The notes below the pieces were generated by a model. The model saw nothing but the letters and a program-made list of their open reading frames with translations. It ran no database searches and was not told the DNA's origin. This document shows, piece after piece, positions 1 to 64,000 of a stretch of 64,000 nucleotides of DNA. Source of the DNA: Thermoplasmata archaeon (GTDB taxonomy: Archaea; Thermoplasmatota; Thermoplasmata; Lutacidiplasmatales; UBA184). The stretch covers positions 6,909 through 70,908 of the forward strand of contig JAKIVS010000009.1 in assembly GCA_022750435.1 (NCBI GenBank), in the 5' to 3' direction. Both the position numbers and the translations under genes were made by a program. Positions within the stretch are counted from its first letter, which is position 1; every line of letters begins with the position of its first letter.

Positions 1-180
1 GTCGGCGAGCACGGTCCCCACGCCGACGAGGATGCCGTCCACGTCCGCGCGGATCCACTGGACGCGGGCCAAGTCGGCCGGTCCGGAGAGCCGGGCTCGC
101 CGACCCCCCGCGTAGGCGAGGCGACCGTCGGCGGAAACGGCGCAGTTGACGAGAATCTCGGGGCGATCCAGCATCGGCAT
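1..180 (-). CDS. RibD C-terminal-domain (DHFR-like) pyrimidine reductase, 5' end only; gene runs off the left edge
   Basis: Own minus-strand translation from ATG at 180: MPMLDRPEILVNCAVSADGRLAYAGGRRARLSGPADLARVQWIRADVDGILVGVGTVLAD, open to position 1. It fits the N-terminal pattern of RibD_C reductases (A.S.DG+ ... lR...DaIlvG.gTv..D). It is absent from the ORF track because it is truncated. It starts 7 nt after the FTCD stop. Confidence 0.55.
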   Translation of the reverse strand, partial: MPMLDRPEILVNCAVSADGRLAYAGGRRARLSGPADLARVQWIRADVDGILVGVGTVLAD

Positions 181-187
181 GCGGACG

Positions 188-1669
188 CTACGGCATCCCG
201 AGCGCCCGCGCCTCGGCGCGGATCGCTCCCCCGTCTCCCCCGGCGGACTCGAGGTCCGGGAGATTGATCGCGACGTTGGAGAGGGCGCCGACGCACCCCG
301 CGTTCAGCAGGGCGAGGGCCGTCGTGAGGTCGCTCTCGATGGAGCGCTTCACGGTCGCACGGAGCGACTCGAGCCGGCGGGCGGCGGTCGCCGCCGTCCG
401 CGCCGTCACGAGAGGAACCTCGGTCGCCCGCCGGACCGCGGCGCGGTACGCCTCGGCCGCCGCCGAGGAATCCGGGGCGCTCTTCTGGGCTCGCCGGGCC
501 GTTCGGAGGCCCTCGTACGCCTCGGTGTCGTCGTCGATCGCCGCCAGGAGCGCGTCGCGGTCGGCGGACAGCGCCCCGATCGCCGCGTCCAGAGCCGGGT
601 CCGGGCCGTCCTTGGGTTGGGAATAGCGGAGCACCATCGCGCCTAGGGCGGCGCCCATCGCGGCGGCCGCTGCGGCGGCGCTGCCTCCCCCGGGCGTGGG
701 GGTACGCTCGGAGAGCCGACGAGCGAATTCGGTGATGCTCCCCGCGGCCAGGGGCCTCGAAATCGACGGAGCGTCCTCCTGGAGCCGTTGCTCGAGGATC
801 TGGCGCCGGTCGAAGTGGGTGAGCTGGAGGTAGCTTTCCGCGGCATCGAGCAGGGCGTCGTTCGGCACGAGCCCGACGATCTCGGATTCGACCGACCGCG
901 CCCCGAGCTTGGCCGCCTCGCCCCGGACCGCCTCGACGATCCGTGGGATTGGCGTGGTGTGGTAGTCGGTGAGGTTCATCGACACCTGGGCCTGATGTCG
1001 CTCCGTGATCTCGAACCCGAGCGCCTTCACTTCGGGGAGCCCGCCGTCCCGCGCCCGGACCGCCTTCGCGATCTTCTTCGCGACGCTCACATCGGGCGTG
1101 TCGAGATAGACATTGTACGCGATCAGGACCGGCCGGGCGCCGATGGCGACCGCCCCGCCCGTCGGATGGACCTTGGACTCTCCGAAATCCGGTTTCCGCG
1201 CCGGGTCCGAAGCGATCGTCTCCCGGAGTCCCTCGAATTGGCCCTTGCGAACGACGGCGAGGTCGGAACGCTCCGGGACCCGCGCGCTCTGCGCGTACAG
1301 GTACACCGGCACACCCAGTTCGCGGGCGACCCTCTCTCCGAGCCGTTCGGAGAGCCGGACCGCTTCGGCCACCGTCGCCTCGCCCAGCGGGATGAACGGG
1401 ACCACGTCCGTGGCGCCCATACGGGGGTGCTCTCCCACGTGGGTCCGGAGGTCGAGGGTCGCGACGGCGACCTGCATCATGCGGAAGACGGCCTCCACGA
1501 GGGAGTCCCCCTCCCCGACCAGGGAGATCACGGACCGGTTGTGGTCGGCGTTGCTCTCCACGTCGAGGAGCCGAACCCCCGGGACGGTCCGGGCGGCGGC
1601 GGCGATCGCCTCGATCTTCGCCGCGTCCCGGCCCTCGGAGAAGTTCGGGACCGACTCGAACAGCTTCAC
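188..1669 (-). CDS. Glutamate formimidoyltransferase / formimidoyl-THF cyclodeaminase (bifunctional FTCD-type)
   Basis: 493-aa ORF. The N-terminus MKLFESVPNFSEGRD...LLDVESNADHNRSV is the characteristic formiminotransferase start. The C-terminal ~190 aa (TPTPGGGSAAAAAAAMGAALGAMVLRYS...) looks like the cyclodeaminase domain. The GTG start overlaps the FEN1 stop (GTGA). Confidence 0.85.
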   Translation of the reverse strand: MKLFESVPNFSEGRDAAKIEAIAAAARTVPGVRLLDVESNADHNRSVISLVGEGDSLVEAVFRMMQVAVATLDLRTHVGEHPRMGATDVVPFIPLGEATVAEAVRLSERLGERVARELGVPVYLYAQSARVPERSDLAVVRKGQFEGLRETIASDPARKPDFGESKVHPTGGAVAIGARPVLIAYNVYLDTPDVSVAKKIAKAVRARDGGLPEVKALGFEITERHQAQVSMNLTDYHTTPIPRIVEAVRGEAAKLGARSVESEIVGLVPNDALLDAAESYLQLTHFDRRQILEQRLQEDAPSISRPLAAGSITEFARRLSERTPTPGGGSAAAAAAAMGAALGAMVLRYSQPKDGPDPALDAAIGALSADRDALLAAIDDDTEAYEGLRTARRAQKSAPDSSAAAEAYRAAVRRATEVPLVTARTAATAARRLESLRATVKRSIESDLTTALALLNAGCVGALSNVAINLPDLESAGGDGGAIRAEARALGMP

Positions 1670-2700
1670 GAATCCTCCGGGCCGAACGTCTCCAGACTGG
1701 TCTGCCGTCCCCGTTCGGTAACGGCCGGCGCCGGACCGGTCGTATGCCGCTTGGCCCGCTGCAGCGCCGCGTCGACCCGGTCGGGCGAGAACCGATGACG
1801 GTCGACCAGGATCCGATGGACGGCGTCGCGGTCGAGGGGCCGGAGCGTCACGGGTTCGACCTCGATCGTCTCCGGGTGCCGGAACAGCTCGGCGACGGCC
1901 GCGGCCTCGGTCGGGTCGAGCCCGGCCTTCTGGAGCGTCGCGTCCCAGCCGAGGTGCTCCCGGACCAGCTTGAGCGCCTTCTTCGGTCCGTAGCCGCGCA
2001 CACCGTCGGAGAAGTCCGTGCCCACGAGGAGTCCGATGAGGAGGAGCTCCTCGTCCGAGATGCCGAGTTGGGCGAGCGTCTTCTCCCGGTCGATGATCTG
2101 CGCGGCCGGGGCCTTCCCCTTCGGAAGGCGGGCGGCGAGCCCCCGGACCAGGCGCGGAGCATGGAACAACAGGCTATCGTAATCCTCGGAGGCGGCGGCC
2201 CATACGGTCCCACGGGCGGCCATCGCGGCGGCCTGGGCCTCGCCTTCCGAGGGGGCCTGGATGGCGGGGACCCCGAGCGCCGTGAGCAGCTCCATCGACT
2301 CCTCGGCCATCGACCGGCTGAACCGGCTGGTCTGGGACGCCTTCCGTCGCGCCGTCTCCAGGTCGCCCGCCTCGAGCGCCTGCTTCCACTCGGCTTCGGC
2401 CCGCTCCTTCGCGAGGAACCGCTCCCGAAGGGTCCCGGCCTTCAGGTCCGGGGGTTTGCCGTCAAAGACCCAGGCCGGGAGAACGCCCTGGCCAAGGAGG
2501 GAGGTCGTGCGGTACAGAAGCCCGATCAGGTGGCTCGTCGTTCGCCCGTCGGGGTCGCTGAACGGCTGGCCGTCGCGCTGCCGGATCGTGGCGAGGAACT
2601 GGTAGACCGCATTGTAGCCGTCCACGGCGACCGAACGACCGGCGAGGGCCTCCCACGGAAGCTCCTCCGGGGTGACGAGGTCGCGGAACGGGAGCCCCAC
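1666..2700 (-). CDS. fen: Flap endonuclease 1 (FEN1)
   Basis: 344 aa. XPG-N/XPG-I hallmarks are present in order: AVDGYNAVYQFL, TSHLIGLLYRT, VFDGKPPDLK, PSEGEAQAA, SEDYDSLLF, GTDF. The start codon is GTG. Confidence 0.92.
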   Translation of the reverse strand: MGLPFRDLVTPEELPWEALAGRSVAVDGYNAVYQFLATIRQRDGQPFSDPDGRTTSHLIGLLYRTTSLLGQGVLPAWVFDGKPPDLKAGTLRERFLAKERAEAEWKQALEAGDLETARRKASQTSRFSRSMAEESMELLTALGVPAIQAPSEGEAQAAAMAARGTVWAAASEDYDSLLFHAPRLVRGLAARLPKGKAPAAQIIDREKTLAQLGISDEELLLIGLLVGTDFSDGVRGYGPKKALKLVREHLGWDATLQKAGLDPTEAAAVAELFRHPETIEVEPVTLRPLDRDAVHRILVDRHRFSPDRVDAALQRAKRHTTGPAPAVTERGRQTSLETFGPEDS

Positions 2701-2801
2701 GTACTCCGTCGAGCGGCGGGAAGTACTTGGCCCTTGGGGAGCCGACGAACCCGGTCCGAAGGTACATGAATGCCCGCGCCGTCCGAACGACGGGGACGAC
2801 C

Positions 2802-3593
2802 ATGCCGCTCGAGTGGCGCAGCACCGACGCTTCGGCGCCCCCGTTCGCCCCCGGCGGGATCGTCGTGTCGAGCTTCCCTTCGGCCGGCCTCGCCGCGACC
2901 GTGGCGGGCCACTACATTGTCAAGACCCTCAAACTGCCGAGGATCGGCGTCTTCGATGGGACCGACTCGCAACCCATCGCGGTCGTCCAGAACGGTCAGG
3001 TGCACCCGCCGATCCGCGTCTACGGCCGACCGGATCTGGCGGTCGTGCTCTCCGAGCTCCCAGTTCCACCGGACCTGGCGTTCCCCTTGGCCCAGGCGAT
3101 CCTCACCGGGGCCGAGCAGCGGAAGGCGCGTCTCGTGATCGGCCTCGAGGGCGTGATGCCGCACCCGTCGGAGGCGCCGGGCGCACCAACCGACCCGCCG
3201 GCCCCCAACGACGAGACCGTGTGGGCCACCTGCGCTCGGGAGGAGGCGGGGCTTTCGGCGGAGCTGAAACGGGCCAACGCGCGGCGGCTCGAGGACGGGG
3301 TCATCGGCGGGCTCTCCGGAGGTCTCCTCATCGAGGGGATCACCCGTCCGACGCCGGTCGCGGTCCTCCTGGTCAGCGCCAGCACCGGTGCGGAGGGATT
3401 CCCGGACCACCGCGCCGGGGCGGCGCTCATCGAAACGCTCGACCGGATGCTTCCCGAACTGAAGATCGACACGGGTCCGCTGCGGACGCAGGCGGAAGTG
3501 ATCGAGAAGGCTCTGCGCGCCGCGATGAAGGCACGGGCACGTTCTGTCCCTGAGGCGCCCCCGGAGCAGGGCCAGCCGACGATCTACGGCTGA
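2802..3593 (+). CDS. PAC2-family proteasome assembly chaperone-like protein
   Basis: ORF 2727..3593. I place the start at ATG 2802 (alternatives TTG 2727, ATG 2766). GGIVVSSFPSAGLAATVAGHYIV and the ~260-aa size fit archaeal PAC2 (PbaA/PbaB-like) proteins. The family call is from pattern memory only. Confidence 0.6.
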   Translation: MPLEWRSTDASAPPFAPGGIVVSSFPSAGLAATVAGHYIVKTLKLPRIGVFDGTDSQPIAVVQNGQVHPPIRVYGRPDLAVVLSELPVPPDLAFPLAQAILTGAEQRKARLVIGLEGVMPHPSEAPGAPTDPPAPNDETVWATCAREEAGLSAELKRANARRLEDGVIGGLSGGLLIEGITRPTPVAVLLVSASTGAEGFPDHRAGAALIETLDRMLPELKIDTGPLRTQAEVIEKALRAAMKARARSVPEAPPEQGQPTIYG

Positions 3594-3612
3594 GCCGACC
3601 TCGAGAACTCAG

Positions 3613-3795
3613 CTACGAGGAGCTCGGGGTACCGAACGAGTCGGTGTAGGTCAGCAGGTACAGGGCGCCCCCGAGCATGACCATCACGAGGGCGAGTATG
3701 GCGAGCGGGTTGTCCGAGAACTGCCAGATCGTGACTCCGATGAGAATCGCGGGCACCACGAAGGTGAACAGCACGGTCAGGATGCGGCCGTCCAT
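3613..3795 (-). CDS. Small two-TM membrane protein, unknown function
   Basis: Within ORF 3613..3858. From ATG 3795 the sequence is MDGRILTVLFTFVVPAILIGVTIWQFSDNPLAILALVMVMLGGALYLLTYTDSF..., giving two clear hydrophobic helices. GC3 is high. An AT-rich box (3822-3830) lies ~30 nt upstream of this ATG, which favours the shorter start. Confidence 0.5.
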   Translation of the reverse strand: MDGRILTVLFTFVVPAILIGVTIWQFSDNPLAILALVMVMLGGALYLLTYTDSFGTPSSS

Positions 3796-3819
3796 GGACC
3801 GACGCTCCGAGCGCCCTCG

Positions 3820-3832
3820 GGAGATAAAGATT
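3820..3832. promoter_or_regulatory. AT-rich TATA-like island shared by divergent genes 3795(-) and 3873(+)
   Basis: GAGATAAAGATT is the only AT-rich patch in the gap. It lies ~30 nt from ATG 3795 on the minus strand. On the plus strand it is followed by GGAGGT (3862-3867) 5 nt before GTG 3873. Confidence 0.35.
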
Positions 3833-3872
3833 CCCAGCGTCCGGGCACCGGGATCCACTTCGGAGGTCGCCC

Positions 3873-4421
3873 GTGGCCACTGACGATTCTCGAGTCTTCG
3901 CCCGGTGGCGCCGAGAATCCGACCCCGCGCCCGGCTACTGGCCGATCCCGGCCGATGGTGGGTGCCTCTCGGTATTCCTTCTCGTCCAAGACCCGACGGA
4001 CCCCGGGCGGATCGCCTTGGGAACGCCGGATCCCTCGGCCCCCTGGTCCCGGATCGGCGCGCTGGACGAAGCGCGCCTTAGCCGGATCGGGGACCGGTTG
4101 ATGCTGCCCTCGTGCCATCTCGTCGAGTACGAGTCTCCGGATGCCGCCGCCCGCCGAGTGGAGGACGAACAGCTGGGACGGACCGACCTGGTGCTGAGCG
4201 GTCCGCAGGTCGTCTCCGATGCCTACGGCCGCCCGGACGCGACGGGGCAACACTGGGACCTCCACTTCCTGTACCGCACGACCTGGCCCCGCGGCGTCCC
4301 GCTGGCGGCCCCGGCCTGGAAACGTCTCACGTTCGAGGACCCTCGGTCGCTCCCCCGGGAGCGGTACGCCCGGGCGCACGACGACATCGTGCGGTTCGCG
4401 GGGTTCGAGACCCCTCGGTGA
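3873..4421 (+). CDS. Hypothetical protein, possibly a degenerate Nudix fold
   Basis: 182-aa ORF with a GTG start preceded by a GGAGGT Shine-Dalgarno-like site. The segment CHLVEYESPDAAARRVEDEQLG loosely resembles a Nudix box (E-x7/8-R-x-V-x-[DE]-E-x-G) but is imperfect, so the function is uncertain. Confidence 0.5.
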   Translation: MATDDSRVFARWRRESDPAPGYWPIPADGGCLSVFLLVQDPTDPGRIALGTPDPSAPWSRIGALDEARLSRIGDRLMLPSCHLVEYESPDAAARRVEDEQLGRTDLVLSGPQVVSDAYGRPDATGQHWDLHFLYRTTWPRGVPLAAPAWKRLTFEDPRSLPRERYARAHDDIVRFAGFETPR

Positions 4422-4451
4422 GCGCCGGCGGCTTCGCGAACGTCGGCGAGT

Positions 4452-5375
4452 TCAGAGCGCTTCCGGGCCACGGGGGCCCGAAGCGATGACCTCGAAGGTG
4501 AGCTCGACGTCGGCCGGAGGCGAGGGAGCCCCGCCCGCCATGCGCGGGTAGAGCGGGGGCATCTCCTCCGGCGGCTCGGGCCCGAGCGAGCTCGGAACCG
4601 TCGGCGGGACCCTCGGGAAACTCTCCTCGAGCGCGATCTGCGGGATCCGCTGGGAATCGAGCAGCGTCTCGACCGGGGTGAGCATCGACTCCTCGATGTG
4701 GTCCGCGATCCGGCTCGCCCAGACGACGGGCACATGTCGGACCGGCATCCGCCGGTCCTGCCGCAGAAGTTCCTCGTTGTCGAGGACCGTGAGCGTCGCC
4801 TGGCGGCGCTGGTGCTTCTCGACGAAGGCGTCGAGGAAGTGGAGGCCCGCGATCGCGCGTTCCGCGACGGCGCGGCGTTCCGCCTCGACGGCGAACGGCT
4901 TGACGACGAAGACGCTCAGCACCTCGGCCGAGCGGCTGGCGGCCTCCAGGACGACCGGGAGGATCCCGGTCCCGCTGGCACCGCCCAGAGAAGCGACGAC
5001 CGTGACGAAGGTGGCCCCGTCGAACACGCGCTCGAGCGCGGGCTCGGCGGCGCGGGCGATCTGGCCGGCAGCGCCCGCGGTGGCGGGGACGCCGAAGGCC
5101 GGGCCGTTGTCGGAGCCGAGGCAGATCCGCCGGTCGAACTCCTCCGAGTCGGCGACCCTCGGGTCGCAGTTGATGGCGACGGTCTCGACGAAGCGGAGAT
5201 GGCGGCGCGCGATCTCCCGGCCGATCCGGATGCCTCCACCGCCGACGGCGGCGAGCAGGAACCGGACGTCGTGTCCCAGCCGTACGGTGGGCTCCCAGAG
5301 CCCCACGTCGACCTCACTCGTCCGCGTGTTCGTTCCGTCCCGGTCGTTCTCCCGTCGTCCGTTGGCCTCGCGCAT
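4452..5375 (-). CDS. FtsZ/tubulin-superfamily GTPase-like protein, N-terminal GTP-binding domain only (307 aa)
   Basis: This is the inner part of ORF 4452..5828, starting at ATG 5375 (MREANGRRE...); the upstream part of that ORF is an Arg/Gly/Pro shadow frame. Motifs appear in FtsZ order: AVGGGGIRIG (G-box), AINCD, SLGGASGTG (tubulin signature GGGTG[ST]G), KPFAVEAERR (FtsZ PFxFEGxxR), LDNEELL. No T7 loop or FtsZ C-terminal domain is recognisable, and the tail is Pro-rich. Confidence 0.7.
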   Translation of the reverse strand: MREANGRRENDRDGTNTRTSEVDVGLWEPTVRLGHDVRFLLAAVGGGGIRIGREIARRHLRFVETVAINCDPRVADSEEFDRRICLGSDNGPAFGVPATAGAAGQIARAAEPALERVFDGATFVTVVASLGGASGTGILPVVLEAASRSAEVLSVFVVKPFAVEAERRAVAERAIAGLHFLDAFVEKHQRRQATLTVLDNEELLRQDRRMPVRHVPVVWASRIADHIEESMLTPVETLLDSQRIPQIALEESFPRVPPTVPSSLGPEPPEEMPPLYPRMAGGAPSPPADVELTFEVIASGPRGPEAL

Positions 5376-5416
5376 CGCCACCACCCCCGCCGTGAATCGT
5401 CCGAATCCCCCCTGGG

Positions 5417-5920
5417 CTACCGGCCCAGGACCCCCTTTCGCTCGAGCTCCTCCGACGTGTCGCGGAGCTCGCGCAGCCTCTCCCGGCTGGCGTTCGCGCT
5501 CCGGACGGCCGAGCGGGACCGCTCGACGAGCTCGCCGACCTTCGCCTCGAGCTCGCCGCGACGGACCAGCTCTGCGAGGACGTCCGCGAGATCGCGGCCG
5601 TTCCCGTTCAGCTCGCCGTAGGCGCGCAGCGTCTCCACCTCGTCCGACCGGAGCCGGACCGGCACCTCGACCAGGTCCCGGACCGAACGGGTGGGTACGC
5701 TTTCGACGGCCGTGAGGGCCCGCGCCCGCAGGAACTCGCGCAGCGCCTCGCGCACCAGAGCCGACCGGTTGCGGAACTCCCCGCTGGCGACAAACGAGTC
5801 GACCAGCTGGAGCTCCTTGCGGTGGCACCGGAGCGCAATGCGCTCGTCCTCGGGACCGATCCGTGCTACGGCCGGAGCGTGCGGCTCCTCCGAAACACGG
5901 CGCGGGGGTTTGTCGAACAC
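5417..5920 (-). CDS. Ribbon-helix-helix (CopG/ParG-like) DNA-binding protein with helical E/R/L-rich C-terminal half
   Basis: 167 aa with a GTG start. RIALRCHRKELQLVDSFVASGEFRNRSALVREALREFL fits the beta-alpha-alpha RHH pattern. The C-terminal ~90 aa (LAELVRRGELEAKVGELVERSRSAVRSANASRERLRELRDTSEELERK) looks coiled-coil-like. The gene ends 41 nt upstream of the FtsZ-like gene. Confidence 0.7.
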   Translation of the reverse strand: MFDKPPRRVSEEPHAPAVARIGPEDERIALRCHRKELQLVDSFVASGEFRNRSALVREALREFLRARALTAVESVPTRSVRDLVEVPVRLRSDEVETLRAYGELNGNGRDLADVLAELVRRGELEAKVGELVERSRSAVRSANASRERLRELRDTSEELERKGVLGR

Positions 5921-5935
5921 GGCTGACGCGAGCTA

Positions 5936-5960
5936 TGCAAAATCATTCTACTTAAATTAT
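5936..5960. promoter_or_regulatory. AT-rich island upstream of the RHH gene (candidate bidirectional promoter)
   Basis: GCAAAATCATTCTACTTAAATTAT is by far the most AT-rich stretch nearby. Its left half is ~25 nt from GTG 5920 on the minus strand. The TTAAATTAT box is ~26 nt from an ATG at 5982 on the plus strand. Confidence 0.4.
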
Positions 5961-6395
5961 CGGCCATCCCCGCGACGAAAAATGACCGGTAGGACGGTGT
6001 CGACACCGGCCGACGTTGTCGAACAATTCCGGGCCGACGCGAAGGGGGCTCCGAACTCGAAAACCGTGCGTATAACCGGCTCGAAATTCACCGGAAATTG
6101 GCTCATGGCCGTTCGGAGGGGATTCCCGACCTGGTTGCCGTCGGCGGTGTCGTCGCGCGGCGCGGTCCCGACCCAGTTCTCGAGCTGCGCGGGGGCGGAC
6201 CCTTCGGCGCGAGGGTGGCGGATTTCCCCACCGTGGACACCCATGCCATCGTCGAGGGAGCGGGGGTGGAAATGCTGAGAGTTTCGAGGGGCCGTAGGTC
6301 CCCCCCGCGGGGAGGCGAAGGGTCCTCCCCAGCCCCGCCGGCCGCTCGACGTCCGAGACCGGCAGGTTCTTGGCTTCCGGTTCGCTCGGTGCACC

Positions 6396-6821
6396 GTGGC
6401 GTTCCGTCGGCCTCGGAGGCTTTACCTCCTCATCGCCGCGATCACCCTCGTCGCAGTCACGGGACTCGTTCTCCTCGTCCTTTTCCTCCCCGTGCAGCAG
6501 GAGTCCTCGGGGTACACGATGGTCGGCCCTCGGCTCTACTCGTACGAGAGCGAGGAGCTGTTCGGGGCGAACAACGGGTGGGAGAACTACTCCTACCGCG
6601 GCGTGACGTTCGGATTTCACCTCTGGTGTGAGACCACGCCAGCCGCCGGGACCCTGTGCGGAAACGCGACGGGATCGGACGGAGTCGCCCACTCGTACTC
6701 GTTCTCCGACGGCCCGCCGCAGATCGGGCCCCCGTCCTGGGAAATGTGGGTGTCGCCGAACGGCCACGAAGCCGTCGAATACCAGCAGGGTGGACTGGTC
6801 CATCTTCTCGTCGTCGCGTGA
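6396..6821 (+). CDS. N-terminally membrane-anchored exported protein, unknown function
   Basis: 141 aa with a GTG start. MAFRRPRRLYLLIAAITLVAVTGLVLLVLFL is a charged n-region followed by a TM/signal anchor. GC3 is high, and the protein has two Cys and an NAT sequon. An 8-bp GC hairpin follows the stop. Confidence 0.6.
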   Translation: MAFRRPRRLYLLIAAITLVAVTGLVLLVLFLPVQQESSGYTMVGPRLYSYESEELFGANNGWENYSYRGVTFGFHLWCETTPAAGTLCGNATGSDGVAHSYSFSDGPPQIGPPSWEMWVSPNGHEAVEYQQGGLVHLLVVA

Positions 6822-6827
6822 CGCGGC

Positions 6828-6846
6828 GGCGCCCCGCGGGGGCGCC
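6828..6846 (+). terminator. Perfect 8-bp GC hairpin just after the stop of 6396..6821
   Basis: GGCGCCCC-GCG-GGGGCGCC. There is no U-tract, so a terminator function is only a guess. Confidence 0.25.
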
Positions 6847-6960
6847 TCCCCCCGCCGGGCGAGCCCACGGTGGAGCCCGGGGCCCGGTTCCCGCGTTCCG
6901 GGACAATCCGCACGGATGCGCCCTCCGGCTCTCTGTGGGTCGCTCCGACGAGCCGCGTCG

Positions 6961-6974
6961 ATAATATTCAAATA
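6961..6974 (+). promoter_or_regulatory. TATA-like box upstream of the pilin-like gene
   Basis: ATAATATTCAAATA stands out in an otherwise GC-rich gap. The only in-frame start codon downstream of it is GTG 7020. Confidence 0.45.
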
Positions 6975-7019
6975 CGTGACCTCGCCAGTAATAGCCGGGG
7001 CGCCCTCCCCGCGAGGTCC

Positions 7020-9260
7020 GTGACCGCAGTTGTTTCGCTTGGCCGCCGCACCCGAACGTCCCGCTGGCGCCGCGCCTCCGCGCGCCGCAACCACCGCGGG
7101 GTCAGCGACGTCGTCGCGACGATCCTGCTCCTCGCCCTGACGGTGACGCTGTTCGCGTCCGTGTTCTTCTTCATCAACACGTTCCCGCGGCCCCCGCCGC
7201 AGCCGGCAAACCAGTTCTCGGCGACGCTGACCTACGGCCAGCTGAGCGGCGGGAAGATCCCGATCCTCGACGTCAACGTCCTCCACCTCGCCGGCCCCAC
7301 CATCGCGGGCCCGACGACCTCGCAGGTTGCGGTCTATCTCCAGTCCCAGGCGAAGCCGTCCGCCTTCGCGGCACCGTTTACGCTCGGATTCGGGCTCAAC
7401 GGTTCGTCGACCTGGTCGCTCGGCCAAACCTGGACGGGGAACATCACGAGCTACCTCCTCAAGGTCCCCGACAACGTCACGATCTCGATCATCTCGCAGT
7501 CGCAGCTCCTGTTCCGGATCACCCTCCCTGGTTCCAGCCCGAACACCCCCCCGATCTTCACCCAGGCCGGGGTCAACCCTGCCTCCCCGTCGGTCAGCGG
7601 GCCGTTCACGACGTACGTCGCGATCTCCGACCCGAACCTGAATACCGGCTCGGTGTTCGTCAACGTCTCGCAGGTCCCCGGCGTGACCGGTTCGGGTCTG
7701 GACCAGATGTCGTTCCTCCCGACGTCGGGCTTGTGGGTGTTTACCCTCGCCGGCGGCTCGAATTCCGCCGGTACGTTCTACGTCTTCGTCAACGCGACCG
7801 ATGGATCGGGCCTCCAGAACTCAATCGCCATCCCGGTGACGATCACCAACACCGGTGGGAGCGCCTCGGTCCTCCAGATCCAGGTCACCGCCGACAACAC
7901 GGCCCCCGTCAAGGGGACGGCCATCCAGCTCGAGGCGAGCGTCACCAACAACGGCGGGACGGCCAGCACGGTGCTCGTCCAGTTCTACGCGGGCGGCAAC
8001 ACCGTCGGCTCGGTCCAATCCCAGGGCCTCACCGCCGGCGGGACCGCGGTCTACACCCAATCCTGGACCCCCGCGACCGTCGGGGCGACGCCCATCCAGG
8101 CGCTCGCAACGACGACCGGAGCCTCGGCCGAGGGCGGGTTCTCGATCACCGTCTTCCCGAAGATCCTGTTCATCGCCCACGCCTACCCCGCCGGTTCCTT
8201 CCCGGTGTCGAACACCTCGGCGGACCTCGCCCAGAAGCTGACCGCCGACGGGTTCCCCTTCACCGAGATGGCCGTCGCCTGCGGCACGGCCCTGCCGTCC
8301 ACGGCGACGATGTCGGCCTACGCGGTGGTCATCATCGACTTCGGCAGCGCGACGGGACTCACCTGCAGCCAGGTCCCGCCGGGCGCGAGCGAGCAGACCA
8401 AGATCACCGGCGCCGCGACGACCACCAACTTCTGGCTGGTCGGCTCGAACGCGTTCACGGCCACCGCCTGCACGAGCTACTCCGCCGCGTTCCAGACCCA
8501 GTTCGGCCTCATGACGAGCGGCACCTGCACCACGTCGCACACGACGAGCTCCACGGCGACGTACACGGCCTCCGGGACGGCCCCCGACCTCCGCGCGGAC
8601 GGCCTTCCGGGCACGCTCGCCCTGACCGTGAACCAGACGTTCGCCGGTTCCGCGGCGTTCCAGCCGTACTTCGCGCTGACGGCCCAGGCGTCGGGCAAGA
8701 CGTGGCTGAAGGACTCGGGCAGCCACATCATCGGCCTCTACACCAACACGACGACGGACCACCAGCAGCTCGCCCTCGCGACCGACCCGGCCCTGATCAC
8801 CTCGCCGATCCCGGGTGGCCTCGTCGACGGCACCGCATCCGGCGCCTCCGCCGCGGTCGTCTACAACGCGGTCAACTTCCTGTGCGGTCTCTCGACCACC
8901 TCGAACCCCGGTCGCGGGCTCCCGGACTATGGGATCGCGGGCAGTACCCAGTTCCCCCTGAAGCATGGGCTCCCGTCCGAGTTCTTCGTCGCCGTGCGGG
9001 CGAATGGGCCGATCGGCGGCGCCGTCTTCGCGACGCTCTACGTCGGGGGCGCTCCGGCGTACTTCGGCGGCGCGCTCGTGACGGGCCAGGTCACCCTGAC
9101 GAGCAACGGCGCGTGGTCGTGGATCGTCCTCAACTGGACGGCCCCCGCCGCGGGCACCTACGCGCTGAGCCTCGGGCTGACGAGCGAGAACACGGACATG
9201 TACCTCGCCAACAACCTGCTGCCGCTCTCGTACTACAACAACCCCACGACGTTCACGTAA
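7020..9260 (+). CDS. Large archaeal type IV pilin-like (class III signal peptide, DUF1628-type N-domain) surface protein with CARDB-like domains
   Basis: Lies in ORF 6870..9260; I place the start at GTG 7020, downstream of the TATA-like box. RRNHRGVSDVVATILLLALTVTLFASVFFFI matches the archaeal prepilin/archaellin signal (basic n-region, R-G|V-S, hydrophobic helix). VTADNTAPVKGTAIQLEASVTNNGGTASTVLVQFYAGGNTVGSVQSQGLTAGGTAVYTQSWTP is CARDB-like, with a second such segment near the C-terminus. The protein is T/S/G/A-rich with many N-x-S/T sequons. Confidence 0.8.
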   Translation: MTAVVSLGRRTRTSRWRRASARRNHRGVSDVVATILLLALTVTLFASVFFFINTFPRPPPQPANQFSATLTYGQLSGGKIPILDVNVLHLAGPTIAGPTTSQVAVYLQSQAKPSAFAAPFTLGFGLNGSSTWSLGQTWTGNITSYLLKVPDNVTISIISQSQLLFRITLPGSSPNTPPIFTQAGVNPASPSVSGPFTTYVAISDPNLNTGSVFVNVSQVPGVTGSGLDQMSFLPTSGLWVFTLAGGSNSAGTFYVFVNATDGSGLQNSIAIPVTITNTGGSASVLQIQVTADNTAPVKGTAIQLEASVTNNGGTASTVLVQFYAGGNTVGSVQSQGLTAGGTAVYTQSWTPATVGATPIQALATTTGASAEGGFSITVFPKILFIAHAYPAGSFPVSNTSADLAQKLTADGFPFTEMAVACGTALPSTATMSAYAVVIIDFGSATGLTCSQVPPGASEQTKITGAATTTNFWLVGSNAFTATACTSYSAAFQTQFGLMTSGTCTTSHTTSSTATYTASGTAPDLRADGLPGTLALTVNQTFAGSAAFQPYFALTAQASGKTWLKDSGSHIIGLYTNTTTDHQQLALATDPALITSPIPGGLVDGTASGASAAVVYNAVNFLCGLSTTSNPGRGLPDYGIAGSTQFPLKHGLPSEFFVAVRANGPIGGAVFATLYVGGAPAYFGGALVTGQVTLTSNGAWSWIVLNWTAPAAGTYALSLGLTSENTDMYLANNLLPLSYYNNPTTFT

Positions 9261-9302
9261 GTCGCCCGGTCGAGGGCGCCGCGCCTGGAGGCCCCGGGGG
9301 GA

Positions 9303-10397
9303 TCAGACGGAGTCGCTGGAGAGCGGTTTGCTGGCTGCGGTCGGGAGCTTGGCCCCGCACTTCCAGCAGTTCGTCTCGTTGGGATAGACGACGGCCCCGC
9401 AGCTCGGACAGGCCGCCTCGGTCTTGGTCCCGGTGCCGCTCGGGGAGGGGGTTCCCCCCGGAGGAAGTCCGAGCGGGGTGAGCGGTGGGGGATTTCCCGA
9501 GGTCGGGGGGATCGTGCCCGAGCCGGCGCCGGCCCGCGCCGCCTTCTTCCGGGCCTCGCGGTTCTTCAGGAAGACGTAGACCAGCAGGCCCACGTAGAAC
9601 ACGATCCCGGGGTAGAACAGCACGTCCAGGATGGTTTGGGGCAGCAAGAGGTCGTAGGTTGAGAGCCACGTCCCAGTCACCGGGCCCTGGACGGCCCCGT
9701 ACGCGTTCGAGACGGACAGGAAGATCCACTGGTAGGTCGTGTTGGTCGAGTTCGTGGACGCGTTGAAGGTGACCGTCCTCGCGAGGAGGCCCATCTGCCA
9801 CCACCAGATGTTCGGCCCAGGCAGCGCGAGGTGGAAGTCGAGGTGCGCCGGGGACTCGGTGGTGTTGATGACGGACTGGTTGACGGGGTAGAACGGGTAT
9901 CCGTTGCCGCAGAAGGGGGAGGAGTTCCCGGTGGCGCCGGGACAGGTGCTGACGAACAGCTCGAGCGAGTAGGGGGTGGTATTGGCCGGAAGCCGCGCTG
10001 GGTACATGTCGACCGAGAAGTCGAACATCGTGCCCCCGGCGGCGTTGTAGGGGGACACGGTGGCGTTCGTCAGGACCGGTTGGCCGTTCGAGGTGTTGAG
10101 CGCGTCCGTCGCGGACGAGGCGAGGCCGCTCGGGATCATCGCTTGCGAGGTCAGCCCCCAATTGATTAGCGGTCCGGCGGCGAGGATCACGACGATTCCG
10201 AGGACCGCCAGCTGGCGCGGGGACTTCCAGCCGAGATAGATCGGGACCCCGAGCCCGAAGAGCAGGAACGTGGGGATGGCGAAGTACGGACCGAGGTAGT
10301 AGAACGAGAGCGCGAGGGTCAGAAGCGCCAATCCGCCGAGGGCAATCTTCCCGTACCGCGTGGCCACGAACGCCCGCAGTCCCGTCCCGCGCTGCAC
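9303..10397 (-). CDS. Polytopic membrane glycoprotein-like protein with C-terminal cytoplasmic zinc ribbon
   Basis: The ORF extends to TTG 10448, but I place the start at GTG 10397, which is ~29 nt downstream of the TATA box at 10422-10431. The protein has several N-terminal TM helices, a sequon-rich loop (NTS, NAT, NTT, NSS, NQS, NAS, NST...) and a last TM (VLFYPGIVFYVGLLVYVFL). The tail then ends in CPSCGAVVYPNETNCWKCG (CxxC-x10-CxxC). Confidence 0.75.
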   Translation of the reverse strand: MQRGTGLRAFVATRYGKIALGGLALLTLALSFYYLGPYFAIPTFLLFGLGVPIYLGWKSPRQLAVLGIVVILAAGPLINWGLTSQAMIPSGLASSATDALNTSNGQPVLTNATVSPYNAAGGTMFDFSVDMYPARLPANTTPYSLELFVSTCPGATGNSSPFCGNGYPFYPVNQSVINTTESPAHLDFHLALPGPNIWWWQMGLLARTVTFNASTNSTNTTYQWIFLSVSNAYGAVQGPVTGTWLSTYDLLLPQTILDVLFYPGIVFYVGLLVYVFLKNREARKKAARAGAGSGTIPPTSGNPPPLTPLGLPPGGTPSPSGTGTKTEAACPSCGAVVYPNETNCWKCGAKLPTAASKPLSSDSV

Positions 10398-10421
10398 GAT
10401 TCGGCGGTCGAGCGGGGCGCT

Positions 10422-10431
10422 CCATATAAGG
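10422..10431. promoter_or_regulatory. Single near-palindromic TATA box shared by divergent genes (10397 minus, apgM 10454 plus)
   Basis: CCATATAAGG has its centre ~28-29 nt from GTG 10397 on one strand and ~28 nt from ATG 10454 on the other. Confidence 0.5.
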
Positions 10432-10453
10432 AAACCCCGGGTCGCCAACGTCG

Positions 10454-11752
10454 ATGGCGGCGACGCGCTTCGCGCTCATCGTCCTCGACGGCTTGGGCGA
10501 CCGGCCGCACCCCGACACCGGGGGCCGCAGCCCCATCGAGGCGGCGGCGACCCCCAACCTCGACGCGCTCGTGGCGCGCGGGGCGATCGGCCTGGTCACC
10601 GTCGTGGGACCCGGGATCGCGCCGGAGTCCGACGCCGGCGTGTTCGCGTTGCTTGGCTACGACCCGGTCACCGACTCGCCGGGCCGGGGCGTCCTCGAGG
10701 CGCTCGGCGTCGGAATCACGCTCGCCGCCGGTGACGTGGCCCTTCGCCTCAATTTCGCCACGTCCGACGGCGCCGGGGCGATCCTCGATTCGAGGGTCGG
10801 GCGAACGCTGACGACCGAGCAGTCCCGGGCGCTGGCCGACAGCCTGACGCGGGCCGACCTGGTGGCCGACCAGAACGTCCACGCGGAGGTCCGGGCGACG
10901 GTCGGGCACCGGGGGGTGCTCTGGCTCCATCCGACGGACGGGCGGGCGTTGTCCTTCGAGATCTCGAACTCCGACCCGTTCTACGAGAAGGTCGGTGGGA
11001 TGGGCCAAGCCCGGACGGTCACCGAACCCCGTTCGCTGCCGATCCATCCCCTCGACGCGAGCGAGTCCGCCGCGCGAACGGCGCAGGTCCTCCAGGCGTT
11101 CCTCGACCGCGCCGGGGCGGTCCTCGCGGGTCATACGGTGAACGCCCGGCGGGCCATGGCGGGCCAGAAGGTGGCGAACGCGCTCCTCGTCCGGAACGCG
11201 GGCGGTGTGCCGGCGAAGCCCCCGAAGTCGTTCGAGGCGCTCCACGGACGTGCCGGGATCGCCGTCACCGAGATGCCCGTGGAACGCGGGATCGCCCGAT
11301 GCCTCGGCCTCGGCGACACCTTCGTTGGCCCGATGGGCGCCGACCGGGACGGAGGGTTTGCGGAGCGGGCCCGCGTCACCCTCGACGCTCTCCAGAAGGC
11401 ACCGTTCGTCTACCTGCACCTCAAGGGGCCCGACGAGCCCGGGCACGACGGCAATGCCCGGGCCAAGCAAGCCGTCGTCGAGGCGATCGACCGGTCGTTC
11501 TTCGGACCGTTCCTCGCCGGGGTCGATTGGGGGTCCACGCGCGTCGCCGTGACCGCGGACCACGCCACGCCCTGCATCCTCAAGGGTCACTCCGACGACC
11601 CAGTTCCCCTGATCCTCGCCGGAGCGGACGTTCCCGCGGCGCCCCCCTCCGGGAAGTTCGGCGAACCGCTGGCGGCCCGGGGCGCCCTCGGCAGTCACCG
11701 CGGCCGGGAGGTCGTCGACCTCCTCCTCGGCCGGTCGGTGGCCGGTCGATGA
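10454..11752 (+). CDS. apgM: 2,3-bisphosphoglycerate-independent phosphoglycerate mutase, archaeal type
   Basis: 432 aa. FALIVLDGLGDRPH, TPNLDALV, PESDAGVFALLGYDP, HLKGPDEPGHDG and TADHATPC follow the ApgM/alkaline-phosphatase-superfamily pattern. Confidence 0.9.
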   Translation: MAATRFALIVLDGLGDRPHPDTGGRSPIEAAATPNLDALVARGAIGLVTVVGPGIAPESDAGVFALLGYDPVTDSPGRGVLEALGVGITLAAGDVALRLNFATSDGAGAILDSRVGRTLTTEQSRALADSLTRADLVADQNVHAEVRATVGHRGVLWLHPTDGRALSFEISNSDPFYEKVGGMGQARTVTEPRSLPIHPLDASESAARTAQVLQAFLDRAGAVLAGHTVNARRAMAGQKVANALLVRNAGGVPAKPPKSFEALHGRAGIAVTEMPVERGIARCLGLGDTFVGPMGADRDGGFAERARVTLDALQKAPFVYLHLKGPDEPGHDGNARAKQAVVEAIDRSFFGPFLAGVDWGSTRVAVTADHATPCILKGHSDDPVPLILAGADVPAAPPSGKFGEPLAARGALGSHRGREVVDLLLGRSVAGR

Positions 11753-12771
11753 AGTCGCTCGCGGTCGCCGTGCCCCGACACGCGGCCGAGACCACGCGCC
11801 GTCGGTTGGTCGACGAGGGCCTGCTGCGCGACGACCTCGACGTGGGCCACGACGGCGTGCTGGTCCTGTTCCCGATTCTGCGCGCCCCGACGGAATCGCT
11901 CGCCGAGGGGACGGTCGAAGAACGCGAGTTCGCGTCGCGGGCCCCGGAGGGCGCGCAGTCGTACCGGGATCTCGTCGACGTTCCTCCGAACGTTCGGAAC
12001 GCCCTACCGCGTGCGTTCGACGTCGTCGGCGACGTGGTCCTCATCCGGCTTCCCGAGGAGCTTCGGCCCCACGGGGCGGCCGTCGGCACGGCGCTTCTCC
12101 AGTTCGTCCCGGGCGCCCGGCTCGTCGGACTCGACCTCGGGGTCCACGGCGAGGCTCGACTTCGTCGGCTGCTCCCCCTTGCCGGCGAGGGGACGTGGGC
12201 GACTCAGCATCGGGAGAACGGTCTGACGCTCGACGTCGACCTGGAGCGCGCGTACTTCTCCCCCCGCCTCGCACGCGAGCACGCCCTGGTCGCCGAGGAG
12301 GTCCGGGTCTCGGAGCGCGTCCTGGATTTCGCCTGCGGGGTAGGTCCGTTCGCCGCGCACATCGCCCGCGATGGACGGGCGCGCGAGGTCGTCGCGGTGG
12401 ACTCCAACCCGGTGGCCGTTGCCCTCGCGCAGGTCAACCTCGCACGGGCCGGACCGGGCGGGCGCGCGCGGGCCGTACTCGCCCCGATCGAGTCGTTCGC
12501 ACCCTCGGCCGGAGCGTGCGAACGCGCGATTCTCAATCTTCCTCACGGAGGGGTTAAGTACCTACCGTCGGTCGCAGCGACGGTGGCGCGCGGGGGCTCG
12601 CTCCACTTCTACGAATTGACCCACCGGGTCGACCCGGACCATCGCGAACAGGAGCTGGTGCGGATGCTCGAATCGTCGATTTCGGGACCTTGGACCGTCC
12701 CCGACCGGCACGTAGTCCACCCCTACTCGCCTGCCGAAGACCTGCTGGGCTACCGGTTCGAGCGGGCCTAG
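11749..12771 (+). CDS. trm5: tRNA (guanine37-N1)-methyltransferase Trm5 / Taw22-like class I SAM methyltransferase
   Basis: Inner part of ORF 11299..12771, starting at ATG 11749 (MKSLAVAVPRH...), which overlaps the apgM stop (ATGA). VLDFACGVGPFAAHIA, VVAVDSNP and ILNLPHGG are Trm5/Met-10+ motifs. Confidence 0.8.
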   Translation: MKSLAVAVPRHAAETTRRRLVDEGLLRDDLDVGHDGVLVLFPILRAPTESLAEGTVEEREFASRAPEGAQSYRDLVDVPPNVRNALPRAFDVVGDVVLIRLPEELRPHGAAVGTALLQFVPGARLVGLDLGVHGEARLRRLLPLAGEGTWATQHRENGLTLDVDLERAYFSPRLAREHALVAEEVRVSERVLDFACGVGPFAAHIARDGRAREVVAVDSNPVAVALAQVNLARAGPGGRARAVLAPIESFAPSAGACERAILNLPHGGVKYLPSVAATVARGGSLHFYELTHRVDPDHREQELVRMLESSISGPWTVPDRHVVHPYSPAEDLLGYRFERA

Positions 12772-12779
12772 GAGTTCCG

Positions 12780-15152
12780 ATGCCCCTCGTCGTGAACCTG
12801 GCGGACGTCTCCGACTCGGACCTGCCGCTCGTCGGGGGGAAGGCGAGCAAACTCGGCGAGGTCGTCCGGCAGGGTCTCCCGGTCCCTCCCGGGATCGTCG
12901 TGACCACCGACGCGTACCGCGCCTTCGTCGAGCAGACGACGGTCGGGACGATCCTCGAGGAGTCGCTGACGGCGCTCGACCTCTCCCAGGGGGAGGCCGT
13001 CGACGCGGCGTCGCGCCGGATCCGGGAAGCGTTCGAGTCGACGGCGTTCCCGCCCGCGCTCAAGGAGGCGATCGTCGCGGCGTACGAGAAGTTCAGTGCG
13101 GACGAGGGGATCCGGTTCGTCGCCGTTCGCTCTTCCGCGACCGCGGAGGACCTGGAAGGAGCGTCGTTCGCGGGACTGCAAGAGACGTACCTGAACATCC
13201 GGGGTACCGAGGCGGTCCTCGACGCGATCCGACGCTGCTGGGGCTCGCTGTTCACCCCGCGCGTCCTGATCTATCGCGCGAAGAAGGGGTTCGACCACCG
13301 GGCGGTCCGGCTCGCCGTGCTCGTCCAGAAGATGGTCGACTCGGTGGTGAGCGGCATCCTGTTCACCCGGGACCCGAACACCGGCGAGAACCACATGATC
13401 ATCGAGGCGGGCTTCGGCCTCGGCGAGGCGATCGTCGGGGGCGAGGTCACGCCGGACCACTACGTCGTGGACGGCGTCTCGCACCGGATCGTCGTCAAGC
13501 AGCTCAGCGACCAGGCGTTCCAGATCGTCCGCGCGGAGGAAGGCGGGAACAAACGGGTCGACCTTCCGGAGGTCGACCGGAAACGCCAGAAGCTCCCCGA
13601 TGAGAAGATCCACCGGCTCGCCTCGCTCGCGCGGGTCATCGAATCCCACTACCGCCGTCCGATGGACGTGGAGTGGTGCGCGGACGACCGGTCGCTCTAC
13701 ATCGTGCAAGCCCGCCCCGTCACCACCATTCCCGCGCTGGATGCGGGGAAGCCCCCGGGCTCTCCGACGCCGTCGAACGCGCCGTTCGGGGGTGCGCCGC
13801 CCAGCAGCGCCGACACGGAGCCGATCGTGCGGGGCTTCGGCGCGAGCCCGGGCATCGCCGGCGGCACCGCGCGTCTCTTGCGGACCTCGCAGGAGATGGA
13901 ACGCCTGAAGCCGGGCGAGATCCTGATCACGACGATGACCACGCCGGACATGGTCCCGGCGATGGCCCAGGCCGCCGGGATCGTCACCGACGAGGGCGGC
14001 ATCACGTGCCACGCCGCGATCGTCTCCCGCGAACTGGGGGTGCCGTGCGTCGTCGGGACCCGAACGGCCACCAAGATGATCCCCGACGGGGAGACCGTCA
14101 GCGTCGACGGGAAGGCCGGCGCCGTCTACCGCGGGCTTGCCTTCTCCAAGGCGGCGGCGACCGCGGCCGGTGCCGCGGCCTCCTCCTCGGGTGGTGGTCA
14201 CGGGGGCGGCTCCGACCACAGTCACGTCCCGGTCACCGCGACGAAGGTGTACGTCAACGTCGGCGTTCCGGAAAAAGCGGTCGAGTACGCCCGCCTCCCC
14301 GTCCAGGGCGTCGGCCTGATGCGGATCGAGTTCATCTTCACCGCCCACGTCCGCGACCACCCGCTCGCCCTCCTGAAGCAGGGGAAGCGGGACCAGCTCA
14401 TCGAACGCCTCGTCGAGGGGATCACGAAGGTCTGCCAGGCGTTCCATCCGCGCCCGGTGATCATCCGTACGTCCGACTTCAAGACGAACGAGTACCGCGG
14501 AATGCCGGGCGGCGAAGAGTTCGAGCCGCACGAGGAGAACCCGATGATCGGGTGGCGCGGCTGCTCGCGGTACATTTCCGAGATCTACAAGCCGGCGTTC
14601 CTCTGCGAGCTCGAGGCGATCCAGAAGGTCCGCGTCGAGAAGGGCCTGAAGAACGCGATGGTGATGCTCCCGTTCGTCCGCAACACCTGGGAGCTCGAGG
14701 AGATCGCCGGGATGATGCGCGAGAAGGGCCTCAAGCGCTCGCGCGATTTCCAGCTCTACCTGATGGCCGAGGTCCCCTCGACCGTCCTCTTGGCCCGGGA
14801 GTTCTCGCAGCATTGCGACGGATTCTCCATCGGCTCGAACGACCTGACCCAGCTCGTGCTCGGCGCCGACCGCGACTCGGAGACGCTGGGCCGGATGGGG
14901 TACTTCGACGAGCGCGACCCGGCGGTGAAGCGCGCGATCGAGCTGCTCATCGAGGGCGCCCACGCCGAGGGGCGCACGGTCGGGATCTGCGGTCAGGGGC
15001 CGAGCGTCTACCCCGAGTTCGCCGAGTTCCTCGTGCGGCAGGGGATCGACTCGATCAGTCTGAACGCCGACACCGTCGTGTCGACGATCCGGACGATCGC
15101 CTCGCTCGAGCAGCGCCTGAAGCTCGACGGCGTGCGGCGCGGCGCCGCGTAA
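12780..15152 (+). CDS. ppsA: Phosphoenolpyruvate synthase (pyruvate, water dikinase)
   Basis: Starts at ATG 12780 within ORF 12690..15152. LPLVGGKASKLGE, the VRSSATAEDLEGASFAGLQETYLN ATP-grasp region, the phospho-His loop GGITCHAAIVSRELGVPCVVG and the C-terminal PEP-utilising TIM domain (GSNDLTQL) are all present. Confidence 0.93.
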   Translation: MPLVVNLADVSDSDLPLVGGKASKLGEVVRQGLPVPPGIVVTTDAYRAFVEQTTVGTILEESLTALDLSQGEAVDAASRRIREAFESTAFPPALKEAIVAAYEKFSADEGIRFVAVRSSATAEDLEGASFAGLQETYLNIRGTEAVLDAIRRCWGSLFTPRVLIYRAKKGFDHRAVRLAVLVQKMVDSVVSGILFTRDPNTGENHMIIEAGFGLGEAIVGGEVTPDHYVVDGVSHRIVVKQLSDQAFQIVRAEEGGNKRVDLPEVDRKRQKLPDEKIHRLASLARVIESHYRRPMDVEWCADDRSLYIVQARPVTTIPALDAGKPPGSPTPSNAPFGGAPPSSADTEPIVRGFGASPGIAGGTARLLRTSQEMERLKPGEILITTMTTPDMVPAMAQAAGIVTDEGGITCHAAIVSRELGVPCVVGTRTATKMIPDGETVSVDGKAGAVYRGLAFSKAAATAAGAAASSSGGGHGGGSDHSHVPVTATKVYVNVGVPEKAVEYARLPVQGVGLMRIEFIFTAHVRDHPLALLKQGKRDQLIERLVEGITKVCQAFHPRPVIIRTSDFKTNEYRGMPGGEEFEPHEENPMIGWRGCSRYISEIYKPAFLCELEAIQKVRVEKGLKNAMVMLPFVRNTWELEEIAGMMREKGLKRSRDFQLYLMAEVPSTVLLAREFSQHCDGFSIGSNDLTQLVLGADRDSETLGRMGYFDERDPAVKRAIELLIEGAHAEGRTVGICGQGPSVYPEFAEFLVRQGIDSISLNADTVVSTIRTIASLEQRLKLDGVRRGAA

Positions 15153-15170
15153 TCGGACCCGCCGGGCCCG

Positions 15171-16019
15171 CTAGTGGGCCGGGCGAGGCGGTCGCCATCG
15201 GGGCGGCTGCGGAGGCCCCGGGTCGGGAAGGGTCAACGCGGCGTCGGGGGGCAGCTCGTACTCCCGGAAGCGTCGGAGGACCGTGAACCCGAGCCCCTCG
15301 AGGGGCCGGATCGCCTTCGGGGAGTCGGAGGCGAGGACGACGGCGCCCGACGTTCGAACCTCCGGCACACCGGAAGCGAACGCGACCAGCGAAGTCGCCA
15401 CGCCGCGGCCCCGCGCCCCGGGGACCGTCGCCACTCCGTGGAGTCCGGCCACGCCGTCGTGCTCGTACACGACGGCTCCGCCGACGGAGGCCCCCTCGTC
15501 TTCGGCGAGAAGAGGGAGGAACCGGTCCCCGGGGTTCGGGTGGTTCCACGCGACGTCGAGGGACCGGCGAAACTCCGAGTGCTCTCGTTCCCCGGTCCAC
15601 AGCCCGACGATGGCGTCCAAGTCGTCCTCCCCGGCTTGCCGCACGACGAGACCCCGGCTCGCGGCCTCCGTGGCCCGGGGGCGCGCCCAGAGCACGGTGT
15701 ACGGCGCCGCGCGCGCCCGGAACGAGAATCGTCGCAGTCCGGCGTCGAGGTGGTCCGGCACCGGTTCGGGAATCCGGAACGTCGGTCGGAGCGCGCGCTG
15801 GAAGTAGTGGTCGAGGGCTCGCTCGAAGAACGCCGTCTGGCGGTCGGGTCCCACGGCGCCGACCAGCACGTGGTTGAATCGTGGGACCGGAATCCGCTCG
15901 TGCGTGACGAGGGAGGCGCCGGCGACCTCCAGCGCAAACCCGCCGAGGGCGAGCACGAACGCCCGGTCGAACGCGGCGGCGCGGTCCCCGAACTCGGGAG
16001 CCGGCGTCGAGCGGTCCAT
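15171..16019 (-). CDS. GNAT-family N-acetyltransferase
   Basis: 282 aa. The C-terminal half has the acetyl-CoA motif A pattern GVATVPGARGRGVATSLV and GFTV. Confidence 0.7.
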   Translation of the reverse strand: MDRSTPAPEFGDRAAAFDRAFVLALGGFALEVAGASLVTHERIPVPRFNHVLVGAVGPDRQTAFFERALDHYFQRALRPTFRIPEPVPDHLDAGLRRFSFRARAAPYTVLWARPRATEAASRGLVVRQAGEDDLDAIVGLWTGEREHSEFRRSLDVAWNHPNPGDRFLPLLAEDEGASVGGAVVYEHDGVAGLHGVATVPGARGRGVATSLVAFASGVPEVRTSGAVVLASDSPKAIRPLEGLGFTVLRRFREYELPPDAALTLPDPGPPQPPRWRPPRPAH

Positions 16020-16062
16020 TCGGGGGCTGAGCCGACGGTGGGTACTTCAGGTCTCCGCGAGG

Positions 16063-16941
16063 TCAGGGCCGAACCCCGGGCTTCCGGAGCATGCCGAACA
16101 CCTTCGACCGCCCGACCAGGACCACCGGGCGGACGTGCCACTCCCGGCACGCGTCGAGAAACGCGAACGACGAGTCGACGTCGTCGGAGAGCAGGTACCC
16201 TCCGGGTCGCAGCGCCTTCCAGGCGAGATGGTACTCGAGACGCTGCCACAGGTAGGTATGACGGCTGTCGTGCAGGAAGACGTCGAGCGGCCCGAGGCTA
16301 TCGACAACGGCTCGGAGGGCGGCGGCACGGGGCGCGATCATCCTCAGGTCCCAACGATCGCGGAGGGAGGGCTCGACCAGGTCACCCACGTTCGCGTCGA
16401 TCTCGGTGCTCACGAGCCGCCCGGCCCCGTTTCGTGCCATCGCCGCGAGCACCGCGCGCGTCGAGAGTCCGTGATGCACGCCCGTCTCCAGCATCGTGCC
16501 CGGCCGGAGCCGTCGAACGAGCACGAACAGCAACCGCGCGTGGAGGTCCTCCACCGTCCACCGTTGGCGGGAGGGAACTCCCCCGGCGACAGGCGGTTCC
16601 TGGGAGCCGGCGGGCGGTTCGTACTCGTTGTTCCACGACCGGAGAGTCGCATCGTCCATCGGAACCAGGGCGCGGAGCGCCTCGTTCCCATCGGTCGATT
16701 GGACGTACGCAATCCGGGCGAAGCGGTCGAGCGGCGGACGGGCCACGAACCGGAGAACTTCCCGGACGAACCGGTGGCCGGTGATGGTCGCGACCATCCC
16801 GAGGTCCCTTCCGCCCCATGGGTCCGCCCTCGGCTCGGTCCAGGGCGCGTCATCGGTAGCGTGGGCGTCGGCGGTTCCCAGCCCCCCGGAGGCACCCGGC
16901 TCACGGGCGTCGGCGGAACGACGTGCCTCGACCGCTCCCAT
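16063..16941 (-). CDS. Class I SAM-dependent methyltransferase (Methyltransf_24 / O-MTase-like)
   Basis: MLETGVHHGLSTRAVLAAM (motif I-like), GRLVSTEID and VFLHDSRHTY...LRPGGYLLSDD. The start is uncertain (16941, or ATG 16797 at MVATITG). Confidence 0.6.
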   Translation of the reverse strand: MGAVEARRSADAREPGASGGLGTADAHATDDAPWTEPRADPWGGRDLGMVATITGHRFVREVLRFVARPPLDRFARIAYVQSTDGNEALRALVPMDDATLRSWNNEYEPPAGSQEPPVAGGVPSRQRWTVEDLHARLLFVLVRRLRPGTMLETGVHHGLSTRAVLAAMARNGAGRLVSTEIDANVGDLVEPSLRDRWDLRMIAPRAAALRAVVDSLGPLDVFLHDSRHTYLWQRLEYHLAWKALRPGGYLLSDDVDSSFAFLDACREWHVRPVVLVGRSKVFGMLRKPGVRP

Positions 16942-17108
16942 CGTCGCCTTCGGGACCGGAAGGAGGTGGCCGAGCGTTTGAAGCCCGCCGGTCGAGGCGA
17001 GACGGTCGTGGGCCGGGGAGGAAACACGGTGCCCACCGGAGACCGGCGTCGACGAACGTCTAATATCGGCGGCAAGCTCCCGCCGACCTCGGGGGGGAAA
17101 CTCCCCGG

Positions 17109-19028
17109 ATGGAGTCGAGAATGGTGAGACCGATGGTCGCGCCGCCGATGGTCATCGCGGTGCTCGGAGCCGGCAACATGGGAAGCGGAATCGCCCAGGC
17201 GGCGGCCCAGGCCGGGTATCGCGTCCGCCTGCGCGACCTGAACGACGGACTTCTCGCCCGGGGCCGGTCCTTGATCGAGAAGACGCTCGACGGGGCGATC
17301 CAACGCAAGAAGTCGACCCCGCAGAAGAAGGCGGACGTCCTCTCGCGCATCGAATTCACCACCGACGTCGCTCACGCGGTGCGCGACGCCGCGCTCGTGA
17401 TCGAGGCCGTCTTCGAGGAGGAGTCGGTCAAGCGCGACCTGTTCCGGGAGGCGGCCCCGCACATCCGCCCCGACGCGATCGTCGCGACCAACACGTCGTC
17501 GCTCTCGGTGACGCGGCTTGCGGAGGGGTTCCCCGACCCGAGCCGCTTCGCGGGTCTCCACTTCTTCTTCCCGGCGGCCGTCAACAAGCTCCTGGAGGTC
17601 ATCGGAGGAGCGGAGACCGACGAGAGCACCCTCGTCCGCCTCGAGGAGTTCGGCTACCGCCTCAAGAAGGTCCCGATCCGGGTCCGCGATGCGGCCGGGT
17701 TCGCGGTCAACCGCTACTTCGTGCCGTACCTCAACGAGGCCGCCCGGATGGCGGGTGACGGCACCGCCTCCCTCGCGACCATCGAGGAGGTCGGACGCGA
17801 GGTGTTTGGAACCACGCTCGGCCCGTTCGAGCTGATGAACGTCACCGGAATTCCGATCGCGCACCACTCCATGGGCTCGCTCGAGAAGGCGTTCGGACGC
17901 GCCTACGCCCCGTCGGAGGGACTGGTCCGCCAATTCGAGAAGGGCCAGCCGTGGGGATGGCGGGACACCGTCGTCGAGCCGGAGAAGAAGGGAATCGTGC
18001 GGGACCGATTCCTTGGCCTGGTCGTCGGGATTGCAACTCGGCTCGTGGAGGAAGGCGTCGCGTCTCCCGAGGCGACCGACCGAGGCGCCGTCGTAGGCCT
18101 CCGATGGAAGCGGGGTCCGTTCGCGATCTTGAACGAGCTCGGGCTGCGCCCTGGACTCGTCGTGGTCGAAGTGTACGCGGCCCAGTGGGGAGAGGCGTTC
18201 CCCGTCTCGCGCGACCTCAGCGAGCGCGCGCGCCGGGGCGACCGTACCTGGCCCCAACGCCTGGTCCGAACCGAAAAGAACGGCGCCGTCGCCTGGGTCC
18301 TCCTCGACCGGCCGGAGGTCCTCAATTCGCTCAATTCGGAGGTCTTGGCCCAGCTCGATCGTGCCTTCGTGGACCTCGACGCCGACCGCGAGGTTCGCTG
18401 CGTGATCCTCGCGGGCGCCGGCCCGGTCTTCGCGGCCGGGGCCGATATCGCCGAGATGGCGAAGAAGGACCTCGCCGACGGGCAGGCGTTCGGCTTTGTC
18501 GGTCAGGCGGTGTGCAAGCGGATCGAAGAGTTCCGGGCCCCCGTCCTCGCGCTCGTGGAGGGGTATGCCCTTGGGGGGGGGCTCGAATTGGCGCTCGCCG
18601 CGGACCTGATCCTCGCGGCCGACGGAGCCCAACTGGGGCTCCCGGAGACGACGGTGGGGATCCATCCCGGATTCGGCGGCGCCAGCCGACTCACGCGGCT
18701 CATCGGCCGGGCACGGACGAAGCTGCTCATCTTCACCGGCACCCCCGTCAGCGCCGAGGAGGCGGCCCGTCTCGGGTTCGTCGTCCGCACCTACCCGCCG
18801 GACCGAATCCGGGAGGAGGTCGCGACGCTCGCGGCGTCCATTGCGGACCGGGCTCCGCTGGCCGTGGCGTGGGCGAAAGCGGTCGTCAACCGGGGGGCCG
18901 ACGCGACCCTCGACACCGCCCTCCGCCTGGAGGCGGAATCGGCCGGCCACACCTTCGGCACCGCCGACCGAACCGAGGGGATGAACGCCTTCCTGGAGCG
19001 GCGCAAGCCGAAGTTCGAGGGTCGCTAG
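17109..19028 (+). CDS. Fused 3-hydroxyacyl-CoA dehydrogenase (N-terminal) / enoyl-CoA hydratase (C-terminal)
   Basis: 639 aa. A Rossmann fold IAVLGAGNMGSGIAQ and the HBD core NTSSLS...HFFFPA come first, followed by crotonase motifs NSLNSEV, AGADIAEM and GYALGGGLELALAAD. The start could be one of the internal ATGs at 17121, 17133 or 17148. Confidence 0.88.
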   Translation: MESRMVRPMVAPPMVIAVLGAGNMGSGIAQAAAQAGYRVRLRDLNDGLLARGRSLIEKTLDGAIQRKKSTPQKKADVLSRIEFTTDVAHAVRDAALVIEAVFEEESVKRDLFREAAPHIRPDAIVATNTSSLSVTRLAEGFPDPSRFAGLHFFFPAAVNKLLEVIGGAETDESTLVRLEEFGYRLKKVPIRVRDAAGFAVNRYFVPYLNEAARMAGDGTASLATIEEVGREVFGTTLGPFELMNVTGIPIAHHSMGSLEKAFGRAYAPSEGLVRQFEKGQPWGWRDTVVEPEKKGIVRDRFLGLVVGIATRLVEEGVASPEATDRGAVVGLRWKRGPFAILNELGLRPGLVVVEVYAAQWGEAFPVSRDLSERARRGDRTWPQRLVRTEKNGAVAWVLLDRPEVLNSLNSEVLAQLDRAFVDLDADREVRCVILAGAGPVFAAGADIAEMAKKDLADGQAFGFVGQAVCKRIEEFRAPVLALVEGYALGGGLELALAADLILAADGAQLGLPETTVGIHPGFGGASRLTRLIGRARTKLLIFTGTPVSAEEAARLGFVVRTYPPDRIREEVATLAASIADRAPLAVAWAKAVVNRGADATLDTALRLEAESAGHTFGTADRTEGMNAFLERRKPKFEGR

Positions 19029-20182
19029 CCCGAGGCACTCGGTCGGTCGCGGGGCCAAAGCCGCCCCGTCGCGGTGCGCAGCATCAACTCGTTGGGCCCG
19101 TGCGCGATCCCGCCGCTCCGGACGTCGCGCCATCGACGCTCGTGCGGTAGCGCGCTCGAGTAACCCCTCCCGCCGTGGAACTGAATGGCATGGTCGATCG
19201 CCGTCAGGGCGACCTCCGTCGCCATGCGCTTGGCGAGCGCCGCCTCGGCGAACACCTCCCCTCCCCGGTCCAGGCGGCCTAGCGCCCGCTCGACGTACAG
19301 CCAGGCGGCGTCGAGGCGTGCCCAGTCCTCGGCGAGGGGAAAGCCCACCGCCTGGTGGCTTCGCAGCGGGCGCCCGAACGCTTCCCGGACTCCGACGTAG
19401 TCGACCGTCTCCTCGAACGAGGCCAGGCCGACCCCGAGATAGATCGCGGCCAGTAGGAGCCGCTCCCGGGTGAGTTCGTGCTTGAGCAGGTCGAACGCTC
19501 CGCCCTCGGAGCCGAGCCGATGCGAAGCGGGGATCCGGACGTTGACGTACTCGACCGAGCCGCGGCGCATCCACCGTTCGCCAAGGTCCGGAGCTCCGAG
19601 GCTCCGCGTCACCCCGTCCAGGGTCTGAGGAACGACGAAGGCGGAGACCGCCCGCTCCCCGACCTTCGCGTACACGAGGGCCGCGTCGGCGTCGACGGCG
19701 AATGCGGCCTCGGACTTGGTACCGTTCAGGAGGTACTCCGGACCTTCCCGCGTCGCGCTCACCGCGAGACTCCCCACATCGGATCCGGCCCCCGGCTCCG
19801 TGACGTGGTTCCCCACCAGGAGCCGGCCCTCGATCAACGGCCGGAAGTACCGCGCTCGGAGCTCCTCCGACCCGTGGTCGGCAAGCAGACTGCAGAATTC
19901 CGGTTGGAGAGAGAGCTTCGCGAACGTTGTCCCGCTGGCCTGCGCGAGGGCGTGGAGCGAGGCCGCCGCGTCGAGGAGGCCGAGCTCGCGTCCGCCGTGC
20001 CGGGCCGCGGTCCGTAGGCCGAGGAGCCGCCGTTCGCCGAGAGCGCGGAATTCCGCCGTTGGGAACGCGGGGCTCCGGTCGATCTCGGTCGCGCGGCGGG
20101 GAAGCTGGAGCTCGGAGACGGCGGCGGTGAGCTCGGCCGCGAGGGACGACACCGGGACCGGCGACTCCGGGCGCGCGGTCAC
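19025..20182 (-). CDS. Acyl-CoA dehydrogenase
   Basis: Inner part of ORF 19025..20698. The start is GTG 20182, overlapping the stop of the upstream CoA-transferase (GTGA). TEPGAGSDVGSL, NGTKSEAAFA and IQFHGGRGY follow the ACAD pattern, and the ~385-aa size fits. Confidence 0.85.
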   Translation of the reverse strand: MTARPESPVPVSSLAAELTAAVSELQLPRRATEIDRSPAFPTAEFRALGERRLLGLRTAARHGGRELGLLDAAASLHALAQASGTTFAKLSLQPEFCSLLADHGSEELRARYFRPLIEGRLLVGNHVTEPGAGSDVGSLAVSATREGPEYLLNGTKSEAAFAVDADAALVYAKVGERAVSAFVVPQTLDGVTRSLGAPDLGERWMRRGSVEYVNVRIPASHRLGSEGGAFDLLKHELTRERLLLAAIYLGVGLASFEETVDYVGVREAFGRPLRSHQAVGFPLAEDWARLDAAWLYVERALGRLDRGGEVFAEAALAKRMATEVALTAIDHAIQFHGGRGYSSALPHERRWRDVRSGGIAHGPNELMLRTATGRLWPRDRPSASG

Positions 20183-21510
20183 AGCCCTCCGCGCAGGAAG
20201 AACGGGGGAGGCCGACCGGCCGGATCGCGCGTCGGCGGGCGCGACTCCCCGATAATCCCCCGGCCGCGGAGGTCGAGGATCTTCGAGGCGGAGTATCCGA
20301 GCACGGTGGAGAGGACCGCGTCGTTGTCCTGGCCGAGCCACGGGGCGCCGCGCCACACCCGCCCAGGGGTCGCCGAGAACTTCGGGGCGATTCCCGCGCC
20401 TTTGACCCGGCCGGCCACCGGATCGGTCCACTCCTCGAACATCCCCCGGGCACGATAGTGCGGATCGGCAGCGATCGCCGCGATGTCGTACACCTTCGAC
20501 ACGGCCACGTCGTGGCGGCGGCCGAGCGCCTCCAGTTCGGAGGCCGTGTGCTCCCAGCAGAACTGGTCCAATCGGCGACGGACCTCGTCCTGATGGTCCG
20601 CGCGATACGCGGGCGGGGTCCATTCGCTTGGGAAGGGACCGATCATTTCGAGGAGGCGCTCCCACGTCGCTTGGGTCGGCGCGGCGACGACGACCCATCC
20701 GTCCTTCGCCGCATGGACGTCGTACGGGAACAGTCGCGAGTGTCCGGTCCCGTGGCGCCCCCGGACGACGCCCCGGACGAAGTAATCAAGCGCCAGATTC
20801 TCGAGAAGGACGAAAAACATCTCGTATTGCGCCACGTCGACCGACTGGCCCCGCCCCGTCCGGCCGGCGTGGACGTACGCCATGAGCGCGGCGGCGGCCG
20901 CCGCGAGGCCCGTGACGGTGTCGTTCATCGCCGTGCCCGCCCGCATCGGAGGCTCGGGATCCGGTCGTCCCTGGAGGGCGAGGTATCCGCTGAACGCCTG
21001 GCCGATCAGGTCGAACGACGGCCCGGCCACCCGGCTCGGGTCGCCCGTCTGTCCAAAGCCGGAGACGTGGACGATCACGAGCTTCGGGTTCGCCTCCCAC
21101 GCCTCCCGGTCGCTGAGGCCGAGCCGGTCGTACGTTCCGGGGCGCGAGGATTCGATCCAAATGTCGGATCGCCGAAGCAGGTCGAGGAACGTGGCGCGTC
21201 CGTCGGGCTGCCGGAGGTCGAGACCGAGGGAGAGCTTGTTCCGCGAGTACTGCACCCACGACTCCGAGACGCCGTCCGCCGCGGAGGCTCCTTCGGGCAG
21301 GAGCGGAGGGAGGAGACGGGTGGCGTCCGCGTACGGGGGAGCGAACGGTGGTCCTTCGACGTGGACAACCTCCGCCCCGAACTCTCCGAGGTACGTGGCC
21401 GCCCAAGGGCCCGCCACGAACCGGGCCGAATCGACGACCCGGACGCCCGCGAGCGGTCCGAACGGGGGAACGACCGGCCGGTCGCCGACGTCGGCCGACA
21501 CCATGCGCAC
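20179..21510 (-). CDS. Family III CoA-transferase (CaiB/BaiF-type)
   Basis: 443 aa. GPLAGVRVVDSARFVAGPWAATYLGEFGAEVVHVE is the typical family III N-terminus. The pattern continues with D...IESSRPG...LG and SGFGQTG. Confidence 0.85.
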   Translation of the reverse strand: MRMVSADVGDRPVVPPFGPLAGVRVVDSARFVAGPWAATYLGEFGAEVVHVEGPPFAPPYADATRLLPPLLPEGASAADGVSESWVQYSRNKLSLGLDLRQPDGRATFLDLLRRSDIWIESSRPGTYDRLGLSDREAWEANPKLVIVHVSGFGQTGDPSRVAGPSFDLIGQAFSGYLALQGRPDPEPPMRAGTAMNDTVTGLAAAAAALMAYVHAGRTGRGQSVDVAQYEMFFVLLENLALDYFVRGVVRGRHGTGHSRLFPYDVHAAKDGWVVVAAPTQATWERLLEMIGPFPSEWTPPAYRADHQDEVRRRLDQFCWEHTASELEALGRRHDVAVSKVYDIAAIAADPHYRARGMFEEWTDPVAGRVKGAGIAPKFSATPGRVWRGAPWLGQDNDAVLSTVLGYSASKILDLRGRGIIGESRPPTRDPAGRPPPFFLRGGL

Positions 21511-21612
21511 GCCGGCCGTCGGCGATTAACCCGCGAGGTTCACCCCGGAACCCCCTCCCGGCCCCTGCCGGGACCGGGGGGACCCGTCCGCACGGATATC
21601 TAGGTCGTCCGA

Positions 21613-23520
21613 GTGGTCCCGGACGCGATGGGTTCCCCCCTCGAGGACGTCCAGCGGGAGAATGCGGCCGCCCTGGCCGACCCCGAGGCGTACTGGCGGG
21701 AGGCCGCCCGGGATCTCGACTGGTCCGACCGGACCGGACCGGTGTTCGAGCCGCTCGCCGAACCGCCATTCGGCCGCTGGTTTGCCCGCTGGACGACCAA
21801 TCTTGCGGCGAATGCTTTGGACCGTCAGCTGGCGCGGGGACTGGGCGAGAAGGTGGCGTTCTTCTGGGAGGGGGAGAACGGGGACCGTCGGACCATCACG
21901 TACGCCGAGCTGGCGCGCGAGGTGCACCGATGGGCCGAAGTGTACCGGAGCGCCGGACTCCGGCCCGGGGACCGAATCACGATCTATCTCCCCATGGTTC
22001 CCGAACTCCCCGCGGCGATGCTGGCGAGCGCCCGCGTCGGGACGGTCCACTCGGTCGTCTTTGCCGGATTCTCCGAGTCGGCCCTCGCCGGACGGATCCA
22101 GGATTCCGCGAGCCGGCTCGTCGTCACGGCCGATGGCGGATACCGGCGCGGGAAGGTCGTCCCGCTCAAGGCCATCGTCGACGGCGCCGTGACGAACTGC
22201 CCCACGGTCGAACGCGTGGTCACGGTGCGGCGGACCGGTCTCCCGGTGGAGATGTCCGCGCGCCGAGACGTTTGGTACGGTCCCGACCTCCCTGCGCCCG
22301 AGCGGCCCGCGGTACCCCGGGCCGGCGACGACCCGACCTTCATCCTCTACACCTCCGGTACGACGGGACGGCCGAAGGGCGTGACGCACGGGACCGGTGG
22401 CTACATGGTGTGGGTCCACCGCACGATGCAACGCGTCTTCGGCGTGACGCCGGAGGACGTGTTCTGGTGCGCTGCCGACATCGGTTGGGTGACCGGGCAC
22501 AGCTACATCGTCTACGGACCGCTCCTCGTCGGCGCGACCTCGGTCCTCTACGAGGGCGCCCCCGACCACCCTGGGCCCGACCGGTGGTGGGAGATCGTCG
22601 AGCGGTACAAGGTCTCGATCCTCCATACTTCGCCGACCGCGATCCGGGCCCAGATGCGGGCCGGCGAACGGTGGGCGAACGCCCACGACCTTCGGTCGCT
22701 GCGCCTCCTCGGCTCCGTGGGGGAGGCGATCAATCCGGCCGCGTGGCAGTGGTACCGGACCCACATCGGGGGCGACCGGTGTCCGATCGTCGACACGTGG
22801 TGGCAGACGGAGACCGGCGCGACGATGGTCTCGGCCCAAGCGGGGGGACGGTTCGTCCCGGAACGCCCCGGGTCCGCGACCCTCCCGCTCCCCGGGGTCG
22901 ACTTCCGCGTCGTTCATCCGGACGGATCGCCGGCGAGGGCCGGCGAGCGCGGGCTCGTCGTCATCGACCGCCCCTGGCCCGGCCAGTTCCTCGGGCTCTG
23001 GAACGACCCGGAGCGCTTCCGCTCGGTCTACTTCCAGCGGTTTCCGGGGCGCTACACGGCCGGGGACTTTGCCCGCGTGGACGCCGACGGGTACGTGTGG
23101 TTCCTCGGCCGAGCGGACGAGGTGTTGAAGGTTGCCGGCCATCGGCTGGGCACGATCGAGCTCGAGAACGCCCTGGTCGGCCATCCCTCGGTCGCCGAGG
23201 CGGCGGTCGTGGGGGTCCCCGACGAGATCAAGGGGGAGCTCCCGTTCGCGGTCGTCGTCCTCCGCCCCGGCGCATCGCCCTCCCCGGACCTGGAGCGAGA
23301 GCTTCGGGGCCGGATTCGCGAGGCCATCGGAGGGATGGCGGAGCCGAAGTCGGTGCGGTTCGTCCGCCAGCTGCCGAAGACCCGGTCGGGGAAGATCATG
23401 CGCCGGGTCGTCGCGGCCGTCGTGCGTGGCGGTGACGTCGGCGACGTCAGCACGCTGGAGGACGACGCGACGGTCGAGGAGATCCGTGCGGCCGCCGCGT
23501 CGCTCCAAACCGAACTCTGA
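21613..23520 (+). CDS. acs: Acetyl/acyl-CoA synthetase (AMP-forming)
   Basis: 635 aa. PEAYWREAA, YTSGTTGRPKGV, WCAADIGWVTGHSY, DTWWQTETG and PKTRSGKIMRR follow the canonical ACS motif order. The start is GTG 21613 or ATG 21628. Confidence 0.9.
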   Translation: MVPDAMGSPLEDVQRENAAALADPEAYWREAARDLDWSDRTGPVFEPLAEPPFGRWFARWTTNLAANALDRQLARGLGEKVAFFWEGENGDRRTITYAELAREVHRWAEVYRSAGLRPGDRITIYLPMVPELPAAMLASARVGTVHSVVFAGFSESALAGRIQDSASRLVVTADGGYRRGKVVPLKAIVDGAVTNCPTVERVVTVRRTGLPVEMSARRDVWYGPDLPAPERPAVPRAGDDPTFILYTSGTTGRPKGVTHGTGGYMVWVHRTMQRVFGVTPEDVFWCAADIGWVTGHSYIVYGPLLVGATSVLYEGAPDHPGPDRWWEIVERYKVSILHTSPTAIRAQMRAGERWANAHDLRSLRLLGSVGEAINPAAWQWYRTHIGGDRCPIVDTWWQTETGATMVSAQAGGRFVPERPGSATLPLPGVDFRVVHPDGSPARAGERGLVVIDRPWPGQFLGLWNDPERFRSVYFQRFPGRYTAGDFARVDADGYVWFLGRADEVLKVAGHRLGTIELENALVGHPSVAEAAVVGVPDEIKGELPFAVVVLRPGASPSPDLERELRGRIREAIGGMAEPKSVRFVRQLPKTRSGKIMRRVVAAVVRGGDVGDVSTLEDDATVEEIRAAAASLQTEL

Positions 23521-23592
23521 CCGCCCTTCGTCCGACCGTGCCGGTTCCTTGGCGACGGAAATCGACGCCCGGCTCGTCCGGAGGGGCCGCCG

Positions 23593-24441
23593 GTGCGCGC
23601 GGAGACGGTCCGAATTCAACCAAAGGGCAAAATACACCCCCCCGGCGTTAGAACGGTCGGTGAGCCTCCTCTGACCTCACGTCCGGGCGTCAGTCTCGTC
23701 ATCCCGGCGTGGAACGAAGAGGCACGACTTCCCCGGACCCTCGCCAGGTACCTCCCGGCACTCGAAGCCCGAGGAGCGCCCTACGAAGTGATCGTCGTCA
23801 CGGAGGGCGTGGAGGACCGGACCGCGCAGGTCGCCGACTCCTTCGGAGGTCGGAACGTTCGGCTCCTCCGCTTCGCCCAACGGCTCGGCAAGGGCGGCGC
23901 GATCATGGCCGGGGTGCAGGCGTCTCAGTACGACTCCGTCGGCTACGTCGACGCCGACGGACCGGTCGAGCCGGGGGACCTGCTCGCCATGGTGGATGCG
24001 CTGGCGACCGCGGACGCCGTGGTGGCGTCGCGCCGGGTCCCGGGGAGCCGGCCCCTCCAGGGTCAGCCGTGGAATCGCCGCGTGGCGGGTGCCCTGTGGA
24101 GTGCCCTCGTTCGTTCGACGCTCTTCCTACCGGTCCGCGACACCCAGTGCGGGGCGAAGTTCTTCCGTCGCGCGGTGCTGCTCGAAGCGCTCGAAGCGGT
24201 TGCGATCAAGAACTGGGCGTTCGACGTGAGCCTACTCTACCACCTCTGGCAGGACGACCGGTCGATCCGCGAGATGCCGGTCACGTGGTCGCACGACCTC
24301 GACAGCCACCTCGTCCTTTCCAAAACGGTCCCGATCATGCTCCTCTCGCTGATGGGGCTGTGGGTCATGAACCTCGGAACCTCCCGCCGGCCGACTCCCG
24401 CCTGGATCCACCGGTTCGCGCTCCGATTCGCCGCTGGATAG
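23593..24441 (+). CDS. GT2-family glycosyltransferase (dolichyl-phosphate sugar synthase-like)
   Basis: VSLVIPAWNEE, YEVIVVTEG, YVDADG (DxD) and a C-terminal hydrophobic segment. The only in-frame start upstream of the fold is GTG 23593. Confidence 0.8.
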   Translation: MRAETVRIQPKGKIHPPGVRTVGEPPLTSRPGVSLVIPAWNEEARLPRTLARYLPALEARGAPYEVIVVTEGVEDRTAQVADSFGGRNVRLLRFAQRLGKGGAIMAGVQASQYDSVGYVDADGPVEPGDLLAMVDALATADAVVASRRVPGSRPLQGQPWNRRVAGALWSALVRSTLFLPVRDTQCGAKFFRRAVLLEALEAVAIKNWAFDVSLLYHLWQDDRSIREMPVTWSHDLDSHLVLSKTVPIMLLSLMGLWVMNLGTSRRPTPAWIHRFALRFAAG

Positions 24442-24599
24442 GGCTCGCCTCCCCGGGGGCACGTGGACGCCGGAGAACCGCCTCGGATCGTCGTTCCTCC
24501 CGTGGGTCCACCCGCTCGTTCTCCGTCGCGCGACGTCTCCCTCCCCTTCGGGGCAAACCGGCCCCGGCCTGTCGCCCGAGCCGCCCCCGCGGGGCCACG

Positions 24600-25688
24600 A
24601 TGAGGATTCTCTGGAACAACCACCGCGATGCGCGAAACCCGAAGGGGGGTGGAGCGGAGAGAACGATCCAGGCGGTCGGCGGGTGGCTCGTCTCGCACGG
24701 CCACCGGGTCGATCTTCTGACCGTCGGCTGGCCGGGGGCCGCGGCCGAGGAGACGCTCGACGGGGTGCAGATCCACCGGTTCCCGGGCGCCCTAGGTCCG
24801 CACCTGGCGCTTCCCGGGATGGTCCGTTCGGTTCGACCCGATGCCGTGGTGGACGACCTCGGTCACGTCCTCCCGTGGATGTCCCCGCAGCTGACCCGGA
24901 GCCGCGGCGTCGCGTTCTTCCGACACCTCCACCGAAGGACGCTGCCCGGTCAGGTTCCGGCGTGGTTGGTGCCGCCGCTCGCCGCCGTCGAACGCCTGTA
25001 TCCACGGATCTACCGGTCGTGGAGGTTCGCCGTCGAGTCGGCGAGCTCCACCGCCGACCTCGTCGCGCTCGGGGTCGCGCCGGACCGGATCACCCGAATT
25101 CCCCCGGGAGTGGACCTCCTCCGGTTCGTACCCGGGGACCGCAGTCCCGAACCCTCCCTGGTGTTCTTTGCCGGATTGCGGGAGTACAAGCGGCCCGACC
25201 ATGTCCTCAAAGCGCTCGGCATTCTTCACCGAAAGGGTGTCCGAGTTCGGCTGACGATCGTGGGGACTTCCGAGGAGTTGCCGAACCTCCGGCAACTGGC
25301 CGCCGACCTCGGGGTGGCGGAATCCGTGACGTTCCCCGGTCGCCTTCCGGACGAGGCACTGGCCGAGCTCCTCCGCTCCGCATGGGTGAACGTGAATTGC
25401 TCGGTCGCCGAAGGATGGGGATATTCGATCTTGGAGGCGGCTGCGTCCGGCGTCCCCACCGCGGGGTACGACGTGCCGGGGGTCAACGAGGCCATCGGAT
25501 CCGGAGACGCCGGAATCGTCGTTCGGGACGGGGATCTGGCCGCGCTGGCGCAAGGGATTGAAGGATTGCTGGGCGCGAACGACTCTTGGCGACGTCCGTG
25601 CCGGTCGTTGGCCGAGCGGTACCCTTGGTCGGCCTGCGGCCTCGGATGGGAACGCCTGCTGCGAGCGACCAGCGAGGGCGCGCGATGA
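24600..25688 (+). CDS. GT4-family (GT-B) glycosyltransferase
   Basis: Starts at ATG 24600 (MRILWNNHRD...) inside shadow ORF 23709..25688. EGWGYSILEAAASGVP is the E-x7-E GT4 motif. Confidence 0.8.
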   Translation: MRILWNNHRDARNPKGGGAERTIQAVGGWLVSHGHRVDLLTVGWPGAAAEETLDGVQIHRFPGALGPHLALPGMVRSVRPDAVVDDLGHVLPWMSPQLTRSRGVAFFRHLHRRTLPGQVPAWLVPPLAAVERLYPRIYRSWRFAVESASSTADLVALGVAPDRITRIPPGVDLLRFVPGDRSPEPSLVFFAGLREYKRPDHVLKALGILHRKGVRVRLTIVGTSEELPNLRQLAADLGVAESVTFPGRLPDEALAELLRSAWVNVNCSVAEGWGYSILEAAASGVPTAGYDVPGVNEAIGSGDAGIVVRDGDLAALAQGIEGLLGANDSWRRPCRSLAERYPWSACGLGWERLLRATSEGAR

Positions 25689-25731
25689 CGCCCGTTCGCC
25701 ATTCCAATCCCGGGTCCCGTGAGGGAGATCG

Positions 25732-26874
25732 ATGAGCCGAACCTCGACCGCGGACACCGGGACGGGGACACTCGTCGCGCCCGGCGCACCGCCCTACGAC
25801 GTTCGCGGGGGACCGACGCTCGGCGTCGTCGTCATGGTATTCCGGCGGCCGGATTTCTACCAGGAGGCCCTCCGGTCGATCGCCCGGCAGCTCGGTCCCC
25901 TCCCGCGCGTGGAGGTCGTCGTGGTGCGGAGCCCCAACGTGTCGATCGAGGTTCCGACCGAGCTCGAGACACGGGGCTGGTCCTGCACCGTTGTCCGGAG
26001 CGATGCGATCGGCGAGGGACCGTTTCTCGCCGACGGACTGACGGCGTTGACCACGGAGTTCCTCCTCCCTCTGGACGACGACGACCTTTGGGTGGACGAC
26101 CGCCTCCGTCGCGTCGTGGAGGCGCTCGGGCAGCACCCCGGCGCCGGCTACTATCACAACGGGCAGGCGTTCGTCGATGGGCAGGGCGGCCCCCTCGATA
26201 CCGCCACGTCGCTGCGCCGCCTCCGTCGCTACACCGGCGCCCCGGTCGGACCGTTGCGCGAAGTACGGGTGGAGACCCTCCGGCGGCACCCGTCGGCCCT
26301 GGCCCGGTGGGGGGCGTTCTTCAACAACAGCTCCGTCGCAATCCGTCGCTCGGCCCTGCTCGACTGCCTGCCCGAGCTCCGGTCCACCGCGCGTCTCGCG
26401 GATTCGTTCATGTTCTACGCCGCACTGGCGAGCGGCGAGCCCCTCCTATTCGATGCGTCCCCGACGACCCAGTACCGCATCCACGCGGGAAACCGGTCTC
26501 GAGGCACCCAGGCAGCGGCCGCCCCCGGCATCGTGCAGCCGTCAGAGACGCGCGCCGGGCGCATGGCGTCCGTCGAGGCGATGCGGGCCATGGCGCGGCG
26601 TCGCGGGGCGCCGTGGTTGGGGACGTGGCTCGACCGGGACGCGGCGTACCTCGACCTCCTCGAGGGGTTTCGGGAAGGCGAGACCGACCGGACCCTCACC
26701 GTCCGACGGACGCTCCGCTTGGCCCGGTACCTCGGCTACGCCGACCCGCTGATGAACCTCGTCCTGGCGATCACGGGGTGTGGCCTGGCAGTGTCTCCGG
26801 GTCTGGCCCACCGATCGTACTGGTCGCCGGCTCCGGAGGTTCCGGGTGCCCCGCCCTCCGGCCCCGGATCGTAA
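25732..26874 (+). CDS. GT2-like glycosyltransferase
   Basis: 380 aa. LGVVVMVFRRPDFYQEALRSI and LPLDDDDLW (DxD) are consistent with a GT-A fold. The remainder is unassigned. Confidence 0.6.
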   Translation: MSRTSTADTGTGTLVAPGAPPYDVRGGPTLGVVVMVFRRPDFYQEALRSIARQLGPLPRVEVVVVRSPNVSIEVPTELETRGWSCTVVRSDAIGEGPFLADGLTALTTEFLLPLDDDDLWVDDRLRRVVEALGQHPGAGYYHNGQAFVDGQGGPLDTATSLRRLRRYTGAPVGPLREVRVETLRRHPSALARWGAFFNNSSVAIRRSALLDCLPELRSTARLADSFMFYAALASGEPLLFDASPTTQYRIHAGNRSRGTQAAAAPGIVQPSETRAGRMASVEAMRAMARRRGAPWLGTWLDRDAAYLDLLEGFREGETDRTLTVRRTLRLARYLGYADPLMNLVLAITGCGLAVSPGLAHRSYWSPAPEVPGAPPSGPGS

Positions 26875-29800
26875 GGACGACGCCGAGCGCGATCAAGACC
26901 ACGACCTCGACCCAGGAGGCTTCGAGGCCCACCAGGATCCAGGTCCGGAAGTGCAGGGTCACCACCGACCCGTTCCCTCCTCCGGCGACCTCGAAGACGT
27001 TGTCGAACGGGGCCCCGTCCACGCTCGTCACCCCGCCGGTACCGGCCACCGAGGCCGTCCAGAGCGGGTCGTACGGGTAGCCCAGGACGACGAATCGGGC
27101 CGATCCCGAGGGAACCAGGACGTCCCCGGAAGCGGTGACGGAACCCGTGGTGCCGATCGATCCGTTCGACGACGGCCCGGCCGGGGACTCCGCCACGAGG
27201 TACGAGACGTCGGGAAGCTGCGCGACGGAGGTCGCATGGAGGCAGAGCGCCGCCCCGACCATCGAGACCGTCTCGGTAGCCTTGGTGATCTCCACCGGGC
27301 CGCTCGGGACGGCCGACCGATTGAACCCGGGGTTGACCGCATCGACGCTCGCGTCGCCGAACCCGATCGACGTGGAGGTGCTGACGTTCCCCGCCGAGAG
27401 GATCGCGCTCGCCGTCGTGTCGTTCCAGCGAAGAGACATCGACCAGGCGCTCCCGGTCGGCAGCAACCGGGGCACCACGCTGTTGTGCCAGGCGTAGGCG
27501 ACGTCCCCGTGGAGCGCGGACAGCGCGAGGGCGACAAGGTGGCCGGGCGTGTCTTGGTACGTTTGGAGAAGGAGCGAGACGTTCCCGGACGCCAGATCGA
27601 TGCTGGCCCAACTGTTCGTCCCGGGCGCTGCCAGTGTGACGTTCGCGGTGAGGTACGCCGGGCCGGACACGGTTCCGTTGGAGGCGAGGTACACCGACTG
27701 GCTCGTCGTGGAGCAGTACCCGTTCGGCGACTCCGGCTGGGTGGGGAGGTACTCCCCGGGGACGCTCGAATTCCGCTCGCTCTCGCCTTGGATGGTGAGC
27801 TCCGTGCCGGCCCAGCCGAACTCGGTCCCGTTCTGGAGGCAGGTACCCTGTCCGCACGGGGCAGGGCCCCAGCCGCCCGTGCGGTTCACCACGCCCGCCA
27901 GGTCTCCCGGAGGGAGCGAGAGCGTGGCCGTAGGCGTCGTCACGGCCGACGGGCGCAGTTGCCAGGCGGGGAGGCTCGAGTTGGGGGCCCACAGCCCCGC
28001 CCGCAATCCCCGGAGCCACGCGGGAGGGCCGGAGGTAACGGCGCCCACGAAGCCGAGGGCCGCGGCGTCCGTGGGAGTATCGATCGCGACCAACGAGGAC
28101 GTCGACCAGCCGAGCGGCACCGGATCCGGCACGGTGTAGACGACGAATCGACCGACGGGGCTCCCAGGACCCAGGGCGGCGGGAAGCGCGCCGAGGACGG
28201 CGTTGTAGTCGATGGGCGCGTCGTTCGGCGCCTCGTTCATGCTGGGTGCCGTGCGGTTGGCATACGGGTTGTCCACGACGTACCGCACGTGGGCATTCTC
28301 CAGCACGGCGGTGAGGTTCGGTGGGACGCCGCCGGCGAGAAGTTCCTCGAGAGCCGCGGCGGTGGGACCGTTGTTGGTCTCGAGCACCGGATAGGGGATG
28401 AACGAGGCCAGCAGATTGCCGGTGTCGAGGTACTGCTCGCCGGAGATGTTCAGATACGCCCCGTTTTGGGCGCTCATTGGGAGGACGAGGACGTAGTACT
28501 CCGGGCCGTTCGAGGGTGTACCGAGAAAGGTCTGCAGGACCCCGTACGAGGGCGGGAGCGGAATCACGTTCGCGTTCGGCCCGGTCGATTGGTCGACGTC
28601 GGCGAGCGCGAACGGGAGGGCGGAGACGACCAGCAGTACCACGATCACGATGGAGAGCACGACCGAGGGACGACGAAGCTCACGGGCCGCCCGGCGCCAT
28701 CGCGGGGGGAGGGGGGTCGGTCCAATCGAGGTCGGTGACCCGGGACTCGGGGACGCCTCCCCGTGGAACAGTTCGTGGAGTCCGACGACCGGAACGAGGA
28801 GATAGACGGTCCCGAGGAAGTAGAACGCGCCGGCGAGCACAAGGAACGGTCCGCCGAGGTGCAGCAGGTCGAGGTCGACCCCGGTGAGCGGAGCCACTCC
28901 GCCGATCATCAGGGCCAGGGTGGTCAGGCCCATGGCGTAGACGAGGAGCGCCCCCCGGCTGCGACGGAGGCGAACGGCCCCCAGGATCGCCACGAGCGGG
29001 AAGACGATCGCCGCCGCGGCGATCGCGGGGAAGAGGGCGATCCACCCGTACGCGGACGGCGTCCGAACGAGCCACGAGAACGCCGTGAGGGTCACGACGG
29101 AATACGGAGTCGAGGTCGCCGCGACCTCGTTGTAGACGAACACGAGGTTGGCGGGCGTGACGTAGTTGTTCGACGTGTACGCCACGTTGGGGATGAGGAG
29201 GAATGGGACGAACGACCACCCCTCGATCCCGAGGGTGACCCCGACGAGCAGGAGCGACCGCACCACGCGGGACGCCCACCGCATCGGTCGGTGCAGGTCG
29301 GACAGCCAGACCGCGACCAGGCCCCAGAGGACCACGATCGAAACCGGGACCGCGAACGATGAGATGGCGCCCGGGGCCAGGTACGTTCCGAGGAGCGTCA
29401 CGACGATCGCGAATCGCCACGGGACGGTCCGGTCGTGGGCGACCCGAAGCGTCAGCGCGGCGAGCCACGGGAGGAATGCGAGGAACAAGGTCCACCCCTC
29501 GACGTGCCAAAAGGTGACCGAGAGGGTGAACGGGTTGTAGACGTAGACGAGCGCGATCAGACCGAGCACGTACCCCGGCGACGTCGCCGGTCGGTCGCGG
29601 ACCCGGTCGATCGTCCGCAGCAGGACGACCGCCCCGGCGGCGGCGAGGCCCGCGAACAGGGCGAGGATGAGCCGCTCCGCCCACCACGCCGGGACGGAAA
29701 GGGCCGCCAGGGCCCGTAGGGTGAGGTCGACGTAGAAGTAGGGGGTGAAGTCGGGGACGGGGAAGGTCGAGGAGTCGAGGTAGCTGTACGGGATCAACGG

Positions 29801-30199
29801 CGAATCGTTGAAGCTGAACGCCTGGAAGAGGCGCGTGGAGTCCTGCCCGTACAGCAGCTCCCCGAACGGCCGTCCCCAGTAAATCGGGCCGAGCGCCGCG
29901 AGGAGCACGAACAACCAGGGAGAACGGAGGAGACGCACCGCCCAGGGGCGACCCCGCTCGATCCAGGCGAACACCCGTCTGCGGGTTGGTCCGCCCGGTA
30001 CCGAAGGCGGGGTGCCGGAGCTCTCGGGTCCTCCGTCCGCGCTTGCCACGTGTCCGGTCCCAGGCGGGCGCGCCCGGTCCTCGTCGACGGGAGGACCCGG
30101 GCCCGGCTTATCATCGTTGGGCCGTGTCGGAATCGCCGGGAGGGCCCTCGTGCGGTTCGTCTTCGTCAGTGAATCGCCCGACCGCGTCCGAGGCGGCAT
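26771..30199 (-). CDS. Giant polytopic membrane protein, GT-C-like glycosyltransferase candidate with large sequon-rich ectodomain and C-terminal TM anchor
   Basis: 1142-aa ORF. About 12 or more hydrophobic helices span residues ~85-560, followed by a ~520-aa NxS/T-rich beta-rich region and a terminal TM (VEVVVLIALGVVLTI). This architecture resembles AftD/DUF3367-type GT-C enzymes. No WWDYG motif is present, so it is not a canonical AglB. The start could be GTG 30049 rather than ATG 30199, which would remove the overlap with the divergent GT4 gene. Confidence 0.6.
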   Translation of the reverse strand: MPPRTRSGDSLTKTNRTRALPAIPTRPNDDKPGPGPPVDEDRARPPGTGHVASADGGPESSGTPPSVPGGPTRRRVFAWIERGRPWAVRLLRSPWLFVLLAALGPIYWGRPFGELLYGQDSTRLFQAFSFNDSPLIPYSYLDSSTFPVPDFTPYFYVDLTLRALAALSVPAWWAERLILALFAGLAAAGAVVLLRTIDRVRDRPATSPGYVLGLIALVYVYNPFTLSVTFWHVEGWTLFLAFLPWLAALTLRVAHDRTVPWRFAIVVTLLGTYLAPGAISSFAVPVSIVVLWGLVAVWLSDLHRPMRWASRVVRSLLLVGVTLGIEGWSFVPFLLIPNVAYTSNNYVTPANLVFVYNEVAATSTPYSVVTLTAFSWLVRTPSAYGWIALFPAIAAAAIVFPLVAILGAVRLRRSRGALLVYAMGLTTLALMIGGVAPLTGVDLDLLHLGGPFLVLAGAFYFLGTVYLLVPVVGLHELFHGEASPSPGSPTSIGPTPLPPRWRRAARELRRPSVVLSIVIVVLLVVSALPFALADVDQSTGPNANVIPLPPSYGVLQTFLGTPSNGPEYYVLVLPMSAQNGAYLNISGEQYLDTGNLLASFIPYPVLETNNGPTAAALEELLAGGVPPNLTAVLENAHVRYVVDNPYANRTAPSMNEAPNDAPIDYNAVLGALPAALGPGSPVGRFVVYTVPDPVPLGWSTSSLVAIDTPTDAAALGFVGAVTSGPPAWLRGLRAGLWAPNSSLPAWQLRPSAVTTPTATLSLPPGDLAGVVNRTGGWGPAPCGQGTCLQNGTEFGWAGTELTIQGESERNSSVPGEYLPTQPESPNGYCSTTSQSVYLASNGTVSGPAYLTANVTLAAPGTNSWASIDLASGNVSLLLQTYQDTPGHLVALALSALHGDVAYAWHNSVVPRLLPTGSAWSMSLRWNDTTASAILSAGNVSTSTSIGFGDASVDAVNPGFNRSAVPSGPVEITKATETVSMVGAALCLHATSVAQLPDVSYLVAESPAGPSSNGSIGTTGSVTASGDVLVPSGSARFVVLGYPYDPLWTASVAGTGGVTSVDGAPFDNVFEVAGGGNGSVVTLHFRTWILVGLEASWVEVVVLIALGVVLTIRGRRAGHPEPPEPATSTIGGPDPETLPGHTP

Positions 30200-31169
30200 C
30201 GAGCGCCACGCGGCGAGCCTCGTCGGCGAGCTGACGCGGCGCGGCCATTCGGCACGGCTGGTCCGGCCCGAAGAGTTCGTCCGCGCCGACGCCGAGGGCG
30301 CGGACTGGCTGGTGTTCGACGGCGTGCGGCGTCTCGCGATCCTTCGGCACGCCCGTCATCTTCGCGGGGGACCGCGGCTCGCACTGTTTCCCCACGGGTC
30401 GTTCATGGAGACGTCCCGGCGGACCGAGCTCCGGCGCTCGGGGGCCTGGACTCCGCCGCGACAGTTCTGGGCGAGACTCGGGTTCGACCGGTGGTTGGGT
30501 GCCCGCGTGTTCTGCCGGTTCGACCGGTGGTTGGTCCTCGCCGAGGCGGAGGGTCGCGAAATCGAGGCGTTGTTCGGGATCCCTCCGGAGCGCATGACCG
30601 TCGTTGGGCTGTTCGTTTCGCGGGAGTTCCTCGATGCGGTGGCGCGCTCCGCGCCCGTCCCGCCGTCCGCCTCCCCGTACGTCTGCTCGGTGTCGCGCAT
30701 CGAGCCGCGGAAGAACTTCGGACGGCTCCTGGAAGCGATCGACGGGACGAAGTTCCGATTCGTCCTCGCCGGTCAAGACCGGGGCGGGCTCGCGGAGCTC
30801 CAGTCGACGGCGCGTAGGTTCCCTAGGGCGAGCTGGGAGTATCGCGGGACCGTGACCGAGGTCGAGAAGGTGGCGTTGCTCCGGGGAGCCGAGGCGGTCG
30901 TCATCCCGTCCGTTCTCGAGGGAGTCTCGACCATCGCGCTCGAGGCGCTCACCCTCGGCCGTCGCGTCCTCCTCGCGGGGGAGGCGTACGGGCCCGAAGG
31001 TGCGGGCGTGATCCGCTGCGGTCCGAGCGCCCGCGAACTCCGCATGGCCCTGGCCGCGCTGCGGGAGGGCCCGGATCCGGCACCGCGCCCGCCGCCCACG
31101 GTCGAACGGGCGGTCGACCAGTTCTTGGCGGCCCTCGGGGCTCTGCCGGCGGGCTCAGTGGCCGCCTGA
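30150..31169 (+). CDS. GT4-family glycosyltransferase
   Basis: I place the start at GTG 30150 (VRFVFVSESPDRVRGGIERH..., a typical GT4 N-terminus) inside ORF 30012..31169. LEGVSTIALEALTLG is the E-x7-E motif. Confidence 0.7.
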   Translation: MRFVFVSESPDRVRGGIERHAASLVGELTRRGHSARLVRPEEFVRADAEGADWLVFDGVRRLAILRHARHLRGGPRLALFPHGSFMETSRRTELRRSGAWTPPRQFWARLGFDRWLGARVFCRFDRWLVLAEAEGREIEALFGIPPERMTVVGLFVSREFLDAVARSAPVPPSASPYVCSVSRIEPRKNFGRLLEAIDGTKFRFVLAGQDRGGLAELQSTARRFPRASWEYRGTVTEVEKVALLRGAEAVVIPSVLEGVSTIALEALTLGRRVLLAGEAYGPEGAGVIRCGPSARELRMALAALREGPDPAPRPPPTVERAVDQFLAALGALPAGSVAA

Positions 31170-31553
31170 CGCGACGAACGCTTGATACTCCGACGCCGTG
31201 AGCGTGGTCGTCCCGCCCGTCGCAGCGCTTCGCTTCAACCGGAAGAGCCAGCCGTCGCCGTACGGGGACCGATTGACGAGCTCGGGGTGGACCTTCAGAG
31301 TCTCGTTCGCGGCCGTCACGCGGCCCTCCGCCGGCGCGTAGACGTCGGCGACCGTCTTCACCGACTCGAGGACGAGCGCGGTCGCGCCCTCCTTCAATTC
31401 GGCCCCGAGTTTCGGGAGGTCGACGAACACGATGTCGGTGAGCTCCGCCTGCGCGTGGTCCGTGACGCCGATCACGAGCTCCTCGCCTTCCGTGCGGATC
31501 CACTCGTGGCTCTTGGTGTAGCGCAGTTCGGGGGGGACTTCGCCGGTGCTCAT
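31155..31553 (-). CDS. gcvH: Glycine cleavage system protein H
   Basis: 132 aa. YTKSHEWI, GVTDHAQ and LESVKTVADVYAP (lipoyl-lysine motif) are present. Confidence 0.92.
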   Translation of the reverse strand: MSTGEVPPELRYTKSHEWIRTEGEELVIGVTDHAQAELTDIVFVDLPKLGAELKEGATALVLESVKTVADVYAPAEGRVTAANETLKVHPELVNRSPYGDGWLFRLKRSAATGGTTTLTASEYQAFVASGGH

Positions 31554-32782
31554 GTGCCGCTCTCCCAGCTCTCCACGTACTTCCGTTGTGCGTCGGTCAT
31601 CGTATCGAGCCCGGCGCCCATCGGAGCCAGGGCCGCCTCTGCGACGGCTCGGTCGATCGCCGGTGGGACGGGGTGAACCTTCGCGGCGAGGGTCTTCCCA
31701 TGACGGGCGATGTGCTCCGCGGAGAGAGCCTGAAGGGCGAAGCTCAGGTCCATGATCTCGACCGGGTGGCCCTGTCCGGTCGCGAGGTTGATCAATCGGC
31801 CCTCGGCGAGGAGGTAGGCGGATCGGCCGTCGGCGAACCGGAACTCTTCGACCCCCGGACGCACCGTGGACCGGGAGATCGCGACGCCCTCGAGGTCCGC
31901 CTTCGAGATTTCGACGTCAAAGTGACCGGCGTTCGCGAGGAGGCAGCCGTCCTTCAGGACCTTGAAGTGCTCCGCCCGGACCACGTCCCGATTCCCGGTA
32001 GCGGTGACGATCAGGTCCGCTTCCCCGGCGGCGTCGAGCATCGGCAGGACACGGAATCCCTCCAGGCGGGCCTCGATCGCCCGGACCGGGTCGACCTCGG
32101 TGACGACGACGTCCGCCCCGATGCCGCGCAACCGTGAGGCGATTCCCTTGCCGCACCACCCGTACCCGGCCACCACGGCCGTACGGCCGGCGATGAGCAG
32201 GTTGGTGGCCCCAAACAGGCCGTCGAGCACGGATTGGCCACAACCGTACCGGTTGTCGAAGAGATGCTTCATCTCGGCGTCGTTCACGTCGACGGCCGGA
32301 AATCGCATCTTCCCCGACCGTTCCAGCGCGCGGAGGCGCGTGACGCCCGTCGTGGTCTCCTCCGTGGAGCCGAGAATTTTCCCCCGGCCCGGCCGCTCCG
32401 TGTGCGCCAGCGCGACCAGGTCCGCTCCGTCGTCGATGATCACGTCCGGGTCGGCGTCCAGCATCCCGCGGATCGCCGCGTGGTACTCCGCGGTCGACTC
32501 CCCCTTCTCCGCGAGCGTACGGACCCCGGAATCGTTCAGGACCGCGACCGCGTCGTCGTCCGTGGAGAGCGGATTGCCCGCCGCCATGTGGACCTTCGCG
32601 CCCCCCGCCTGGAGCGCAAGACCGAGCGCCGCGGTCTTGGACTCCACGTGGAGGACGCAGGAGAGGGTGAGGCCCTCGAACGGGCGCTCCCGCTCGAACC
32701 GGGCGCGGATTCCCTCCAGGACCGGCATGTGCCGGCGCGCCCAGGCGACCTTGAGCCGACCGCGCTCGAGATCTCCCGCCAC
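31550..32782 (-). CDS. ahcY: S-adenosyl-L-homocysteine hydrolase
   Basis: 410 aa. HVESKTA, DDGADL, EETTTGV, NRYGCGQS and the NAD site VAGYGWCGKG are present. The stop overlaps the gcvH start by 4 nt. Confidence 0.93.
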   Translation of the reverse strand: MAGDLERGRLKVAWARRHMPVLEGIRARFERERPFEGLTLSCVLHVESKTAALGLALQAGGAKVHMAAGNPLSTDDDAVAVLNDSGVRTLAEKGESTAEYHAAIRGMLDADPDVIIDDGADLVALAHTERPGRGKILGSTEETTTGVTRLRALERSGKMRFPAVDVNDAEMKHLFDNRYGCGQSVLDGLFGATNLLIAGRTAVVAGYGWCGKGIASRLRGIGADVVVTEVDPVRAIEARLEGFRVLPMLDAAGEADLIVTATGNRDVVRAEHFKVLKDGCLLANAGHFDVEISKADLEGVAISRSTVRPGVEEFRFADGRSAYLLAEGRLINLATGQGHPVEIMDLSFALQALSAEHIARHGKTLAAKVHPVPPAIDRAVAEAALAPMGAGLDTMTDAQRKYVESWESGT

Positions 32783-32845
32783 CGTCGACCCGGGGGCCCA
32801 TCACGGACCCCGGCTTAAAACGATTCGTCGAAAGAAGGGGTTTCC

Positions 32846-35800
32846 CTACTGCGTGACCGCGCCACAGAACGGACAGACGAGGTACTCGGGCGGGATCTCC
32901 TTGCCGCAGTTCGAGCACGCCTTCATCGGGGCCTGACCCGCGCCACCGGCGGGCGTAGCCGGTGGGGTGGCGGGTGCGTTTGCCGAGGCGGTCGTGGGGG
33001 TCGGCGCGGGAGCGGCCGCGGTGGGGACCGCCTTCGAGGCTGGGCTGCGGGCCGCCGGGGGCGGGGCCGACGCGCCGCCCGCCCCGCCGCCCTTCTTCGG
33101 GGGCGGCGCGGTGGTCGGCGTGGAGACGGCCTGGGGCCCCGGTGCCTCGGTGGCGGCGTCCTCGGGGGGCGCGCCCATCCCGGCGCGGGATCCCTGCGAT
33201 TGCTGGACCTTCCACTGGCTGTACGGGAGGTACGTCGGCTGGCGCTTCCACCAGTCCCAGAACGCTCCCTCGCCGTAGTTCTCGCCGAGCTCCTTCTTCG
33301 CCTCGCCGCGGAACCGACCGACGTAGTCGGAGTATCCCTGGCGCTCCGGGTCGCTCGTCTCGAGCTCGCCCTTGCCGAGCAGCTGGGCCGCGCATTCGGG
33401 GCAGACCTCGGACTTCGAGGGGATCGTGGAGCCGCACCGGCTGCACCGGACGAGGTCGACCTCGAACTCGGCACCGCACTTGGGGCAGGTGGTGGCGTCC
33501 TCGGGGATCAGGTTCCCGCACTCGCCGCACTCGACGAGCTTCCCCTTCGCCTGGCGCTGGAAGAAGAACAAGAGTCCGATGACCGCGACGATTGCCGCCA
33601 CGATGATGACGAGGAGCAGCCAGAGCGGGATCAGGCCGAAGATCTTCTGGTTCCAGAACGTCGGGGCCGCTGAGGCCGGAGGCCCGATCGAGAACTCATC
33701 GGTGACGTTCTTCGAGGCGGTCCGTCCCTGGTGGTACGCCGTCACCTGGACGGAGTACTGCCCGTTCGCCATCGAGCTCGGCAGGAACAGCTCGACGGTC
33801 AGGCCCGTGCCGGAGACGGTCGACTGCGTGCTGAGCGCGTAGTCGCCCGCCGTGCCGATCGCCGTGACGTTCAGGTACGCCGACTGGTTGCCGGCGAACA
33901 GGAGGGTCACCGAGCCGACGTAGTTCGCTCCGGCGGTGAGCTGGCCGACCGGTCCCGTGAACGAGAGGGATATGTACGACGGCTCGATCGTCTTGTTGAC
34001 CGAAGCTTCGACGAGGCCGCCGATCGGCGCGATCCCCTGGTTCCACAGCACGATGGCGAGGAACGTCTGGTTGATCGGGGGATGCGGGATCCCGGTGACC
34101 GTCTCGTTGACGACCCAGGGGAAGACGAAGCTGAGGTTCGCGCCGACGGCGAGCGGTGTCGTCCCGTTCTTCGCCCCAAGGACCGTTCCGTTCTGGCCCG
34201 GCTTGCTCGGGGTCGCCTCGAGCGTGACGTTGTAGAGTGCGACCGCGCCCGTGCCGATGTTCGAGATCGTGACGGTGAAGTTCGTCGACTCGCCGATGGC
34301 GAGGGTGTTGTTGGTGTTGAGGGTCGCATTCGCCGCGCCGACGGTGACGCTCGCCACGCTGGCGCCGAGCGCCGGTCGGTAGAGCGGGAACACGGTCGGG
34401 GCCTGCACGTCGCCCGTCGCCGGGTTCATGTTCGTCGGGTACGGGGAGACCGAGCCGGTGAACCACGTCGGGGGGCCAGCGCGGCCTCCGGCGACCGTCA
34501 CCACGACATGGTAGTCCCCGAGAAACTGGCCGTCCTGGAGGGTGCTGTAGGAGAGATTGCCCGCGAGGAGCAAGAGCGAGGCGGTGCCCGTGAGCGGGTT
34601 CGTTCCGCCGTAGGTGCTGACGTCGTTCTGGGCGTCCCAGGCGGCGACATACCCGGCGAGGTCGGGGTCCGCGGTCGCTAGGTTGTTGAGCGCCGTCGCG
34701 GTCGCATTGTTCGCCTGGTTGTTGTCGTACGCGTAGTACGCGACCGCAGATCCGCCCGCGACGGGCTGGTTGCCCGCGCCGTAGACGGGGATGTCCATCC
34801 AGCGGTAGAAGTACGCCTGGCTCGAGGCATCCGGAAGGACGGCCGAGATGTCGGTCACATTCTGTGGGTTCGGGGCGACCACGGTCGTGAGGTCGCCGAG
34901 GAACGCGTGGGCGCCGTTCGAGACAATGACCTTGTTCGACAGCCACGGCTGGGACACCGGGGGCGCCGTCGGGGGGCGGGGGAACGGGGCGACCGGGTAC
35001 CAGTTGATCCCGAGGGTCGAATCGACCGCCGTGAGGGTGCTCCCGGAGCCGGAGACCGTGATGTTGAACGAGGTGCCTGCGACGAGGTTGACCTGGATCA
35101 GCGTGAGCGCGACGGGCGTTGCGGAGTTCGTCGTCCCGAGGGAGACGGAGACCCCTCCCGAGGAGGCGGCGGCGAAGAACGCCGGCACGCCGAGGGCGTT
35201 GATCTCGCTAATCGCGGCGGCCGGGAGGGCCACCGTCACCTGGGTATCGGCCGCTCCGTAGACGATGGTGCCGAGGCTCGTCGTCCCCGTGTAGGTGATC
35301 GAGTTGGTCGTTGCTTGCTCATCGACCGTGGCGTTGTAGCCGATCGTGATCGAGCCAGCCGTCACGGTCCGGTACAGGGTGTCCTGCAAAAGCGAGGTCG
35401 GGTCGCTGGCCGTCGTGAACGCCGAGAACGTCCCGCTCTGGCTGGAGGAGATTGACGCCGCGAAGGAGTCGGTGAGCGGGTTCGGCTGCGGGCTGCCAGA
35501 CAGGCTCCAGTTGTCCGCGTACGTCGCGCTCTCGGTCGACGCACCCAAGGTGAGGCGGCCGCCACCGGTCACCGCGAGAGTCGGACCGTACAAGCTGTCG
35601 TTCGTCGTTGCTGTGTTGGCAGGGTTGGTGGCGTTGGGGAGCTCGAGGTTGTCCGGGTTCCGGCCGAGGGTCGAGCTGTTGACCCAGAGGGCCGCACCCA
35701 ACCCGTAGACGCTCACGGCCCCGGCGAACTGGAGGCCGCTCGAGTTGACGTACATCTGCCCGGGCGCCGTCACATTGATCGAGACCTTCGCATAGGCGTT

Positions 35801-36280
35801 GAGCACCGCCAGATCGGCGGTGATCGTCGAGGACTGGACCCAGACGCTGCCTTGGTCGTTGAACGTGTAGAGGTGGCCGAGCCGGTTCCCAATTGTGCCA
35901 GTCGTGCCGATGTACTGGACGAACTCGAACGTGGTCTGCTTGATGTACAGCTGGCCGCCGGGAAGGACGGTCACGTTGCCGCCCTGGTAGTAGGTCTGGT
36001 GAGACGAGGAGCCGGGCGCGATGACGTACGGGGAGTTGGACGGGCCCACGACGAGGTCTCCATGGGTGACCGCGGCGGGCTGGACGGCCGCGTGGGCGAG
36101 GCTCGGGGCGCTCGAGCGCACCGGGAACGCGGCGGAGGCTCCGGCCGGGGACGCCGGGACGGCCAAAAGGCTCGCCACGAGCAGCAGGAGCAGGAAGCCG
36201 AGAACCCAACGTCCGGACGGTCGGCGACGGGCGAGCGCCGTCCCTCTCCCAAGTGGAGGGGGGACTAGAAAACGGTCCAC
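32846..36280 (-). CDS. Giant S-layer/adhesin-like glycoprotein: signal peptide, ~880-aa sequon-rich ectodomain, one TM, cytoplasmic tail with three zinc ribbons
   Basis: The ORF extends to TTG 36316, but that codon lies inside the TATA box, so I start at GTG 36280. The signal peptide is RRRPSGRWVLGFLLLLLVASLLAVPASPAGASA. I count more than 20 N-x-S/T sequons by eye. The TM is LIPLWLLLVIIVAAIVAVIGLLFFF. The tail contains CGECG-x11-CPKCG, CSRCG-x10-CPEC, a P/A/T-rich linker and a terminal CSNCG-x10-CPFCG. Confidence 0.8.
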   Translation of the reverse strand: MDRFLVPPPLGRGTALARRRPSGRWVLGFLLLLLVASLLAVPASPAGASAAFPVRSSAPSLAHAAVQPAAVTHGDLVVGPSNSPYVIAPGSSSHQTYYQGGNVTVLPGGQLYIKQTTFEFVQYIGTTGTIGNRLGHLYTFNDQGSVWVQSSTITADLAVLNAYAKVSINVTAPGQMYVNSSGLQFAGAVSVYGLGAALWVNSSTLGRNPDNLELPNATNPANTATTNDSLYGPTLAVTGGGRLTLGASTESATYADNWSLSGSPQPNPLTDSFAASISSSQSGTFSAFTTASDPTSLLQDTLYRTVTAGSITIGYNATVDEQATTNSITYTGTTSLGTIVYGAADTQVTVALPAAAISEINALGVPAFFAAASSGGVSVSLGTTNSATPVALTLIQVNLVAGTSFNITVSGSGSTLTAVDSTLGINWYPVAPFPRPPTAPPVSQPWLSNKVIVSNGAHAFLGDLTTVVAPNPQNVTDISAVLPDASSQAYFYRWMDIPVYGAGNQPVAGGSAVAYYAYDNNQANNATATALNNLATADPDLAGYVAAWDAQNDVSTYGGTNPLTGTASLLLLAGNLSYSTLQDGQFLGDYHVVVTVAGGRAGPPTWFTGSVSPYPTNMNPATGDVQAPTVFPLYRPALGASVASVTVGAANATLNTNNTLAIGESTNFTVTISNIGTGAVALYNVTLEATPSKPGQNGTVLGAKNGTTPLAVGANLSFVFPWVVNETVTGIPHPPINQTFLAIVLWNQGIAPIGGLVEASVNKTIEPSYISLSFTGPVGQLTAGANYVGSVTLLFAGNQSAYLNVTAIGTAGDYALSTQSTVSGTGLTVELFLPSSMANGQYSVQVTAYHQGRTASKNVTDEFSIGPPASAAPTFWNQKIFGLIPLWLLLVIIVAAIVAVIGLLFFFQRQAKGKLVECGECGNLIPEDATTCPKCGAEFEVDLVRCSRCGSTIPSKSEVCPECAAQLLGKGELETSDPERQGYSDYVGRFRGEAKKELGENYGEGAFWDWWKRQPTYLPYSQWKVQQSQGSRAGMGAPPEDAATEAPGPQAVSTPTTAPPPKKGGGAGGASAPPPAARSPASKAVPTAAAPAPTPTTASANAPATPPATPAGGAGQAPMKACSNCGKEIPPEYLVCPFCGAVTQ

Positions 36281-36305
36281 GACCGAAATTAAGTGAAACT
36301 CCCGG

Positions 36306-36313
36306 TATAAAAA
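36306..36313 (-). promoter_or_regulatory. Canonical archaeal TATA box (TTTTTATA on the minus strand)
   Basis: The plus strand reads TATAAAAA at 36306-36313. GTG 36280 lies 26 nt downstream of it on the minus strand, consistent with a leaderless or near-leaderless mRNA. Confidence 0.55.
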
Positions 36314-36385
36314 CAATCCCGGCGCGCCGGCACGCCCGGAAATTCTCGTCGGCGCGTCGTATAACGCGAGCCCGTCCCGGCCGGG

Positions 36386-37420
36386 TCAGGGGCCTCGCAG
36401 GACGACCTTGCCGAAGAGGTCCGGGGCATCGAGGCGCGCGAACGCCTCCGGCCCCTGCTCGAAGCCGAACTCCCGGTCGATCACCGGGCGGAGACGTCCC
36501 GCCGCAAGCTCCGCGAGCACTTCGTCGAACTCCCGCGCGTTCCCCATCGTGCTCCCCCGAATGGAGCCCTGCCGCCAGAACAGGGTCCGGAGGTCGACCT
36601 CCGCGATCGGGCCGGTCGTCGCCCCGATCACGACCACGCGACCGCCCCGGGCGAGCGCCTTCACGGACCGGGGGATCGTCTCGCGGCCGACGGAGTCGAA
36701 GATCACGTCCACGCCCCGCTTCCCCGACCATTCCCAGAGCACCCGGTCGAGCGGGCGGTCCGGCCCGGTCGCGAGGACCGCATCCGCCCCGAGCGAGCGC
36801 GCGGCGTCCCCCTTCGCCTCGCTCCGGGTCGTCACGGCGACCGTCGCCCCCAGGGATTTCGCGACCTGCACCGCGGCCGAGGCGACGCCCCCGCCGGCAC
36901 CAACGATGGCGACGGTCGTGCCGGGCCGGGTCATCCCGATCGTCCGGATCGCCCGCCACGCCGTCTGGAAGACCAACGGGACCGCGGCCGCCTGCCCGAA
37001 CGTCCAACCGGTCGGGACGGGGCGTACATTCCGCTCGGGCACCACGACGAACTCGGTCGCACTCCCTTGGGTATGCTCCCCGAGGATCCGGTACGACCGG
37101 CACATCGATTCCTCGTGGGCGAGACAGGACTCGCACGTGCCGTCCCAGAGTCCCGGGTTGACGAGCACCGGGTCCCCGGGTCGGACCTCGGTGACTCCCA
37201 ACCCCACCAAGTCGACCTCCCCGGCGGCGTCGGAGCCGAGCACGTGCGGCCGCTCGATGGGAACGCCGGGGATCCCGGTAAGGACGTGCCGGTCGAGCCG
37301 GTTGAAGGCGGCGGCCCGGACGCGGATGCGGACCTCTCCGGGGCCGGGTTGCGGTTCGGGAATATCCACGAAGGCGACGCGGCTCCGGTCTCCGTGCTCG
37401 GCGAAGCCGAGCCCTCTCAT
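36386..37420 (-). CDS. Zinc-type alcohol dehydrogenase / quinone oxidoreductase (MDR family)
   Basis: Starts at ATG 37420 (MRGLGF...), overlapping the cysS stop (ATGA). GSDAAGEV, the structural-zinc-like GTCESCLAHEESMC and the NAD(P) site IVGAGGGVASAAVQVAK are present. Confidence 0.85.
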   Translation of the reverse strand: MRGLGFAEHGDRSRVAFVDIPEPQPGPGEVRIRVRAAAFNRLDRHVLTGIPGVPIERPHVLGSDAAGEVDLVGLGVTEVRPGDPVLVNPGLWDGTCESCLAHEESMCRSYRILGEHTQGSATEFVVVPERNVRPVPTGWTFGQAAAVPLVFQTAWRAIRTIGMTRPGTTVAIVGAGGGVASAAVQVAKSLGATVAVTTRSEAKGDAARSLGADAVLATGPDRPLDRVLWEWSGKRGVDVIFDSVGRETIPRSVKALARGGRVVVIGATTGPIAEVDLRTLFWRQGSIRGSTMGNAREFDEVLAELAAGRLRPVIDREFGFEQGPEAFARLDAPDLFGKVVLRGP

Positions 37421-38862
37421 ACGGAAGGCCCCGCGAGGCGCCACCGGGTCGAGGACCCGTCGTCTTCGACCCGGACCCCGGCGGCGATCAGCTCGTCCCG
37501 GATCCGGTCGGCCTCGGTGAAGTCACTCCGTGCGCGGGCCCGGGCCCGGGCGTCGAGGGCGAGGCGGATGACGCCCGAGAGCGTGCCGTCGCCGGCGGAG
37601 CTTTCGCTCGCCCCCAACAATCCGAGGACCTCGCCGGCCCAGTCGTGGGGGCCAAGAAGCGTATCGAGCGCGGTCGTCGAGAGGCCGTCGAGCTTCGGGA
37701 GGAGTTCGGTGAGGGTCTTCGTCCACCGAAACAGGAGCGCGATGGTCTCGCGGGTGTTGAAATCGTGGCTGAGGAGTTCGTCCAGCTCTTCGACGGTGCT
37801 CACGGCCGACGACTCAAGTTCCGGGGAGAGCTCTTCCCCCTCGCGGTCCGGGCCGGCCGCGGTCCGCGCGGCGCGCAATCGCACCGCGACGGAGTCGAGC
37901 GCCCGATACGCCTCGGCCGCTTCCTCGAGGCTTCGTCCCGGCACGAAGTCGAGGGGGGAGCGGTAGTGGGCGTTGAGGTAGTAGAAGCGGACCACCTGAG
38001 GGCTGAAGGTGTCGATCGATTCGGAGAGCCCGACGACGTTCCCCAACGACTTCGACATCTTCTCCCCCTTCAGGGTGAGGAGACCGACGTGCATCCAGAA
38101 GTTCACGAGCGGGGACTCGCCGGTCGCGGCCTCGGCCTGGGCGATCTCCGCCTCGTGGTGCGGGAACTTCAGGTCGGCGCCGCCGCCGTGGATGTCGTAG
38201 CGCGGTCCGAACAATCGGACGGTGATCGCCGTGTCCTCGATGTGCCAGCCGGGGCGTCCCGGGCCCCAGGGGGACTCCCAGTTCGGTTCGCCCGGCGTGG
38301 CCGCCTTCCAGAGGACGAAGTCCCCCGGAGAGCGCTTGCCCGGCTCGGGGTCGACCCTGGCGCCGGGCCGGAGCGCATCGAGTTTCTGCCCGGACAGGGC
38401 GCCGTACCGGGGAAACTTCGCGATGTCGTAGTAGACCGATCCCCGGGCCTCGTACGCGAACCCGCGGTCGACGAGCTGCTGGATCTGGGCGAGGATCTCC
38501 GGGATGTAGTCGGTGGCATGGGGGTAGTAGTTCACCGACCGGATGCCGAGCCGGGCCATGTCGCCGTACCAGACCGCCATGTGCCGGTCGGCGAGCGCCA
38601 TCGGGTCGGTTCCCGACTCCCCGCCGCGCGCGATCAACCGGTCGTCGAGGTTCGTCACGTTCTGGACGGAGAACACCCGGTAGCCCCAACGTCGGAGGGC
38701 GCGGGCGACCACGTCGAACGTGACCGGTCCCTTCGCGTGGCCAATGTGGGCGTCGGAGTACGGGGTCAGGCCGCAGACGAACAGGCCCACCTTCGGCGGG
38801 GTGATCGGCACGAACATCCGCGTTTCGCGGCTGAGCGTGTCGTACAACTCGAACCGGCGCAC
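37417..38862 (-). CDS. cysS: Cysteinyl-tRNA synthetase
   Basis: 481 aa with a GTG start. [14 protein letters not shown] (HIGH), GWHIEDTA and KMSKSLGN (KMSKS) are present. Confidence 0.94.
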
Positions 38863-38866
38863 GACG

Positions 38867-40015
38867 TCACACGCTCCCGAGGGCGGTCCGAAGGTCGTCG
38901 GCGAGGTCCGCGGGGTCCTCGATCCCGCAGCTGAGCCGGACCAGCCCGTCGGTGACCCCGTGCGCCTCCCGCTCGGCGCGCGGGACGGAGGCGTGGGTCA
39001 TCGACGCCGGGTGGTCGACCAGCGATTCGACCCCGCCGAGGCTCTCGGCGAGGGTGAACACCCGGAGCGAGCGGAGAAACCTCCGCGCGGCAGGGAGTCC
39101 GCCCGTGAGCTCGAAGGAGACCATCCCGCCGTAGCCGGACATCTGGCGCGCCGCGACGCGGTGCTGGGGGTGGGAGGCAAGGCCGGGGTAGTGGACCGCC
39201 CGGACCTTACGGGATGGGACCAACACCTCGGTGGCGGCGCGCGCGCCGGCTCCGTGGGCCCGCATCCGGAGCCCGAGCGTGTGCATCCCCCGGAGCACGA
39301 GGAACGAGTCGAAGGGACTCGGCACCGCCCCGACGGCGTTCTGCAGCCACCGGAGCCGCTCGCCGCGCGACTTCGATTTGACCACGAGCGCGCCGCCGAT
39401 GACGTCGGAGTGGCCGCCAAGGTACTTGGTGGTGGAATGCAGGACGATGTCCGCCCCGAGGGGGATCGGGCGCTGGAGGGCGGGCGACGCGAAGGTGTTG
39501 TCGACGACGAACGTCGCGCGTCGGGCGTGGGCGACCTTCGCCACGGCGGCGAGGTCGATGACGCGCAGGAGCGGGTTCGTCGGCGATTCGGCGTAGACCA
39601 TCGTGGGTGCGGTCCCTCCGGCCACCGAGGCCCGGAGGGCGTCGAGGTCGGTCAGGTCGACGTAGTCGGTGCGGACGCCGAAGGTGCGCCGGTGATGCTC
39701 AAGGAGGCGCCACGTACCGCCGTACAGGTCGGTGTCCGCGACGATCCGGGCCTGCGAGGGGATCGATTCCAGGAGGGTCGCGAGTGCCCCGAGGCCACTC
39801 GAGAACGCGAGCCCGACCGATCCTTCCTCGAGGGTCGCCAGTGCCGACTCGAGGACGGTCCGAGTCGGGTTCGCCGAGCGGCTGTAGACGTACCCCTTGT
39901 TCCGGTTCGGGGCGGACTGGGCAAAGGTGCTGGAGAGGTAGACGGGGACGTTCACGGCCCCGGTCAACGGGTCGGGCGGCTGGGCCGCGTGGATCAGCTT
40001 CGTATCAAACCGCAT
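38867..40015 (-). CDS. Cystathionine gamma-lyase/synthase family PLP enzyme (Cys/Met metabolism)
   Basis: Starts at ATG 40015 (MRFDTKLIHAAQ...). YSRSANPT, FSSGLGA and STTKYLGGHSDV (PLP-lysine) are present. The start overlaps the CBS gene end by 11 nt. Confidence 0.85.
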   Translation of the reverse strand: MRFDTKLIHAAQPPDPLTGAVNVPVYLSSTFAQSAPNRNKGYVYSRSANPTRTVLESALATLEEGSVGLAFSSGLGALATLLESIPSQARIVADTDLYGGTWRLLEHHRRTFGVRTDYVDLTDLDALRASVAGGTAPTMVYAESPTNPLLRVIDLAAVAKVAHARRATFVVDNTFASPALQRPIPLGADIVLHSTTKYLGGHSDVIGGALVVKSKSRGERLRWLQNAVGAVPSPFDSFLVLRGMHTLGLRMRAHGAGARAATEVLVPSRKVRAVHYPGLASHPQHRVAARQMSGYGGMVSFELTGGLPAARRFLRSLRVFTLAESLGGVESLVDHPASMTHASVPRAEREAHGVTDGLVRLSCGIEDPADLADDLRTALGSV

Positions 40016-41402
40016 GGCTGCCCCCCGGGTGGGACAGGAAGGCGAACACATCCCGACGGGTAAGGAGCCCGACCGGACGGTGTCCCGGGGCGGAGCGCAC
40101 GAGGATCGCGCGCGACTCCTTCAGCCGGACGAGGAGCTCCCCGAGCGGTGCGTCCGCGTCGACCTCGGGGAACGGAGGCCCGAGGACGGCCGACACGGTG
40201 CGCTCGAGCACCGTCTCGTCGGCGAGGGCCCGTTGCAGGATCTCCTCCTCGGTGAGGCTGCCGACGTTCTCGGCGCCCGAGAGGACCGGAAGTTGGGAGA
40301 CCTCGTGACGGCGGAGAAGTTCGAGCGCCTCCCGCACGACCGTCGTCGGTTCCACGCTGACCAACGCAGGGACGCCCTCTTTCGCCGCCAAGAGGTCCGC
40401 CGCGCGGCCCTGGTCGTCGAGGAGCCCCTTCTCCCGCATCCACTCGTCCGAGTAGAATTTCGAGAGGTACCGGTCGCCGGAGTCGGGCAAGAGGACAACG
40501 ACGGTCGACCCGGTCGGGAGGGGCCGCGTGGCCAACCAGCGGAGCACCCCCGCCACGGCGGCTCCGGAGGAGCCGCCGACGAACAGCCCCTCCTCGCGCA
40601 CCAGTCGACGCGCATAGGAGAACGACTCGCGGTCGTCGACTTCGACGAACTCATCGATGTACTGGAAGTGGACGGTCTTCGGGACCATGTCCTCCCCGAT
40701 CCCCTCGACGAGGTACGGGGTCACCTTCGTGAGCTCGTGCGTCCGGAAGTAGTGACCGAGGACCGAGCCCTTCGGGTCGACCGCCACAATCCGGACGTCG
40801 GGTCGGTGCTCCTTGAAGTACCGGCCGATCCCGCTGATGGTCCCACCGGTGCCGATCGTCGCCACCACGGCCCCGAGGGTCTCCCCGCCCTGGCGGGAAA
40901 TCTCCGGCCCTGTCGTGTGGTAGTGCGCGTCGGGGTTGCCCGCGTTCTCGTACTGGTTCGGGTGGTAGGCGCCCGGAATCTCCTTCGCGAGCCGCTGTGC
41001 CACCGAGTAGTGGCTCATCGGGTGGTCGGGGGGCAGCTGGCTCGGGGTCACGACGACCCGGGCGCCGTACGCGCGCAGGAGCCGAATCTTCTCGGCGCTC
41101 ATCTTGTCCGGTAGGACGAAGACGGAGCGGTATCCGCGGACCGCGGCGACGAGAGCCAAGCCCACTCCCGTGTTCCCGCTCGTCGCTTCGACGATCGTTC
41201 CCCCCGGCTTGAGCCACCCCTTCACCTCGGCCTCGTCGATCATCCGGGCGCCGATCCGGTCCTTGACCGACCCGCCCGGGTTGAGATACTCCAACTTCGC
41301 CAGGATCCGGTACGGCAGATCCTTGCCGACGCGATGGAGGGGGAGGACGGGCGTCTCCCCGATCAGGTCGAGGATGGTCGACGGGTTAGAACGGTCCGCC
41401 AC
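40005..41402 (-). CDS. Cystathionine beta-synthase (PLP domain plus C-terminal tandem CBS domains)
   Basis: 465 aa with a GTG start. LNPGGSVKDRIG (PLP-lysine), TSGNTGVGLA and GTGGTISG are present, followed by ~130 aa with two CBS-pair-like repeats. Confidence 0.88.
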   Translation of the reverse strand: MADRSNPSTILDLIGETPVLPLHRVGKDLPYRILAKLEYLNPGGSVKDRIGARMIDEAEVKGWLKPGGTIVEATSGNTGVGLALVAAVRGYRSVFVLPDKMSAEKIRLLRAYGARVVVTPSQLPPDHPMSHYSVAQRLAKEIPGAYHPNQYENAGNPDAHYHTTGPEISRQGGETLGAVVATIGTGGTISGIGRYFKEHRPDVRIVAVDPKGSVLGHYFRTHELTKVTPYLVEGIGEDMVPKTVHFQYIDEFVEVDDRESFSYARRLVREEGLFVGGSSGAAVAGVLRWLATRPLPTGSTVVVLLPDSGDRYLSKFYSDEWMREKGLLDDQGRAADLLAAKEGVPALVSVEPTTVVREALELLRRHEVSQLPVLSGAENVGSLTEEEILQRALADETVLERTVSAVLGPPFPEVDADAPLGELLVRLKESRAILVRSAPGHRPVGLLTRRDVFAFLSHPGGSHAV

Positions 41403-41423
41403 GCGCGGGCAAGCGGGGGGCGG

Positions 41424-41430
41424 AATAAAG
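41424..41430. promoter_or_regulatory. AT-rich TATA-like box shared by divergent CBS (41402) and BlaI-like (41450) genes
   Basis: AATAAAG lies 23-25 nt from the GTG start codons on both strands. It is flanked downstream by the direct repeat ACGTGT-n9-ACGTGT (41431-41451). Confidence 0.4.
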
Positions 41431-41449
41431 ACGTGTTCGGACAGAACGT

Positions 41450-41857
41450 GTGGGAAAGTTAAAGCGCCCGAGCGACTCCCCGTCCTTCCCCACCTCCCCG
41501 ATGATCGGTTCGCTCGAAGCTGAGGTCCTGCGCGCCCTGCGGGAGCTCGACGAGGCTCCGGCCCGGAACGTGCAGGCTCGCCTCAAGCTCCGGGGGGTCC
41601 GCGTGGCGTACACGACCGTGGCGACGAGCCTCGGCCGGTTGTTCGACAAGGGGCTGGTCCGGCGGCGGCGCGAGACGTGTCGCGGCGGGGAGCGGTACTT
41701 GTACCGGAGCGTGAACTTCGAGCGCGAGTATCTCCGCGACGTGCTGCGCGGGGTCGTCACCCTGTTCGGTCCCTCCGGGGTCGTCCACCTGAACCAGGAG
41801 CTCGCCAAGCTCCACCCGGCCGAGGAGCGAGAGCTCCGCCGCCGACTGAAGCTGTAG
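41450..41857 (+). CDS. BlaI/MecI/CopY-family winged-helix transcriptional repressor
   Basis: LEAEVLRALRELDEAPARNVQARL...VAYTTVATSLGRLFDKGLVRRR...YLYRSV fits the penicillinase-repressor family. The start is GTG 41450 or ATG 41501 (MIGSLEAEVL). Confidence 0.72.
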   Translation: MGKLKRPSDSPSFPTSPMIGSLEAEVLRALRELDEAPARNVQARLKLRGVRVAYTTVATSLGRLFDKGLVRRRRETCRGGERYLYRSVNFEREYLRDVLRGVVTLFGPSGVVHLNQELAKLHPAEERELRRRLKL

Positions 41858-41876
41858 CCACGCTGAGGCGCTCGGG

Positions 41877-42776
41877 ATGCCCTCGCCTCTCTTCGTGGCG
41901 TTGTACATTCCGGTCGTCGTCTGGGCGGCCACCGGGCTCGGCCTGCTCTACGCCTTCCGACGGTCGGCGCCGCCCGTCGTACTCCGCCTCGCGGCAACGT
42001 TTCTGGCGTTGTGGGCCCTTCTCGCGACGACGACCCTCGCCTGGGTCCTGACGCGGGGCGGCTGGAGCGCGATCGTCACGCTGGTGCAGCATCCGCTCCT
42101 CTTGTTCCGCCCCAGCGCCGCGATCCTCTGGGTCGAGGGGGCCGTCGGAGCGTCCCTCGTCTTCACCGTCGCGTTCCTGTTGAACCAGCTGGTGGGACGG
42201 GGATTCCTCCACCTTCTCCATCCGTCCGAGCGGCCGTGGCCGCCGCGGCTTCCGGCCCCGCGCGACCCGACCTCGTTCCTCGTGTTCCCCTCCGAGCGAC
42301 CCGAGGCGTTCTCCTTCACCCTCCTCGAGCTGGGGGGCCGGTTCGGGGTCCACCGGCGCGAGGTCATCCTGATGTCCGAGGGGCTGGAACGCCGGCTGAC
42401 GGTCGAGGAGGTCGAGGCGGTCGTCGCCCACGAGCTCGGCCACATCCGGGGCCTCGACAGCCGCTACCTGACGTTCCTGCGGACGCTGTCGCGCATGATG
42501 CGGTGGGACCCCCTCCTCGCGTACCTTGCCTACACGCTCACGCGCCGGGAGGAGTTTCGCGCCGACGCCGAAGCCGCGCGGCTCACCCGCCGTCCACTCG
42601 CCCTGGCCCGCGCGTTGTACAAGGCGATGAGCGGTACGCCGCCGCCCTTCCCGTTGGGAGGCGACGCGTTCCTCGGAGGTGCCGGGGAGCGAGGACGGAC
42701 CGAGGCGCTCGAGCGGATCCGCCGGCTCGTGGCGATGGAGGAGTCGGGCGCCTTCGCCGAGGTGGACGGTGCGTAG
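41877..42776 (+). CDS. BlaR1-like M56/M48 zinc metalloprotease, membrane-bound, no sensor domain
   Basis: 299 aa with 3-4 N-terminal TM helices. The HExxH motif is in VVAHELGHIRGLD, with a downstream EEFRADAEAA. It lies directly after the BlaI-like gene. Confidence 0.75.
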   Translation: MPSPLFVALYIPVVVWAATGLGLLYAFRRSAPPVVLRLAATFLALWALLATTTLAWVLTRGGWSAIVTLVQHPLLLFRPSAAILWVEGAVGASLVFTVAFLLNQLVGRGFLHLLHPSERPWPPRLPAPRDPTSFLVFPSERPEAFSFTLLELGGRFGVHRREVILMSEGLERRLTVEEVEAVVAHELGHIRGLDSRYLTFLRTLSRMMRWDPLLAYLAYTLTRREEFRADAEAARLTRRPLALARALYKAMSGTPPPFPLGGDAFLGGAGERGRTEALERIRRLVAMEESGAFAEVDGA

Positions 42777-43563
42777 GGGACGCATCGTCCTCCCACTTCT
42801 GCTGGCCGTCCTCCTTCTCGCGCCGGGCTGGATCGCGGCGGCCGCGCCTTCCCCCCCGACGGCGCCGATCGCGTCCTGGGGGCGCTTCCTGACAGGGATC
42901 TCCGTCCCGGCCGTCGCCCCCGGAGCCTCCGAAGTCGTCGCGTTCACCTTGCAAGACCCGCTCGGAGTGCCGATGAGCGGCATCCTGCTGACCTTCGGGG
43001 TCTACGCGTTCAACGCCTACCCGGGCAATGCCACCGGAGCCGTGCCCGGCGGCGGCCCTGTGTTCTCGGGCAATGGCGTCGGGGCCGGTAGCTCGGTGAC
43101 CATCGGCGTGGGCAACCTGACGCCGAACGGGACCGCCTTCTCCTCTCCCGGGAGCATCTCCCTGATCGTGGCCGCCCCCGCCGGAGCCCCCCAAGGGACC
43201 TACGCGATCCGTACCTCCGTTTCGTTCCTCGCCGGCGGGAGCGCCTACCTCCTCGAATCCCGTGGATTCTTCTCCGCCTCGGAGTGGGCGAACGCCACGG
43301 CTCCGCCCGGCGCGCCGTCGACGCTGAACGTCAGCCGGCTCGGTGTCTCCGGTGTCCTTCCCGAAACCGGACTCCTCGTCCGGTCGAACCCGTTCCCGGT
43401 CGCCCTCTCGCTCGTGCTCGCCGGCGCGGTCGTCCTCGCCGCGCTCGGGGGCTACTGGGCGGTTCGGCGGGGGCCTCGCTCCAAATCCGGTGCCAACGCC
43501 GGTCCGCCGCCCAACCAGGCGGAGACCGCTTTCGGGAACAACCGGAGCAACGACGGGGACTGA
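42769..43563 (+). CDS. Exported protein with signal peptide and C-terminal TM anchor, unknown function
   Basis: I place the start at GTG 42769 (VRRGRIVLPLLLAVLLLAPGWIAAAAP), overlapping the protease stop by 8 nt. It has sequons (NAT, NLT, NGT, NVS) and a C-terminal TM PVALSLVLAGAVVLAALGGYWAV. Its 3' end overlaps the convergent GGR gene by 112 nt. Confidence 0.55.
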   Translation: MRRGRIVLPLLLAVLLLAPGWIAAAAPSPPTAPIASWGRFLTGISVPAVAPGASEVVAFTLQDPLGVPMSGILLTFGVYAFNAYPGNATGAVPGGGPVFSGNGVGAGSSVTIGVGNLTPNGTAFSSPGSISLIVAAPAGAPQGTYAIRTSVSFLAGGSAYLLESRGFFSASEWANATAPPGAPSTLNVSRLGVSGVLPETGLLVRSNPFPVALSLVLAGAVVLAALGGYWAVRRGPRSKSGANAGPPPNQAETAFGNNRSNDGD

Positions 43564-44702
43564 AGGAGCAACTGCCTGGCCACGTGCGAGGGGAAGTCGA
43601 TGTCCCCGAACGCGACGATCGACGCCTTCAGCTCGGTCCCCTGCAGCGCCTCGATCAACTGGTCGAGGTCCCGGTCCGAGAGCCGGAGGAACAACTTCCG
43701 GAGGTAGAGCGCCTTCTGGAATTCGTCGCCGAGCTCCGTGCGCCACGCCCGATCGTACTCGGCGAGCGCGGCGGCGGAGAGGTCGCCCGAACGGAGCGCC
43801 CGGTCCGCGACCTCGGCGGCGATCTCCGCGCACCGCATCCCGGTGAAGATCCCCCCGCCGGAGAGGGGTTTCACCTGGGCCGCCGCGTCCCCGACGAGGA
43901 GCACCCGGTCGGTCGACGTCCTCGGGAGGGTCCCGATGGGGATCCCGGAGACGAGCAAGGCGGTCGGCGACCCGAGCTTCGTCGAGAACCGCCGCTCGAC
44001 CTGGCGCACGAGGCGGTCGTAGTACTCCCGCGCCGTCACCGGTCCGGCCGTCACCGCGACGCCGATGCGGGCGCCCCCGGCGCCATCGGGGATCCACCAG
44101 CCGAACAGGCCGGGGGAGATCGAGTTGCCGAGGTAGACCTCCACCTGGCCGGCATCGCCGGGCGAGTGCGGGATCTCCGCCTCGAAGGCGGGCAGAACCT
44201 CCACAGGGCGGCGCAACCGGAACGCCCGCGCGACCGCGCTCGCGACCCCGTCGGCGCCGACGACGAGTTTCGCCAGGATTGCGTGACGAACACCGTCGGC
44301 CCCCGAGAGTTCGCACACGATCGGCCCCTCCGCACTCGCGTCGGCGCGGTCGAACCGAAGCCCGGTACGGAACCGTGCCCCCGCATTGGCCGCCCGGTCG
44401 GCGAGGTGGACGTCGAGACCGGCCCGGTCGATGACGAACGCCCGCGGTCCGTCGGCGGCGAACGAGACGGAACCGAGGGAGGGGCCAAAGACGCTCGCCC
44501 CAGCGACGGCCGCGACGACCAACGAATTCGCGCCGGCGAGGTCGAGGACCCGCTGGCTCACGAGCCCCGCGCACTGGACTGGGTGACCAACGCGCGCGTG
44601 TTCCTCCACCACGAGCACGTCGTGGCCCCGGGCCGCGAGCTCGCGGGCGACGGTGGATCCGGCCGGTCCGGCGCCGACGACGAGAACGTCGACCGTCTCC
44701 AT
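43452..44702 (-). CDS. Geranylgeranyl reductase family (digeranylgeranylglycerophospholipid reductase-like) flavoprotein
   Basis: Starts at ATG 44702 (METVDVLVVGAGPAGSTVARELAARGHDVLVVEE). It has an FAD Rossmann fold and VGDAAAQVKPLSGGGI. Confidence 0.85.
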   Translation of the reverse strand: METVDVLVVGAGPAGSTVARELAARGHDVLVVEEHARVGHPVQCAGLVSQRVLDLAGANSLVVAAVAGASVFGPSLGSVSFAADGPRAFVIDRAGLDVHLADRAANAGARFRTGLRFDRADASAEGPIVCELSGADGVRHAILAKLVVGADGVASAVARAFRLRRPVEVLPAFEAEIPHSPGDAGQVEVYLGNSISPGLFGWWIPDGAGGARIGVAVTAGPVTAREYYDRLVRQVERRFSTKLGSPTALLVSGIPIGTLPRTSTDRVLLVGDAAAQVKPLSGGGIFTGMRCAEIAAEVADRALRSGDLSAAALAEYDRAWRTELGDEFQKALYLRKLFLRLSDRDLDQLIEALQGTELKASIVAFGDIDFPSHVARQLLLQSPSLLRLFPKAVSAWLGGGPALAPDLERGPRRTAQ

Positions 44703-44757
44703 CGAGGAGAGGAGCGGGGGCCGCCTCATAACGGCCGGGGTTCCCTCGACGTCGTCC

Positions 44758-44765
44758 TTAAGCAA
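44758..44765 (+). promoter_or_regulatory. TATA-like box about 25 nt upstream of GTG 44786
   Basis: TTAAGCAA is the only AT-rich patch in the gap. A weaker CATAAC at 44728-44733 lies ~28 nt from ATG 44702 on the other strand. Confidence 0.3.
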
Positions 44766-44785
44766 GCGTCCCTTCTCGCCGCGAC

Positions 44786-45778
44786 GTGGCAAAGCGCCGC
44801 ATCTCCTCCGCCGAGACCGACGAGGGGACAACGGTCGCCCGGACGCCGGAAGAGCGCCGCAAGCAGCGGAAAAAAGACCGCGCCTCCCGCAAGGCGGGCA
44901 AGACCGCCTCCTCCAGCAAGTGGCGGCGGGCCGCCTACATCGGGGTCCCCGTCGTGGTGGTCGTGGCCGTGGTCGTCGTCCTGATCACCCTGACCAACGC
45001 GAACTCCATCCCCTGCCTCCAGTTGTCCGGAGTGCCCGTGCAAACCTCGGGCGTGCCTGCGTTCCCGCCACACAACACCACCGATTTCTCGAAGTCCTGG
45101 TGCCCGCAGGGCGTCACCACCGTCCTCGCCTCGTTCCCGCTCCTCACCGTGTCGATCCAGGGGACGAGCGTGACGATCCCGTCGTCGGTGGGGCGGAACA
45201 CGAGCTACCCCGGCGGGGTCGAGTGCGACCTCCCGGTCCTGACGCGCGCGTCCGTTTCCGGATACCCGTCCGGAACAATCTACGTGGAAAGCCCGTGGGC
45301 ATTCGACTACAATCTCTCGACGTTCTTCTCCGTCTGGTCCCAGTCCTACGCGAACGTCTTCGTCAATTCGACCCACGCCTCGCAGCCGATCGTTTACCAG
45401 TCGAACGACCTGTTGGGATTCAGCTCGGACGCGACCCATTCGATTCACCTGTTCGTGGACGGAACGCCGTCGTCCGCAGGCCCCGCCCTCGGAATCGACA
45501 CCCTCGACTACGGGCCGAACCCGTACCCGAGCTGCATCGCGGAGAAGTACGGAACGGGCCACAAGATCCTGCTCACGTACACGGCCGCGAGTCCGGCGGC
45601 GCTCGGTGTGCGAGGACCTCCAGGGTTACTCGCGACCGGGCCCGCTGTGCTTGGCTGGGACGGACTCCTCTTCGACTCCCCGATGCCGCACCTCGGATTC
45701 GGGGCAGCCGACCGGACCGCCTTCGCCAAGCTCTCCCTCGGCAGCCTCTCCTGGCTCGTGGGTCGGCACGCGGCCTAG
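44786..45778 (+). CDS. Type II membrane-anchored extracellular protein, unknown function
   Basis: 330 aa with a Lys/Arg-rich N-terminus, a TM (AAYIGVPVVVVVAVVVVLITL) and a Cys-containing ectodomain with sequons (NTT, NTS, NLS, NST). GC3 is high. Confidence 0.6.
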   Translation: MAKRRISSAETDEGTTVARTPEERRKQRKKDRASRKAGKTASSSKWRRAAYIGVPVVVVVAVVVVLITLTNANSIPCLQLSGVPVQTSGVPAFPPHNTTDFSKSWCPQGVTTVLASFPLLTVSIQGTSVTIPSSVGRNTSYPGGVECDLPVLTRASVSGYPSGTIYVESPWAFDYNLSTFFSVWSQSYANVFVNSTHASQPIVYQSNDLLGFSSDATHSIHLFVDGTPSSAGPALGIDTLDYGPNPYPSCIAEKYGTGHKILLTYTAASPAALGVRGPPGLLATGPAVLGWDGLLFDSPMPHLGFGAADRTAFAKLSLGSLSWLVGRHAA

Positions 45779-45801
45779 GGACGGCCGCCTGCGCCGTCTG
45801 T

Positions 45802-46782
45802 CTATCGCCAGGGAGTCGGCACGAGGTCCGTCCGCTGGCGCGGTTGCACGGCCGAACGCTCGACGGGAACCGAGAGCCCCGCGCCCAAGGCCAAGTGGCC
45901 CGTCCAGGCGATCATCGCCCCGTTGTCGACGCAGAGCGACTTGGGAGGGGCGAACGAGGTGCCCCCCCGGCCCTCGGCCATGGCGCGGACCATACCCCGC
46001 AGGCGCTCATTGCAGGCGACCCCTCCCCCGAGGACGACGTCGGTGCGCCGTCGATGGGCGAGCGCGCGTTCGGTGATCTCCGTGAGCATCGAGTACGCCG
46101 TGTTCTCGACCGAGAAGGCGAGGTCGGGTTTCCCGGCGCCCTTCGCCCGCAAGGCGAGCGTGGCGGTGAGCATGCCGGAGAACGCGACGTCCATCCCGTG
46201 GACCGAATAGGGGAGCGACAGCAGCTCGGAGCCGCGGAGCGCCTCGGCCTCGATCGCCGGTCCCCCGGGGAACGTTCCGCCCATCGAGATCCAGAGCTTG
46301 TCGAGGAAGTTCCCGATCCCGACGTCGAGCGTCTCGCCGAGCACCCGGTACCGACCGGAGCCGTACGCGACGACCTGCGTGTTCCCGCCGGAGGCGTAGA
46401 GGAGCATCGGGTCGTCGATGCCGCTCAGCACGCGCGCGATCTCCACGTGGGCGACGCAGTGGTTGACCGGAACGAGCGGCTTGTTCCACGTGAGCGCGAG
46501 CATGCGGGCCACCGTCGCCCCGGCCCGCAGGCACGGCCCGAGGCCCGGTCCTTGCGCGAACGCGACGGCGTCGAGCTCGCTCGGCCGGATGTGGGCGTCG
46601 TCGAGCGCCTTCGCGACCAGGCCCGGGAGGACCTCGACATGGTGGTTCGCCGCCTCCCGAGGATGGATCCCGCCGTGCAGCGGTTTGAACATGTCCGTGG
46701 CGAGCGACAGCACCTCGGCGCGTTCGGTGACGATCCCGACGCTGGCCGTGTGGGCCGTCGACTCGATCCCTAGGAGCACCAC
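45802..46782 (-). CDS. kae1: tRNA N6-adenosine threonylcarbamoyltransferase Kae1 (KEOPS catalytic subunit)
   Basis: 326 aa. LGIESTAHTASVGIV, GPGLGPCLRAGA, VPVNHCVAHVE and GGGVACNERL are present. There is no fused Bud32 domain. Confidence 0.93.
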   Translation of the reverse strand: MVLLGIESTAHTASVGIVTERAEVLSLATDMFKPLHGGIHPREAANHHVEVLPGLVAKALDDAHIRPSELDAVAFAQGPGLGPCLRAGATVARMLALTWNKPLVPVNHCVAHVEIARVLSGIDDPMLLYASGGNTQVVAYGSGRYRVLGETLDVGIGNFLDKLWISMGGTFPGGPAIEAEALRGSELLSLPYSVHGMDVAFSGMLTATLALRAKGAGKPDLAFSVENTAYSMLTEITERALAHRRRTDVVLGGGVACNERLRGMVRAMAEGRGGTSFAPPKSLCVDNGAMIAWTGHLALGAGLSVPVERSAVQPRQRTDLVPTPWR

Positions 46783-46823
46783 AGGCGGTGGGAGGCCGAC
46801 GGCCTCAAAAGAACCGACCCGCG

Positions 46824-47054
46824 CTAATCGTCGGCAGATTCGAGCCGGAAGAAGACGCCCTTCCCCTTCAGCGTCGCCTGCACGCGGTCGGCGAGCTCGA
46901 GCGACTCGCGGACCCCCGGCGTCCGGTTCCAGTCGTAGACGAAATCGTAGCCCCCCTCGTGCGGCCGGAACCCGGCGTCCTCGAGGAGGTCGGCGATCTC
47001 CGAGAACGGCGCCCCCTCGCTGTCGAGCTGGAGGAGGAGGAACGTCCGCATCAT
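46824..47054 (-). CDS. Small (76 aa) acidic hypothetical protein
   Basis: MMRTFLLLQLDSEGAPFSEIADLLEDAGFRPHEGGYDFVYDWNRTPGVRESLELADRVQATLKGKGVFFRLESADD. GC3 is high and the hydrophobic pattern looks beta-alpha-beta-alpha-beta. It lies between kae1 and tgtA. Confidence 0.5.
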   Translation of the reverse strand: MMRTFLLLQLDSEGAPFSEIADLLEDAGFRPHEGGYDFVYDWNRTPGVRESLELADRVQATLKGKGVFFRLESADD

Positions 47055-47076
47055 CGACCGGACCGGCGCCGGGGGC

Positions 47077-49011
47077 TTAAAGAGCGCCGGGGTCGGCGGC
47101 CACGTCCTCGTCCGGCTCCTCGGCTTCTTCGCCCCGCTCGTGGCCGATGACCCGCACGGCGACGCCGCGCTTCAGGCGTCCCATCTCGCCCGGCGCGAGG
47201 AGGAGGCGACCGACGGCCAGCAGCGTGTCGTCCTTGTCCACCAGGAGGGCGCTCGCGCCGGGAACGAGCGTGAGGTCCCCGCCGATCACGAATCGGGAGA
47301 ACAGGCTACGGCCCTCACGGACGAACGGCACCGCGTCGGCGTCGACGACCACCCGGCTCGCCGGGGACGGGAGCGTGGCGTGAAGGAGCTGCGCCCCGCG
47401 CCACGTCGGTCGCACAAGCCCGTCGGTGCCCACGTGGAAGAGGATGACGCCGTCCCGCTCGACCCGGCGAAGACGCCCGGTCTTCGGCGAGCGCCGGCCG
47501 AGGAGGTTCGCGGCCCGCAGCGCGGTCGCCGCGGCGGGCCCGTACCGCCAGGCAATCAGCGCGTCGACTTGCCGGCGGGTCCACTCGGGCGACCAGTCGC
47601 GCTCCCGGTCGACGGCGAGCCCCTCGAGCGCTTCCCCGAACCCACCCGCGCGGGGTCGGGCGTCGAACTCGTCCGGCGCGAGGTAGCAGCCGGCGGGATA
47701 GACGTCCGCGAGCTCGATCGGAACCGCCCCGACGGGACGGAGCACCTCCCAGTCGAGGGTCGCCCCATCCCGGGTCTGGGCCGGCAGGGTCCTGAGCGCG
47801 ACCGTCGTGAGGGGAACGAAGGGGAGCGTCCGGTACGGTCCGCGACCCTGCTTGAATCCATCGAGGCGGGCGAGGAATCGAATCACGGACGGCCGCAGGC
47901 CGGTCGTCGCCACCGTCGACCGGAGCGTCCGCCGGCTCTCCGGCTCGGTAGGCAAGAAGATCCGGGTCCCCCGGATCGCCGCGCGGAGGCCGGCGGCGAG
48001 GGCGGGGTGTCCGGTGGAGCGGCGCTCGGCGAGCTCCCAGAGGGTTCCGTCGCGGATCGCCTGCCGCACCCGGCCCATCTCCTCGGAGCAAACGAGCAGG
48101 TTGTGCTCGGCGATCCGTCGTTCCCGTTCACTTCCGGGGAGCCCCGCGACTTCGGTGAGCGGTACCTCCGCGCACAGCATGCACCGACAGACCCGTTCCT
48201 GGATCGAATCGATGGAGATGCTCCCCTCGGGAAACATGAGCGTCCCGCGACGTGCGAACTTGAGGTACGCCGAGGAGTCGAACAAGTCGACACCGAACAG
48301 CGAAGCGAAGGCGAACGTCATCGGATGACCGGTCCCGAACAGGTGGACAACGCCCTCCGGCGCGAGCCCGGGCCGCGCCGCAATGAGCACCCGGGCGAGG
48401 TCGGCGAACCGGTAGCGCTCCATCAGCGGCACGACGCCGCCGACGGCGAGCACGTCGCCGGTCATCGACGCCGCGGCGGCGGACTCGCGGCGAAGCTCCG
48501 GGTCGAGACCACCCTGGACCGGGACCGCGAGGAGCCCCGCCCGGTCCGCCCGGGCCTTGGTCGCGCGCGCCGTCGTCTCGGCGACGCCCCGGGCCGCGTC
48601 CTCCCGGGGGGCGTCGGGTTCGACGAAGATGTCGAGCACCGTCGCGATGTCGGTGCCGATGCGGCCCTGGAAGTGGAGGATCTGCTCGTGGGTGACCTCG
48701 ACGTGGCCGTACGCGTGCTGCTGAAAGGCCCCGGAGTCGGTCATCACCGGCCCGTCGAAGTCGATCAATCCGTGCACGCCCTTCTCCTCGGCGATCTCCC
48801 GGAGCGGCGGCGTTCGCCAGATGATGTACGACGACGTGATCACCGCGCCGAGGCCGAAGCGGCTGCGGAGCTCCTTCGGATGGACCGGCTGCCGTGCGAG
48901 GTCGGGGTGGACCACCGGCAACAGCGCCGGCGTCTCGATCGGTCCGTGGGGAGTAGAGAACCGCCCGATCCGCGCGAGACCGTCCCGCGCGAGGAGCTCG
49001 AACTCCCCCAT
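47077..49011 (-). CDS. tgtA: Archaeosine tRNA-guanine transglycosylase (ArcTGT) with C-terminal PUA region
   Basis: 644 aa. FELLARDGLARIGRFSTPHGPIETPALLPVV, TDSGAFQ, the zinc site CRCMLC and a long C-terminal extension typical of archaeal TgtA are present. Confidence 0.9.
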   Translation of the reverse strand: MGEFELLARDGLARIGRFSTPHGPIETPALLPVVHPDLARQPVHPKELRSRFGLGAVITSSYIIWRTPPLREIAEEKGVHGLIDFDGPVMTDSGAFQQHAYGHVEVTHEQILHFQGRIGTDIATVLDIFVEPDAPREDAARGVAETTARATKARADRAGLLAVPVQGGLDPELRRESAAAASMTGDVLAVGGVVPLMERYRFADLARVLIAARPGLAPEGVVHLFGTGHPMTFAFASLFGVDLFDSSAYLKFARRGTLMFPEGSISIDSIQERVCRCMLCAEVPLTEVAGLPGSERERRIAEHNLLVCSEEMGRVRQAIRDGTLWELAERRSTGHPALAAGLRAAIRGTRIFLPTEPESRRTLRSTVATTGLRPSVIRFLARLDGFKQGRGPYRTLPFVPLTTVALRTLPAQTRDGATLDWEVLRPVGAVPIELADVYPAGCYLAPDEFDARPRAGGFGEALEGLAVDRERDWSPEWTRRQVDALIAWRYGPAAATALRAANLLGRRSPKTGRLRRVERDGVILFHVGTDGLVRPTWRGAQLLHATLPSPASRVVVDADAVPFVREGRSLFSRFVIGGDLTLVPGASALLVDKDDTLLAVGRLLLAPGEMGRLKRGVAVRVIGHERGEEAEEPDEDVAADPGAL

Positions 49012-49036
49012 TCTCGCCGCCGACGGGCGGGTTCGG

Positions 49037-49750
49037 TTAACGTTGGCGCGCCGCCGAACGTCCGTCGTCCCACGACGCCCGGATCCGGCGGAGAAGGTCG
49101 ACGAGCATCGGGAGCGTCAGCTTCCGCGTGTTGGTGTTCTGCGGGCTCGGGTGGAACGACGCCCAGACGATTGGCCGACCCGGCCCGAGCGTCGCCGCCG
49201 CTCCGTGGGCGAACGCCGTCGTCGGTCGTGGGACCTGGAAGTGGGCCGCCGCGGCATCGAGCGTCGCCTCCCAGGCAAACCCACCGAGCGCGAGGTAGGC
49301 GCGGGCGTTCGTGAGGAGGGAGAGCTCCCGGTCGAGGAATGGGCGGCACGCGGACGTCTCCTCCGGTCGCGGCCGGTTGTCGGGCGGGACGCAGCGAACG
49401 GCCGCGGTGAGGTAGAGGTCCCGGTAGGACAGTCCGTCGCCGCGGCGCACCGACGTCGGCTGGCTCGCGAACCCCGCGTCGTAGAGGGCCCTCACGAGGA
49501 ACGCGGCGGACCGGTCCCCCGTGAAGACGCGGCCCGTGCGGTTCGACCCGTGGGCGGCCGGCGCGAGCCCGACCGCGACCAGGCGGGCCGAGGGATCTCC
49601 GAACCCGGGCACGGGACGACCCCAGTACTCTTCCGCCCGAAACTCGCGCTTGCGCTCCTTCGCGACCCGCTCGCGGTACGCGACGAGTCGCGGGCACCTC
49701 CGGCAGCCGACCACCTCCTCCCGCAACCGCTGCAACGTATCGTCGGCCAT
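49037..49750 (-). CDS. Uracil-DNA glycosylase, family 5 (UDGb)-like, Fe-S type
   Basis: 237 aa. CRRCPRL is present, and motif A reads GLAPAAHGSNRTGRVFTGD (GLAPA rather than the family-4 GEAPG). HPSPQN is also present. Confidence 0.82.
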   Translation of the reverse strand: MADDTLQRLREEVVGCRRCPRLVAYRERVAKERKREFRAEEYWGRPVPGFGDPSARLVAVGLAPAAHGSNRTGRVFTGDRSAAFLVRALYDAGFASQPTSVRRGDGLSYRDLYLTAAVRCVPPDNRPRPEETSACRPFLDRELSLLTNARAYLALGGFAWEATLDAAAAHFQVPRPTTAFAHGAAATLGPGRPIVWASFHPSPQNTNTRKLTLPMLVDLLRRIRASWDDGRSAARQR

Positions 49751-49769
49751 CGGGAACGTCGCTCGACGC

Positions 49770-49786
49770 GGTCACCGGAAGTGACC
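49770..49786. promoter_or_regulatory. Perfect inverted repeat GGTCAC-n5-GTGACC abutting a TATA-like box
   Basis: GGTCACCGGAAGTGACC lies in the UDG/bactofilin-like divergent gap, immediately upstream of TATCCTATTA (49787-49796). It is a candidate operator. Confidence 0.35.
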
Positions 49787-49796
49787 TATCCTATTA
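49787..49796 (+). promoter_or_regulatory. TATA-like box about 27 nt upstream of ATG 49821
   Basis: TATCCTATTA; the spacing implies a leaderless mRNA for the bactofilin-like gene. Confidence 0.4.
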
Positions 49797-49820
49797 GAAG
49801 CCGGAACCGTCGCTCTCTCG

Positions 49821-51044
49821 ATGACGGACGTCGAAGTACCGAAGGGTGGCCGGGTCGTGCTCGGCGCGGTGGACGGGAACCTCACCGCGGGCAAATCCGT
49901 GCGGATCGAGGGGGCTCCCGGCACGGGCGTGGTCGTCTCCGGAGATGCGAAGTTCGAGGGAGACGCCACCCTCATCGGCGACTTCCGGTGCCGGCGGTTC
50001 AAGGCGAAGGGCGGACGAATCCAGGCCGACGGGGCGGTCCGCGCCAGCGAGGAGTTCACGGCCGACGATTCGGTCGTGGAGGTCCGCGGACCGCTCGAGT
50101 CGCCCCGCGTGGAGGTCGAGCGGGAGCTGAATCTGCACGCGGACTCGAAGGTCGGCCGGCTGGACGTCGGAGGGACCCTGGAGGCGGACGGCGCGGTCGA
50201 AGGGGAGCGTCTTCACATCGGGGGCCGGGTCCGGATCGCCGGACGGACGACCGCCGAGGAGGTCAGCGTCGGGGGCCGGGCCGAGCTGGGCGAGGTCCGT
50301 CTCGCGCGGTTCGAGGTCGGCGGCGTCGGCGTCGTCGGGGGCGGGACGATCCGCGACCACGTCGAGGTCGGCGGGAAATTCTCTTCGACCGCACCGCTCA
50401 CGTTCGGACGTCTCGAGGTCGGCGGCAGCGTGGCCCTCGCCGGTGGCTCCAAGGGAGGATCGATCGAGGTCGGGGGCGTGATCCGGGTCGCGGGCGACCT
50501 GACGTTCGACGGCCTCGAGGTCGGGGGCATCGCCGAGATCGCCGGGAACGCCGCCGGTCGCGGGGTGGAGGTCGGGGGACAGTTCCGGGTCGACGGGAAC
50601 TTGACGCTCACGGACGGCATCGAGGTGGGGGGCCGCGGGACGGTCGGGGGCGATGTGGCGGCCCGCGACCTCGAGGTCGGGGGCGAATTCCGCGCCCGCA
50701 AGGCCATCTTCTCGGGCCGCGCCGAGGTCTCCGGGTCGATCCGTACCGAGCTCGGGCTCCGGGCCGCCTCCATCGAGATTCGGAAGAAGTCGCAGGTCCG
50801 GGGGCCGCTCGTCGCCGACCGGGTCGTCCTCGGTCGGGGTTCGGAAGCCGAGCTCGTGTTCGGCGGCAAGGTCGACGTCGGCTCCGATGCCCGGGTCGGA
50901 CGGATCGTGGCCGACGAGGTCGACATCGGTTCGGGCGCCTCGGTCGGCCGCGTGGAGTACGTCCGGTCGCTCAAGATGGACCGAACCGCGCGGACCGATG
51001 AGCCGCCCGTCCAGATCGCGAGCCGTCCGGCGCCGCCGGTGTAG
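49821..51044 (+). CDS. Bactofilin-like (DUF583, polymer-forming cytoskeletal) beta-helical repeat protein, about 20 windings
   Basis: 407 aa, nearly all made of 17-18-residue units of the type x-[LIV]-E-V-G-G-x-h-x-h-x-G-x-h-x-x-x. An example run is LEVGGSVALAGGSKGGSIEVGGVIRVAGDLTFDGLEVGGIAEIAGNAAGRGVEVGGQFRVDGN. There are no TM helices and no signal peptide, and the C-terminal tail is Pro-rich. Confidence 0.7.
   Translation: MTDVEVPKGGRVVLGAVDGNLTAGKSVRIEGAPGTGVVVSGDAKFEGDATLIGDFRCRRFKAKGGRIQADGAVRASEEFTADDSVVEVRGPLESPRVEVERELNLHADSKVGRLDVGGTLEADGAVEGERLHIGGRVRIAGRTTAEEVSVGGRAELGEVRLARFEVGGVGVVGGGTIRDHVEVGGKFSSTAPLTFGRLEVGGSVALAGGSKGGSIEVGGVIRVAGDLTFDGLEVGGIAEIAGNAAGRGVEVGGQFRVDGNLTLTDGIEVGGRGTVGGDVAARDLEVGGEFRARKAIFSGRAEVSGSIRTELGLRAASIEIRKKSQVRGPLVADRVVLGRGSEAELVFGGKVDVGSDARVGRIVADEVDIGSGASVGRVEYVRSLKMDRTARTDEPPVQIASRPAPPV
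50163..50735 (+). repeat. Intragenic 51-bp (17-codon) periodicity, at least 11 units
   Basis: The xVGG tetrapeptide recurs at residues 115, 132, 149, 165, 182, 199, 216, 233, 250, 268 and 285, then EVSG at 302. The DNA core GAGGTCGG(G/C)GG recurs every ~51 bp. Confidence 0.8.
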
Positions 51045-51046
51045 CC

Positions 51047-51385
51047 GTGCCGGCGTTCGCCTCGATGGACCGCCAAAGGCCCGGCGCCGGGCGCCGGCGC
51101 GAGCGGACCGACCTGTTCGCGACGATCCTTGAGGTCGTCAAGCGCTACGAGGGCGACGGGCGGATCACGCGGATCTCCTACGGCGCGGGGATGCCGGTCG
51201 ACCGCCTTCGGTCGTCGGTGGAGCGCTTGGTCTCCCTCGGGCTCGTGAAGACGACCCCGCAGGAAGGCTACGTCACCTACGACATCACCGCCCGTGGTCA
51301 GGAGTTCCTCGACACCTACTGGAAGATGCGAGGGTTCACCGAGCTGCTGGAAGCGCGGACGCCGCCCGAACCGCACCACCGGTAA
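51047..51385 (+). CDS. Winged helix-turn-helix DNA-binding protein
   Basis: 112 aa, starting at GTG 51047 (2 nt after the bactofilin-like stop) or ATG 51065. RTDLFATILEVVKRYEGDGRITRISYGAGMPVDRLRSSVERLVSLGLVKT...YDITARGQEFL fits a small archaeal wHTH. Confidence 0.6.
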   Translation: MPAFASMDRQRPGAGRRRERTDLFATILEVVKRYEGDGRITRISYGAGMPVDRLRSSVERLVSLGLVKTTPQEGYVTYDITARGQEFLDTYWKMRGFTELLEARTPPEPHHR

Positions 51386-51428
51386 ACGCGCGCGTCCCTG
51401 GTCTCCCGGGAGTCCCGGTCCGCGTCGG

Positions 51429-52166
51429 CTAGACCTGGCGCCACCGCAGGCCCCGCGCGATCATCACGACGGAGCCGAGCGCGAAGGCACTGAGGACGAT
51501 CGTCGCCTCGAGGACCGTCGTTGCGTTGGCGGCGAGAAGTCCGGTCAACAGCACCGTTCCCCACGTGATCGGCCAGAGGTAGGCGATGATCCGCAGCGGC
51601 TCGGGGAGGAACGTCACCGGATAGAATACGGGGGCGAAGAACGTCATGACGATCCCGACGAACTGCGCGATCTGATTGATCTGTCGCGGGGTGCGGCCGA
51701 ACACCCCGATGGCGAAGCCGATGCCGAGCGTGGACGCCCAGACGAGGAGGAATCCGACGAACAGGACCGGTACAATTGAGAGCGGGAGGACCACCCCGAA
51801 CGCCAGCACGCCGGCCGCGATCGTCACCGCGGCGGAGAGGAGCGAGAACGGGAGGAGGGAGAGGGCGAGCGAGCTGACGTAGACGATCGGCGAGACCGGA
51901 AGGGAGACCCACAGGTCGTACACTTTGCTCTGCTTGTCGTTCCCGATGCTCTGGGCGACGACGTTGACGTTCAGGAGGGCCATCTCCATCATCACCGCGC
52001 CCACGACGACCTGGGTGCGCAGCCCCGGCTGGACGATCGCGCCGAGAAAAAACAGGAACCCCAGCGGGAACAGGACCACGAAGCCGAGGATCAGGCCGAG
52101 CTCCCGGAGGTAGGTACGCAGCGCCGCGACGGTCGCGACGCCGATCTGCCGAACCGTGGAGATCAT
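51429..52166 (-). CDS. ABC-2 type transporter permease
   Basis: Starts at ATG 52166 (MISTVRQIGV...), overlapping the ATPase stop (ATGA). It is 245 aa with six hydrophobic helices and sits inside shadow ORF 51429..52853. Confidence 0.8.
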   Translation of the reverse strand: MISTVRQIGVATVAALRTYLRELGLILGFVVLFPLGFLFFLGAIVQPGLRTQVVVGAVMMEMALLNVNVVAQSIGNDKQSKVYDLWVSLPVSPIVYVSSLALSLLPFSLLSAAVTIAAGVLAFGVVLPLSIVPVLFVGFLLVWASTLGIGFAIGVFGRTPRQINQIAQFVGIVMTFFAPVFYPVTFLPEPLRIIAYLWPITWGTVLLTGLLAANATTVLEATIVLSAFALGSVVMIARGLRWRQV

Positions 52167-53161
52167 GCGAGCGCCTCCGACGGCGCGACCACCCTGAGGT
52201 ACGCATCCTCGAGCGACACGGGGCGGAGGGAGGCCATCACCCCGAGCGACGTGAGACGGGCGAGTTCGTCGACCGTCTCGCGCTCGAACGGGTCGGGGAC
52301 CTCGAACCAGACCGTCGTCGCCTCGCGGAGGCTGACCTTCCACCGAGCTTCGAGGGCGCGGACGGCCTCGGTGCCCGCGGAGGTCAGCCGGTCGGCGTGG
52401 TGGACGATGAGCCGGCCCCGGTACGGGAGTCGGCCCCGGATCTCGTCGACCGTGCCGCTCACGACGAATCGTCCCCCGGCGATGACGACGACGCGGTCGG
52501 CGAGGACTTCGGCCTCCTCGATGTAGTGCGTCGTGAGGAGGATGCCGAGTCCGCGGTCCCGGAGGGTCCGGATCAGCGTCCACACCTGGCGCCGGGCCCC
52601 GGGGTCGAGTCCCGTGGTCGGCTCGTCGAGGAGCATCAGCCGCGGCGTCGCCGCGGCCATGGCGACCGCGACGAGGACCCGCCGCTTCAGTCCCCCGGAG
52701 AGTTCCCGGACGATTTGGCTCCGCTGCTCGGTGAGCCCAACCGCCCGCAGGATTCCATCGACCTCCCGGTCGAGCGTGGCGAGCTCCATCCCTTTGAGCC
52801 GGCCGAAGCAGCGCACGTGCTCCTCGACCGTCAACTCGGAGATCGGCTCGCACTCCTGCGGGATGACCGACAAGAACCGTTTCGCCCGGACGGGGTCCGC
52901 GACGATGTCGACGCCGGCGACGTGGATCGACCCCTCGGTCGGGAGGAGCTGGCCGGCGAGTTGGCGAAGGAACGTACTCTTTCCGGCCCCGTTCGGACCG
53001 AGGAGGGCGACGACCTCACCGGAGGAGACCGTGAGGTCGAGAGCGTCGTTCGCGAGGATCTCGCCGCCGACCGGCCCGCGGCGCCGGTAGCGTTTGCAGA
53101 CCCCCTTGGCGAGAAGGACGGGGACCCCGCGAGCGGGACCCGGAACCGAGGAAGCGCTCAC
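52163..53161 (-). CDS. ABC transporter ATP-binding protein
   Basis: Walker A GPNGAGKST, signature LSGGLKRR and Walker B LMLLDEPTTGLD are present. Confidence 0.9.
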   Translation of the reverse strand: MSASSVPGPARGVPVLLAKGVCKRYRRRGPVGGEILANDALDLTVSSGEVVALLGPNGAGKSTFLRQLAGQLLPTEGSIHVAGVDIVADPVRAKRFLSVIPQECEPISELTVEEHVRCFGRLKGMELATLDREVDGILRAVGLTEQRSQIVRELSGGLKRRVLVAVAMAAATPRLMLLDEPTTGLDPGARRQVWTLIRTLRDRGLGILLTTHYIEEAEVLADRVVVIAGGRFVVSGTVDEIRGRLPYRGRLIVHHADRLTSAGTEAVRALEARWKVSLREATTVWFEVPDPFERETVDELARLTSLGVMASLRPVSLEDAYLRVVAPSEALA

Positions 53162-53222
53162 CGTGCCGGTCGACGTCCGCGGGAGATAATGGGGGAGCGC
53201 ACGACCGGTGAGCGCCGGAGGC

Positions 53223-53549
53223 TCACGAGTAGCGCGGGATCGACGGGTCGACCTTCCGGGACCACGCGTCGATGCCGCCGTCGAGGTTCCCGAGCTCCTT
53301 GTACCCTTGCCCTTCCAGGTAGCTCGCGACCATCAGCGACCGCCCACCATGGTGGCAGTACACGATGACCCGCTTGTCCTTCGGCAGCTCGGCGAGCCGC
53401 GCCGGCACCTCGTTCATCGGGATGTGCAGCGAGGGTTCGATCCGGGCGACCTCGCGCTCGTCCGGCTCCCGGACGTCGAGGAGGACCGCGTCGTTGGGAC
53501 GGGCGCGGAGCAGCTCGGCGAGCTCTTCCGGCCGGACGGTGGCGACCAC
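53223..53549 (-). CDS. Rhodanese-domain sulfurtransferase
   Basis: 108 aa. LLDVREPDE is present, with the active-site loop VYCHHGGRS. Confidence 0.85.
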   Translation of the reverse strand: MVATVRPEELAELLRARPNDAVLLDVREPDEREVARIEPSLHIPMNEVPARLAELPKDKRVIVYCHHGGRSLMVASYLEGQGYKELGNLDGGIDAWSRKVDPSIPRYS

Positions 53550-53668
53550 GACCGTCCGGAACGGCCGACGTGGATAGAGCTTGCGGAGAACGCCGGGCGC
53601 GTCGCGGGCGACGGGGCCAGCGCCGCTTCATGTAGGCCCCCCGGCTCGGTAGGGAGGAGGTGCTCCAC

Positions 53669-53824
53669 GTGAAGGTCCGCGACCCGGTGTGCGGCATGAC
53701 GATCGAGGCGGAGAAGGCGGCAGCAAACGGAACGTACGGCGGCCAGACCGTCTACTTCTGCGCCGTGGCGTGCCAGCGGAAGTACGAGCGCGAGCACGCT
53801 GCGGGCGCCGCGAAGGCGCACTAG
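53669..53824 (+). CDS. TRASH/YHS-domain small metal-binding protein (51 aa; not in the ORF track)
   Basis: Own translation: MKVRDPVCGMTIEAEKAAANGTYGGQTVYFCAVACQRKYEREHAAGAAKAH. DPVCGM...YYFC..C is the YHS/TRASH pattern. The GTG start is preceded by GGAGGTG (53656-53662) with a 6-nt spacer. The stop at 53822-53824 lies 23 nt before copA. Confidence 0.72.
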   Translation: MKVRDPVCGMTIEAEKAAANGTYGGQTVYFCAVACQRKYEREHAAGAAKAH

Positions 53825-53847
53825 CGCGCCGTCGTCCCGCAGGCGCC

Positions 53848-55947
53848 ATGGCGACCGACCCTGTCTGCGGGATGTACGTCGACCCGCGCACGGCGACCCT
53901 CCGGCTGGAGCGCGAAAACCGGACCTACTACTTCTGCGCCGAGGCGTGCCTCGAGTCGTTCGCGCGGCCCGAGCTCCATCGGGCGCGGCTCGCCCGACAG
54001 CTCACGGTCGCCTGGCCCCTCGCGGTGGTCGTCGCGGTCCTGACCTACACCACGCCGTTCCCGCTGTGGCCGTGGGTCGCGCTCCTCGCCGCTTCCGTCG
54101 TGCAGACCTACGCCGGCCGGCCGTTCTACCGGGGGCTGTGGGACGCGATCCGGAGCCGGACCGGCAACATGGACGTCCTGATCGCCGTGGCGACGTCGGC
54201 GGCGTTCGGCTACAGCGTCGCGGTCGTGGTGCTTCCGGGTCACCTTCCGCCGGCGTTGTACTTCGACGCGTCCTCCCTCATCCTGGCGCTCATCCTCACC
54301 GGGAACTTTCTCGAGCAACGGACCCGCGAACGGTCGACCTCCGTCCTGCGCGCCCTCTGGGAGCTCCTACCTGCGGAGGCCACCCGCGTGACGGGGCTCG
54401 GGGAGGATCGGGTGTCGCTCGACCTCCTCTCGGAGGGAGAACTCGTCCGCATCCGACCCAACGAACGGGTCCCGTGCGATGGGGTCGTGCGGACCGGTCG
54501 TTCGTGGAACGACGAATCGGTGGTGACCGGTGAGAGCGGTCCGGTCCCGAAGGGCCCCGGCGACCGCGTGGTCGGCGGAAGCCGCAACGGCGACGGGCTT
54601 CTCGACGTCGAAGTGACCGCGGTCGGCTCCGGCTCCTTCCTCGGGGAAGTCGGTCGACTCGTGACCGAGGCGGAGTCGAACCGGATGCCGCTCCGGCGGC
54701 TTGCGGACCGGGTCGCGACGTGGTTCGCGCCGCTCGTCCTCGGACTGGCCGTGCTGGCGGCCGTCGCGTGGGGCCTTGTCGGACACGCCCCGCTCGGCAC
54801 GTGCGTCCTGATCTTCGTAACCGTCGCGATTACCGCCTGCCCCTGCGCGTTCGGGATCGCCACCCCGGCCGCGATCGCCGTCGGCGCCGGACGGGCGGCC
54901 GAGGCGGGGATCCTGTTCCGGGGCGAGGAGACGATCGAGCGACTTGCCCGTGCCGACCTTGTCCTGGCCGACAAGACCGGCACGCTGACGCTCGGACGAC
55001 CTCGGGTGGCCCAGGTCGTGGCGAAGGACGCCGCCGCGGAGTCGCGCGTCCTGGCCATCGCGGCCACTCTCTCCACCGGCGCCGACCATCCACTGGCCCG
55101 CGCCGTCACCGCCGAGCGGGTTCGGCAGGGCCTCCCCGTCTCCACCCCGTCCCAGCTGCGCGTGGTTCCGGGGGTGGGCGTGGAAGGGACCGTCGACGGC
55201 CGAGCCGCATCGTTCGGCCGGGCGGGCGACGGTTCCCCGCCGGAGCCGTGGCTCGGACGCGCGTTGGCCCGCGCGGACGCGGCGGGAGAGAGCGCGTCCG
55301 TCGTTCGGTGGAATGGGACGGCGATTGGGCTGGTCACCTTTGAGGATGAGCTAGCGCCCGGCGTGGCGGACGCTGTCCAGGCTCTCTCCGCCCTCGGCGT
55401 GCCGGTCGAACTCGTCACCGGCGACCGGCCGGCGCCGGCCGCGCGGGTCGCAGGCTCCCTTGGGATTCGGACGGTGTACGCCGGCGTCTCTCCGGGGGGG
55501 AAGGCCGCCCTCGTCCGGCAGCGCCGCTCGGAGGGCCACGTCGTCGCGTTCGTCGGCGACGGCGTGAACGATGCTGGCGCCCTCACCGAGGCGGACGTGG
55601 GCATCGCGATCGGTTCGGGGACCAACGTTGCTCGCGAGGCCGGGGGGGTCCTCCTTGTTCGCTCCGACTTCTCCGGAGTTCCGGACGCGATCCGGGTGGC
55701 GCGCGCCACCGTCGGGAAGGTCCGTCAGAATCTCGGGTGGGCGTTCGGGTACAACGCGGTTCTTCTGCCCGTCGCCGCGGGGCTTCTGATCCCGTGGCTC
55801 GGATTCGGAATCTATACGGTTCTGCCGCTCGTGGGCGCGCTCGCGATGGCGTTCTCCTCGACGTCGGTGGTCCTCAATTCGTTGTCGTTGCGCGGTCTGC
55901 GCCTCGCCCGCGCCCTCCCGGCACTCACGCCCGGTTCGACCGCCTAG
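53848..55947 (+). CDS. copA: Copper-translocating P1B-type ATPase with N-terminal TRASH/YHS domain
   Basis: Starts at ATG 53848 (MATDPVCGMYVDPRTA...YYFCAEAC) inside ORF 53689..55947. TGES, CPC (ITACPCAFGIATP), DKTGTLT, ADHPLA and GDGVNDAGAL are present. Confidence 0.93.
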   Translation: MATDPVCGMYVDPRTATLRLERENRTYYFCAEACLESFARPELHRARLARQLTVAWPLAVVVAVLTYTTPFPLWPWVALLAASVVQTYAGRPFYRGLWDAIRSRTGNMDVLIAVATSAAFGYSVAVVVLPGHLPPALYFDASSLILALILTGNFLEQRTRERSTSVLRALWELLPAEATRVTGLGEDRVSLDLLSEGELVRIRPNERVPCDGVVRTGRSWNDESVVTGESGPVPKGPGDRVVGGSRNGDGLLDVEVTAVGSGSFLGEVGRLVTEAESNRMPLRRLADRVATWFAPLVLGLAVLAAVAWGLVGHAPLGTCVLIFVTVAITACPCAFGIATPAAIAVGAGRAAEAGILFRGEETIERLARADLVLADKTGTLTLGRPRVAQVVAKDAAAESRVLAIAATLSTGADHPLARAVTAERVRQGLPVSTPSQLRVVPGVGVEGTVDGRAASFGRAGDGSPPEPWLGRALARADAAGESASVVRWNGTAIGLVTFEDELAPGVADAVQALSALGVPVELVTGDRPAPAARVAGSLGIRTVYAGVSPGGKAALVRQRRSEGHVVAFVGDGVNDAGALTEADVGIAIGSGTNVAREAGGVLLVRSDFSGVPDAIRVARATVGKVRQNLGWAFGYNAVLLPVAAGLLIPWLGFGIYTVLPLVGALAMAFSSTSVVLNSLSLRGLRLARALPALTPGSTA

Positions 55948-57199
55948 GGAGCCGGCGTCCCGCGGAGAGGAGCAGGCCGATCGCGGGCAGCCCGGGGGCG
56001 CACAGCACGGCCCAGAGCTCGACCGGGTTGTGGATTGTGGCGAGGGCCACCCCCCCGACGACGATCGCGAGGAGGCTCCCGATCCCGGCGATCGTGGAGA
56101 AGGCCCCGTTGTACGCCCCGACCTCGGAGCGCGGGGCGACGTTCGAGGGGAGAGTCGAGAACGGAATCGAGGTCAGGTTCTCGCCCAAGGTGAGGACGAT
56201 CACCGCCGCGAAGAACACCGCGATCGCGCCGACGGCGAGGAGGGCCGCGACGCCGAGGGCGAGAAACGCGATCATGTAGGCGCCGACGCCCGCCACGGCC
56301 AGGGCAGTGTGCTGGCGACCGATCGCCATCTGCGTCGTCGGGACCTGGCCGAACACGACCACGAGGCCGTTCGTCGCGAACCCGAGCCCCAGCAGGGAGT
56401 ACGGGAGGCCGAGCGGTCCGACGACGAACAGGGAGAAGGTCACGCTCCACTGGTTGAGGGTGACATAGGCCAGGGCGGCCGCGATGCAGAACAGAAGGAA
56501 CGCGCGGTCGTGCCGCAGGACCCTCAGGCTGTCGCGGACCGAGCCGGGCCGGCTCGACGGAGCGGCGTCGGGGGGTCGCGCGGCTCGAAGGCCGATGTCG
56601 TACGGCGAGGGTTCGAGCGTCGCCGTCAGGTATGCGGTCCCGACAAGCGTCGCCGCCCCGGCGCCCCATGCGACCGGCGCAAACCCGAGAACGACGAGCA
56701 GGAGGCCGCCCGTCGAGACCCCGAGAGCGAATCCAACGTTCCAGCCGACGCGTTGCCATGTGAAGGCGCGGGTGCGCATCGATCCCGAGGTGAAGTCGCT
56801 CACGTAGGCGGCGATCGCCGGGCCGCCGAGGTTGCCGGCGACCCCCGAGGCGGCGAACGCCGCGAGCACGCCGGGGAAGGAGTGAGCGGCCATCGCGAAC
56901 CCGGCCGCAAAGATCGAACTCCCTTCGACGGCGAAGGCGACCAGGAACAGTCTCCGGCGTCCCACCCGGTCGGCGAGGAGACCCCCGACCCCGCCGATGA
57001 ACAGAGGCGGGACGCCGATCGCGGCGACGATCAGCCCGATCTCGACGTACCCGACGAGGAGGACGTCGTGGAGGTAGAGGGCGAGGAACGGTCCGATGAG
57101 GGAGAGGCCCAACGCCCGGAGACCCGCGCCGACCGTGATCCGTCGGAGATTCGGGGTGAGCCCGAGCCGCACGGTCGCGGTGTCGGGGACGCTCGCCAT
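55925..57199 (-). CDS. MFS transporter
   Basis: Starts at ATG 57199 (MASVPDTATV...). It has ~12 TM helices and GGLLADRVGRRRLF (the MFS loop 2-3 motif). Confidence 0.8.
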   Translation of the reverse strand: MASVPDTATVRLGLTPNLRRITVGAGLRALGLSLIGPFLALYLHDVLLVGYVEIGLIVAAIGVPPLFIGGVGGLLADRVGRRRLFLVAFAVEGSSIFAAGFAMAAHSFPGVLAAFAASGVAGNLGGPAIAAYVSDFTSGSMRTRAFTWQRVGWNVGFALGVSTGGLLLVVLGFAPVAWGAGAATLVGTAYLTATLEPSPYDIGLRAARPPDAAPSSRPGSVRDSLRVLRHDRAFLLFCIAAALAYVTLNQWSVTFSLFVVGPLGLPYSLLGLGFATNGLVVVFGQVPTTQMAIGRQHTALAVAGVGAYMIAFLALGVAALLAVGAIAVFFAAVIVLTLGENLTSIPFSTLPSNVAPRSEVGAYNGAFSTIAGIGSLLAIVVGGVALATIHNPVELWAVLCAPGLPAIGLLLSAGRRLPRRSNRA

Positions 57200-57273
57200 C
57201 GTGGGCCTCCGGTCGCCGGGGCACCGTCGGCCATGGAACACTTAAGCCGCGCCGGGCTCGTCGGGAACCCTCC

Positions 57274-58248
57274 ATGGGCGACCAGGACTTGGCGGGCGAC
57301 CTGGCCGGCCAAGGGTACCAGTTGACCGGGCGCCACAGCGCGGTCAAGCTCTGCTACTGGACGCGCCAGTCGCTCACGCAGGGGCGGGATTGCTACAAGG
57401 GCCGGTTCTACGGCATCGAGAGCCACCGGTGCCTGCAGATGTCGCCGGCGATCGACTCGTGCAATCTCCACTGCCGGTTCTGCTGGCGGAGCCAGGGGTG
57501 GGAGAACGACGAGACGATGACGGAGTACGACGACCCCGAGGTGCTGCTCGACCGGTCGATCGAGGCGCAGCGCAGGATCCTCTCCGGCTTCAAGGGCGAG
57601 GCGTCGGTCGACCCCGAGCGGTGGGCGGAGTCCCAATCGCCGCGCCACGTGGCGATCTCCCTGACGGGCGAGCCGACCCTGTATCCGAAGATGAACCGGT
57701 TCCTCGAGCTGTGCGCCGAGAAGGGGATCACGACCTTCCTGGTGACGAACGGAACGAATCCGGATGCACTGCGCGCGATGGACCCGCTCCCGACCCAGCT
57801 ATACGTCAGCGTCACGGCGCCGAACCCCGAAGTGTTCCGGCGCCTCACGGCTCCGAGCGACGTTCACGCGTGGGACCGATTGCTCGAATCGCTCGAGATC
57901 GTCCGCGGGCTCCGGACCCGCCGGGTCGTCCGCCACACCCTCGTGCGCGGGTGGAACTTGGGCTGGGTCGACCAATACGCCGAGCTCGACCTGATCGCCC
58001 GACCGGATTTTGTCGAACCGAAGGGATACGTCTACATGGGCCGGTCGCGCCAGCGCCTCGGCCGCTCGCACGTCCCGTCGCACGGAGAGATCCGCTCGTT
58101 CGCGACGTCGCTCGCGCTGCGTACTGGGTACCGCTGCCTCGACGAATCCCCCGAATCCAAAGTGGTGCTCCTCGGTTCGCCGGGCGGCGCCGAACGATTC
58201 CTCCCGGGACTCGGCCCGGCGGACGCCGAGGCCGCGGCCCTGGCCTGA
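57274..58248 (+). CDS. taw1: Radical SAM tRNA 4-demethylwyosine synthase Taw1 (TYW1 homologue)
   Basis: 324 aa. The radical-SAM cluster is CNLHCRFC. KLCYW...CYK...FYGIESHRC upstream and LTGEPTLYP, FLVTNGT, EPKGYVYMG follow the Taw1 pattern. Confidence 0.85.
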   Translation: MGDQDLAGDLAGQGYQLTGRHSAVKLCYWTRQSLTQGRDCYKGRFYGIESHRCLQMSPAIDSCNLHCRFCWRSQGWENDETMTEYDDPEVLLDRSIEAQRRILSGFKGEASVDPERWAESQSPRHVAISLTGEPTLYPKMNRFLELCAEKGITTFLVTNGTNPDALRAMDPLPTQLYVSVTAPNPEVFRRLTAPSDVHAWDRLLESLEIVRGLRTRRVVRHTLVRGWNLGWVDQYAELDLIARPDFVEPKGYVYMGRSRQRLGRSHVPSHGEIRSFATSLALRTGYRCLDESPESKVVLLGSPGGAERFLPGLGPADAEAAALA

Positions 58249-58320
58249 ACGGCCCCGATCCCTCGGCCCAGCGCCGTCCCCACGCCAAGGTACTTACGCC
58301 GCAGCGCAATCGGGGTTCGA

Positions 58321-59109
58321 ATGACGCCGACGACGTCCGGCACCGCGCTTCGGGTCCGTCGAAGCTCTCGCCTCCCCGCTCGGTTCGCGCTCTACCCGAT
58401 GGCGCTGCTCGGGCTTGTCACCGCCCTCGTCGTGGCCGCGCCGCTCGCCGAGTCGGCGCCCGTCGTCACATTGGCCGCCCCGTTTTCCGGGACTCCGTTC
58501 CAGACGATTTCCTACTACCACCAGGGATGCGGGTCCAATCTTGTCGTCCACGACCTGCTCTTCTCCGCGAGCACCGGCCGGGCGCACCTGAACCAGGAGT
58601 CGAACGCGAAGATGTGCAAGTCGACGAAGAACGTCCTCACCATCGTCCAGACGAACACGGACACCGGCCTCAACAGCACGACGTTCAGCCCGGCCACCAC
58701 GGTCGCGTTGGCCCACGTGAAGGTCCATTGGGGGCTGACCTACAACTGGTACATGGGCGCGACGCTCGGGAACTCGTCCCAGACGACCTACTCGTCGTTC
58801 ACGGTCGACGTGCTCGCGACGATCTACGACACGACGACCGGTACGACGTACCTCCCCACCAACGCCTACTCGACGGGAGTGACGATCTCCGACGTGAACG
58901 GGACCTCGCTCAACCACATCACGGCGGCGCCGGCCGAGTTGTTCTTCAACCTGAGCCTTTCGTCGACCCACCTCTACCAGTTCAACACCTCGCTCGAAAT
59001 CGTCACGACGGTCGACACGATCGGTCCGCAGAGCAGCGCGTTCGTGGACGTCCTGTTCTACGACCCCGTCCTTTCGGACCGGGCGAACCTCAACTGGGTG
59101 ATGTACTAG
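58321..59109 (+). CDS. Secreted protein, unknown function (T/N/S/Y-rich)
   Basis: 262 aa. The signal peptide is RLPARFALYPMALLGLVTALVVAAPLAES. It has several sequons (NST, NSS, NGT, NLS, NTS). GC3 is high although overall GC is lower because of the amino-acid composition. Confidence 0.6.
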   Translation: MTPTTSGTALRVRRSSRLPARFALYPMALLGLVTALVVAAPLAESAPVVTLAAPFSGTPFQTISYYHQGCGSNLVVHDLLFSASTGRAHLNQESNAKMCKSTKNVLTIVQTNTDTGLNSTTFSPATTVALAHVKVHWGLTYNWYMGATLGNSSQTTYSSFTVDVLATIYDTTTGTTYLPTNAYSTGVTISDVNGTSLNHITAAPAELFFNLSLSSTHLYQFNTSLEIVTTVDTIGPQSSAFVDVLFYDPVLSDRANLNWVMY

Positions 59110-59177
59110 CCTGCACGGTCCGAGACCTCGACCTGGACCGAGGCGGATTCCCGCCGGCCCGAACCACCCCGGAGGTC

Positions 59178-59229
59178 GGTGGACCCGGTCCACCGAACAC
59201 GAGACGCGTCCCCGAGGATTCCCTCGGGG
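59178..59229. terminator. Two GC hairpins in the convergent gap between 58321..59109 and Sec61-beta
   Basis: GGTGGACC-C-GGTCCACC (59178-59194) and CCCCGAGG-ATTC-CCTCGGGG (59210-59229). The second abuts the Sec61-beta stop codon. There are no U-tracts, so the function is inferred only. Confidence 0.3.
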
Positions 59230-59230
59230 G

Positions 59231-59395
59231 TTACGTCAATTTCCAGTTCAGGATCTCGACGACGATCGCGGCGCCGATGCCGAACACGACGACGAGGTAC
59301 GGGTCGATCTTGAGCGCCCGCGTCTCCTCCATGTCGTAGTACTGGATGAGACCCGCCGCCGAGTGGAACCCGGTCTTGCGGTTGTCGGCTGGCAT
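59231..59395 (-). CDS. Preprotein translocase Sec61 beta subunit (archaeal SecG/Sec-beta), 54 aa; not in the ORF track
   Basis: Own codon-by-codon translation: MPADNRKTGFHSAAGLIQYYDMEETRALKIDPYLVVVFGIGAAIVVEILNWKLT. S-AGL-x-YY/F-D/E ... K-[IV]-x-P followed by a C-terminal TM is the archaeal Sec61-beta pattern. The start is ATG and the stop is TAA. Confidence 0.8.
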   Translation of the reverse strand: MPADNRKTGFHSAAGLIQYYDMEETRALKIDPYLVVVFGIGAAIVVEILNWKLT

Positions 59396-59446
59396 CGTTC
59401 GGTTCCACCGGGCCGCGGTATATATCGCTGTGCCGGGCGCCGGGGA

Positions 59447-60235
59447 TCACCGGGGGCCGACGATCCCGTCCCAGACGACGTCTTCGACCATGTCGCGGAG
59501 TCCGGTCGAGAGGCCCGGACCGAGGGCGGCCATGCCGCCGGAAAAGAACCGCTCGAGGAACGGGCGCGGCGGGACGACCCGCACCGCCTTCGCGACCGGC
59601 ACGCCGGTGAGCCGGCTGAGTTCGGCCAACGCGTCCTCGCGGTCGCCCAACTGGTCGACGAGGCCGAGCTCCTTCGCCCGGCGGCCGCTCCAGAACTCGC
59701 CCGTCGCGAGCAGTCGGACCTCCTCGACCGGGCGCTTCCGCTCCCGGGCGACCATGGCGACGAACGACTCGTAGGAGTCGTTCGCCACGGCCTGGAGCTT
59801 CGTACGTTCCTCGTCGGAGAGGGGGCGCAGTCCCTGGTAGGCGTCCTTGTGGCGTCCCTCGTGGAGGAGCTCGACGTCGATACCGACCCGTTCGAGCAGT
59901 CGCCGGACGGCGATGTGAGGAAAGATCACGCCGATGGACCCGACGCCACTATCGGGATACGCGAACACCGTGCGCGCCCCAATCGCCGCCATATAGGCGC
60001 CCGAGGCGCCGATGGAACCGATCGTCGCGACGACGGGCTTGACAGCATCGAGCCGCTTGACCGCGAGGTACAGGTCGGTCGACGGGATGTCCCCGCCGCC
60101 GCCCGATGAGATGTCGAACAAGACCCCGCGAACCCGCTTCTTGTCCCGCAGGGCCCGAAGGATCCGAAGGTACGGCTCCACCGACCGCTCCCGAATCGTC
60201 CCTCGGAACTGCACGTGGGCCAGAAGCTCGCGCAT
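59447..60235 (-). CDS. sppA: Signal peptide peptidase SppA (S49 family, short type)
   Basis: Starts at ATG 60235 (MRELLAHVQF...) inside ORF 59447..60736. ISSGGGG, GSIGASGAYMAA (Ser nucleophile), GSIGV and GRHKD are present. Confidence 0.85.
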   Translation of the reverse strand: MRELLAHVQFRGTIRERSVEPYLRILRALRDKKRVRGVLFDISSGGGGDIPSTDLYLAVKRLDAVKPVVATIGSIGASGAYMAAIGARTVFAYPDSGVGSIGVIFPHIAVRRLLERVGIDVELLHEGRHKDAYQGLRPLSDEERTKLQAVANDSYESFVAMVARERKRPVEEVRLLATGEFWSGRRAKELGLVDQLGDREDALAELSRLTGVPVAKAVRVVPPRPFLERFFSGGMAALGPGLSTGLRDMVEDVVWDGIVGPR

Positions 60236-60343
60236 CGTTCGACCTCGTCCCGTCGAGGCCCGTACGGGCATTAACGACTCGCTGACGGTGGGGAAAGGGC
60301 GCGTCGGAGGAGTTATCGCCCTCGAAGCGGCCTCCGGAAGGCA

Positions 60344-60763
60344 GTGGCCGTCTCCCCGAAAGCGCCGCCCGACGCGGCCGACTATCTCGACCGTCAGGTC
60401 CTCCTCCCGGGGCTCCTCGGGGTTTTTCTGATCGTCGGCGCAGGGCTCCTCTGGGCCGGGACCCACGGTGCGGTCGGTGGCTACCTCGCCTTGTTCTGGG
60501 GAGGCATCCTCGCCCTCGTCCTCGGAGTGGCACTGGTCGCCGTCGTCGCGGTCCTCCCGCTCGGTATCGTATCCGTCGGCGGCGTCGTCTGGCTTGTCCT
60601 CGAGCGCGCGGCGCTGACCATCGGATCCCCCTTCGGTTGGGCCGCGCCGGTCCTCGGGGTAGTCGGAGTCCTCCTCCTCCCGGGGCCCATTCGACGGCTC
60701 CGGACGGCCGCCGAGGAACGCCGCGTCTGGAGTCAACTGAAGGGCGGCTCGGTGCCCCCCTGA
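60344..60763 (+). CDS. Hypothetical multi-TM membrane protein
   Basis: 139 aa with a GTG start and 3-4 Gly/Val/Leu-rich helices. The antisense frame (the upper part of ORF 59447..60736) is D/E/R-rich, which is the expected shadow of a membrane gene. Confidence 0.55.
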   Translation: MAVSPKAPPDAADYLDRQVLLPGLLGVFLIVGAGLLWAGTHGAVGGYLALFWGGILALVLGVALVAVVAVLPLGIVSVGGVVWLVLERAALTIGSPFGWAAPVLGVVGVLLLPGPIRRLRTAAEERRVWSQLKGGSVPP

Positions 60764-60804
60764 GGGTGGCCTGTCGATTTAGGGGGAGGTCGGCTGGCCC
60801 GACC

Positions 60805-61137
60805 ATGCCGTTCGGGGACCCCGTCACGCGCCTTCCGAAGACTGAGCTTGCCGGGATCGACGTCTACGTGCAGGACAATGGGACGAGCCAGGTCCTGTTC
60901 ATGGAGCTCCCGAAGGTCCGACCCGAGGCCAACGTGGCCACCCACACCCACGGGATCGAGTGGGGCGTCGTCGTCGAGGGCGAGATTGAGATGACGATCG
61001 ACGGTCGGGTGGAACGACATGGCGCCGGGAGCACGCACCAGATCCCGGCGGGTGTCCCTCACAGCTTCCGATTCCGACCGGGGACGAGCTCGATCCACTG
61101 CTTCCCCGAGCGGCGGGTCAAATTGCCTACCGGCTGA
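60805..61137 (+). CDS. Cupin-domain protein
   Basis: Starts at ATG 60805 (MPFGDPVTRL...). THTHGIEWGVVVEGE...G..H.IPAGVPH fits the cupin two-motif pattern. Confidence 0.7.
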   Translation: MPFGDPVTRLPKTELAGIDVYVQDNGTSQVLFMELPKVRPEANVATHTHGIEWGVVVEGEIEMTIDGRVERHGAGSTHQIPAGVPHSFRFRPGTSSIHCFPERRVKLPTG

Positions 61138-61508
61138 GTCCGACCTCGGCGAGGAGCCGGACCCACGGGGTCCGTCGGTCTCCGCTGCCCGCCGCTACGG
61201 TGGTCCGTCCGACCTGGCGGGCCGGGTGCGGTTCTGGCCTCCGAGGAACCTCGTAGGTACGGCGCGCAAATTCGGTCGTCCGGTCTCGGCTTGCCCAGTC
61301 GTTCCAGCCGCTCATGAAACCACCCATGGGTCCGCCGACCCATCCCCCGGGCGCACGGAGGGGACTCACGAGGAGTGAGGGCTCGTAGGGAGCTCGCGGC
61401 GGGCCTGCCACGACCTCCTGGGAGCCGCGGCGCGCCGCCGTTCCGAATGGCTCGTCGGGAAACCCTATCTACGCTCGGCCGTCCCCGAACCCGGACGGTC
61501 GAAATCGG

Positions 61509-62504
61509 ATGGCGGACGCGACGTCGGACGCGATCTGGGTCGAGAAGTACCGACCCCACTCGCTCGCCGACATGGTCGGGCAGGAAGGGGTCGTTCCGCT
61601 GCTTCGGGCGTACGCCAGCCGACGCTCGCTCCCCCACCTCCTGTTCGCGGGAGCCCCCGGCACCGGCAAGACGACCGCGGCGCTCGCGCTGGCCCACGAC
61701 CTGCTGGGCGAAGAGTGGCGACAGAACTTCCTCGAGCTCAACGCCTCGGACGAGCGGGGAATCGACACCGTGCGAACGACGATCAAGGGGTACGCCCGCT
61801 CCGCCCCGATCGGCGGCGTCGGGTTCAAGCTGCTGTTCCTCGATGAGGCGGACAACCTGACGAGCGAGGCGCAGGGGTCGCTCCGCCGCATGATGGAACG
61901 GTACTCCTCCGCGTGCCGGTTCATCCTCTCCTGCAACTACTCCAGCCGGATCATCGAGCCGATCCAATCCCGATGCGCGGTGTTCCGATTCCGGGGACTC
62001 TCGGCCCCCGAGATGCGCCGCCAGCTCGGGCGCGTCGCCGAGGGCGAGAAGCTGACCGTCAGCGAGGACGCCTACACGGCGATCTTCGAGCAGGCGGACG
62101 GGGACCTCCGCCGGGCCACGAATCTGCTGCAGCTGGCCGCCGCTTCGGGCGGCCCGGTCGCCCGCTCCTCCGTCGAGGGAGCGACCACCCAGCCGATCCG
62201 CCCCGAGGTCGAGGCGATGGTCGTGCTCGCGATCGAGGGGAGGTTCTTCGACGCGCGGGAGCGTCTCTACCGGCTGTTCGTCGACCGCGGCGCGAGCGGC
62301 GAGGACATCCTGCGCGCCGTGCACCGGTACCTCCCCGACCTCCCCGAGACGACGATCGCGACCCGGGAGAAGATCGCCCTCGTCGACCATCTTGGCGAGG
62401 TCGACTTCCGGCTCGCGCAGGGAGCCTCGGAGCGCGTGCAGCTCGAGAGCGTTCTCGCCCGACTCGCGCTGCTCCGGGCTCCGCCGAGCGGACGCACCGG
62501 ATGA
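61509..62504 (+). CDS. rfcS: Replication factor C small subunit
   Basis: 331 aa. WVEKYRP, GAPGTGKTT, LDEADNLT, SCNYSSRIIEPIQSRC and GDLRRA are present. There is no intein. Confidence 0.94.
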   Translation: MADATSDAIWVEKYRPHSLADMVGQEGVVPLLRAYASRRSLPHLLFAGAPGTGKTTAALALAHDLLGEEWRQNFLELNASDERGIDTVRTTIKGYARSAPIGGVGFKLLFLDEADNLTSEAQGSLRRMMERYSSACRFILSCNYSSRIIEPIQSRCAVFRFRGLSAPEMRRQLGRVAEGEKLTVSEDAYTAIFEQADGDLRRATNLLQLAAASGGPVARSSVEGATTQPIRPEVEAMVVLAIEGRFFDARERLYRLFVDRGASGEDILRAVHRYLPDLPETTIATREKIALVDHLGEVDFRLAQGASERVQLESVLARLALLRAPPSGRTG

Positions 62505-62950
62505 CGCAGCAGCGCCGGATCCACACGAAGCCGCTCCTCTTCCGCCGCGCGCTAGTCGAGGGCTCCCTCTCCGTCCGCCCGGCGACGGCGAAGGCGATCC
62601 GCGCGGGGCGCGTGAAGAAGGGGGACCCGTTCGCCGCCGGCGAACTCGCGGGGATCCTCGCGATGAAGCGGACGCCCGAGCTCATTCCGCACTGCCATCC
62701 GGTTCCGTTGACCGGGACGCGCGTCGAGCTCCGCCTGGCGGGGGGAAAGGTGCGCGTCCTGGCCGAGGCCGAAGCGGTCTACCGGACGGGGGTAGAGATG
62801 GAGGCGCTCGTCGGCGCCACCATCGCGCTGCTGACCGTTTGGGACATGGTCAAATACCTGGAGAAGGACCGCCGCGGCGGGTATCCGACGACGCGACTCG
62901 GGCCGGTCACCGTCGTCCGCAAGGAGAAGCACCGGGGAGCGAAACGATGA
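62501..62950 (+). CDS. moaC: Cyclic pyranopterin monophosphate synthase MoaC
   Basis: Starts at ATG 62501, overlapping the rfcS stop (ATGA). KGDPFAAGELAGILAMKRTPELIPHCHP and GVEMEALVGATIALLTVWDMVK are present. Confidence 0.9.
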   Translation: MTQQRRIHTKPLLFRRALVEGSLSVRPATAKAIRAGRVKKGDPFAAGELAGILAMKRTPELIPHCHPVPLTGTRVELRLAGGKVRVLAEAEAVYRTGVEMEALVGATIALLTVWDMVKYLEKDRRGGYPTTRLGPVTVVRKEKHRGAKR

Positions 62951-63471
62951 GCGATCCCACCTCCCCCCCGACCTCCGGGCGGCACCATCTCGGCGGAACC
63001 CGCGCGATCCGATTCGGGATCCTCTCCGTCTCCGACACGCACACGGAGGACGACGACGTCTCCGGCGAACTCGCCAAGACCCTCCTGACCGCCTCGGGCC
63101 ACCCGGTCGCCGCCTACCACCTCGTGGCGAACTCCGTCGCCGATGTCCGGGACGCGCTCCAGCCGTGGCTCGACGGCCGCGACGTCGAGGCGATTCTGAC
63201 GATCGGCGGAACCGGCGCGAGCTCGCGCGACCTCACGGTGAACGCGCTGGAGACCATGGGGGGGCGCGTGCTTCCGGGGTTCGGGGAGTTGTACCGGTCC
63301 CTGAGCTTCGCCGAGGTCGGCCCGCTCGCGCTCCTCAGCCGGGCGACCTTGTTCGTCGTGAAACTGAAACCGGTGTTCGCCCTTCCGGGCTCCGAGCGCG
63401 CCGTCCGGACGGCCCTCGAACGATTGGTCGTACCGTCCGTCCAGCACCTGGTGGAAGAACTCGAGCGCTGA
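62947..63471 (+). CDS. moaB: Molybdenum cofactor biosynthesis protein MoaB/MogA family
   Basis: Starts at ATG 62947, overlapping the moaC stop (ATGA). ILSVSDT, ILTIGGTGASSRD and FALPGSERA are present. Confidence 0.85.
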   Translation: MSDPTSPPTSGRHHLGGTRAIRFGILSVSDTHTEDDDVSGELAKTLLTASGHPVAAYHLVANSVADVRDALQPWLDGRDVEAILTIGGTGASSRDLTVNALETMGGRVLPGFGELYRSLSFAEVGPLALLSRATLFVVKLKPVFALPGSERAVRTALERLVVPSVQHLVEELER

Positions 63472-63491
63472 GCGTCGCGGCCCGACGCGTC

Positions 63492-64000
63492 CTACGCCGG
63501 CGTGGCCCGCTTCGCCGTCCGCACCGAGAGGGCCCCGAGGGCGGGGGGTCCGGGGTCGAGGACCTGCAGGGGAAGTCCCTGCGCCCGGCAGAAGTCGCCC
63601 CACGCCGGGTTGGAATCGATGTGGTGCGCCAACAGAAGCCCGTTGGGCGCGAGGGCGTCCCACGCGTGGTGCAGCTCGAACCGGGCCCGGTCCGGGTCCG
63701 GACCGTTGTCGGAGAAGAACAGGTCGGTCGCGTGCTCCGGTCGCACGATGTCGGCGAGCCTCTCCTCGGTGTTGCCGAGCACGAGGGTCCACCGGGGTCG
63801 GAGGGAGAGCGGAACGAACGAGCCGACGGGGATCGCCCCGAGACCGCGCGACCGGCCGTTCGGCGAGCCAGGCCCCAGTGAGAACAATTCGCCCTTCCCG
63901 TTCGCCTCGAGCCCCGCGAGGATCCACGTCGAGGAGTATCCGGGTCCGACGCCGGTCTCGACGACGCGCTGCGGGCGCGCGGCCCGGACGAGGAGGTAGA
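63492..64000 (-). CDS. Class I SAM-dependent methyltransferase (Methyltransf_24-like), 3' part; gene runs off the right edge
   Basis: The track lists 63492..63887, but the same frame stays open to 64000. Own translation gives YLLVRAARPQRVVETGVGPGYSSTWILAGLEANGKGELFSLGPG..., which contains SAM motif I (E-x-G-x-G-x-G). The protein resembles 16063..16941. Confidence 0.65.
   Translation of the reverse strand, partial: YLLVRAARPQRVVETGVGPGYSSTWILAGLEANGKGELFSLGPGSPNGRSRGLGAIPVGSFVPLSLRPRWTLVLGNTEERLADIVRPEHATDLFFSDNGPDPDRARFELHHAWDALAPNGLLLAHHIDSNPAWGDFCRAQGLPLQVLDPGPPALGALSVRTAKRATPA

Follow-up and report, generated by a model that had tools for sequence, protein, structure and literature searches.

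Two adjacent genes on the minus strand of the window (the whole 64,000-nucleotide stretch of DNA that was analysed) are best read as a new version of the known cdrS-ftsZ type of cassette, one in which the FtsZ is shortened at its C-terminus. The upstream gene encodes an RHH protein, and the downstream gene encodes an FtsZ-family protein, here called half-FtsZ. We give a probability of about one half to the reading that the archaeal cdrS-ftsZ cell-division cassette has here a lineage-specific paralogue, in which half-FtsZ would cap or modulate the filaments of canonical FtsZ. The cdrS-ftsZ2 operon and the role of CdrS as a division regulator have been published (Darnell et al., 2020, PMC7439475; Liao et al., 2021, PMC8406309); no description of an operon of an RHH gene and a half-FtsZ gene was found in the literature searchable here.

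Organization of the locus

5417-5920, minus strand: gene of the RHH protein (GTG start, 167 aa)
4452-5375, minus strand: gene of half-FtsZ (ATG start, 307 aa)
5376..5416, minus strand: intergenic spacer of 41 nt, with Shine-Dalgarno-like GGGGGTGGTG 4 nt before the half-FtsZ ATG
3613..3795, minus strand: 2-TM miniprotein, 60 aa from MDGR, with motifs F[SA]xNPL and GGxYL[LV][TS]Y

Both reading frames, the 41-nt gap between them, the order of the FtsZ motifs and the Pro-rich tail are as the sequence-only reading had claimed, on the minus strand, and the neighbouring genes are indeed housekeeping genes (FEN1, PAC2, FTCD and phosphoglycerate mutase). The 41-nt spacer holds a Shine-Dalgarno-like element and no TATA-like box, which implies that the two genes would be co-transcribed as one operon; a GGGGTGG-type element precedes the start of the half-FtsZ gene in about 20 related loci. 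Searches with the PADLOC defence-system models returned no match for the RHH protein, half-FtsZ, the miniprotein or the ORF inserted between the last two.

Upstream of the RHH gene, conserved elements stand out:

5949..5956, minus strand: TATA box of the operon, TTTAAGTA, at least 80% conserved in a 41-locus alignment
6012..6026, minus strand: TTGTTCGACAACGTC, conserved and non-coding, ahead of the RHH start by about 95 nt
6070..6076, minus strand: second conserved upstream element, GTTATAC

The 3' end of the TATA box lies 28 nt before the RHH GTG, so that the leader of the operon is very short, and a GCATAG at 5933-5938 is likewise conserved. Across about 40 species, TTGTTCGACAACGTC is conserved to at least 80% amid a flanking spacer that varies; a one-base indel between clades excludes a coding role, and the window holds a single exact copy. 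We regard it as a candidate operator, or as an element shared with a divergent promoter. GTTATAC, read on the plus strand as GTATAAC, may be a TATA box of a divergent transcript.

Of 82 loci examined by tblastn, 78 have the miniprotein gene right after half-ftsZ in the same orientation, and it is called as a gene of 55-56 aa in L001, L083 and L086. It has its own promoter-like, TATA-like box, and in the window an inserted ORF on the opposite strand parts it from the operon; both observations speak against a firm link to the cassette.

Half-FtsZ carries the GTP-binding half of FtsZ

4743..5279, minus strand: GTP-binding subdomain, aa 33-211 (pLDDT 91-97 except around aa 86-100)
4626..4742, minus strand: H7-like core helix, aa 212-250, where the folded part of the AlphaFold model stops
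4488..4511, minus strand: C-terminal linear motif DVELTFEV, aa 289-296, past the variable Pro-rich linker

From its N-terminus, half-FtsZ consists of a variable peptide, the GTP-binding subdomain, the H7 helix, a disordered Pro-rich linker and a conserved C-terminal peptide; the motifs AVGGGGIRIG, NCD, SLGGASGTG, KPFAVEAERR and LDNEELL follow one another in this order ahead of the Pro-rich tail. Its proposed membership of the tubulin/FtsZ superfamily was borne out by Pfam, in which PF00091 (Tubulin/FtsZ GTPase) matched aa 43-204 with 53.7 bits and passed the gathering cut-off of 33 bits. The TIGR00065 ftsZ model gave 62.1 bits over model positions 24-184 of 353 only; its equivalog cut-off is 295.2 bits, and canonical Thermoplasmata FtsZ scores 333 bits. 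A PDB sequence search with half-FtsZ retrieved FtsZ chains at about 1e-13, in alignments confined to the N-terminal half. AlphaFold predicted the protein with pLDDT >90 over roughly aa 33-245 and with disorder past aa 250, and the best 50 Foldseek matches were all FtsZ (probability 1.00, about 200 aligned columns), among them PDB 1W5F, which we take to come from Oliva, Cordell and Lowe 2004. An assignment to CetZ was rejected, since all significant PDB sequence and fold matches were FtsZ; CetZ structures exist in the PDB, and no chain so named appeared at E <=1.

The loops of the GTP subdomain are recognizable as T1 (GGGG), T2 (NCD), T4 (SLGGASGTG), T5 (KPFAVEAERR) and T6 (LDNEELL). Invariant columns of the family include G45 and G46, N69 and C70, and G131, G132, G135 and G137, and further P160, F161, E164, R167, R168, D199 and N200; the T4 signature reads SLGGASGTG in the window protein and SLGGGxGTG in the family consensus. 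Half-FtsZ shares with canonical FtsZ (TIGR00065; FtsZ1/FtsZ2) the fold of the GTP subdomain, loops T1, T2, T4, T5 and T6, helix H7, and a disordered linker followed by a conserved terminal peptide, but it differs in a remodelled T3 loop and in the terminal peptide itself (ELTFEV versus GID). In the family alignment the gamma-phosphate sensor, loop T3, is both divergent and variable, so nucleotide binding or sensing by half-FtsZ may be altered.

The claim that the protein consists of the GTPase domain without a T7 loop or C-terminal domain also held. The T7 motif NxD[FLYM]xD, present in most canonical FtsZ matches at about position 207-227, is absent from the window half-FtsZ and from every family representative; FtsZ_C (PF12327), carried by the canonical relatives, has no match on half-FtsZ, and just 57 disordered residues follow H7 in the AlphaFold model. 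Past the half-FtsZ stop codon there is no trace of sequence coding for a C-terminal subdomain, and the next gene lies on the opposite strand.

The family consensus of the terminal peptide is [DE]xELTFEV, with E291, T293 and E295 invariant and L292 at least 90% conserved in the family alignment; the linker before DVELTFEV varies in both length and sequence, the DVELTFEV region is disordered in the AlphaFold model, and the divergent members L083 and L086 retain the peptide as ELxFE/ELLLE. Archaeal FtsZ binds SepF through a C-terminal 'GID' peptide (PMC8178401), which the half-FtsZ terminal peptide does not resemble, an observation that counts against the reading favoured here. At the other end of the protein, the N-terminal motif LRLGHDVRF is invariant across the family.

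The RHH protein and the origin of the cassette

5717..5845, minus strand: first RHH repeat, aa 26-68, CdrS-like; predicted DNA-binding ribbon and two helices
aa 84-125 of the RHH protein: possible degenerate second beta-alpha-alpha repeat, by correspondence with related proteins

The RHH protein contains RIALRCHRKELQLVDSFVASGEFRNRSALVREALREFL, and had been described as an RHH DNA-binding protein with an apparently coiled-coil tail of about 90 aa. The first part of this description has weaker backing than the FtsZ assignment: the best NCBIfam match is CdrS, a weak similarity (NF058555, 30.1 bits against a cut-off of 100), and the Pfam matches to RHH_8 (21.6 bits) and RHH_1 (18.4 bits) both stay just under cut-off; the Pfam and NCBIfam alignments span aa 23-78 and 26-68. 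The second part has to be revised: where the tail was proposed AlphaFold predicts one long helix (aa 111-161), and part of the tail (aa 84-125) corresponds to the second repeat of related proteins, a repeat that is undetectable in the protein's own family. Members of this family keep to about 167 aa, and their mean column identity is 69%, with invariant first-repeat columns R27 I28 A29 R31 ... G47 E48 F49 R52 S53 and a conserved ERKGVxGR at the C-terminus.

Canonical FtsZ of Thermoplasmata (PF00091 plus PF12327) likewise has an RHH protein encoded upstream, a tandem RHH of 104-115 aa; the single one scanned, the 104-aa protein of locus L096, matches the CdrS model in two stretches with 61 bits. 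The CdrS-type regulator adjoining Thermoplasmata ftsZ is a tandem (single-chain) RHH. Profile comparison by hhalign aligned the RHH family of half-FtsZ loci with the tandem RHH of canonical ftsZ loci (89.6% probability, E 1.9e-6) in repeat 1 only, and the C-terminal helix and ERKGVxGR of the 167-aa RHH are missing from the 104-aa RHH of the canonical cassettes. Because a homologous RHH gene stands upstream of canonical Thermoplasmata ftsZ, we read the pair as a duplicated cdrS-ftsZ cassette, and half-FtsZ is best read as a paralogue that lost the T7 loop and the C-terminal subdomain.

The resemblance to the cdrS-ftsZ2 operon of Euryarchaeota lies in an RHH gene immediately upstream of an ftsZ-family gene on the same strand. 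The differences are considerable: the downstream protein in the window lacks T7, FtsZ_C and a GID-type peptide, the RHH protein has 167 aa with a long extra helix where CdrS has about 60 aa, its CdrS score falls far under the family cut-off, and a gene for a 2-TM miniprotein is attached.

Distribution and conservation

Relatives of half-FtsZ, 302-321 aa long and with identities down to 46%, occur in at least 132 species genomes, and the carriers are all Thermoplasmata MAGs, Lutacidiplasmatales-like; lengths this constant in so many species show that the gene is not a frameshifted ftsZ. A word-index search with half-FtsZ gave 267 matches of consistent length (about 300-315 aa), and PF00091 is precomputed on 120/120 of the homologues listed. 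In a profile search of the family that covered 1.84 billion representatives, 21 clusters scored at least 150 bits, all of them <=321 aa, and the next-best matches (<=107 bits) were confined to the GTPase core. The alignment holds 40 invariant columns, concentrated within the GTP loops and terminal peptide; the nucleotide-binding subdomain and the H7 helix are under strong purifying selection.

The adjacency to the RHH gene is conserved in relatives: the RHH gene lies directly upstream on the same strand, at a gap of 30-50 nt, in 81 of the 81 testable half-ftsZ loci, and also in another context, that of L083, which retains the trio of RHH protein, half-FtsZ and miniprotein in unrelated surroundings. 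Wider synteny around half-ftsZ is also kept in most genomes, so that the case for linkage rests mainly on the few loci with other contexts.

A possible cap for FtsZ filaments

An FtsZ/tubulin subunit has a GTP-holding face and a T7 face, which sets off hydrolysis in the adjoining subunit; in 2004 Oliva, Cordell and Lowe reportedly found that the GTPase site of each subunit is completed by the T7 loop of its neighbour. Half-FtsZ would bind GTP through its intact 'top' face, and lacking the 'bottom' (T7) face it should neither form head-to-tail homopolymers nor activate GTP hydrolysis in a neighbour. Our best guess is a half-FtsZ that may cap or be non-hydrolysing: it could bind beneath a canonical FtsZ subunit whose T7 face is exposed, where it would block further addition, and so act as a sub-stoichiometric cap or as a regulator of the length and turnover of the division ring. 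The C-terminal peptide would then tether the capped end to a partner, for which the 2-TM miniprotein is the obvious candidate. The RHH protein would be a CdrS-type transcription factor acting on the operon's own promoter region and probably on other division genes, with its added C-terminal helix serving in oligomerisation or partner contact. The capping target is assumed, because canonical FtsZ is unassigned in the half-FtsZ-bearing genomes.

Half-FtsZ resembles in this respect the engineered FtsZ N-terminal domains and bottom-face cappers, having the 'top' face intact and the T7 'bottom' face missing. Bottom-face-deficient FtsZ constructs are said to have been described as cappers by Oliva et al. 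in 2004 and Du et al. in 2018; in vitro, such constructs bind GTP but show no hydrolysis by themselves, and sub-stoichiometric amounts of them poison growing filaments. Those cappers were made in the laboratory, whereas half-FtsZ evolved naturally, is conserved, and has a regulator and a tail of its own. The fully specified version of this scheme, a dedicated capper of division-ring filament ends that is anchored through ELTFEV and the miniprotein and dosed by the CdrS-like regulator, we put forward only tentatively and think unlikely in all its parts; that Lutacidiplasmatales lack canonical FtsZ and divide by a T7-less FtsZ is much less likely still.

A conserved natural protein that keeps the GTP face alone is an evolutionary 'experiment' that splits the roles of the two faces. 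The known parts list of archaeal division is very short (FtsZ1, FtsZ2, SepF, CdrS, PRC-barrel proteins and CdpA), and half-FtsZ would extend it by a new type of regulator if its role is to cap or tune canonical filaments. Such a specialised cap would also be a first among endogenous tubulin-superfamily paralogues, spread over several orders of Thermoplasmata, and a ready biochemical tool for probing the polarity of FtsZ filaments. That a cdrS-ftsZ cassette can be duplicated whole and then diverge bears on the origins of cytoskeletal modules, and since Lutacidiplasmatales/TMEG are abundant uncultured soil archaea, any handle on their cell biology is useful.

Alternative readings

The strict coupling of the two genes could also mean that half-FtsZ, as a monomer or dimer, is a nucleotide switch working apart from FtsZ filaments and binding the RHH protein, through the extra RHH helix or through ELTFEV, so that transcription of division or growth genes tracks GTP. 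The C-terminal helix and ERKGVxGR gained by the RHH protein, the loss of half of the polymer interface, the remodelling of the loop that senses the gamma-phosphate and the conserved candidate operator upstream would all fit such a pair. The proposed contact between the RHH protein and half-FtsZ is conjecture, however, and an FtsZ-family transcriptional co-factor has no known precedent; a disordered linker with a terminal peptide is the classic membrane-anchor tether of FtsZ, and the conserved 2-TM neighbour suits tethering better. On balance we think this reading unlikely.

Still less probable, in our estimate, is a self-sufficient filament or membrane-remodelling system in which half-FtsZ polymerises by a new interface, as proposed for FtsZl1, and is anchored by the 2-TM miniprotein, so as to replace or supplement FtsZ in wall-less archaea. 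The trio is kept even in a foreign context, the LRLGHDVRF motif is invariant, no canonical FtsZ was found that could be assigned to the half-FtsZ-bearing genomes, and Makarova and Koonin suggest a novel assembly for FtsZ-like proteins without the T6-H7/C-terminal elements (PMC2875224). Yet the absent T7/C-terminal face makes up half of every known longitudinal contact in the tubulin family, the unassigned canonical FtsZ is not the outcome of a genome survey, and related Thermoplasmata clearly have canonical FtsZ with an RHH partner.

In TubZ/TubR and ParR/ParG systems, too, an NTPase of the tubulin or actin family is paired with a small DNA-binding protein, and the sequence-only reading had drawn the analogy with TubZ/TubR partition. 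The RHH protein would then bind a centromere-like site and recruit the tubulin-family NTPase by which DNA is moved or positioned, much as the RHH2 adaptors ParR and ParG couple centromeres to cytomotive filaments, and the strict two-gene pairing and the conserved upstream DNA element agree with this. The analogy nevertheless fails on several counts, and we hold it to be highly improbable. TubZ has both subdomains and T7, and TubR is a winged HTH; filaments of TubZ need the T7 loop and C-terminal subdomain that half-FtsZ lacks. TubZ/TubR/tubC requires repeat arrays and is plasmid- or phage-borne, and neither feature is seen at the window locus: no repeat array occurs within 3400-6900, a stretch whose direct repeats all fall inside the RHH coding sequence; the conserved element has one copy; and the surrounding chromosomal genes are housekeeping ones, with synteny kept throughout an order. 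The RHH protein is nearest to CdrS, a transcription factor, and among the PDB matches listed for half-FtsZ there was no TubZ chain and PhuZ (PHIKZ039) appeared at E 0.018 only, against about 1e-13 for FtsZ.

A decaying remnant, that is, a pseudogenised or non-functional truncated ftsZ left from a duplication, would account for the removal of a whole subdomain by a truncating mutation and for the low FtsZ-model score of 62 bits, but is already refuted by the conservation data described above (constant length across species of identity down to 46%, and 40 invariant columns in the GTP loops and terminal peptide), to which the confidently predicted fold and the clean end of the coding sequence can be added.

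Other divergent and short FtsZs

The sequence-only reading had also considered the poorly characterised short FtsZ-like families predicted from comparative genomics. Like half-FtsZ, FtsZl1 is a divergent FtsZ-superfamily protein without canonical filament-contact elements (PMC2875224), but the families in question proved to be long and multi-domain: FtsZl1 has about 1000 aa, with a coiled coil, an alpha-helical C-terminal domain and Tubulin_2 (PF13809), and shares its operons with genes for vWA, GTPase and OmpA proteins (PMC2875224, PMC9871819), and the proteobacterial FtsZl2 has a 300-aa alpha/beta C-terminal region (PMC2875224). An assignment of half-FtsZ to FtsZl1 or FtsZl2 was rejected on its 307 aa, its match to PF00091 and not PF13809, and its lack of vWA, GTPase or OmpA neighbours.

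Shortening of a different extent is met in bacteria. Agrobacterium FtsZ1 reportedly lacks mainly the linker and the C-terminal peptide. In the part of the source available to us, FtsZ1 and FtsZ3 of this member of the Hyphomicrobiales (10.1101/2025.09.29.679267) are termed duplicated FtsZ GTPases and are, like half-FtsZ, conserved shortened FtsZ paralogues beside division machinery; they are proposed to tune division, and an excess of FtsZ1 blocks it. They are bacterial and of independent origin, and that part of the source mentions neither an RHH partner nor a miniprotein; half-FtsZ differs from them in being cut inside the globular core, just past H7.

Analogous pairs occur in Methanomassiliicoccales and other lineages: in three further genomic contexts, short FtsZs of 273, 291 and 296 aa are preceded on the same strand by small genes of 120, 129 and 139 aa. 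The 120- and 129-aa partners have Pfam RHH_1 matches; the 139-aa partner has none, yet aligns with the tandem RHH. A single origin of all short FtsZs received 25% bootstrap in a neighbour-joining tree, and the partner RHHs of these short FtsZs match the 104-aa RHH of L096 with E 6e-14, 2e-8 and 6e-8.

The two genes and the fold of the half-FtsZ

The half-FtsZ, an FtsZ-like protein, and its ribbon-helix-helix (RHH) partner are encoded on the same strand with a gap of exactly 41 nt between them, in a window whose G+C content is ~70% throughout:

5417-5920, - strand: RHH protein gene, GTG start, 167 aa
4452-5375, - strand: half-FtsZ gene, ATG start, 307 aa

As the sequence-only reading had proposed, the 307-aa protein belongs to the tubulin/FtsZ superfamily, scoring 53.7 bits on PF00091 (cut-off 33) over aa 43-204, and the motifs AVGGGGIRIG, NCD, SLGGASGTG, KPFAVEAERR and LDNEELL do occur in that order ahead of a Pro-rich tail. 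On the FtsZ equivalog TIGR00065 it reaches 62 bits (cut-off 295), covering model positions 24-184 of 353, and its sequence matches to solved FtsZ structures, at ~1e-13, are confined to the N-terminal half. The identical sequence is found in NCBI as hypothetical protein L3K00_05870 of a Thermoplasmata MAG. The 167-aa partner scores slightly under the Pfam cut-offs for RHH_8 and RHH_1. Among NCBIfam models it scores highest on CdrS, a regulator of archaeal cell division, with 30 bits where the cut-off is 100.

An AlphaFold2 model of the half-FtsZ, built from 36 homologues, has pLDDT >90 across approximately aa 33-245 and consists of a six-stranded nucleotide-binding subdomain, a single long helix (aa 212-250) and a disordered remainder (aa 251-307); as modelled, the long helix is the counterpart of FtsZ H7. 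The top Foldseek matches in the PDB are all FtsZ, with ~200 aligned columns and a TM-score of ~0.52, values that correspond to half an FtsZ. The T7 motif NxD[FLYM]xD, found near residue 210 in most canonical FtsZ matches, is absent from the half-FtsZ and from every representative of its family. Since the predicted fold ends after H7 and the T7 motif is lacking, the model describes an FtsZ cut immediately after H7, which keeps the GTP-bearing 'top' face and has lost the 'bottom' face made of T7 and the C-terminal subdomain.

These sequence and fold matches to the PDB, headed by FtsZ, rule out identity with CetZ or TubZ. Membership of the predicted short FtsZ-like families, which had also been suggested, does not hold, as FtsZl1 and FtsZl2 are long proteins with a Tubulin_2 domain and belong to different operons. 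A defence system was likewise discarded, there being no PADLOC match.

Conservation of the half-FtsZ family

A word-index search returned 267 relatives of the half-FtsZ; among the 120 listed, nearly all are Thermoplasmata MAG proteins of 300-315 aa. When 1.84 billion cluster representatives were searched with a profile, 21 clusters scored 150 bits or more, all of them at most 321 aa; beyond these, scores dropped sharply to 107 bits or less with the GTPase core alone matched. Scanning one genome per species placed relatives in 132 genomes, and the matches listed (80 of the 132) are all from Thermoplasmata-type MAGs of soil and peat, Candidatus Lutacidiplasma silvani included. The host group is the order Lutacidiplasmatales/TMEG, with ~69% G+C (PMC9287336). 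No second FtsZ paralogue was detected within the 64-kb window by tblastn.

In the family alignment the nucleotide-loop columns G45, G46, N69, C70, G131, G132, G135, G137, P160, F161, E164, R167, R168, D199 and N200 are invariant, the T3 region is variable, and the linker is constrained in neither length nor sequence. The protein ends in a nearly invariant peptide, [DE]xELTFEV, in which E291, T293 and E295 are invariant and L292 is conserved in at least 90%. The half-FtsZ resembles FtsZ in having a disordered linker and a conserved terminal peptide, the design that FtsZ uses for reaching membrane anchors, but its peptide differs from the 'GID' SepF-binding motif of archaeal FtsZ (PMC8178401). 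Altogether it departs from canonical FtsZ in four defining features: the equivalog score, the T7 loop, the FtsZ_C domain and the GID peptide.

The gene pair and its upstream region

The adjacency of the RHH and FtsZ-like genes, on which the sequence-only reading had staked its proposal, is well preserved among relatives: in 81 of 82 loci a same-strand RHH gene immediately precedes the ftsZ-like gene, 30-50 nt away, and in the sole exception the contig begins at the ftsZ-like gene. The intergenic gap holds a GGGGTGG-type ribosome-binding element and is devoid of a TATA-like box, while 41 aligned loci have two elements in common ahead of the RHH start, the TATA box TTTAAGTA (window 5949-5956) and the hexamer GCATAG, which points to a single, short-leader transcript for both genes. 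Two further elements lie upstream:

6012-6026, - strand: 15-nt conserved element TTGTTCGACAACGTC, ~95 nt upstream of the RHH start
6070-6076, - strand: conserved element GTTATAC, ~155 nt ahead of the RHH start

Both are at least 80% conserved across ~40 species, and the surrounding spacer varies freely. The first, TTGTTCGAC(A)ACGTC, contains a one-base indel between clades; this indel breaks the frame of a supposed small conserved + strand ORF across the element and so excludes a coding explanation. The 475-nt spacer upstream of the RHH gene gave no tRNA or Rfam match. The two elements may be an operator or pieces of a divergent promoter. As a regulon motif within the window, the TTGTTCGAC element was rejected, with a single exact copy and all remaining matches carrying 2-3 mismatches.

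Short FtsZs in other lineages and the origin of the pair

Short FtsZs outside the window's family show the same cut after H7 and a disordered acidic or Pro-rich tail, with neither T7 loop nor FtsZ_C. They include a 273-aa protein of Methanomassiliicoccales MAGs, which scores 229 bits on TIGR00065 (model positions 16-229) and whose GTPase core, judged by this match, remains very FtsZ-like, and, from other lineages, proteins of 291, 296/303, 281 and 257 aa. A small same-strand gene, encoding 120, 129 or 139 aa, directly precedes the short ftsZ in all three usable contigs, each with a different neighbourhood; the 120-aa and 129-aa products match Pfam RHH_1, and the 139-aa product has no such match, although it can be aligned to the tandem RHH introduced below. 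The pairs, in Methanomassiliicoccales and two other lineages with unrelated neighbourhoods, indicate that the half-FtsZ theme is broader than the window's order:

L089, 4506-5822, same strand: 273-aa short FtsZ and RHH-like gene
L095, 888-2201, same strand: 291-aa short FtsZ and RHH-like gene
L093, 3539-4891, same strand: 296-aa short FtsZ and RHH-like gene

Canonical Thermoplasmata ftsZ genes (345-384 aa, PF00091 and PF12327) likewise have an RHH gene in front of them, encoding 104-115 aa:

L096, 1198-1512: RHH gene ahead of canonical ftsZ
L097, 4607-4921: RHH gene ahead of canonical ftsZ
L099, 3680-3997: RHH gene ahead of canonical ftsZ
L189, 1333-1680: RHH gene ahead of canonical ftsZ

The 104-aa protein of L096, the only one of these scanned, is a tandem, single-chain double RHH. 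The CdrS model matches it in two stretches (61 bits), and the RHH domain of a nickel-responsive (NikR-type) regulator is a further match of its second half. We did not find a tandem RHH beside canonical ftsZ stated in the CdrS papers, which describe a small RHH protein. By BLASTP, the partners of the short FtsZs match the L096 protein (E = 6e-14, 2e-8 and 6e-8), and profile-profile comparison (hhalign) of the window's RHH family with the tandem RHH family gave 89.6% probability (E = 1.9e-6), with repeat 1 only aligned. On these alignments the RHH protein of the window and the CdrS-like proteins encoded beside canonical ftsZ are homologous. The second repeat of the 120-aa and 129-aa partners matches the NikR-type RHH domain, and that of the latter also ParD. 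Within the window's RHH protein, hhalign of the two halves gave no internal duplication (0.8% probability) and Pfam no match on the C-terminal 89 aa; a second repeat there is suggested solely transitively, through relatives. Searching by fold with a model of the RHH monomer found nothing significant, the ParD RHH coming first at E = 2.7.

The cdrS-ftsZ2 operon is established in haloarchaea, where CdrS is a transcription factor controlling division, with synteny across Euryarchaeota (PMC7439475). Short FtsZs with an RHH gene, canonical ftsZ with an RHH gene and the alignments of the partners together changed our reading towards a duplicated cassette. The simplest reading, which we consider likely, is that a cdrS-ftsZ-type cassette was duplicated in Thermoplasmata and that the C-terminal subdomain disappeared from the FtsZ of the copy; the RHH of the duplicated cassette would further have gained its long C-terminal helix in the Lutacidiplasmatales lineage. 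The window locus probably works like a cdrS-ftsZ cassette and derives from one. In a neighbour-joining tree (100 bootstraps) the window's family is recovered at 100% on a long branch beside archaeal FtsZs, and a single origin of all short FtsZs receives 25%.

Separately, the half-FtsZ profile matched two proteins, of 826 aa (P0261, Candidatus Altiarchaeum) and 840 aa (P0263, Closterium), in two separate stretches each; both are apparently tandem double FtsZs, and two T7 motifs occur in P0263.

Possible function

We propose that the RHH protein would be a transcription factor targeting its own promoter region and, probably, other genes of division, with TTGTTCGACAACGTC (6012-6026) and GTTATAC (6070-6076) as candidate binding sites. 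The half-FtsZ is expected to bind GTP; with no T7 loop to offer, it is incapable of canonical head-to-tail assembly with copies of itself. A canonical FtsZ could dock its T7 face onto the half-FtsZ, which would then sit at one end of the filament and stop further subunits from joining there; the tail peptide of the half-FtsZ would tether the resulting complex, the adjacent two-TM miniprotein being the obvious candidate partner. Laboratory FtsZ N-terminal domains and 'bottom-face' mutants, the subject of Oliva et al. in 2004 and Du et al. in 2018, reportedly behave as end blockers. Capping of canonical FtsZ filaments is a tentative suggestion that assumes a canonical FtsZ in the same genomes; homology searching with a high-GC Thermoplasmata FtsZ query, accession comparison, a metagenome scan and locus contexts, which do not amount to a genome survey, yielded none linkable to a half-FtsZ genome. 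To the evolutionary reading and the mechanism taken together we assign a probability of roughly 50%.

Among the rivals, the half-FtsZ might instead be a GTP-sensing co-regulator of the RHH protein, or form a non-canonical polymer autonomously. A TubZ/TubR-like segregation module, the analogy drawn earlier from the pairing of a tubulin-family protein with a DNA-binding one, is disfavoured by the lack of a centromere-like repeat array near the locus, the housekeeping gene context, the missing T7 loop and the CdrS-like RHH. A pseudogene or frameshifted canonical ftsZ is refuted by the conserved length, motifs and species spread.

Hyphomicrobiales FtsZ1 keeps the whole globular core. For the proposed division-linked role of the half-FtsZ, the nearest functional analogy is with the truncated FtsZ paralogues of Hyphomicrobiales, which are bacterial and of independent origin and which are proposed to tune division (bioRxiv 10.1101/2025.09.29.679267). 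In the open-access literature we found no description of archaeal FtsZs reduced to the N-terminal subdomain or of their RHH partners, and FtsZ is unmentioned in the Lutacidiplasmatales paper and its supplements (PMC9287336). The locus is real and conserved, and offers a clear, testable hypothesis.

The miniprotein and the wider neighbourhood

A two-TM miniprotein of 55-60 aa, with the motifs F[SA]xNPL and GGxYL[LV][TS]Y, is encoded after half-ftsZ, in the same orientation, at 78 of 82 loci. Its gene usually has its own TATA-like box ~30 nt before the ATG (TTAAGAG, TTAAGTG or TTATGAG in relatives); it is a conserved neighbour that would lie outside the RHH/half-ftsZ transcript. In the window the intervening features are:

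3796-3872, - strand: spacer with the TATA-like box of the miniprotein gene, CTTTATCT
3873-4421, + strand: 182-aa ORF between half-ftsZ and the miniprotein gene, no Pfam or PADLOC match

The 182-aa ORF is unrelated to the module and, because it is limited to the window and its six closest relatives, is a recent insertion.

Most genomes with the module also share the wider synteny (FEN1, PAC2, FTCD, phosphoglycerate mutase and Trm5), which makes adjacency alone weak evidence of linkage. By gene content, the decisive case for linkage of the trio is locus L083 (63.6% G+C), home of the most divergent half-FtsZ (P0253), where a 160-aa RHH homologue, a 314-aa half-FtsZ and a 56-aa miniprotein are all present among neighbours unrelated to those of the window: NDK, Sua5 and peptidase M24 on one side and RNA polymerase subunits on the other. 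At L093, a 66-aa two-TM ORF (4897-5097, - strand) immediately follows the short ftsZ on the opposite strand and is possibly equivalent to the miniprotein.

Upstream of the RHH gene, two further genes are syntenic in most genomes:

6870-9260, + strand: 796-aa protein whose N-terminus is that of an archaeal type IV pilin, plus a CARDB domain
9303-10448, - strand: 381-aa membrane protein with a weak zinc-ribbon/DZR match at its end

Haloarchaeal CdrL also has a DZR domain, and the likeness of the 381-aa protein to it is weak.

Follow-up and report, generated by a model that had tools for sequence, protein, structure and literature searches.

The gene under study belongs to an uncultured soil archaeon of the class Thermoplasmata and lies on the minus strand of the window, by which we mean the whole stretch of 64,000 nucleotides that was analysed. 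Counted from its first TTG codon, the open reading frame spans 32846..36316; if the GTG at 36280 is taken as the start, the coding region runs over 32846..36280 and yields a protein of 1144 aa. We consider this GTG the likely start codon. The database copy of the protein, also 1144 aa long, agrees with it, a TATA-like element with a downstream GTG is kept in three homologous loci (L004, L005 and L006), and the N-terminus MDRF is in frame and conserved in L006. The gene and its product comprise the following features.

36306..36313, minus strand: TATA box TTTTTATA, read from the sequence, its last base 26 nt from GTG 36280
36131..36280, minus strand: signal-peptide-like N-terminal region with the start GTG 36280 (residues 1-50; hydropathy)
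34433..36079, minus strand: conserved beta-rich ectodomain head (residues ~68-616; hhalign and AlphaFold2, AF2)
33686..34369, minus strand: membrane-proximal Ig-like beta-sandwich stalk (residues ~638-865; AF2 strands)
33560..33643, minus strand: single transmembrane helix (residues 880-907; hydropathy maximum 3.39; AF2 helix 886-910)
33386..33538, minus strand: double zinc ribbon, CGECG-x9-CPKCG and CSRCG-x9-CPEC (residues 915-965; Pfam and AF2)
33191..33349, minus strand: three-helix aromatic domain with FWDWWKRQ (residues ~978-1030; AF2 pLDDT 96-98)
32927..33175, minus strand: P/A/T-rich low-complexity linker, predicted disordered (residues ~1036-1118; AF2 pLDDT below 50)
32846..32926, minus strand: terminal zinc ribbon KACSNCGKEIPPEYLVCPFCGAVTQ and stop codon (residues 1119-1144; Pfam Zn_Ribbon_1)

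The position of the TATA box would imply a leaderless or near-leaderless mRNA, as a sequence-only reading of this DNA had proposed, and its conservation in the three homologous loci bears this out. The strong expression proposed along with it found no support: the codon adaptation index (CAI) of the gene, measured against a reference set of the EF-1a, EF-2, S7, S10 and thermosome genes, is 0.642, only at the 68th percentile, whereas the EF-1a, EF-2 and thermosome genes reach 0.67-0.85. Codon usage shows no sign of very high expression, and ranking by CAI does not pick out an S-layer candidate, as no large type-I protein stands out in the genome. The gene is present there in single copy. An assembly or fusion artefact was ruled out by more than 30 full-length homologues that lie on long contigs and have the same architecture.

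Only two hydrophobic segments occur in the protein, one at residues ~21-50, where a hydrophobic core and AGASA follow MDRF and RRRPSGR in a signal-peptide-like arrangement, and the other at residues 880-907, directly followed by the basic segment QRQAKGK. All 25 N-x-S/T sequons, in line with the more than 20 noted earlier, fall between these two segments and none falls in the tail (shuffled sequences average 11.7, and 25 was reached in 0 of 2000). The ectodomain carries no Cys, and all 12 Cys of the protein are in the tail. The same separation is seen in the homologues: in 31 of 31 with a detected transmembrane helix the 12 Cys are C-terminal to it, with no ectodomain Cys in 28 of them and a single one in two, while in one further homologue of the 32 the helix falls below the detection threshold. 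The topology with a single transmembrane helix, the N-terminus outside and the C-terminus inside, is thereby upheld, and a placement of the ribbons outside the cell was rejected, since sequons and Cys lie on opposite sides of the helix in 31 of 32 homologues. The two parts are somewhat shorter than first estimated, with an ectodomain of about 830 aa after the signal peptide instead of ~880 and a tail of 237 aa instead of ~250. The richness in sequons is not a special feature of this protein, because a density of 3.0 sequons per 100 aa of ectodomain is the norm in the secretome of the genome, which encodes at least 44 similar sequon-rich type-I proteins; an STT3/AglB-like match is also found in the genome, at 28.4 bits and above the cut-off.

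The protein is secreted, with sequon-bearing beta-sandwich domains arranged in a chain and held by a membrane anchor, and its glycosylation is predicted. Its head, which includes a YRW prealbumin-like segment, is modelled with a pLDDT mostly of 75-95, and the stalk is the variable part of the family, its place being taken in relatives by 1-6 CARDB repeats; in the 1144-aa protein itself CARDB (PF07705) gave no Pfam match at E <= 1, and the ectodomain has no match in Pfam or NCBIfam. Many archaeal S-layer proteins are likewise type-I glycoproteins in which a beta-sandwich chain ends in a C-terminal transmembrane anchor, and the protein might therefore be the main S-layer (coat) subunit of the lineage, with a tail that only anchors and spaces the lattice on the tetraether membrane. 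The S-layer protein of N. maritimus (PDB 8c8l) does appear among the Foldseek matches of the full-length model, over 850 columns, and the single-copy gene is conserved vertically. Against this, the Foldseek matches are of a generic tandem Ig-like kind only, with a TM-score to 8c8l of just 0.12, and the CAI falls short of that of the EF-1a, EF-2 and thermosome genes in a genome that encodes many comparable type-I proteins.

The tail is built from three zinc ribbons (Cys 918/921/932/935, 946/949/960/963 and 1122/1125/1136/1139). Their presence had been recognised correctly, but the spacing is CxxCG-x9-CPxC(G) in all three, not the x10 or x11 first given. The ribbons score above the Pfam cut-offs for Zn_Ribbon_1 (PF13240; 51 bits against a gathering cut-off of 25, E 1e-13), DZR (PF12773; 42.5 bits against 27.3, E 7e-11) and Zn_ribbon_3 (PF13248), the best stretch of Zn_Ribbon_1 in the terminal ribbon being 1122-1141. 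The Trp-rich segment noted in the first reading is FWDWWKRQPTYLPYSQWK, at residues 1007-1024, and the P/A/T-rich linker follows it at about 1036-1118, as had been described. In a tail model made from a diverse alignment (overall pLDDT 82), the double ribbon reaches 78-90 and the helical domain 96-98, and yet the latter has no relative in Pfam, NCBIfam or the PDB: sequence and profile searches of the PDB matched the ribbons only, and a fold search with the tail model gave no match with E < 0.1. Two other type-I proteins of the genome likewise end in a linker and a zinc ribbon, so terminal ribbons may be a generic tail device.

Of all parts of the protein, the tail is under the strongest constraint. 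In an alignment of 32 homologues (38-86% identity), per-column conservation is 0.74-0.90 in the tail versus 0.38-0.66 in the ectodomain, and neither the 12 Cys nor FWDWWKRQ varies in any of the 32. The linker, with a column conservation of 0.38-0.42 versus 0.9 in its flanks, separates two such conserved regions, and the invariant positions of the terminal ribbon extend beyond its zinc ligands (C1122, C1125, K1127, E1128, P1130, L1134, V1135, C1136, P1137, F1138, C1139, V1142 and T1143). In the class-wide alignment the 8 Cys of the double ribbon, F1007 and W1010 are invariant, and W1011 is kept in at least 90% of sequences; the CxxC pairs, whose loss in homologues would have counted against a zinc-ribbon module, are therefore invariant both in the 32 homologues and across the class. 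A tail that is the most conserved part of the protein fits a module for interactions in the cytoplasm better than it fits a passive anchor, which needs no tail more conserved than the part that forms the lattice. The conservation may also stem from a structural function of the tail, for example in oligomerisation or as an anchoring plug, with no separate partner involved.

The protein is a compact, order-specific member of a family that is spread across the class Thermoplasmata. Members of this family have in common the N-terminal head and a tail that combines a double zinc ribbon with a three-helix aromatic domain, and the module that lies directly after the single transmembrane helix, a double ribbon and a helical domain with F..WW..QP.Y..F..W., is present here. 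The head is homologous to that of relatives of ~1700 aa (A5), with an hhalign probability of 100% and E 4e-69 over 499 columns, residues 27-616 of our protein (A1) aligning to 16-562. Searched with a profile of the tail, 268 of 301 genomes of the class give a match at E <= 1e-5, the weakest matches covering the ribbons only, whereas strong matches to the full module are in open frames of 600-4500 aa. Among 1.84 billion representative proteins 144 sequences match at E <= 1e-30, and in these the module sits about 200-300 aa from the C-terminus. The third ribbon directly follows the helices in most relatives, without a long linker, whereas in the 1144-aa protein it has shifted to the extreme C-terminus past a linker of ~80 aa; some members carry both.

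One member of the family, WP_012997017.1, is from the cultured Aciduliprofundum boonei and has the full module (BLASTP with the tail, E 1e-30, 37% identity over 125 aa). The full module is absent from Cuniculiplasma, other Thermoplasmatales and Methanomethylophilaceae, and the weak profile matches in Thermoplasmatales and Methanomassiliicoccales were rejected as family members, being proteins with an SPFH domain or several transmembrane helices whose C-terminal ribbons are generic. S-layer genes of A. boonei have reportedly been predicted in an earlier paper, and a module present in this S-layer-bearing species and absent from the groups just named, including the wall-less Cuniculiplasma, speaks for a coat protein. 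Taking this together with the generic fold matches, the ordinary CAI and the highly conserved tail, we think it unlikely that the protein is the main S-layer subunit.

Outside the order Lutacidiplasmatales the gene is mostly found tail-to-tail with a two-ATPase operon of the type IV pilus-like kind. A pair of type II/IV secretion ATPase genes (T2SSE, Pfam PF00437) lies within 10 kb of the tail end in 13 of 17 such loci, where the chance of finding one is estimated at about 3% per locus, and in A. boonei the gene is convergent with two T2SSE genes and one T2SSF gene. Within Lutacidiplasmatales none of the 6 loci has a T2SSE at a distance of up to 8-10 kb. In the genome studied here the tail gene and the ATPase are on separate contigs (C19 and C24), near-complete relatives likewise have the tail gene and the ATPase pair on different contigs, and three homologous contigs share the conserved housekeeping order CBS-CGL-cysS-ADH-gene-ahcY-gcvH. 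In Lutacidiplasmatales the gene has left the pilus locus while keeping its tail intact, and it has a conserved leaderless promoter of its own. Because the linkage is absent here, and because Thermoplasmatales such as Cuniculiplasma retain tandem ATPase pairs without a zinc-ribbon-tail protein, the protein is not an obligatory part of the pilus-like machine.

Each of the three syntenic loci has a BlaI/BlaR1-like repressor-protease pair at a distance of five genes, which might suggest an outside-in signalling receptor, in which a ligand or regulated proteolysis changes or releases the tail so that it acts on transcription or on an ATPase. One-pass proteins with a conserved cytoplasmic module do resemble bitopic receptors and anti-sigma factors. 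However, the whole neighbourhood is syntenic and the pair is therefore not specifically informative, no DNA-binding, kinase or protease-site feature can be recognised in the tail, and the tail is found on one family only, with the stalk as the variable part; signalling of this kind seems to us very improbable indeed.

Through its tail the protein probably links the cell surface to a component of the cell interior. The chances seem to us evenly balanced that the protein is a bitopic surface protein, predicted to be N-glycosylated, whose tail is docked to a cytoplasmic partner, and not a passive coat. On the outside, the conserved ~550-aa head would be carried on the variable Ig-like stalk; on the inside, straight after the transmembrane helix, two zinc ribbons would pack beside the three-helix aromatic domain to give a zinc-stabilised module, followed by the flexible linker of ~80 aa and the third, specifically conserved ribbon. 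As a docking module, the tail would attach the surface protein to a cytoplasmic partner that is itself conserved, and in this way couple the envelope to intracellular machinery. The leading candidate for this partner would be the two-ATPase type IV pilus-like machine or an accessory of it, because the gene adjoins the two-ATPase operon in most other orders. Both the binding of a partner and its identity are what we infer from architecture, conservation and synteny.

Many Thermoplasmata have no rigid wall, and little is known about the way in which they hold and organise their surface proteins. In this surface protein family conservation is highest in an intracellular module, predicted with high confidence and without a relative in Pfam or the PDB, and from this we infer that it points to a specific cytoplasmic partner. 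It is possible, though rather doubtful, that the tail is a new trans-membrane coupling device of Thermoplasmata, by which a large glycosylated surface structure is mechanically wired to the two-ATPase type IV filament motor or to a cytoskeletal filament. If so, the Lutacidiplasmatales version would show the device working when encoded apart from the pilus operon, and the device would serve as a general connection of envelope and cytoplasm among archaea without a rigid wall. What the window itself contributes is one whole order in which the tail is kept intact after the gene left the pilus locus, which constrains the function of the tail; the cultured member in A. boonei makes a coupling of envelope to cytoplasm testable.

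Large "S-layer-like" proteins with a C-terminal transmembrane helix have been described in euryarchaeal type IV pilus loci of the PilA/PilB3 type, of which the two-ATPase locus of A. boonei is an example (Makarova, Koonin & Albers 2016, PMC4858521). Like the family described here, these are large, secreted and beta-rich, with one C-terminal transmembrane helix, and their adjacency to a pilus locus is shared by A. boonei and the 13 of 17 loci from other orders, not by Lutacidiplasmatales. That paper mentions zinc 0 times and does not describe a conserved cytoplasmic tail.

The order of parts in the tail recalls CdpC (HVO_0399) of Haloferax volcanii, the membrane anchor of FtsZ1 (bioRxiv 10.64898/2026.07.16.738847), in which a membrane zinc ribbon and a long disordered linker lead to a terminal ribbon that is the binding head. 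The protein could be a tether of this type, in which the membrane-proximal and terminal ribbons, with the disordered linker between them, would attach to a cytoskeletal filament (FtsZ, for example) and connect it with a large structure outside the cell. The same succession of membrane ribbons, ~80-aa linker and terminal ribbon with invariant non-Cys residues is seen here, and the authors of the CdpC study report remote multi-ribbon relatives in Thermoplasmatota, the phylum of Thermoplasmata. CdpC, however, is cytoplasmic and peripheral, attached through an amphipathic helix and without ectodomain or transmembrane helix, and the three-helix aromatic domain is not described for it. The likeness is one of the order of parts, and zinc ribbons are too short and widespread to give weight to it. 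Moreover, neither ftsZ nor sepF is next to the gene, in the window or in the syntenic loci, and most class members have their third ribbon directly after the helical domain. We regard such a tether as quite improbable.

The protein resembles the S-layer protein of N. maritimus in its succession of Ig-like domains, its N-glycosylation sequons and the scarcity of Cys in the ectodomain. In our literature search no description of an archaeal surface protein with a zinc-ribbon tail was found, and the Lutacidiplasmatales genome paper does not discuss envelopes. We know of no S-layer protein with a structured cytoplasmic zinc-ribbon tail of ~240 aa. Ribbons of the DZR, Zn_Ribbon_1 and Zn_ribbon_3 families often flank transmembrane helices in prokaryotic membrane proteins, the usual arrangement being an N-terminal ribbon on a type-II protein; here, in contrast, three ribbons and an unannotated helical domain come after the transmembrane helix of a type-I protein.

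The ORF at 32846..36316 on the minus strand is present in the sequence as claimed by the sequence-only reading, and its start codon is likely GTG 36280, giving a product of 1144 aa, which is also the length of the database copy. The TATA box reported for it, TTTTTATA, ends 26 nt 5' of this GTG. Because a TATA-like element and the GTG are both kept in three homologous contigs, in the closest of which the N-terminus MDRF... reads in frame, the mRNA is probably leaderless, as had been proposed. The codon adaptation index of the gene falls at the 68th percentile. By hydropathy, the protein has only two hydrophobic segments:

Residues ~21-50: signal-peptide-like segment, after RRRPSGR
Residues 880-907: single TM helix, followed by QRQAKGK

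Between the two lie 25 N-x-S/T sequons and no Cys, and C-terminal of the TM helix are all 12 Cys and no sequons. The Cys motifs are recognized by Pfam as zinc ribbons (Zn_Ribbon_1, DZR and Zn_ribbon_3, each over its cut-off); the earlier claim of three ribbons stands, with the correction that the spacing is CxxCG-x9-CPxC in all three.

A search of 5.8 billion proteins returned 33 homologues (32-87% identity), nearly all of them ~1000-1350 aa long and sharing the ribbon domains, and every named one comes from Thermoplasmata MAGs. Aligning 32 of the homologues shows no variation in the 12 Cys, in the motif FWDWWKRQ or in many of the terminal ribbon's non-Cys residues, and 31 of the 32 show the same partition, with 19-42 sequons and 0 or 1 Cys outside and 0-3 sequons and 12 Cys inside. 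Per-column conservation ranges from 0.74 to 0.90 in the ribbons and helical segment, compared with 0.38-0.66 in the ectodomain and about 0.4 in the P/A/T linker, and the cytoplasmic tail is thus under the strongest constraint. Neither of the two outcomes that would have counted against the earlier reading, Cys motifs placed outside the cell and CxxC pairs that vary among homologues, was observed, and a surface protein with a zinc-ribbon tail is confirmed. JGI labels the majority of members 'RNA polymerase subunit RPABC4/transcription elongation factor Spt4', a wrong annotation that stems from their zinc ribbon.

AlphaFold2, run with a diverse alignment, models the tail at a mean pLDDT of 82, with two ribbons at 78-90 and a three-helix domain at 96-98 (helices ~978-1001, 1004-1013 and 1020-1030). 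This helical aromatic domain is not represented in the libraries searched, because Foldseek returned no PDB fold match to the tail module at E < 0.1, and Pfam and PDB sequence matches span the ribbons only.

At E <= 1e-5, a profile built from residues 905-1045 matches 268 of 301 genomes sampled from the class, the weakest matches covering ribbons only; where the full module is matched strongly, the open frame is 600-4500 aa long. Against 1.84 billion representative proteins it identifies 144 at E <= 1e-30, all of 1000-3800 aa with the module ~200-300 aa from the C-terminus. Class-wide, 8 Cys, 2 Pro, 2 Phe and 1 Trp of the tail are invariant. In the relatives the extracellular part contains CARDB repeats and CarboxypepD_reg-like domains, and a TM helix leads from it to the same module. 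The ectodomain head (N-terminal ~550 aa) is homologous too (hhalign probability 100%, E 4e-69), and the window's protein, sharing both head and tail, is therefore a compact family member with a short stalk. One member is from a cultured organism, Aciduliprofundum boonei T469 (WP_012997017.1, 1503 aa), and its sole annotation is 'CARDB domain-containing protein'.

The tail-profile search did not find the full module in Cuniculiplasma and other Thermoplasmatales, Ca. Methanomassiliicoccus intestinalis or Methanomethylophilaceae; weak matches there were rejected as unrelated SPFH-domain or multi-TM proteins with generic ribbons. The SPFH-domain proteins (~375-390 aa, in Cuniculiplasma divulgatum, a Thermoplasmatales archaeon and Ca. 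M. intestinalis) have three or four zinc ribbons in tandem at the C-terminus. Their genes adjoin, in the first two, one for a ~345-aa protein with an N-terminal zinc ribbon and, in the third, one for a different 276-aa protein also starting with CxxC pairs. The two Methanomethylophilaceae loci encode multi-TM proteins (~372-386 aa) whose cytoplasmic C-terminus carries four zinc ribbons in a row; they are unrelated to the surface family.

Two tail layouts exist, and a few proteins combine them. In most of the class the third ribbon follows the helices directly, before a basic Pro-rich end (RRIVRRP..KKVVPKK); in the window's clade a low-complexity linker of ~80 aa precedes a terminal ribbon, K.C..CGKEI....L.CP[FY]CGAV. 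Two further proteins of the window's genome also end in a linker and a zinc ribbon:

9303-10448 (-), contig C19:16211-17356: 381-aa membrane glycoprotein-like ORF, cytoplasmic Pro/Gly-rich linker, then zinc ribbon CPSCG...CWKCG
Contig C15:17745-18806 (-): 353 aa, end CRYCG...CPKCGAPRT

Linker plus terminal ribbon is therefore a recurring tail in this 1.9-Mb genome, in which the module itself occurs once.

The gene is flanked by an MDR dehydrogenase gene and ahcY, and the order CBS-CGL-cysS-ADH-gene-ahcY-gcvH is common to three contigs, although identity between their copies of the gene is no more than 38-66%. We compared 20-kb stretches containing the tail, drawn from 20 genomes that represent different families: two genes for the secretion ATPase T2SSE lie just past the 3' end of the gene in 13 of 17 loci outside Lutacidiplasmatales and in none of six within it; A. 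boonei shows the same adjacency. T2SSE is present in 40 of 41 genomes of the window's family, which retains an ATPase-TadC-TadC-ATPase operon on other contigs, with no giant ribbon protein beside it. The link between gene and two-ATPase operon is strong but not obligatory, because tandem ATPases occur without the protein in Cuniculiplasma and some other Thermoplasmatales. The window's genome also has a type IV pilus-like locus (contig C24:27966-35713), where two TadC-like membrane proteins are encoded together with a single ATPase; a small KaiC/ArlH-like ATPase, a pilin-like protein and a protein of 374 aa complete the locus, which differs from the ATPase-TadC-TadC-ATPase operon of a same-genus genome (G010, C14:10075-15593).

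At least 44 type-I proteins of the window's genome (ORFs that begin with a signal-peptide-like segment and carry a C-terminal TM helix) match or exceed the protein's sequon density. In most of them the density is 2.3-8.5 per 100 aa, and many are longer than 1000 aa, a surface glycoprotein repertoire very large for so small a genome. N-glycosylation is plausible because an STT3/AglB-like gene is present, its match (C13:66951-68075 (+), 28.4 bits) being the sole one and barely over cut-off. A 2226-aa open frame encloses this match and would make the oligosaccharyltransferase candidate unusually long. Within the window, 26771-30199 (-) encodes a multi-TM protein of 1142 aa whose C-terminal domain is rich in sequons; neither Pfam nor NCBIfam gives it a match at E <= 1, and its gene adjoins a GT4-like gene.

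TM-anchored archaeal surface proteins are a known kind; in the literature searched we found no description of the conserved zinc-ribbon tail or its family, the nearest mention being of 'S-layer-like' proteins of euryarchaeal pilus loci (PMC4858521). Of the earlier interpretation, the architecture and the view that this is not merely a passive coat protein hold up; strong expression and a signalling role are unproven. S-layer identity is not established: Foldseek shows no more than a generic likeness to the S-layer of N. maritimus (TM-score 0.12), the codon adaptation index is not higher than the 68th percentile, and the type-I proteins of similar or higher sequon density number at least 44. 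The protein is probably a surface glycoprotein whose tail would dock onto a conserved partner in the cytoplasm. On synteny, the leading candidate partner would be the pilus-like machine or an accessory of that machine. By analogy, the second candidate may be cytoskeletal: in CdpC, the Haloferax FtsZ1 membrane anchor, a membrane-proximal zinc ribbon is joined through a disordered linker to a terminal ribbon that binds FtsZ1 (bioRxiv 10.64898/2026.07.16.738847), and it is this succession of membrane ribbon, disordered linker and terminal ribbon that the tail resembles.

Follow-up and report, generated by a model that had tools for sequence, protein, structure and literature searches.

The genome of an uncultured Thermoplasmata archaeon contains a conserved operon of two genes in which a palindromic site is followed by the gene for a long, bactofilin-like beta-solenoid protein (here called the rod) and by the gene for a small winged helix-turn-helix (wHTH) protein; this arrangement is best explained, with a probability of roughly 60%, as an autoregulated module of a rod and a DNA binder, functionally closest to the BacR-BacEF system of Bacillus subtilis. 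Few cytoskeletal families are as poorly understood as the bactofilins, and to our knowledge the haloarchaeal halofilins are the only archaeal bactofilins studied so far; a search of the literature available to us found no paper linking bactofilins with Thermoplasmata or with a rod-wHTH pair. The rod is conserved in length and exceeds the canonical bactofilin domain about 3.5-fold, and the module is also distinguished by its near-obligate small DNA-binding partner and its sharply conserved operator. It suggests that archaea connect a cytoskeleton-like protein to DNA in a way that has not been described so far, and offers a useful system for asking how such a protein and DNA communicate; it also raises the question whether an archaeal counterpart of the partner switch between Bacillus BacR and its bactofilins has evolved independently.

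Table 1. Features of the palindrome-rod-wHTH locus; positions refer to the window, the whole 64-kb stretch of DNA that was analysed.
Feature	Position	Strand	Basis
Palindromic operator-like site, GGTCAC-cggaa-GTGACC	49770..49786	.	Read from the sequence; family conservation
Putative BRE/TATA-like promoter element, TATCCTATTAG	49787..49797	+	Sequence position; conserved family columns
Rod gene, 407 aa, single-chain bactofilin-like beta-solenoid, predicted cytoplasmic	49821..51044	+	Pfam, AlphaFold2, period
Most regular central windings, residues 112-298	50154..50714	+	Register table, family alignment
Pro-rich C-terminal tail, residues 391-407, ...DEPPVQIASRPAPPV	50991..51041	+	Family alignment, listed tails
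wHTH gene, 112 aa, HTH_45, Sso10a/AspA-like fold	51047..51385	+	Pfam, AlphaFold2, Foldseek

Pairing of the rod and wHTH genes

The wHTH gene begins, as a preliminary description of this DNA had stated, 2 nt past the rod stop codon (TAG at 51042-51044, GTG start codon at 51047); gaps of 0-15 nt occur across lineages, and the median equivalent gap in the wHTH-seeded loci is 2.5 nt. The tetramer GGTG lies just 5' of the wHTH start (51038-51041), and the 70-bp gap 5' of the rod gene is common to a divergent UDG gene. Neither the rod gene nor the wHTH gene has a paralog within the 64-kb window, and a scan for sigma-70 promoters and intrinsic terminators returned none, as expected for an archaeon.

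Further relatives were collected with the wHTH alignment as seed, because the rod alignments had no sufficiently conserved stretch; species-representative genomes scanned with the single rod protein yielded one locus only (L009). The earlier suggestion that the wHTH protein is a dedicated partner of the rod was borne out in both directions. The wHTH gene was present at all ten rod-seeded Thermoplasmata-type loci (L001-L009 and L091), which represent several unrelated neighborhoods; reciprocally, the rod gene was found at 71/71 metagenome loci that were collected from the wHTH seed and have 300 nt or more of upstream sequence (46/46 with at least 1300 nt, and 25/25 with 300-1300 nt, including L081, which was read by eye). 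Pairing in Thermoplasmata-type loci is close to obligate; near the rod homolog of one distant Thermoprotei locus (L090), no wHTH gene was found. The genes flanking the pair vary from locus to locus; ParA and ParB genes did not occur beside it at any locus examined, and neither a ParA-type nor any other NTPase is a conserved neighbor.

A conserved palindrome beside a putative promoter

Upstream of the rod gene, the perfect inverted repeat and the abutting TATA-like box that had been noted previously were read at 49770-49797, with TATTAG at -29 to -24 relative to the rod ATG. Since the archaeal TATA box usually lies about 25 nt from the transcription start, TATCCTATTAG probably has a promoter role, and the spacing of TATTAG would imply a leaderless or nearly leaderless rod mRNA. 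The family consensus of the palindrome is GGTnnTCAC-N5-GTGACC; the conserved element consists of TCAC-N5-GTGA followed by CTATAGA, and the promoter part has the family consensus CCTAnCCCTATAGA.

A search for the motif in relatives recovered CAC-N5-GTG in 51 of 55 loci at position -49±1 relative to the start codon, where chance would predict 0.011 per locus. This position is fixed even though identity among the rod proteins is only about 40%; the palindrome is absent at four divergent loci that carry the gene pair (L003, L005, L007, and L009). The 64-kb window contains one perfect GTCAC-N5-GTGAC, and three such sites with up to one mismatch versus 3.25 expected, so that the single site taken alone is not significant; it is the fixed position in 51/55 loci that shows it to be no chance match. 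The core TCAC/GTGA is invariant and the spacer variable, and changes at the fifth arm position are non-compensatory (C/C in 16 cases vs. C/G in two). With its invariant core and no compensatory changes, the palindrome looks like a protein operator beside a leaderless archaeal promoter; an RNA hairpin was rejected on the grounds of the invariant arms, the non-compensatory fifth position, and the location of the TATA-like box downstream.

The rod is a long, continuous beta-solenoid

The motif [VI]GG occurs at rod residues 116, 133, 150, 166, 183, 200, 217, 234, 251, 269, and 286, which matches the xVGG tetrapeptides reported previously from residue 115 to 285. The repeat of 17-residue type and its 51-bp counterpart in the DNA were likewise recovered: self-identity of the protein peaks at lags of 17, 34, and 51 residues, with sub-peaks at 6 and 11, and autocorrelation of the DNA gave an in-frame self-identity at lag 51 of 0.455, whereas 500 codon shuffles gave 0.368±0.018 and never reached the observed value (0/500). 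Tandem Repeats Finder called no 51-bp array in the rod gene, because the copies are too diverged. The central part of the rod comprises eleven units of the form x-h-E-V-G-G-x-h-x-h-x-G. Over residues 165-285, eight windings in a row have a Glu residue directly before VGG, which gives an acidic ladder. The EVGG columns are kept in the family alignment, where most members have 7-11 [ED][VIL]GG units; family members are about 40% identical to one another, and indels among them measure approximately 16-17 or 33-34 residues, the length of one or two windings.

The AlphaFold2 model of the rod (pLDDT 97.1, pTM 0.88) is all-beta, its strands spanning residues 4-386; DSSP assigned no helix anywhere in this model, and the strand groups recur every 16-18 residues. 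Counting from the DSSP output and from the period of the sequence gives an estimate of about 22-23 windings and a predicted length of roughly 11 nm, so that the earlier figure of about 20 contiguous windings was right or slightly low. Transmembrane helices or signal peptide-like segments were not found (the maximum Kyte-Doolittle mean over 19 residues is 0.96), in agreement with the preliminary description, nor was an N-terminal tail or membrane-targeting peptide. At the other end, the model leaves a tail of only 20 residues beyond the last strand; the Pro-rich character ascribed to it earlier belongs to a motif shared throughout the family, PPxKVxxLPxxP[LFIV], located at the very C-terminus; this motif was seen in most of about 70 representative tails (50% clustering), and P403 and P406 in it are nearly invariant. 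This tail is a candidate docking peptide.

Family affiliation of the rod

Bactofilin (PF04519) was the sole Pfam family above its curated cut-off for the rod (42.1 bits vs. a gathering score of 27.9; E 1.1e-10, in three stretches), and the only family matched when each quarter of the rod was searched alone (E 2.5e-4 to 0.056). The rod family profile matched TtBac (6RIA) and BacA (2N3D) with E-values of about 1e-3 (TtBac, 6.6e-4), and hhalign against a TtBac fragment gave E 8.7e-5 with a probability of 60%; the homology to canonical bactofilins that these matches indicate is distant. The top PDB sequence match of the profile was the tail-fiber beta-helix 9CUY of phage φTE (E 5.5e-8). The profile also matched giant proteins of 2.4-4.5 thousand residues, at least one of which is itself a Pfam Bactofilin (76 bits); one other feature among them was a PATR autotransporter repeat in one giant. 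Very long bactofilin-like chains are not unique to the rod: BacEF-like proteins reach thirteen windings, and proteins of at least 2,400 aa match Pfam Bactofilin. Foldseek, a method that is defeated by long repetitive solenoids, returned nothing significant for the rod model against the PDB (top match tapirin, E 0.088) and did not recover TtBac; its non-significant matches were mostly right-handed helices, with left-handed beta-helix (LbH) proteins ranking lower, which is a hint only for such a query.

These results support the bactofilin-like assignment of the preliminary description, as opposed to hexapeptide acyltransferases or secreted adhesins. An LbH acyltransferase was rejected on three counts: the peaks lie at 17, 34, and 51 rather than 12 or 18, in contrast to the strict LbH period of 6/12/18; LbH profiles stayed far below their own cut-offs (LbH_EIF2B, 18.6 bits vs. 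54), and Hexapep_GlmU matched one quarter only (E 0.069); and the rod contains no additional domain, whereas LbH acyltransferases usually have a catalytic or nucleotidyl one. A secreted adhesin was rejected for lack of a signal peptide and a transmembrane segment. Readings as a defense system (no PADLOC match of the rod; only a weak LmuC match of the wHTH protein, 18 bits) or as phage genes (weak PHROG matches, E about 1e-3 to 1e-4) were rejected as well.

The wHTH protein

The 112-aa protein matched Pfam HTH_45 (PF14947; E 4.5e-11, 43 bits vs. a cut-off of 25.5). Its sequence similarity to Sso10a proteins is marginal (Sso10a-2, 4HW0, E 0.007), and its NCBIfam Sso10a_fam score of 33.6 bits, under the cut-off of 60, indicates that it is not an Sso10a ortholog. 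The AlphaFold2 model (pLDDT 85) consists of helices at residues 14-34, 40-47, and 51-63, a wing at 67-80, and a helix at 82-103; the protein also has a basic N-terminal tail, and by its profile match and its winged helix with a C-terminal helix after the wing it belongs to the HTH_45/Sso10a-like proteins. Foldseek ranked 4HW0 and 1R7J on top (Sso10a-2, TM 0.77), and pNOB8 AspA matched with TM 0.79 and an rmsd of 2.0 Å; over the Sso10a and AspA structures as a whole, about 80 residues superpose with TM 0.73-0.79 and rmsd 1.5-2.5 Å. MarR regulators were matched as well. The predicted fold corresponds to that of DNA-binding proteins, site-specific or chromatin-associated, which dimerize via the C-terminal helix. 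Conservation of the wHTH protein (60-75% identity) is far above that of the rod (about 40%) and extends over its whole length, including the N-terminal and C-terminal helices.

Comparison with known systems

Canonical bactofilins (PF04519), such as Caulobacter BacA (2N3D) and Thermus TtBac (6RIA), resemble the rod in their beta-helix windings of approximately 17-18 residues, in a short terminal tail, and in being cytoplasmic and free of a nucleotide-binding site; they differ in having a core of about six windings with disordered N- and C-terminal tails, whereas a single rod chain comprises about 22-23 windings, lacks an N-terminal tail and a membrane-targeting peptide, and carries the EVGG acidic ladder and the C-terminal PPxKVxxLPxxP. 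Canonical bactofilins are right-handed, three-faced helices that polymerize into filaments independently of nucleotides. The TtBac filament was reportedly presented in a preprint entitled "Bactofilins form non-polar filaments". The term "covalently pre-polymerised rod" in the preliminary description is only partly apt, because one long chain gives a polar helix; it holds as an analogy only, since one unbroken chain necessarily forms a head-to-tail, polar solenoid, whereas TtBac subunits are arranged head-to-head in the solved filament 6RIA (PMC11459167).

The closest functional analog is found in B. subtilis, where elongated bactofilins (BacE/BacF) and a small dimeric DNA binder, BacR (YhbD), share one operon; BacEF-like bactofilins of 13 windings have been described (PMC13649987; PMC11459167), and BacR binds DNA and affects expression of the bactofilin operon, while the bactofilins bind BacR and displace it from DNA (PMC13649987). 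The resemblance is functional and organizational only: BacR is a DUF4004 protein, a family for which the 112-aa protein gave no Pfam match, whereas the rod partner is an Sso10a-like HTH_45 protein; the regulator gene follows the rod in the Thermoplasmata pair and precedes the bactofilin in the BacR operon; the Thermoplasmata pair has a sharp palindromic operator, whereas none was found for BacR (PMC13649987; PMC11459167); and 22-23 windings in an archaeal host contrast with the 13 of BacE/BacF.

The halofilins HalA and HalB of Haloferax volcanii also belong to the bactofilin superfamily and illustrate archaeal reshaping of its fold (PMC11459167). HalA joins two six-winding subdomains head-to-head via an alpha-helical hairpin and HalB combines a transmembrane domain of several helices with an extracellular domain of 5-10 windings, whereas the rod has neither a helix nor a transmembrane segment; unlike the rod, halofilins have no described wHTH partner (PMC11459167).

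The wHTH model, with its C-terminal helix after the wing, superposes on Sso10a/Sso10a-2 (1R7J, 4HW0) and on pNOB8 AspA (4RS8, 5K5Q). AspA resembles the wHTH protein in the palindrome upstream of its own gene; AspA and SegB both bind palindromes upstream of their own cassettes, the AspA site being a 23-bp palindrome (PMC5120986), whereas binding by the wHTH protein is a prediction. Some SegB orthologs contain beta-helix repeats, and bactofilins have been linked to ParABS (PMC12284271). The partners of AspA are ParB and ParA, that of the wHTH protein a beta-solenoid rod; without ParA or ParB beside the pair, the similarity to the AspA-ParB-ParA cassette is one of fold only.

Proposed function and alternatives

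In the favored, autoregulated module, a wHTH dimer would bind the TCAC-N5-GTGA palindrome, whose half-sites lie about one helical turn apart, and, bound beside the BRE/TATA region, would autoregulate the operon; since the operator lies just upstream of the BRE or abuts it, an activator would fit as well as a repressor. That the two genes lie 2 nt apart and strictly co-occur suggests joint synthesis of the rod and the wHTH protein and contact between them. The rod could sequester the wHTH protein from DNA as a feedback on expression, as BacE/BacF do with BacR, or the wHTH protein could act as an adaptor that ties DNA to the rod or to a filament scaffold; autoregulation or DNA tethering by the wHTH protein would be well-motivated roles. 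The palindrome missing at L003, L005, L007, and L009 and the wHTH gene missing near L090 count against the module, as do the distant homology of the rod to canonical bactofilins, the top rank of the phage tail fiber 9CUY among the PDB sequence matches, and the lack of a significant Foldseek match for the rod model.

In Myxococcus, the bactofilins BacNOP act, together with PadC, as a scaffold that positions or tethers ParB-parS. A partition-like or DNA-anchoring module, in which the wHTH protein would bind a centromere and serve as adaptor in the manner of AspA or SegB, the palindrome would be centromere-like site and operator, and the rod, alone or polymerized, would be the chromosome scaffold, appears unlikely here. 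The match of the wHTH model to AspA is consistent with it, and a cis palindrome, a large structural gene, and a small DNA-binder gene form a layout that resembles partition cassettes, with precedents in the AspA palindrome (PMC5120986) and in the SegB repeats and the bactofilin-ParABS link (PMC12284271); yet no ParA-type or other NTPase is conserved beside the pair, whose neighborhoods differ, the palindrome is single, with no iterated repeats and no second perfect site in 64 kb, the wHTH fold also recalls Sso10a and MarR regulators, and polymerization and membrane binding of the rod are hypothetical. A further point in its favor is that the tight coupling and strict co-occurrence of the genes are more easily reconciled with a stoichiometric complex than with a simple regulator. 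For this simpler role, in which the wHTH protein would be a transcription factor for the operon, and perhaps for other genes, that never touches the rod, and the rod a shape or scaffold protein that uses other partners via its Pro-rich peptide, a conserved operator by the promoter would suffice as a reason for co-inheritance, the C-terminal PPxKVxxLPxxP suggests another docking partner, and the divergent UDG gene shares the 70-bp gap; we consider it decidedly unlikely, as dedicated regulators are seldom coupled 3' of an abundant structural gene with gaps of 0-15 nt in lineages about 40% identical, and the far stronger constraint on the wHTH protein, end to end, hints at interfaces beyond DNA.

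It is very improbable that the rod is no bactofilin but a Gly-rich beta-solenoid that arose by convergence (an enzyme-like left-handed helix, fiber, adhesin, or DNA mimic), with a Pfam match that reflects periodic composition. The higher rank of 9CUY over TtBac (PMC11972413), a weak PHROG tail-fiber match, the giants reached by the profile, one with a PATR repeat, and the uninformative Foldseek result would fit such an origin; they are opposed by the Bactofilin match, which stands alone above the cut-off and in every quarter, by the period of 17 with sub-peaks at 6 and 11 instead of 6/12/18 and the low LbH_EIF2B score, by the absence of a signal peptide, transmembrane segment, or extra domain, and by the giant that is itself a Bactofilin.

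Within the favored framework of a rod and its DNA binder, the pair and its palindrome may, as a tentative and rather doubtful extension, constitute a minimal, NTPase-free link of DNA to a cytoskeleton-like element in Thermoplasmata. An AspA/Sso10a-like dimer would nucleate on TCAC-N5-GTGA and dock onto the polar rod of about 11 nm, possibly via the Glu ladder as a DNA-like surface or via the C-terminal Pro-rich peptide; the chromosome would then be tethered to a rod scaffold, or rod abundance would be set by a partner switch between DNA and rod. The module is widespread among uncultured Thermoplasmata of peat and soil, where existing annotation names it only "hypothetical" or "CcmA".

A Conserved Rod-wHTH Module

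The window (70% G+C) holds a conserved cis site, a gene for a bactofilin-like beta-solenoid protein (the rod) and a gene for a small winged-helix protein (wHTH), which together form one module of solid anatomy and conservation. All features of the preliminary description (open reading frames, repeat, junction, palindrome and TATA-like box) were found in the sequence. The rod product is identical to NCBI entry L3K00_06045, annotated as a "hypothetical protein" of a Thermoplasmata archaeon MAG.

Features of the rod operon and its neighborhood in the window
Feature	Position	Strand	Remarks
tRNA-guanine transglycosylase gene, 644 aa	47077..49011	-	syntenic with a gene in related locus L001
UDG-superfamily gene	49037..49750	-	Pfam UDG, E 2e-28; divergent from rod operon
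Palindrome GGTCAC-cggaa-GTGACC	49770-49786		abuts TATCCTATTAG
TATTAG, TATA-like	-29..-24 from rod ATG	+	sequence reading
Rod gene	49821..51044	+	ORF, 407 aa
Rod stop codon	51042-51044	+	sequence reading
wHTH ORF, 112 aa, GTG start	from 51047	+	sequence reading
ABC-2 permease ORF, 474 aa as listed	51429..52853	-	overlaps ABC ATPase gene
ABC ATPase gene	52163..53161	-	overlapped by ABC-2 permease ORF
Rhodanese gene, 54-aa YHS-domain gene, YHS-domain P-type (copper-type) ATPase gene	53223..55947		downstream of rod operon

Family Assignment and Structure of the Rod

In Pfam, the rod was matched in three stretches by Bactofilin (PF04519; E 1.1e-10, 42.1 bits, gathering score 27.9), and its remaining matches, LbH_EIF2B (18.6 vs. 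54) and DUF5649, fell far under the cut-offs; all four quarters of the protein matched Bactofilin separately (E 2.5e-4 to 0.056), the only other match in any quarter being a marginal one to the GlmU hexapeptide in the last. Against PDB sequences, a family profile of 21 members found TtBac (6RIA; E 6.6e-4), BacA (2N3D; E 9.3e-4) and the eIF2Bε LbH (E 1.4e-3); the top match, ahead of the bactofilins, was chain g of 9CUY (E 5.5e-8), the tail-fibre beta-helix of Pectobacterium phage φTE (PMC11972413), a reminder that Gly-rich solenoid repeats cross-match. An hhalign comparison with a TtBac fragment gave E 8.7e-5 and 60% probability. By sequence, the rod qualifies as a member of the bactofilin family.

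The motif [VI]GG recurs at rod residues 116, 133, 150, 166, 183, 200, 217, 234, 251, 269, and 286, and self-identity of the protein is highest at lags 17, 34, and 51 and shows lesser maxima at 6 and 11; at 12 and 18, where a hexapeptide helix would give maxima, there are none. At the DNA level, lag-51 identity is 0.455, compared to 0.368±0.018 in codon shuffles (0/500 as high); Tandem Repeats Finder called no 51-nt array in the rod gene because the repeat copies are too diverged. No hydrophobic segment was detected in the rod (highest 19-residue hydropathy 0.96). The AlphaFold2 model built from the family alignment (pLDDT 97.1, pTM 0.88) is all beta, without helix; its strands span residues 4 to 386 and recur in groups at intervals of 16–18 residues. 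It would comprise about 22–23 windings; since a beta-solenoid rises by ~4.8 Å per rung, the predicted rod is about 11 nm long, compared to ~3 nm for a six-winding bactofilin. Length differences within the family are indels of ~16–17 or 33–34 residues, i.e., one or two windings. Foldseek returned no significant match for the rod model in the PDB.

Glutamate directly precedes VGG in eight successive windings (residues 165–285, window 50313..50675), and this acidic ladder is kept across the family; on a beta-solenoid it would place eight carboxylates in line, ~4.8 Å apart, which could bind cations or, by resembling DNA, serve as a surface for the basic wHTH. In contrast to canonical bactofilins with their six windings, the rod has a predicted 22–23, lacks an N-terminal tail or membrane-targeting peptide, and carries the acidic ladder together with a conserved peptide, PPxKVxxLPxxP[LFIV], at the extreme C-terminus of the family; unlike HalA it has no helical hairpin, and unlike HalB no TM domain. 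Bactofilin filaments are reportedly non-polar, to go by the title of a preprint (10.1101/617639). The proposal that the rod is "covalently pre-polymerised" survives as an analogy only, since a single chain is a polar solenoid whereas in the solved TtBac filament (6RIA) the subunits sit head-to-head, according to the halofilin paper (PMC11459167). The elongated BacEF-like proteins have 13 windings and archaeal relatives (PMC11459167).

Searched exhaustively with the family profile, 1.84 billion representatives yielded 167 proteins at E ≤ 1e-30, ~70 of them full-length, end-to-end matches of 380–448 aa. Named family members come from Thermoplasmata, two Thermoprotei MAGs and one MAG labelled Bathyarchaeota; rod and wHTH relatives are labelled "hypothetical protein," "CcmA (bactofilin family)" or "predicted transcriptional regulator" in databases. 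Giant proteins of 2,360–4,515 aa carry 7–22 rod-profile stretches (P0117, P0137, P0149, P0152, P0153, P0155, P0158, P0160); Pfam Bactofilin scores 76 bits on P0153 (2,450 aa), and the sole domain match of P0117 (4,425 aa) is the autotransporter PATR repeat. With these giants, P0153 included, long bactofilin-like solenoids are not confined to this locus.

Linkage of Rod and wHTH

Among related loci found via the rod, the wHTH gene lies 3′ of the rod gene, overlapping it or at most 39 nt away, in L001, L003, L004, L006, L007, L009, and L091, which represent several unrelated neighborhoods; the order is inverted in L008. In L002 and L005, the wHTH was absent from the gene calls yet recovered by tblastn. 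In L002 (6100-6543), the rod reading frame shifts close to its 3′ end, which produced a fused 475-aa call, P0007, an artefact; another frame gives a normal tail, ...PPVRVDKLSPFPL*, followed by an intact wHTH ORF. The reciprocal test, a metagenome scan seeded with the wHTH alignment, returned more than 391 loci; among the best 80, a full-length rod gene lay directly upstream in 46/46 loci with ≥1300 nt of upstream sequence, and tblastn recovered the rod 3′ part in 24 of the 25 with 300–1300 nt, inspection revealing it in the last (L081) as well. The median equivalent gap at these junctions was 2.5 nt. The sole exception among the loci examined is L090 (3001-4227, 4478-6272), where a distant rod homologue from Thermoprotei (MEM3833033.1, on a contig of 36% G+C) has no wHTH gene within 3 kb; genes for a TnpB/Cas12f-like protein and a resolvase flank it, and the partner may have been lost via insertion, or may never have been present in that lineage.

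The wHTH matches Pfam HTH_45 (E 4.5e-11) and scores under the cut-off of NCBIfam Sso10a_fam; its closest PDB sequence is Sso10a-2 (E 0.007). The AlphaFold2 model (pLDDT 85) has a disordered basic N-terminus, three helices, a beta-wing and a C-terminal helix, and Foldseek ranked Sso10a-2 and Sso10a first, followed by AspA (TM 0.79), the centromere-binding protein of plasmid pNOB8, and then MarR regulators. Close wHTH relatives form 521 clusters, all named ones from Thermoplasmata, and are typically 60–75% identical, compared to only ~40% for their partner rods.

The Upstream Palindrome and a Proposed Mechanism

In an alignment of 55 loci over the 90 nt that precede the rod start codon, CAC-N5-GTG was present at -70 to -30 in 51 and at -49±1 in 47, against a chance expectation of 0.011 per locus; 47 distinct sequences gave the consensus GGTnnTCACCGnnnGTGACCTAnCCCTATAGA. 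Variant sites occur in L004 (AGGCAC-N5-GTGCCT), L006, and L008; the palindrome was not found upstream of the rod gene in L003, L005, L007, and L009, and the 64-kb window contains no second perfect palindrome. TCAC/GTGA is near-invariant and the spacer variable, the fifth arm position is non-compensatory (C/C 16 times vs. C/G twice), and the half-site centers lie 9 bp, about one helical turn, apart. Because the core is fixed, the spacer varies and compensatory changes are missing, the hairpin reading is rejected in favor of a putative dimeric-protein site; such conservation points to sequence-specific recognition. Archaeal TATA boxes keep an established spacing to the transcription start, and the conserved TATAGA at -29..-24 from the ATG fits a TATA box from which a leaderless mRNA would be made; in that case the BRE position would adjoin the right half-site or be overlapped by it.

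We infer that a wHTH dimer would bind the palindrome and autoregulate the rod operon, by activation or repression, since sites just upstream of the BRE can serve activators or repressors. Contact between wHTH and rod is suggested as well, by the abutted genes, by their reciprocal co-occurrence and by a wHTH that is unusually well conserved over its whole length; this physical coupling, like the cellular role of the module, is proposed. The closest documented analogue is BacR (YhbD) of B. subtilis, a dimeric DNA binder encoded together with the bactofilins BacE and BacF (PMC13649987). In the collection of papers searched, none was found to tie bactofilins to Thermoplasmata or to a winged-helix partner. 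The AspA-like fold of the wHTH model, and a palindrome placed ahead of the cassette it belongs to, as with AspA and SegB (PMC5120986; PMC12284271), suggest a bolder alternative, a role in partition or tethering, but no NTPase is conserved near the rod-wHTH pair, and only one palindrome is present.

Neighboring Genes

The UDG and rod start codons are 70 bp apart (49751..49820). With the palindrome 20–36 nt ahead of the UDG ATG, this one site could also affect the UDG promoter in this lineage. The gene order TGT-UDG-rod is common to the window, L001, L002, and L091. The syntenic 644-aa gene of L001 contains Pfam TGT, TGT_C2, and PUA domains, which we read as the archaeosine type; a transglycosylase of this type supports an archaeal origin of the window. 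The 5′ end of the ABC-2 permease ORF as listed probably lies too far upstream, since the syntenic L001 gene has 245 aa and the ORF runs into the ABC ATPase gene. L001, L002, and L091 share synteny with the window for the rhodanese, YHS and P-type ATPase genes as well.
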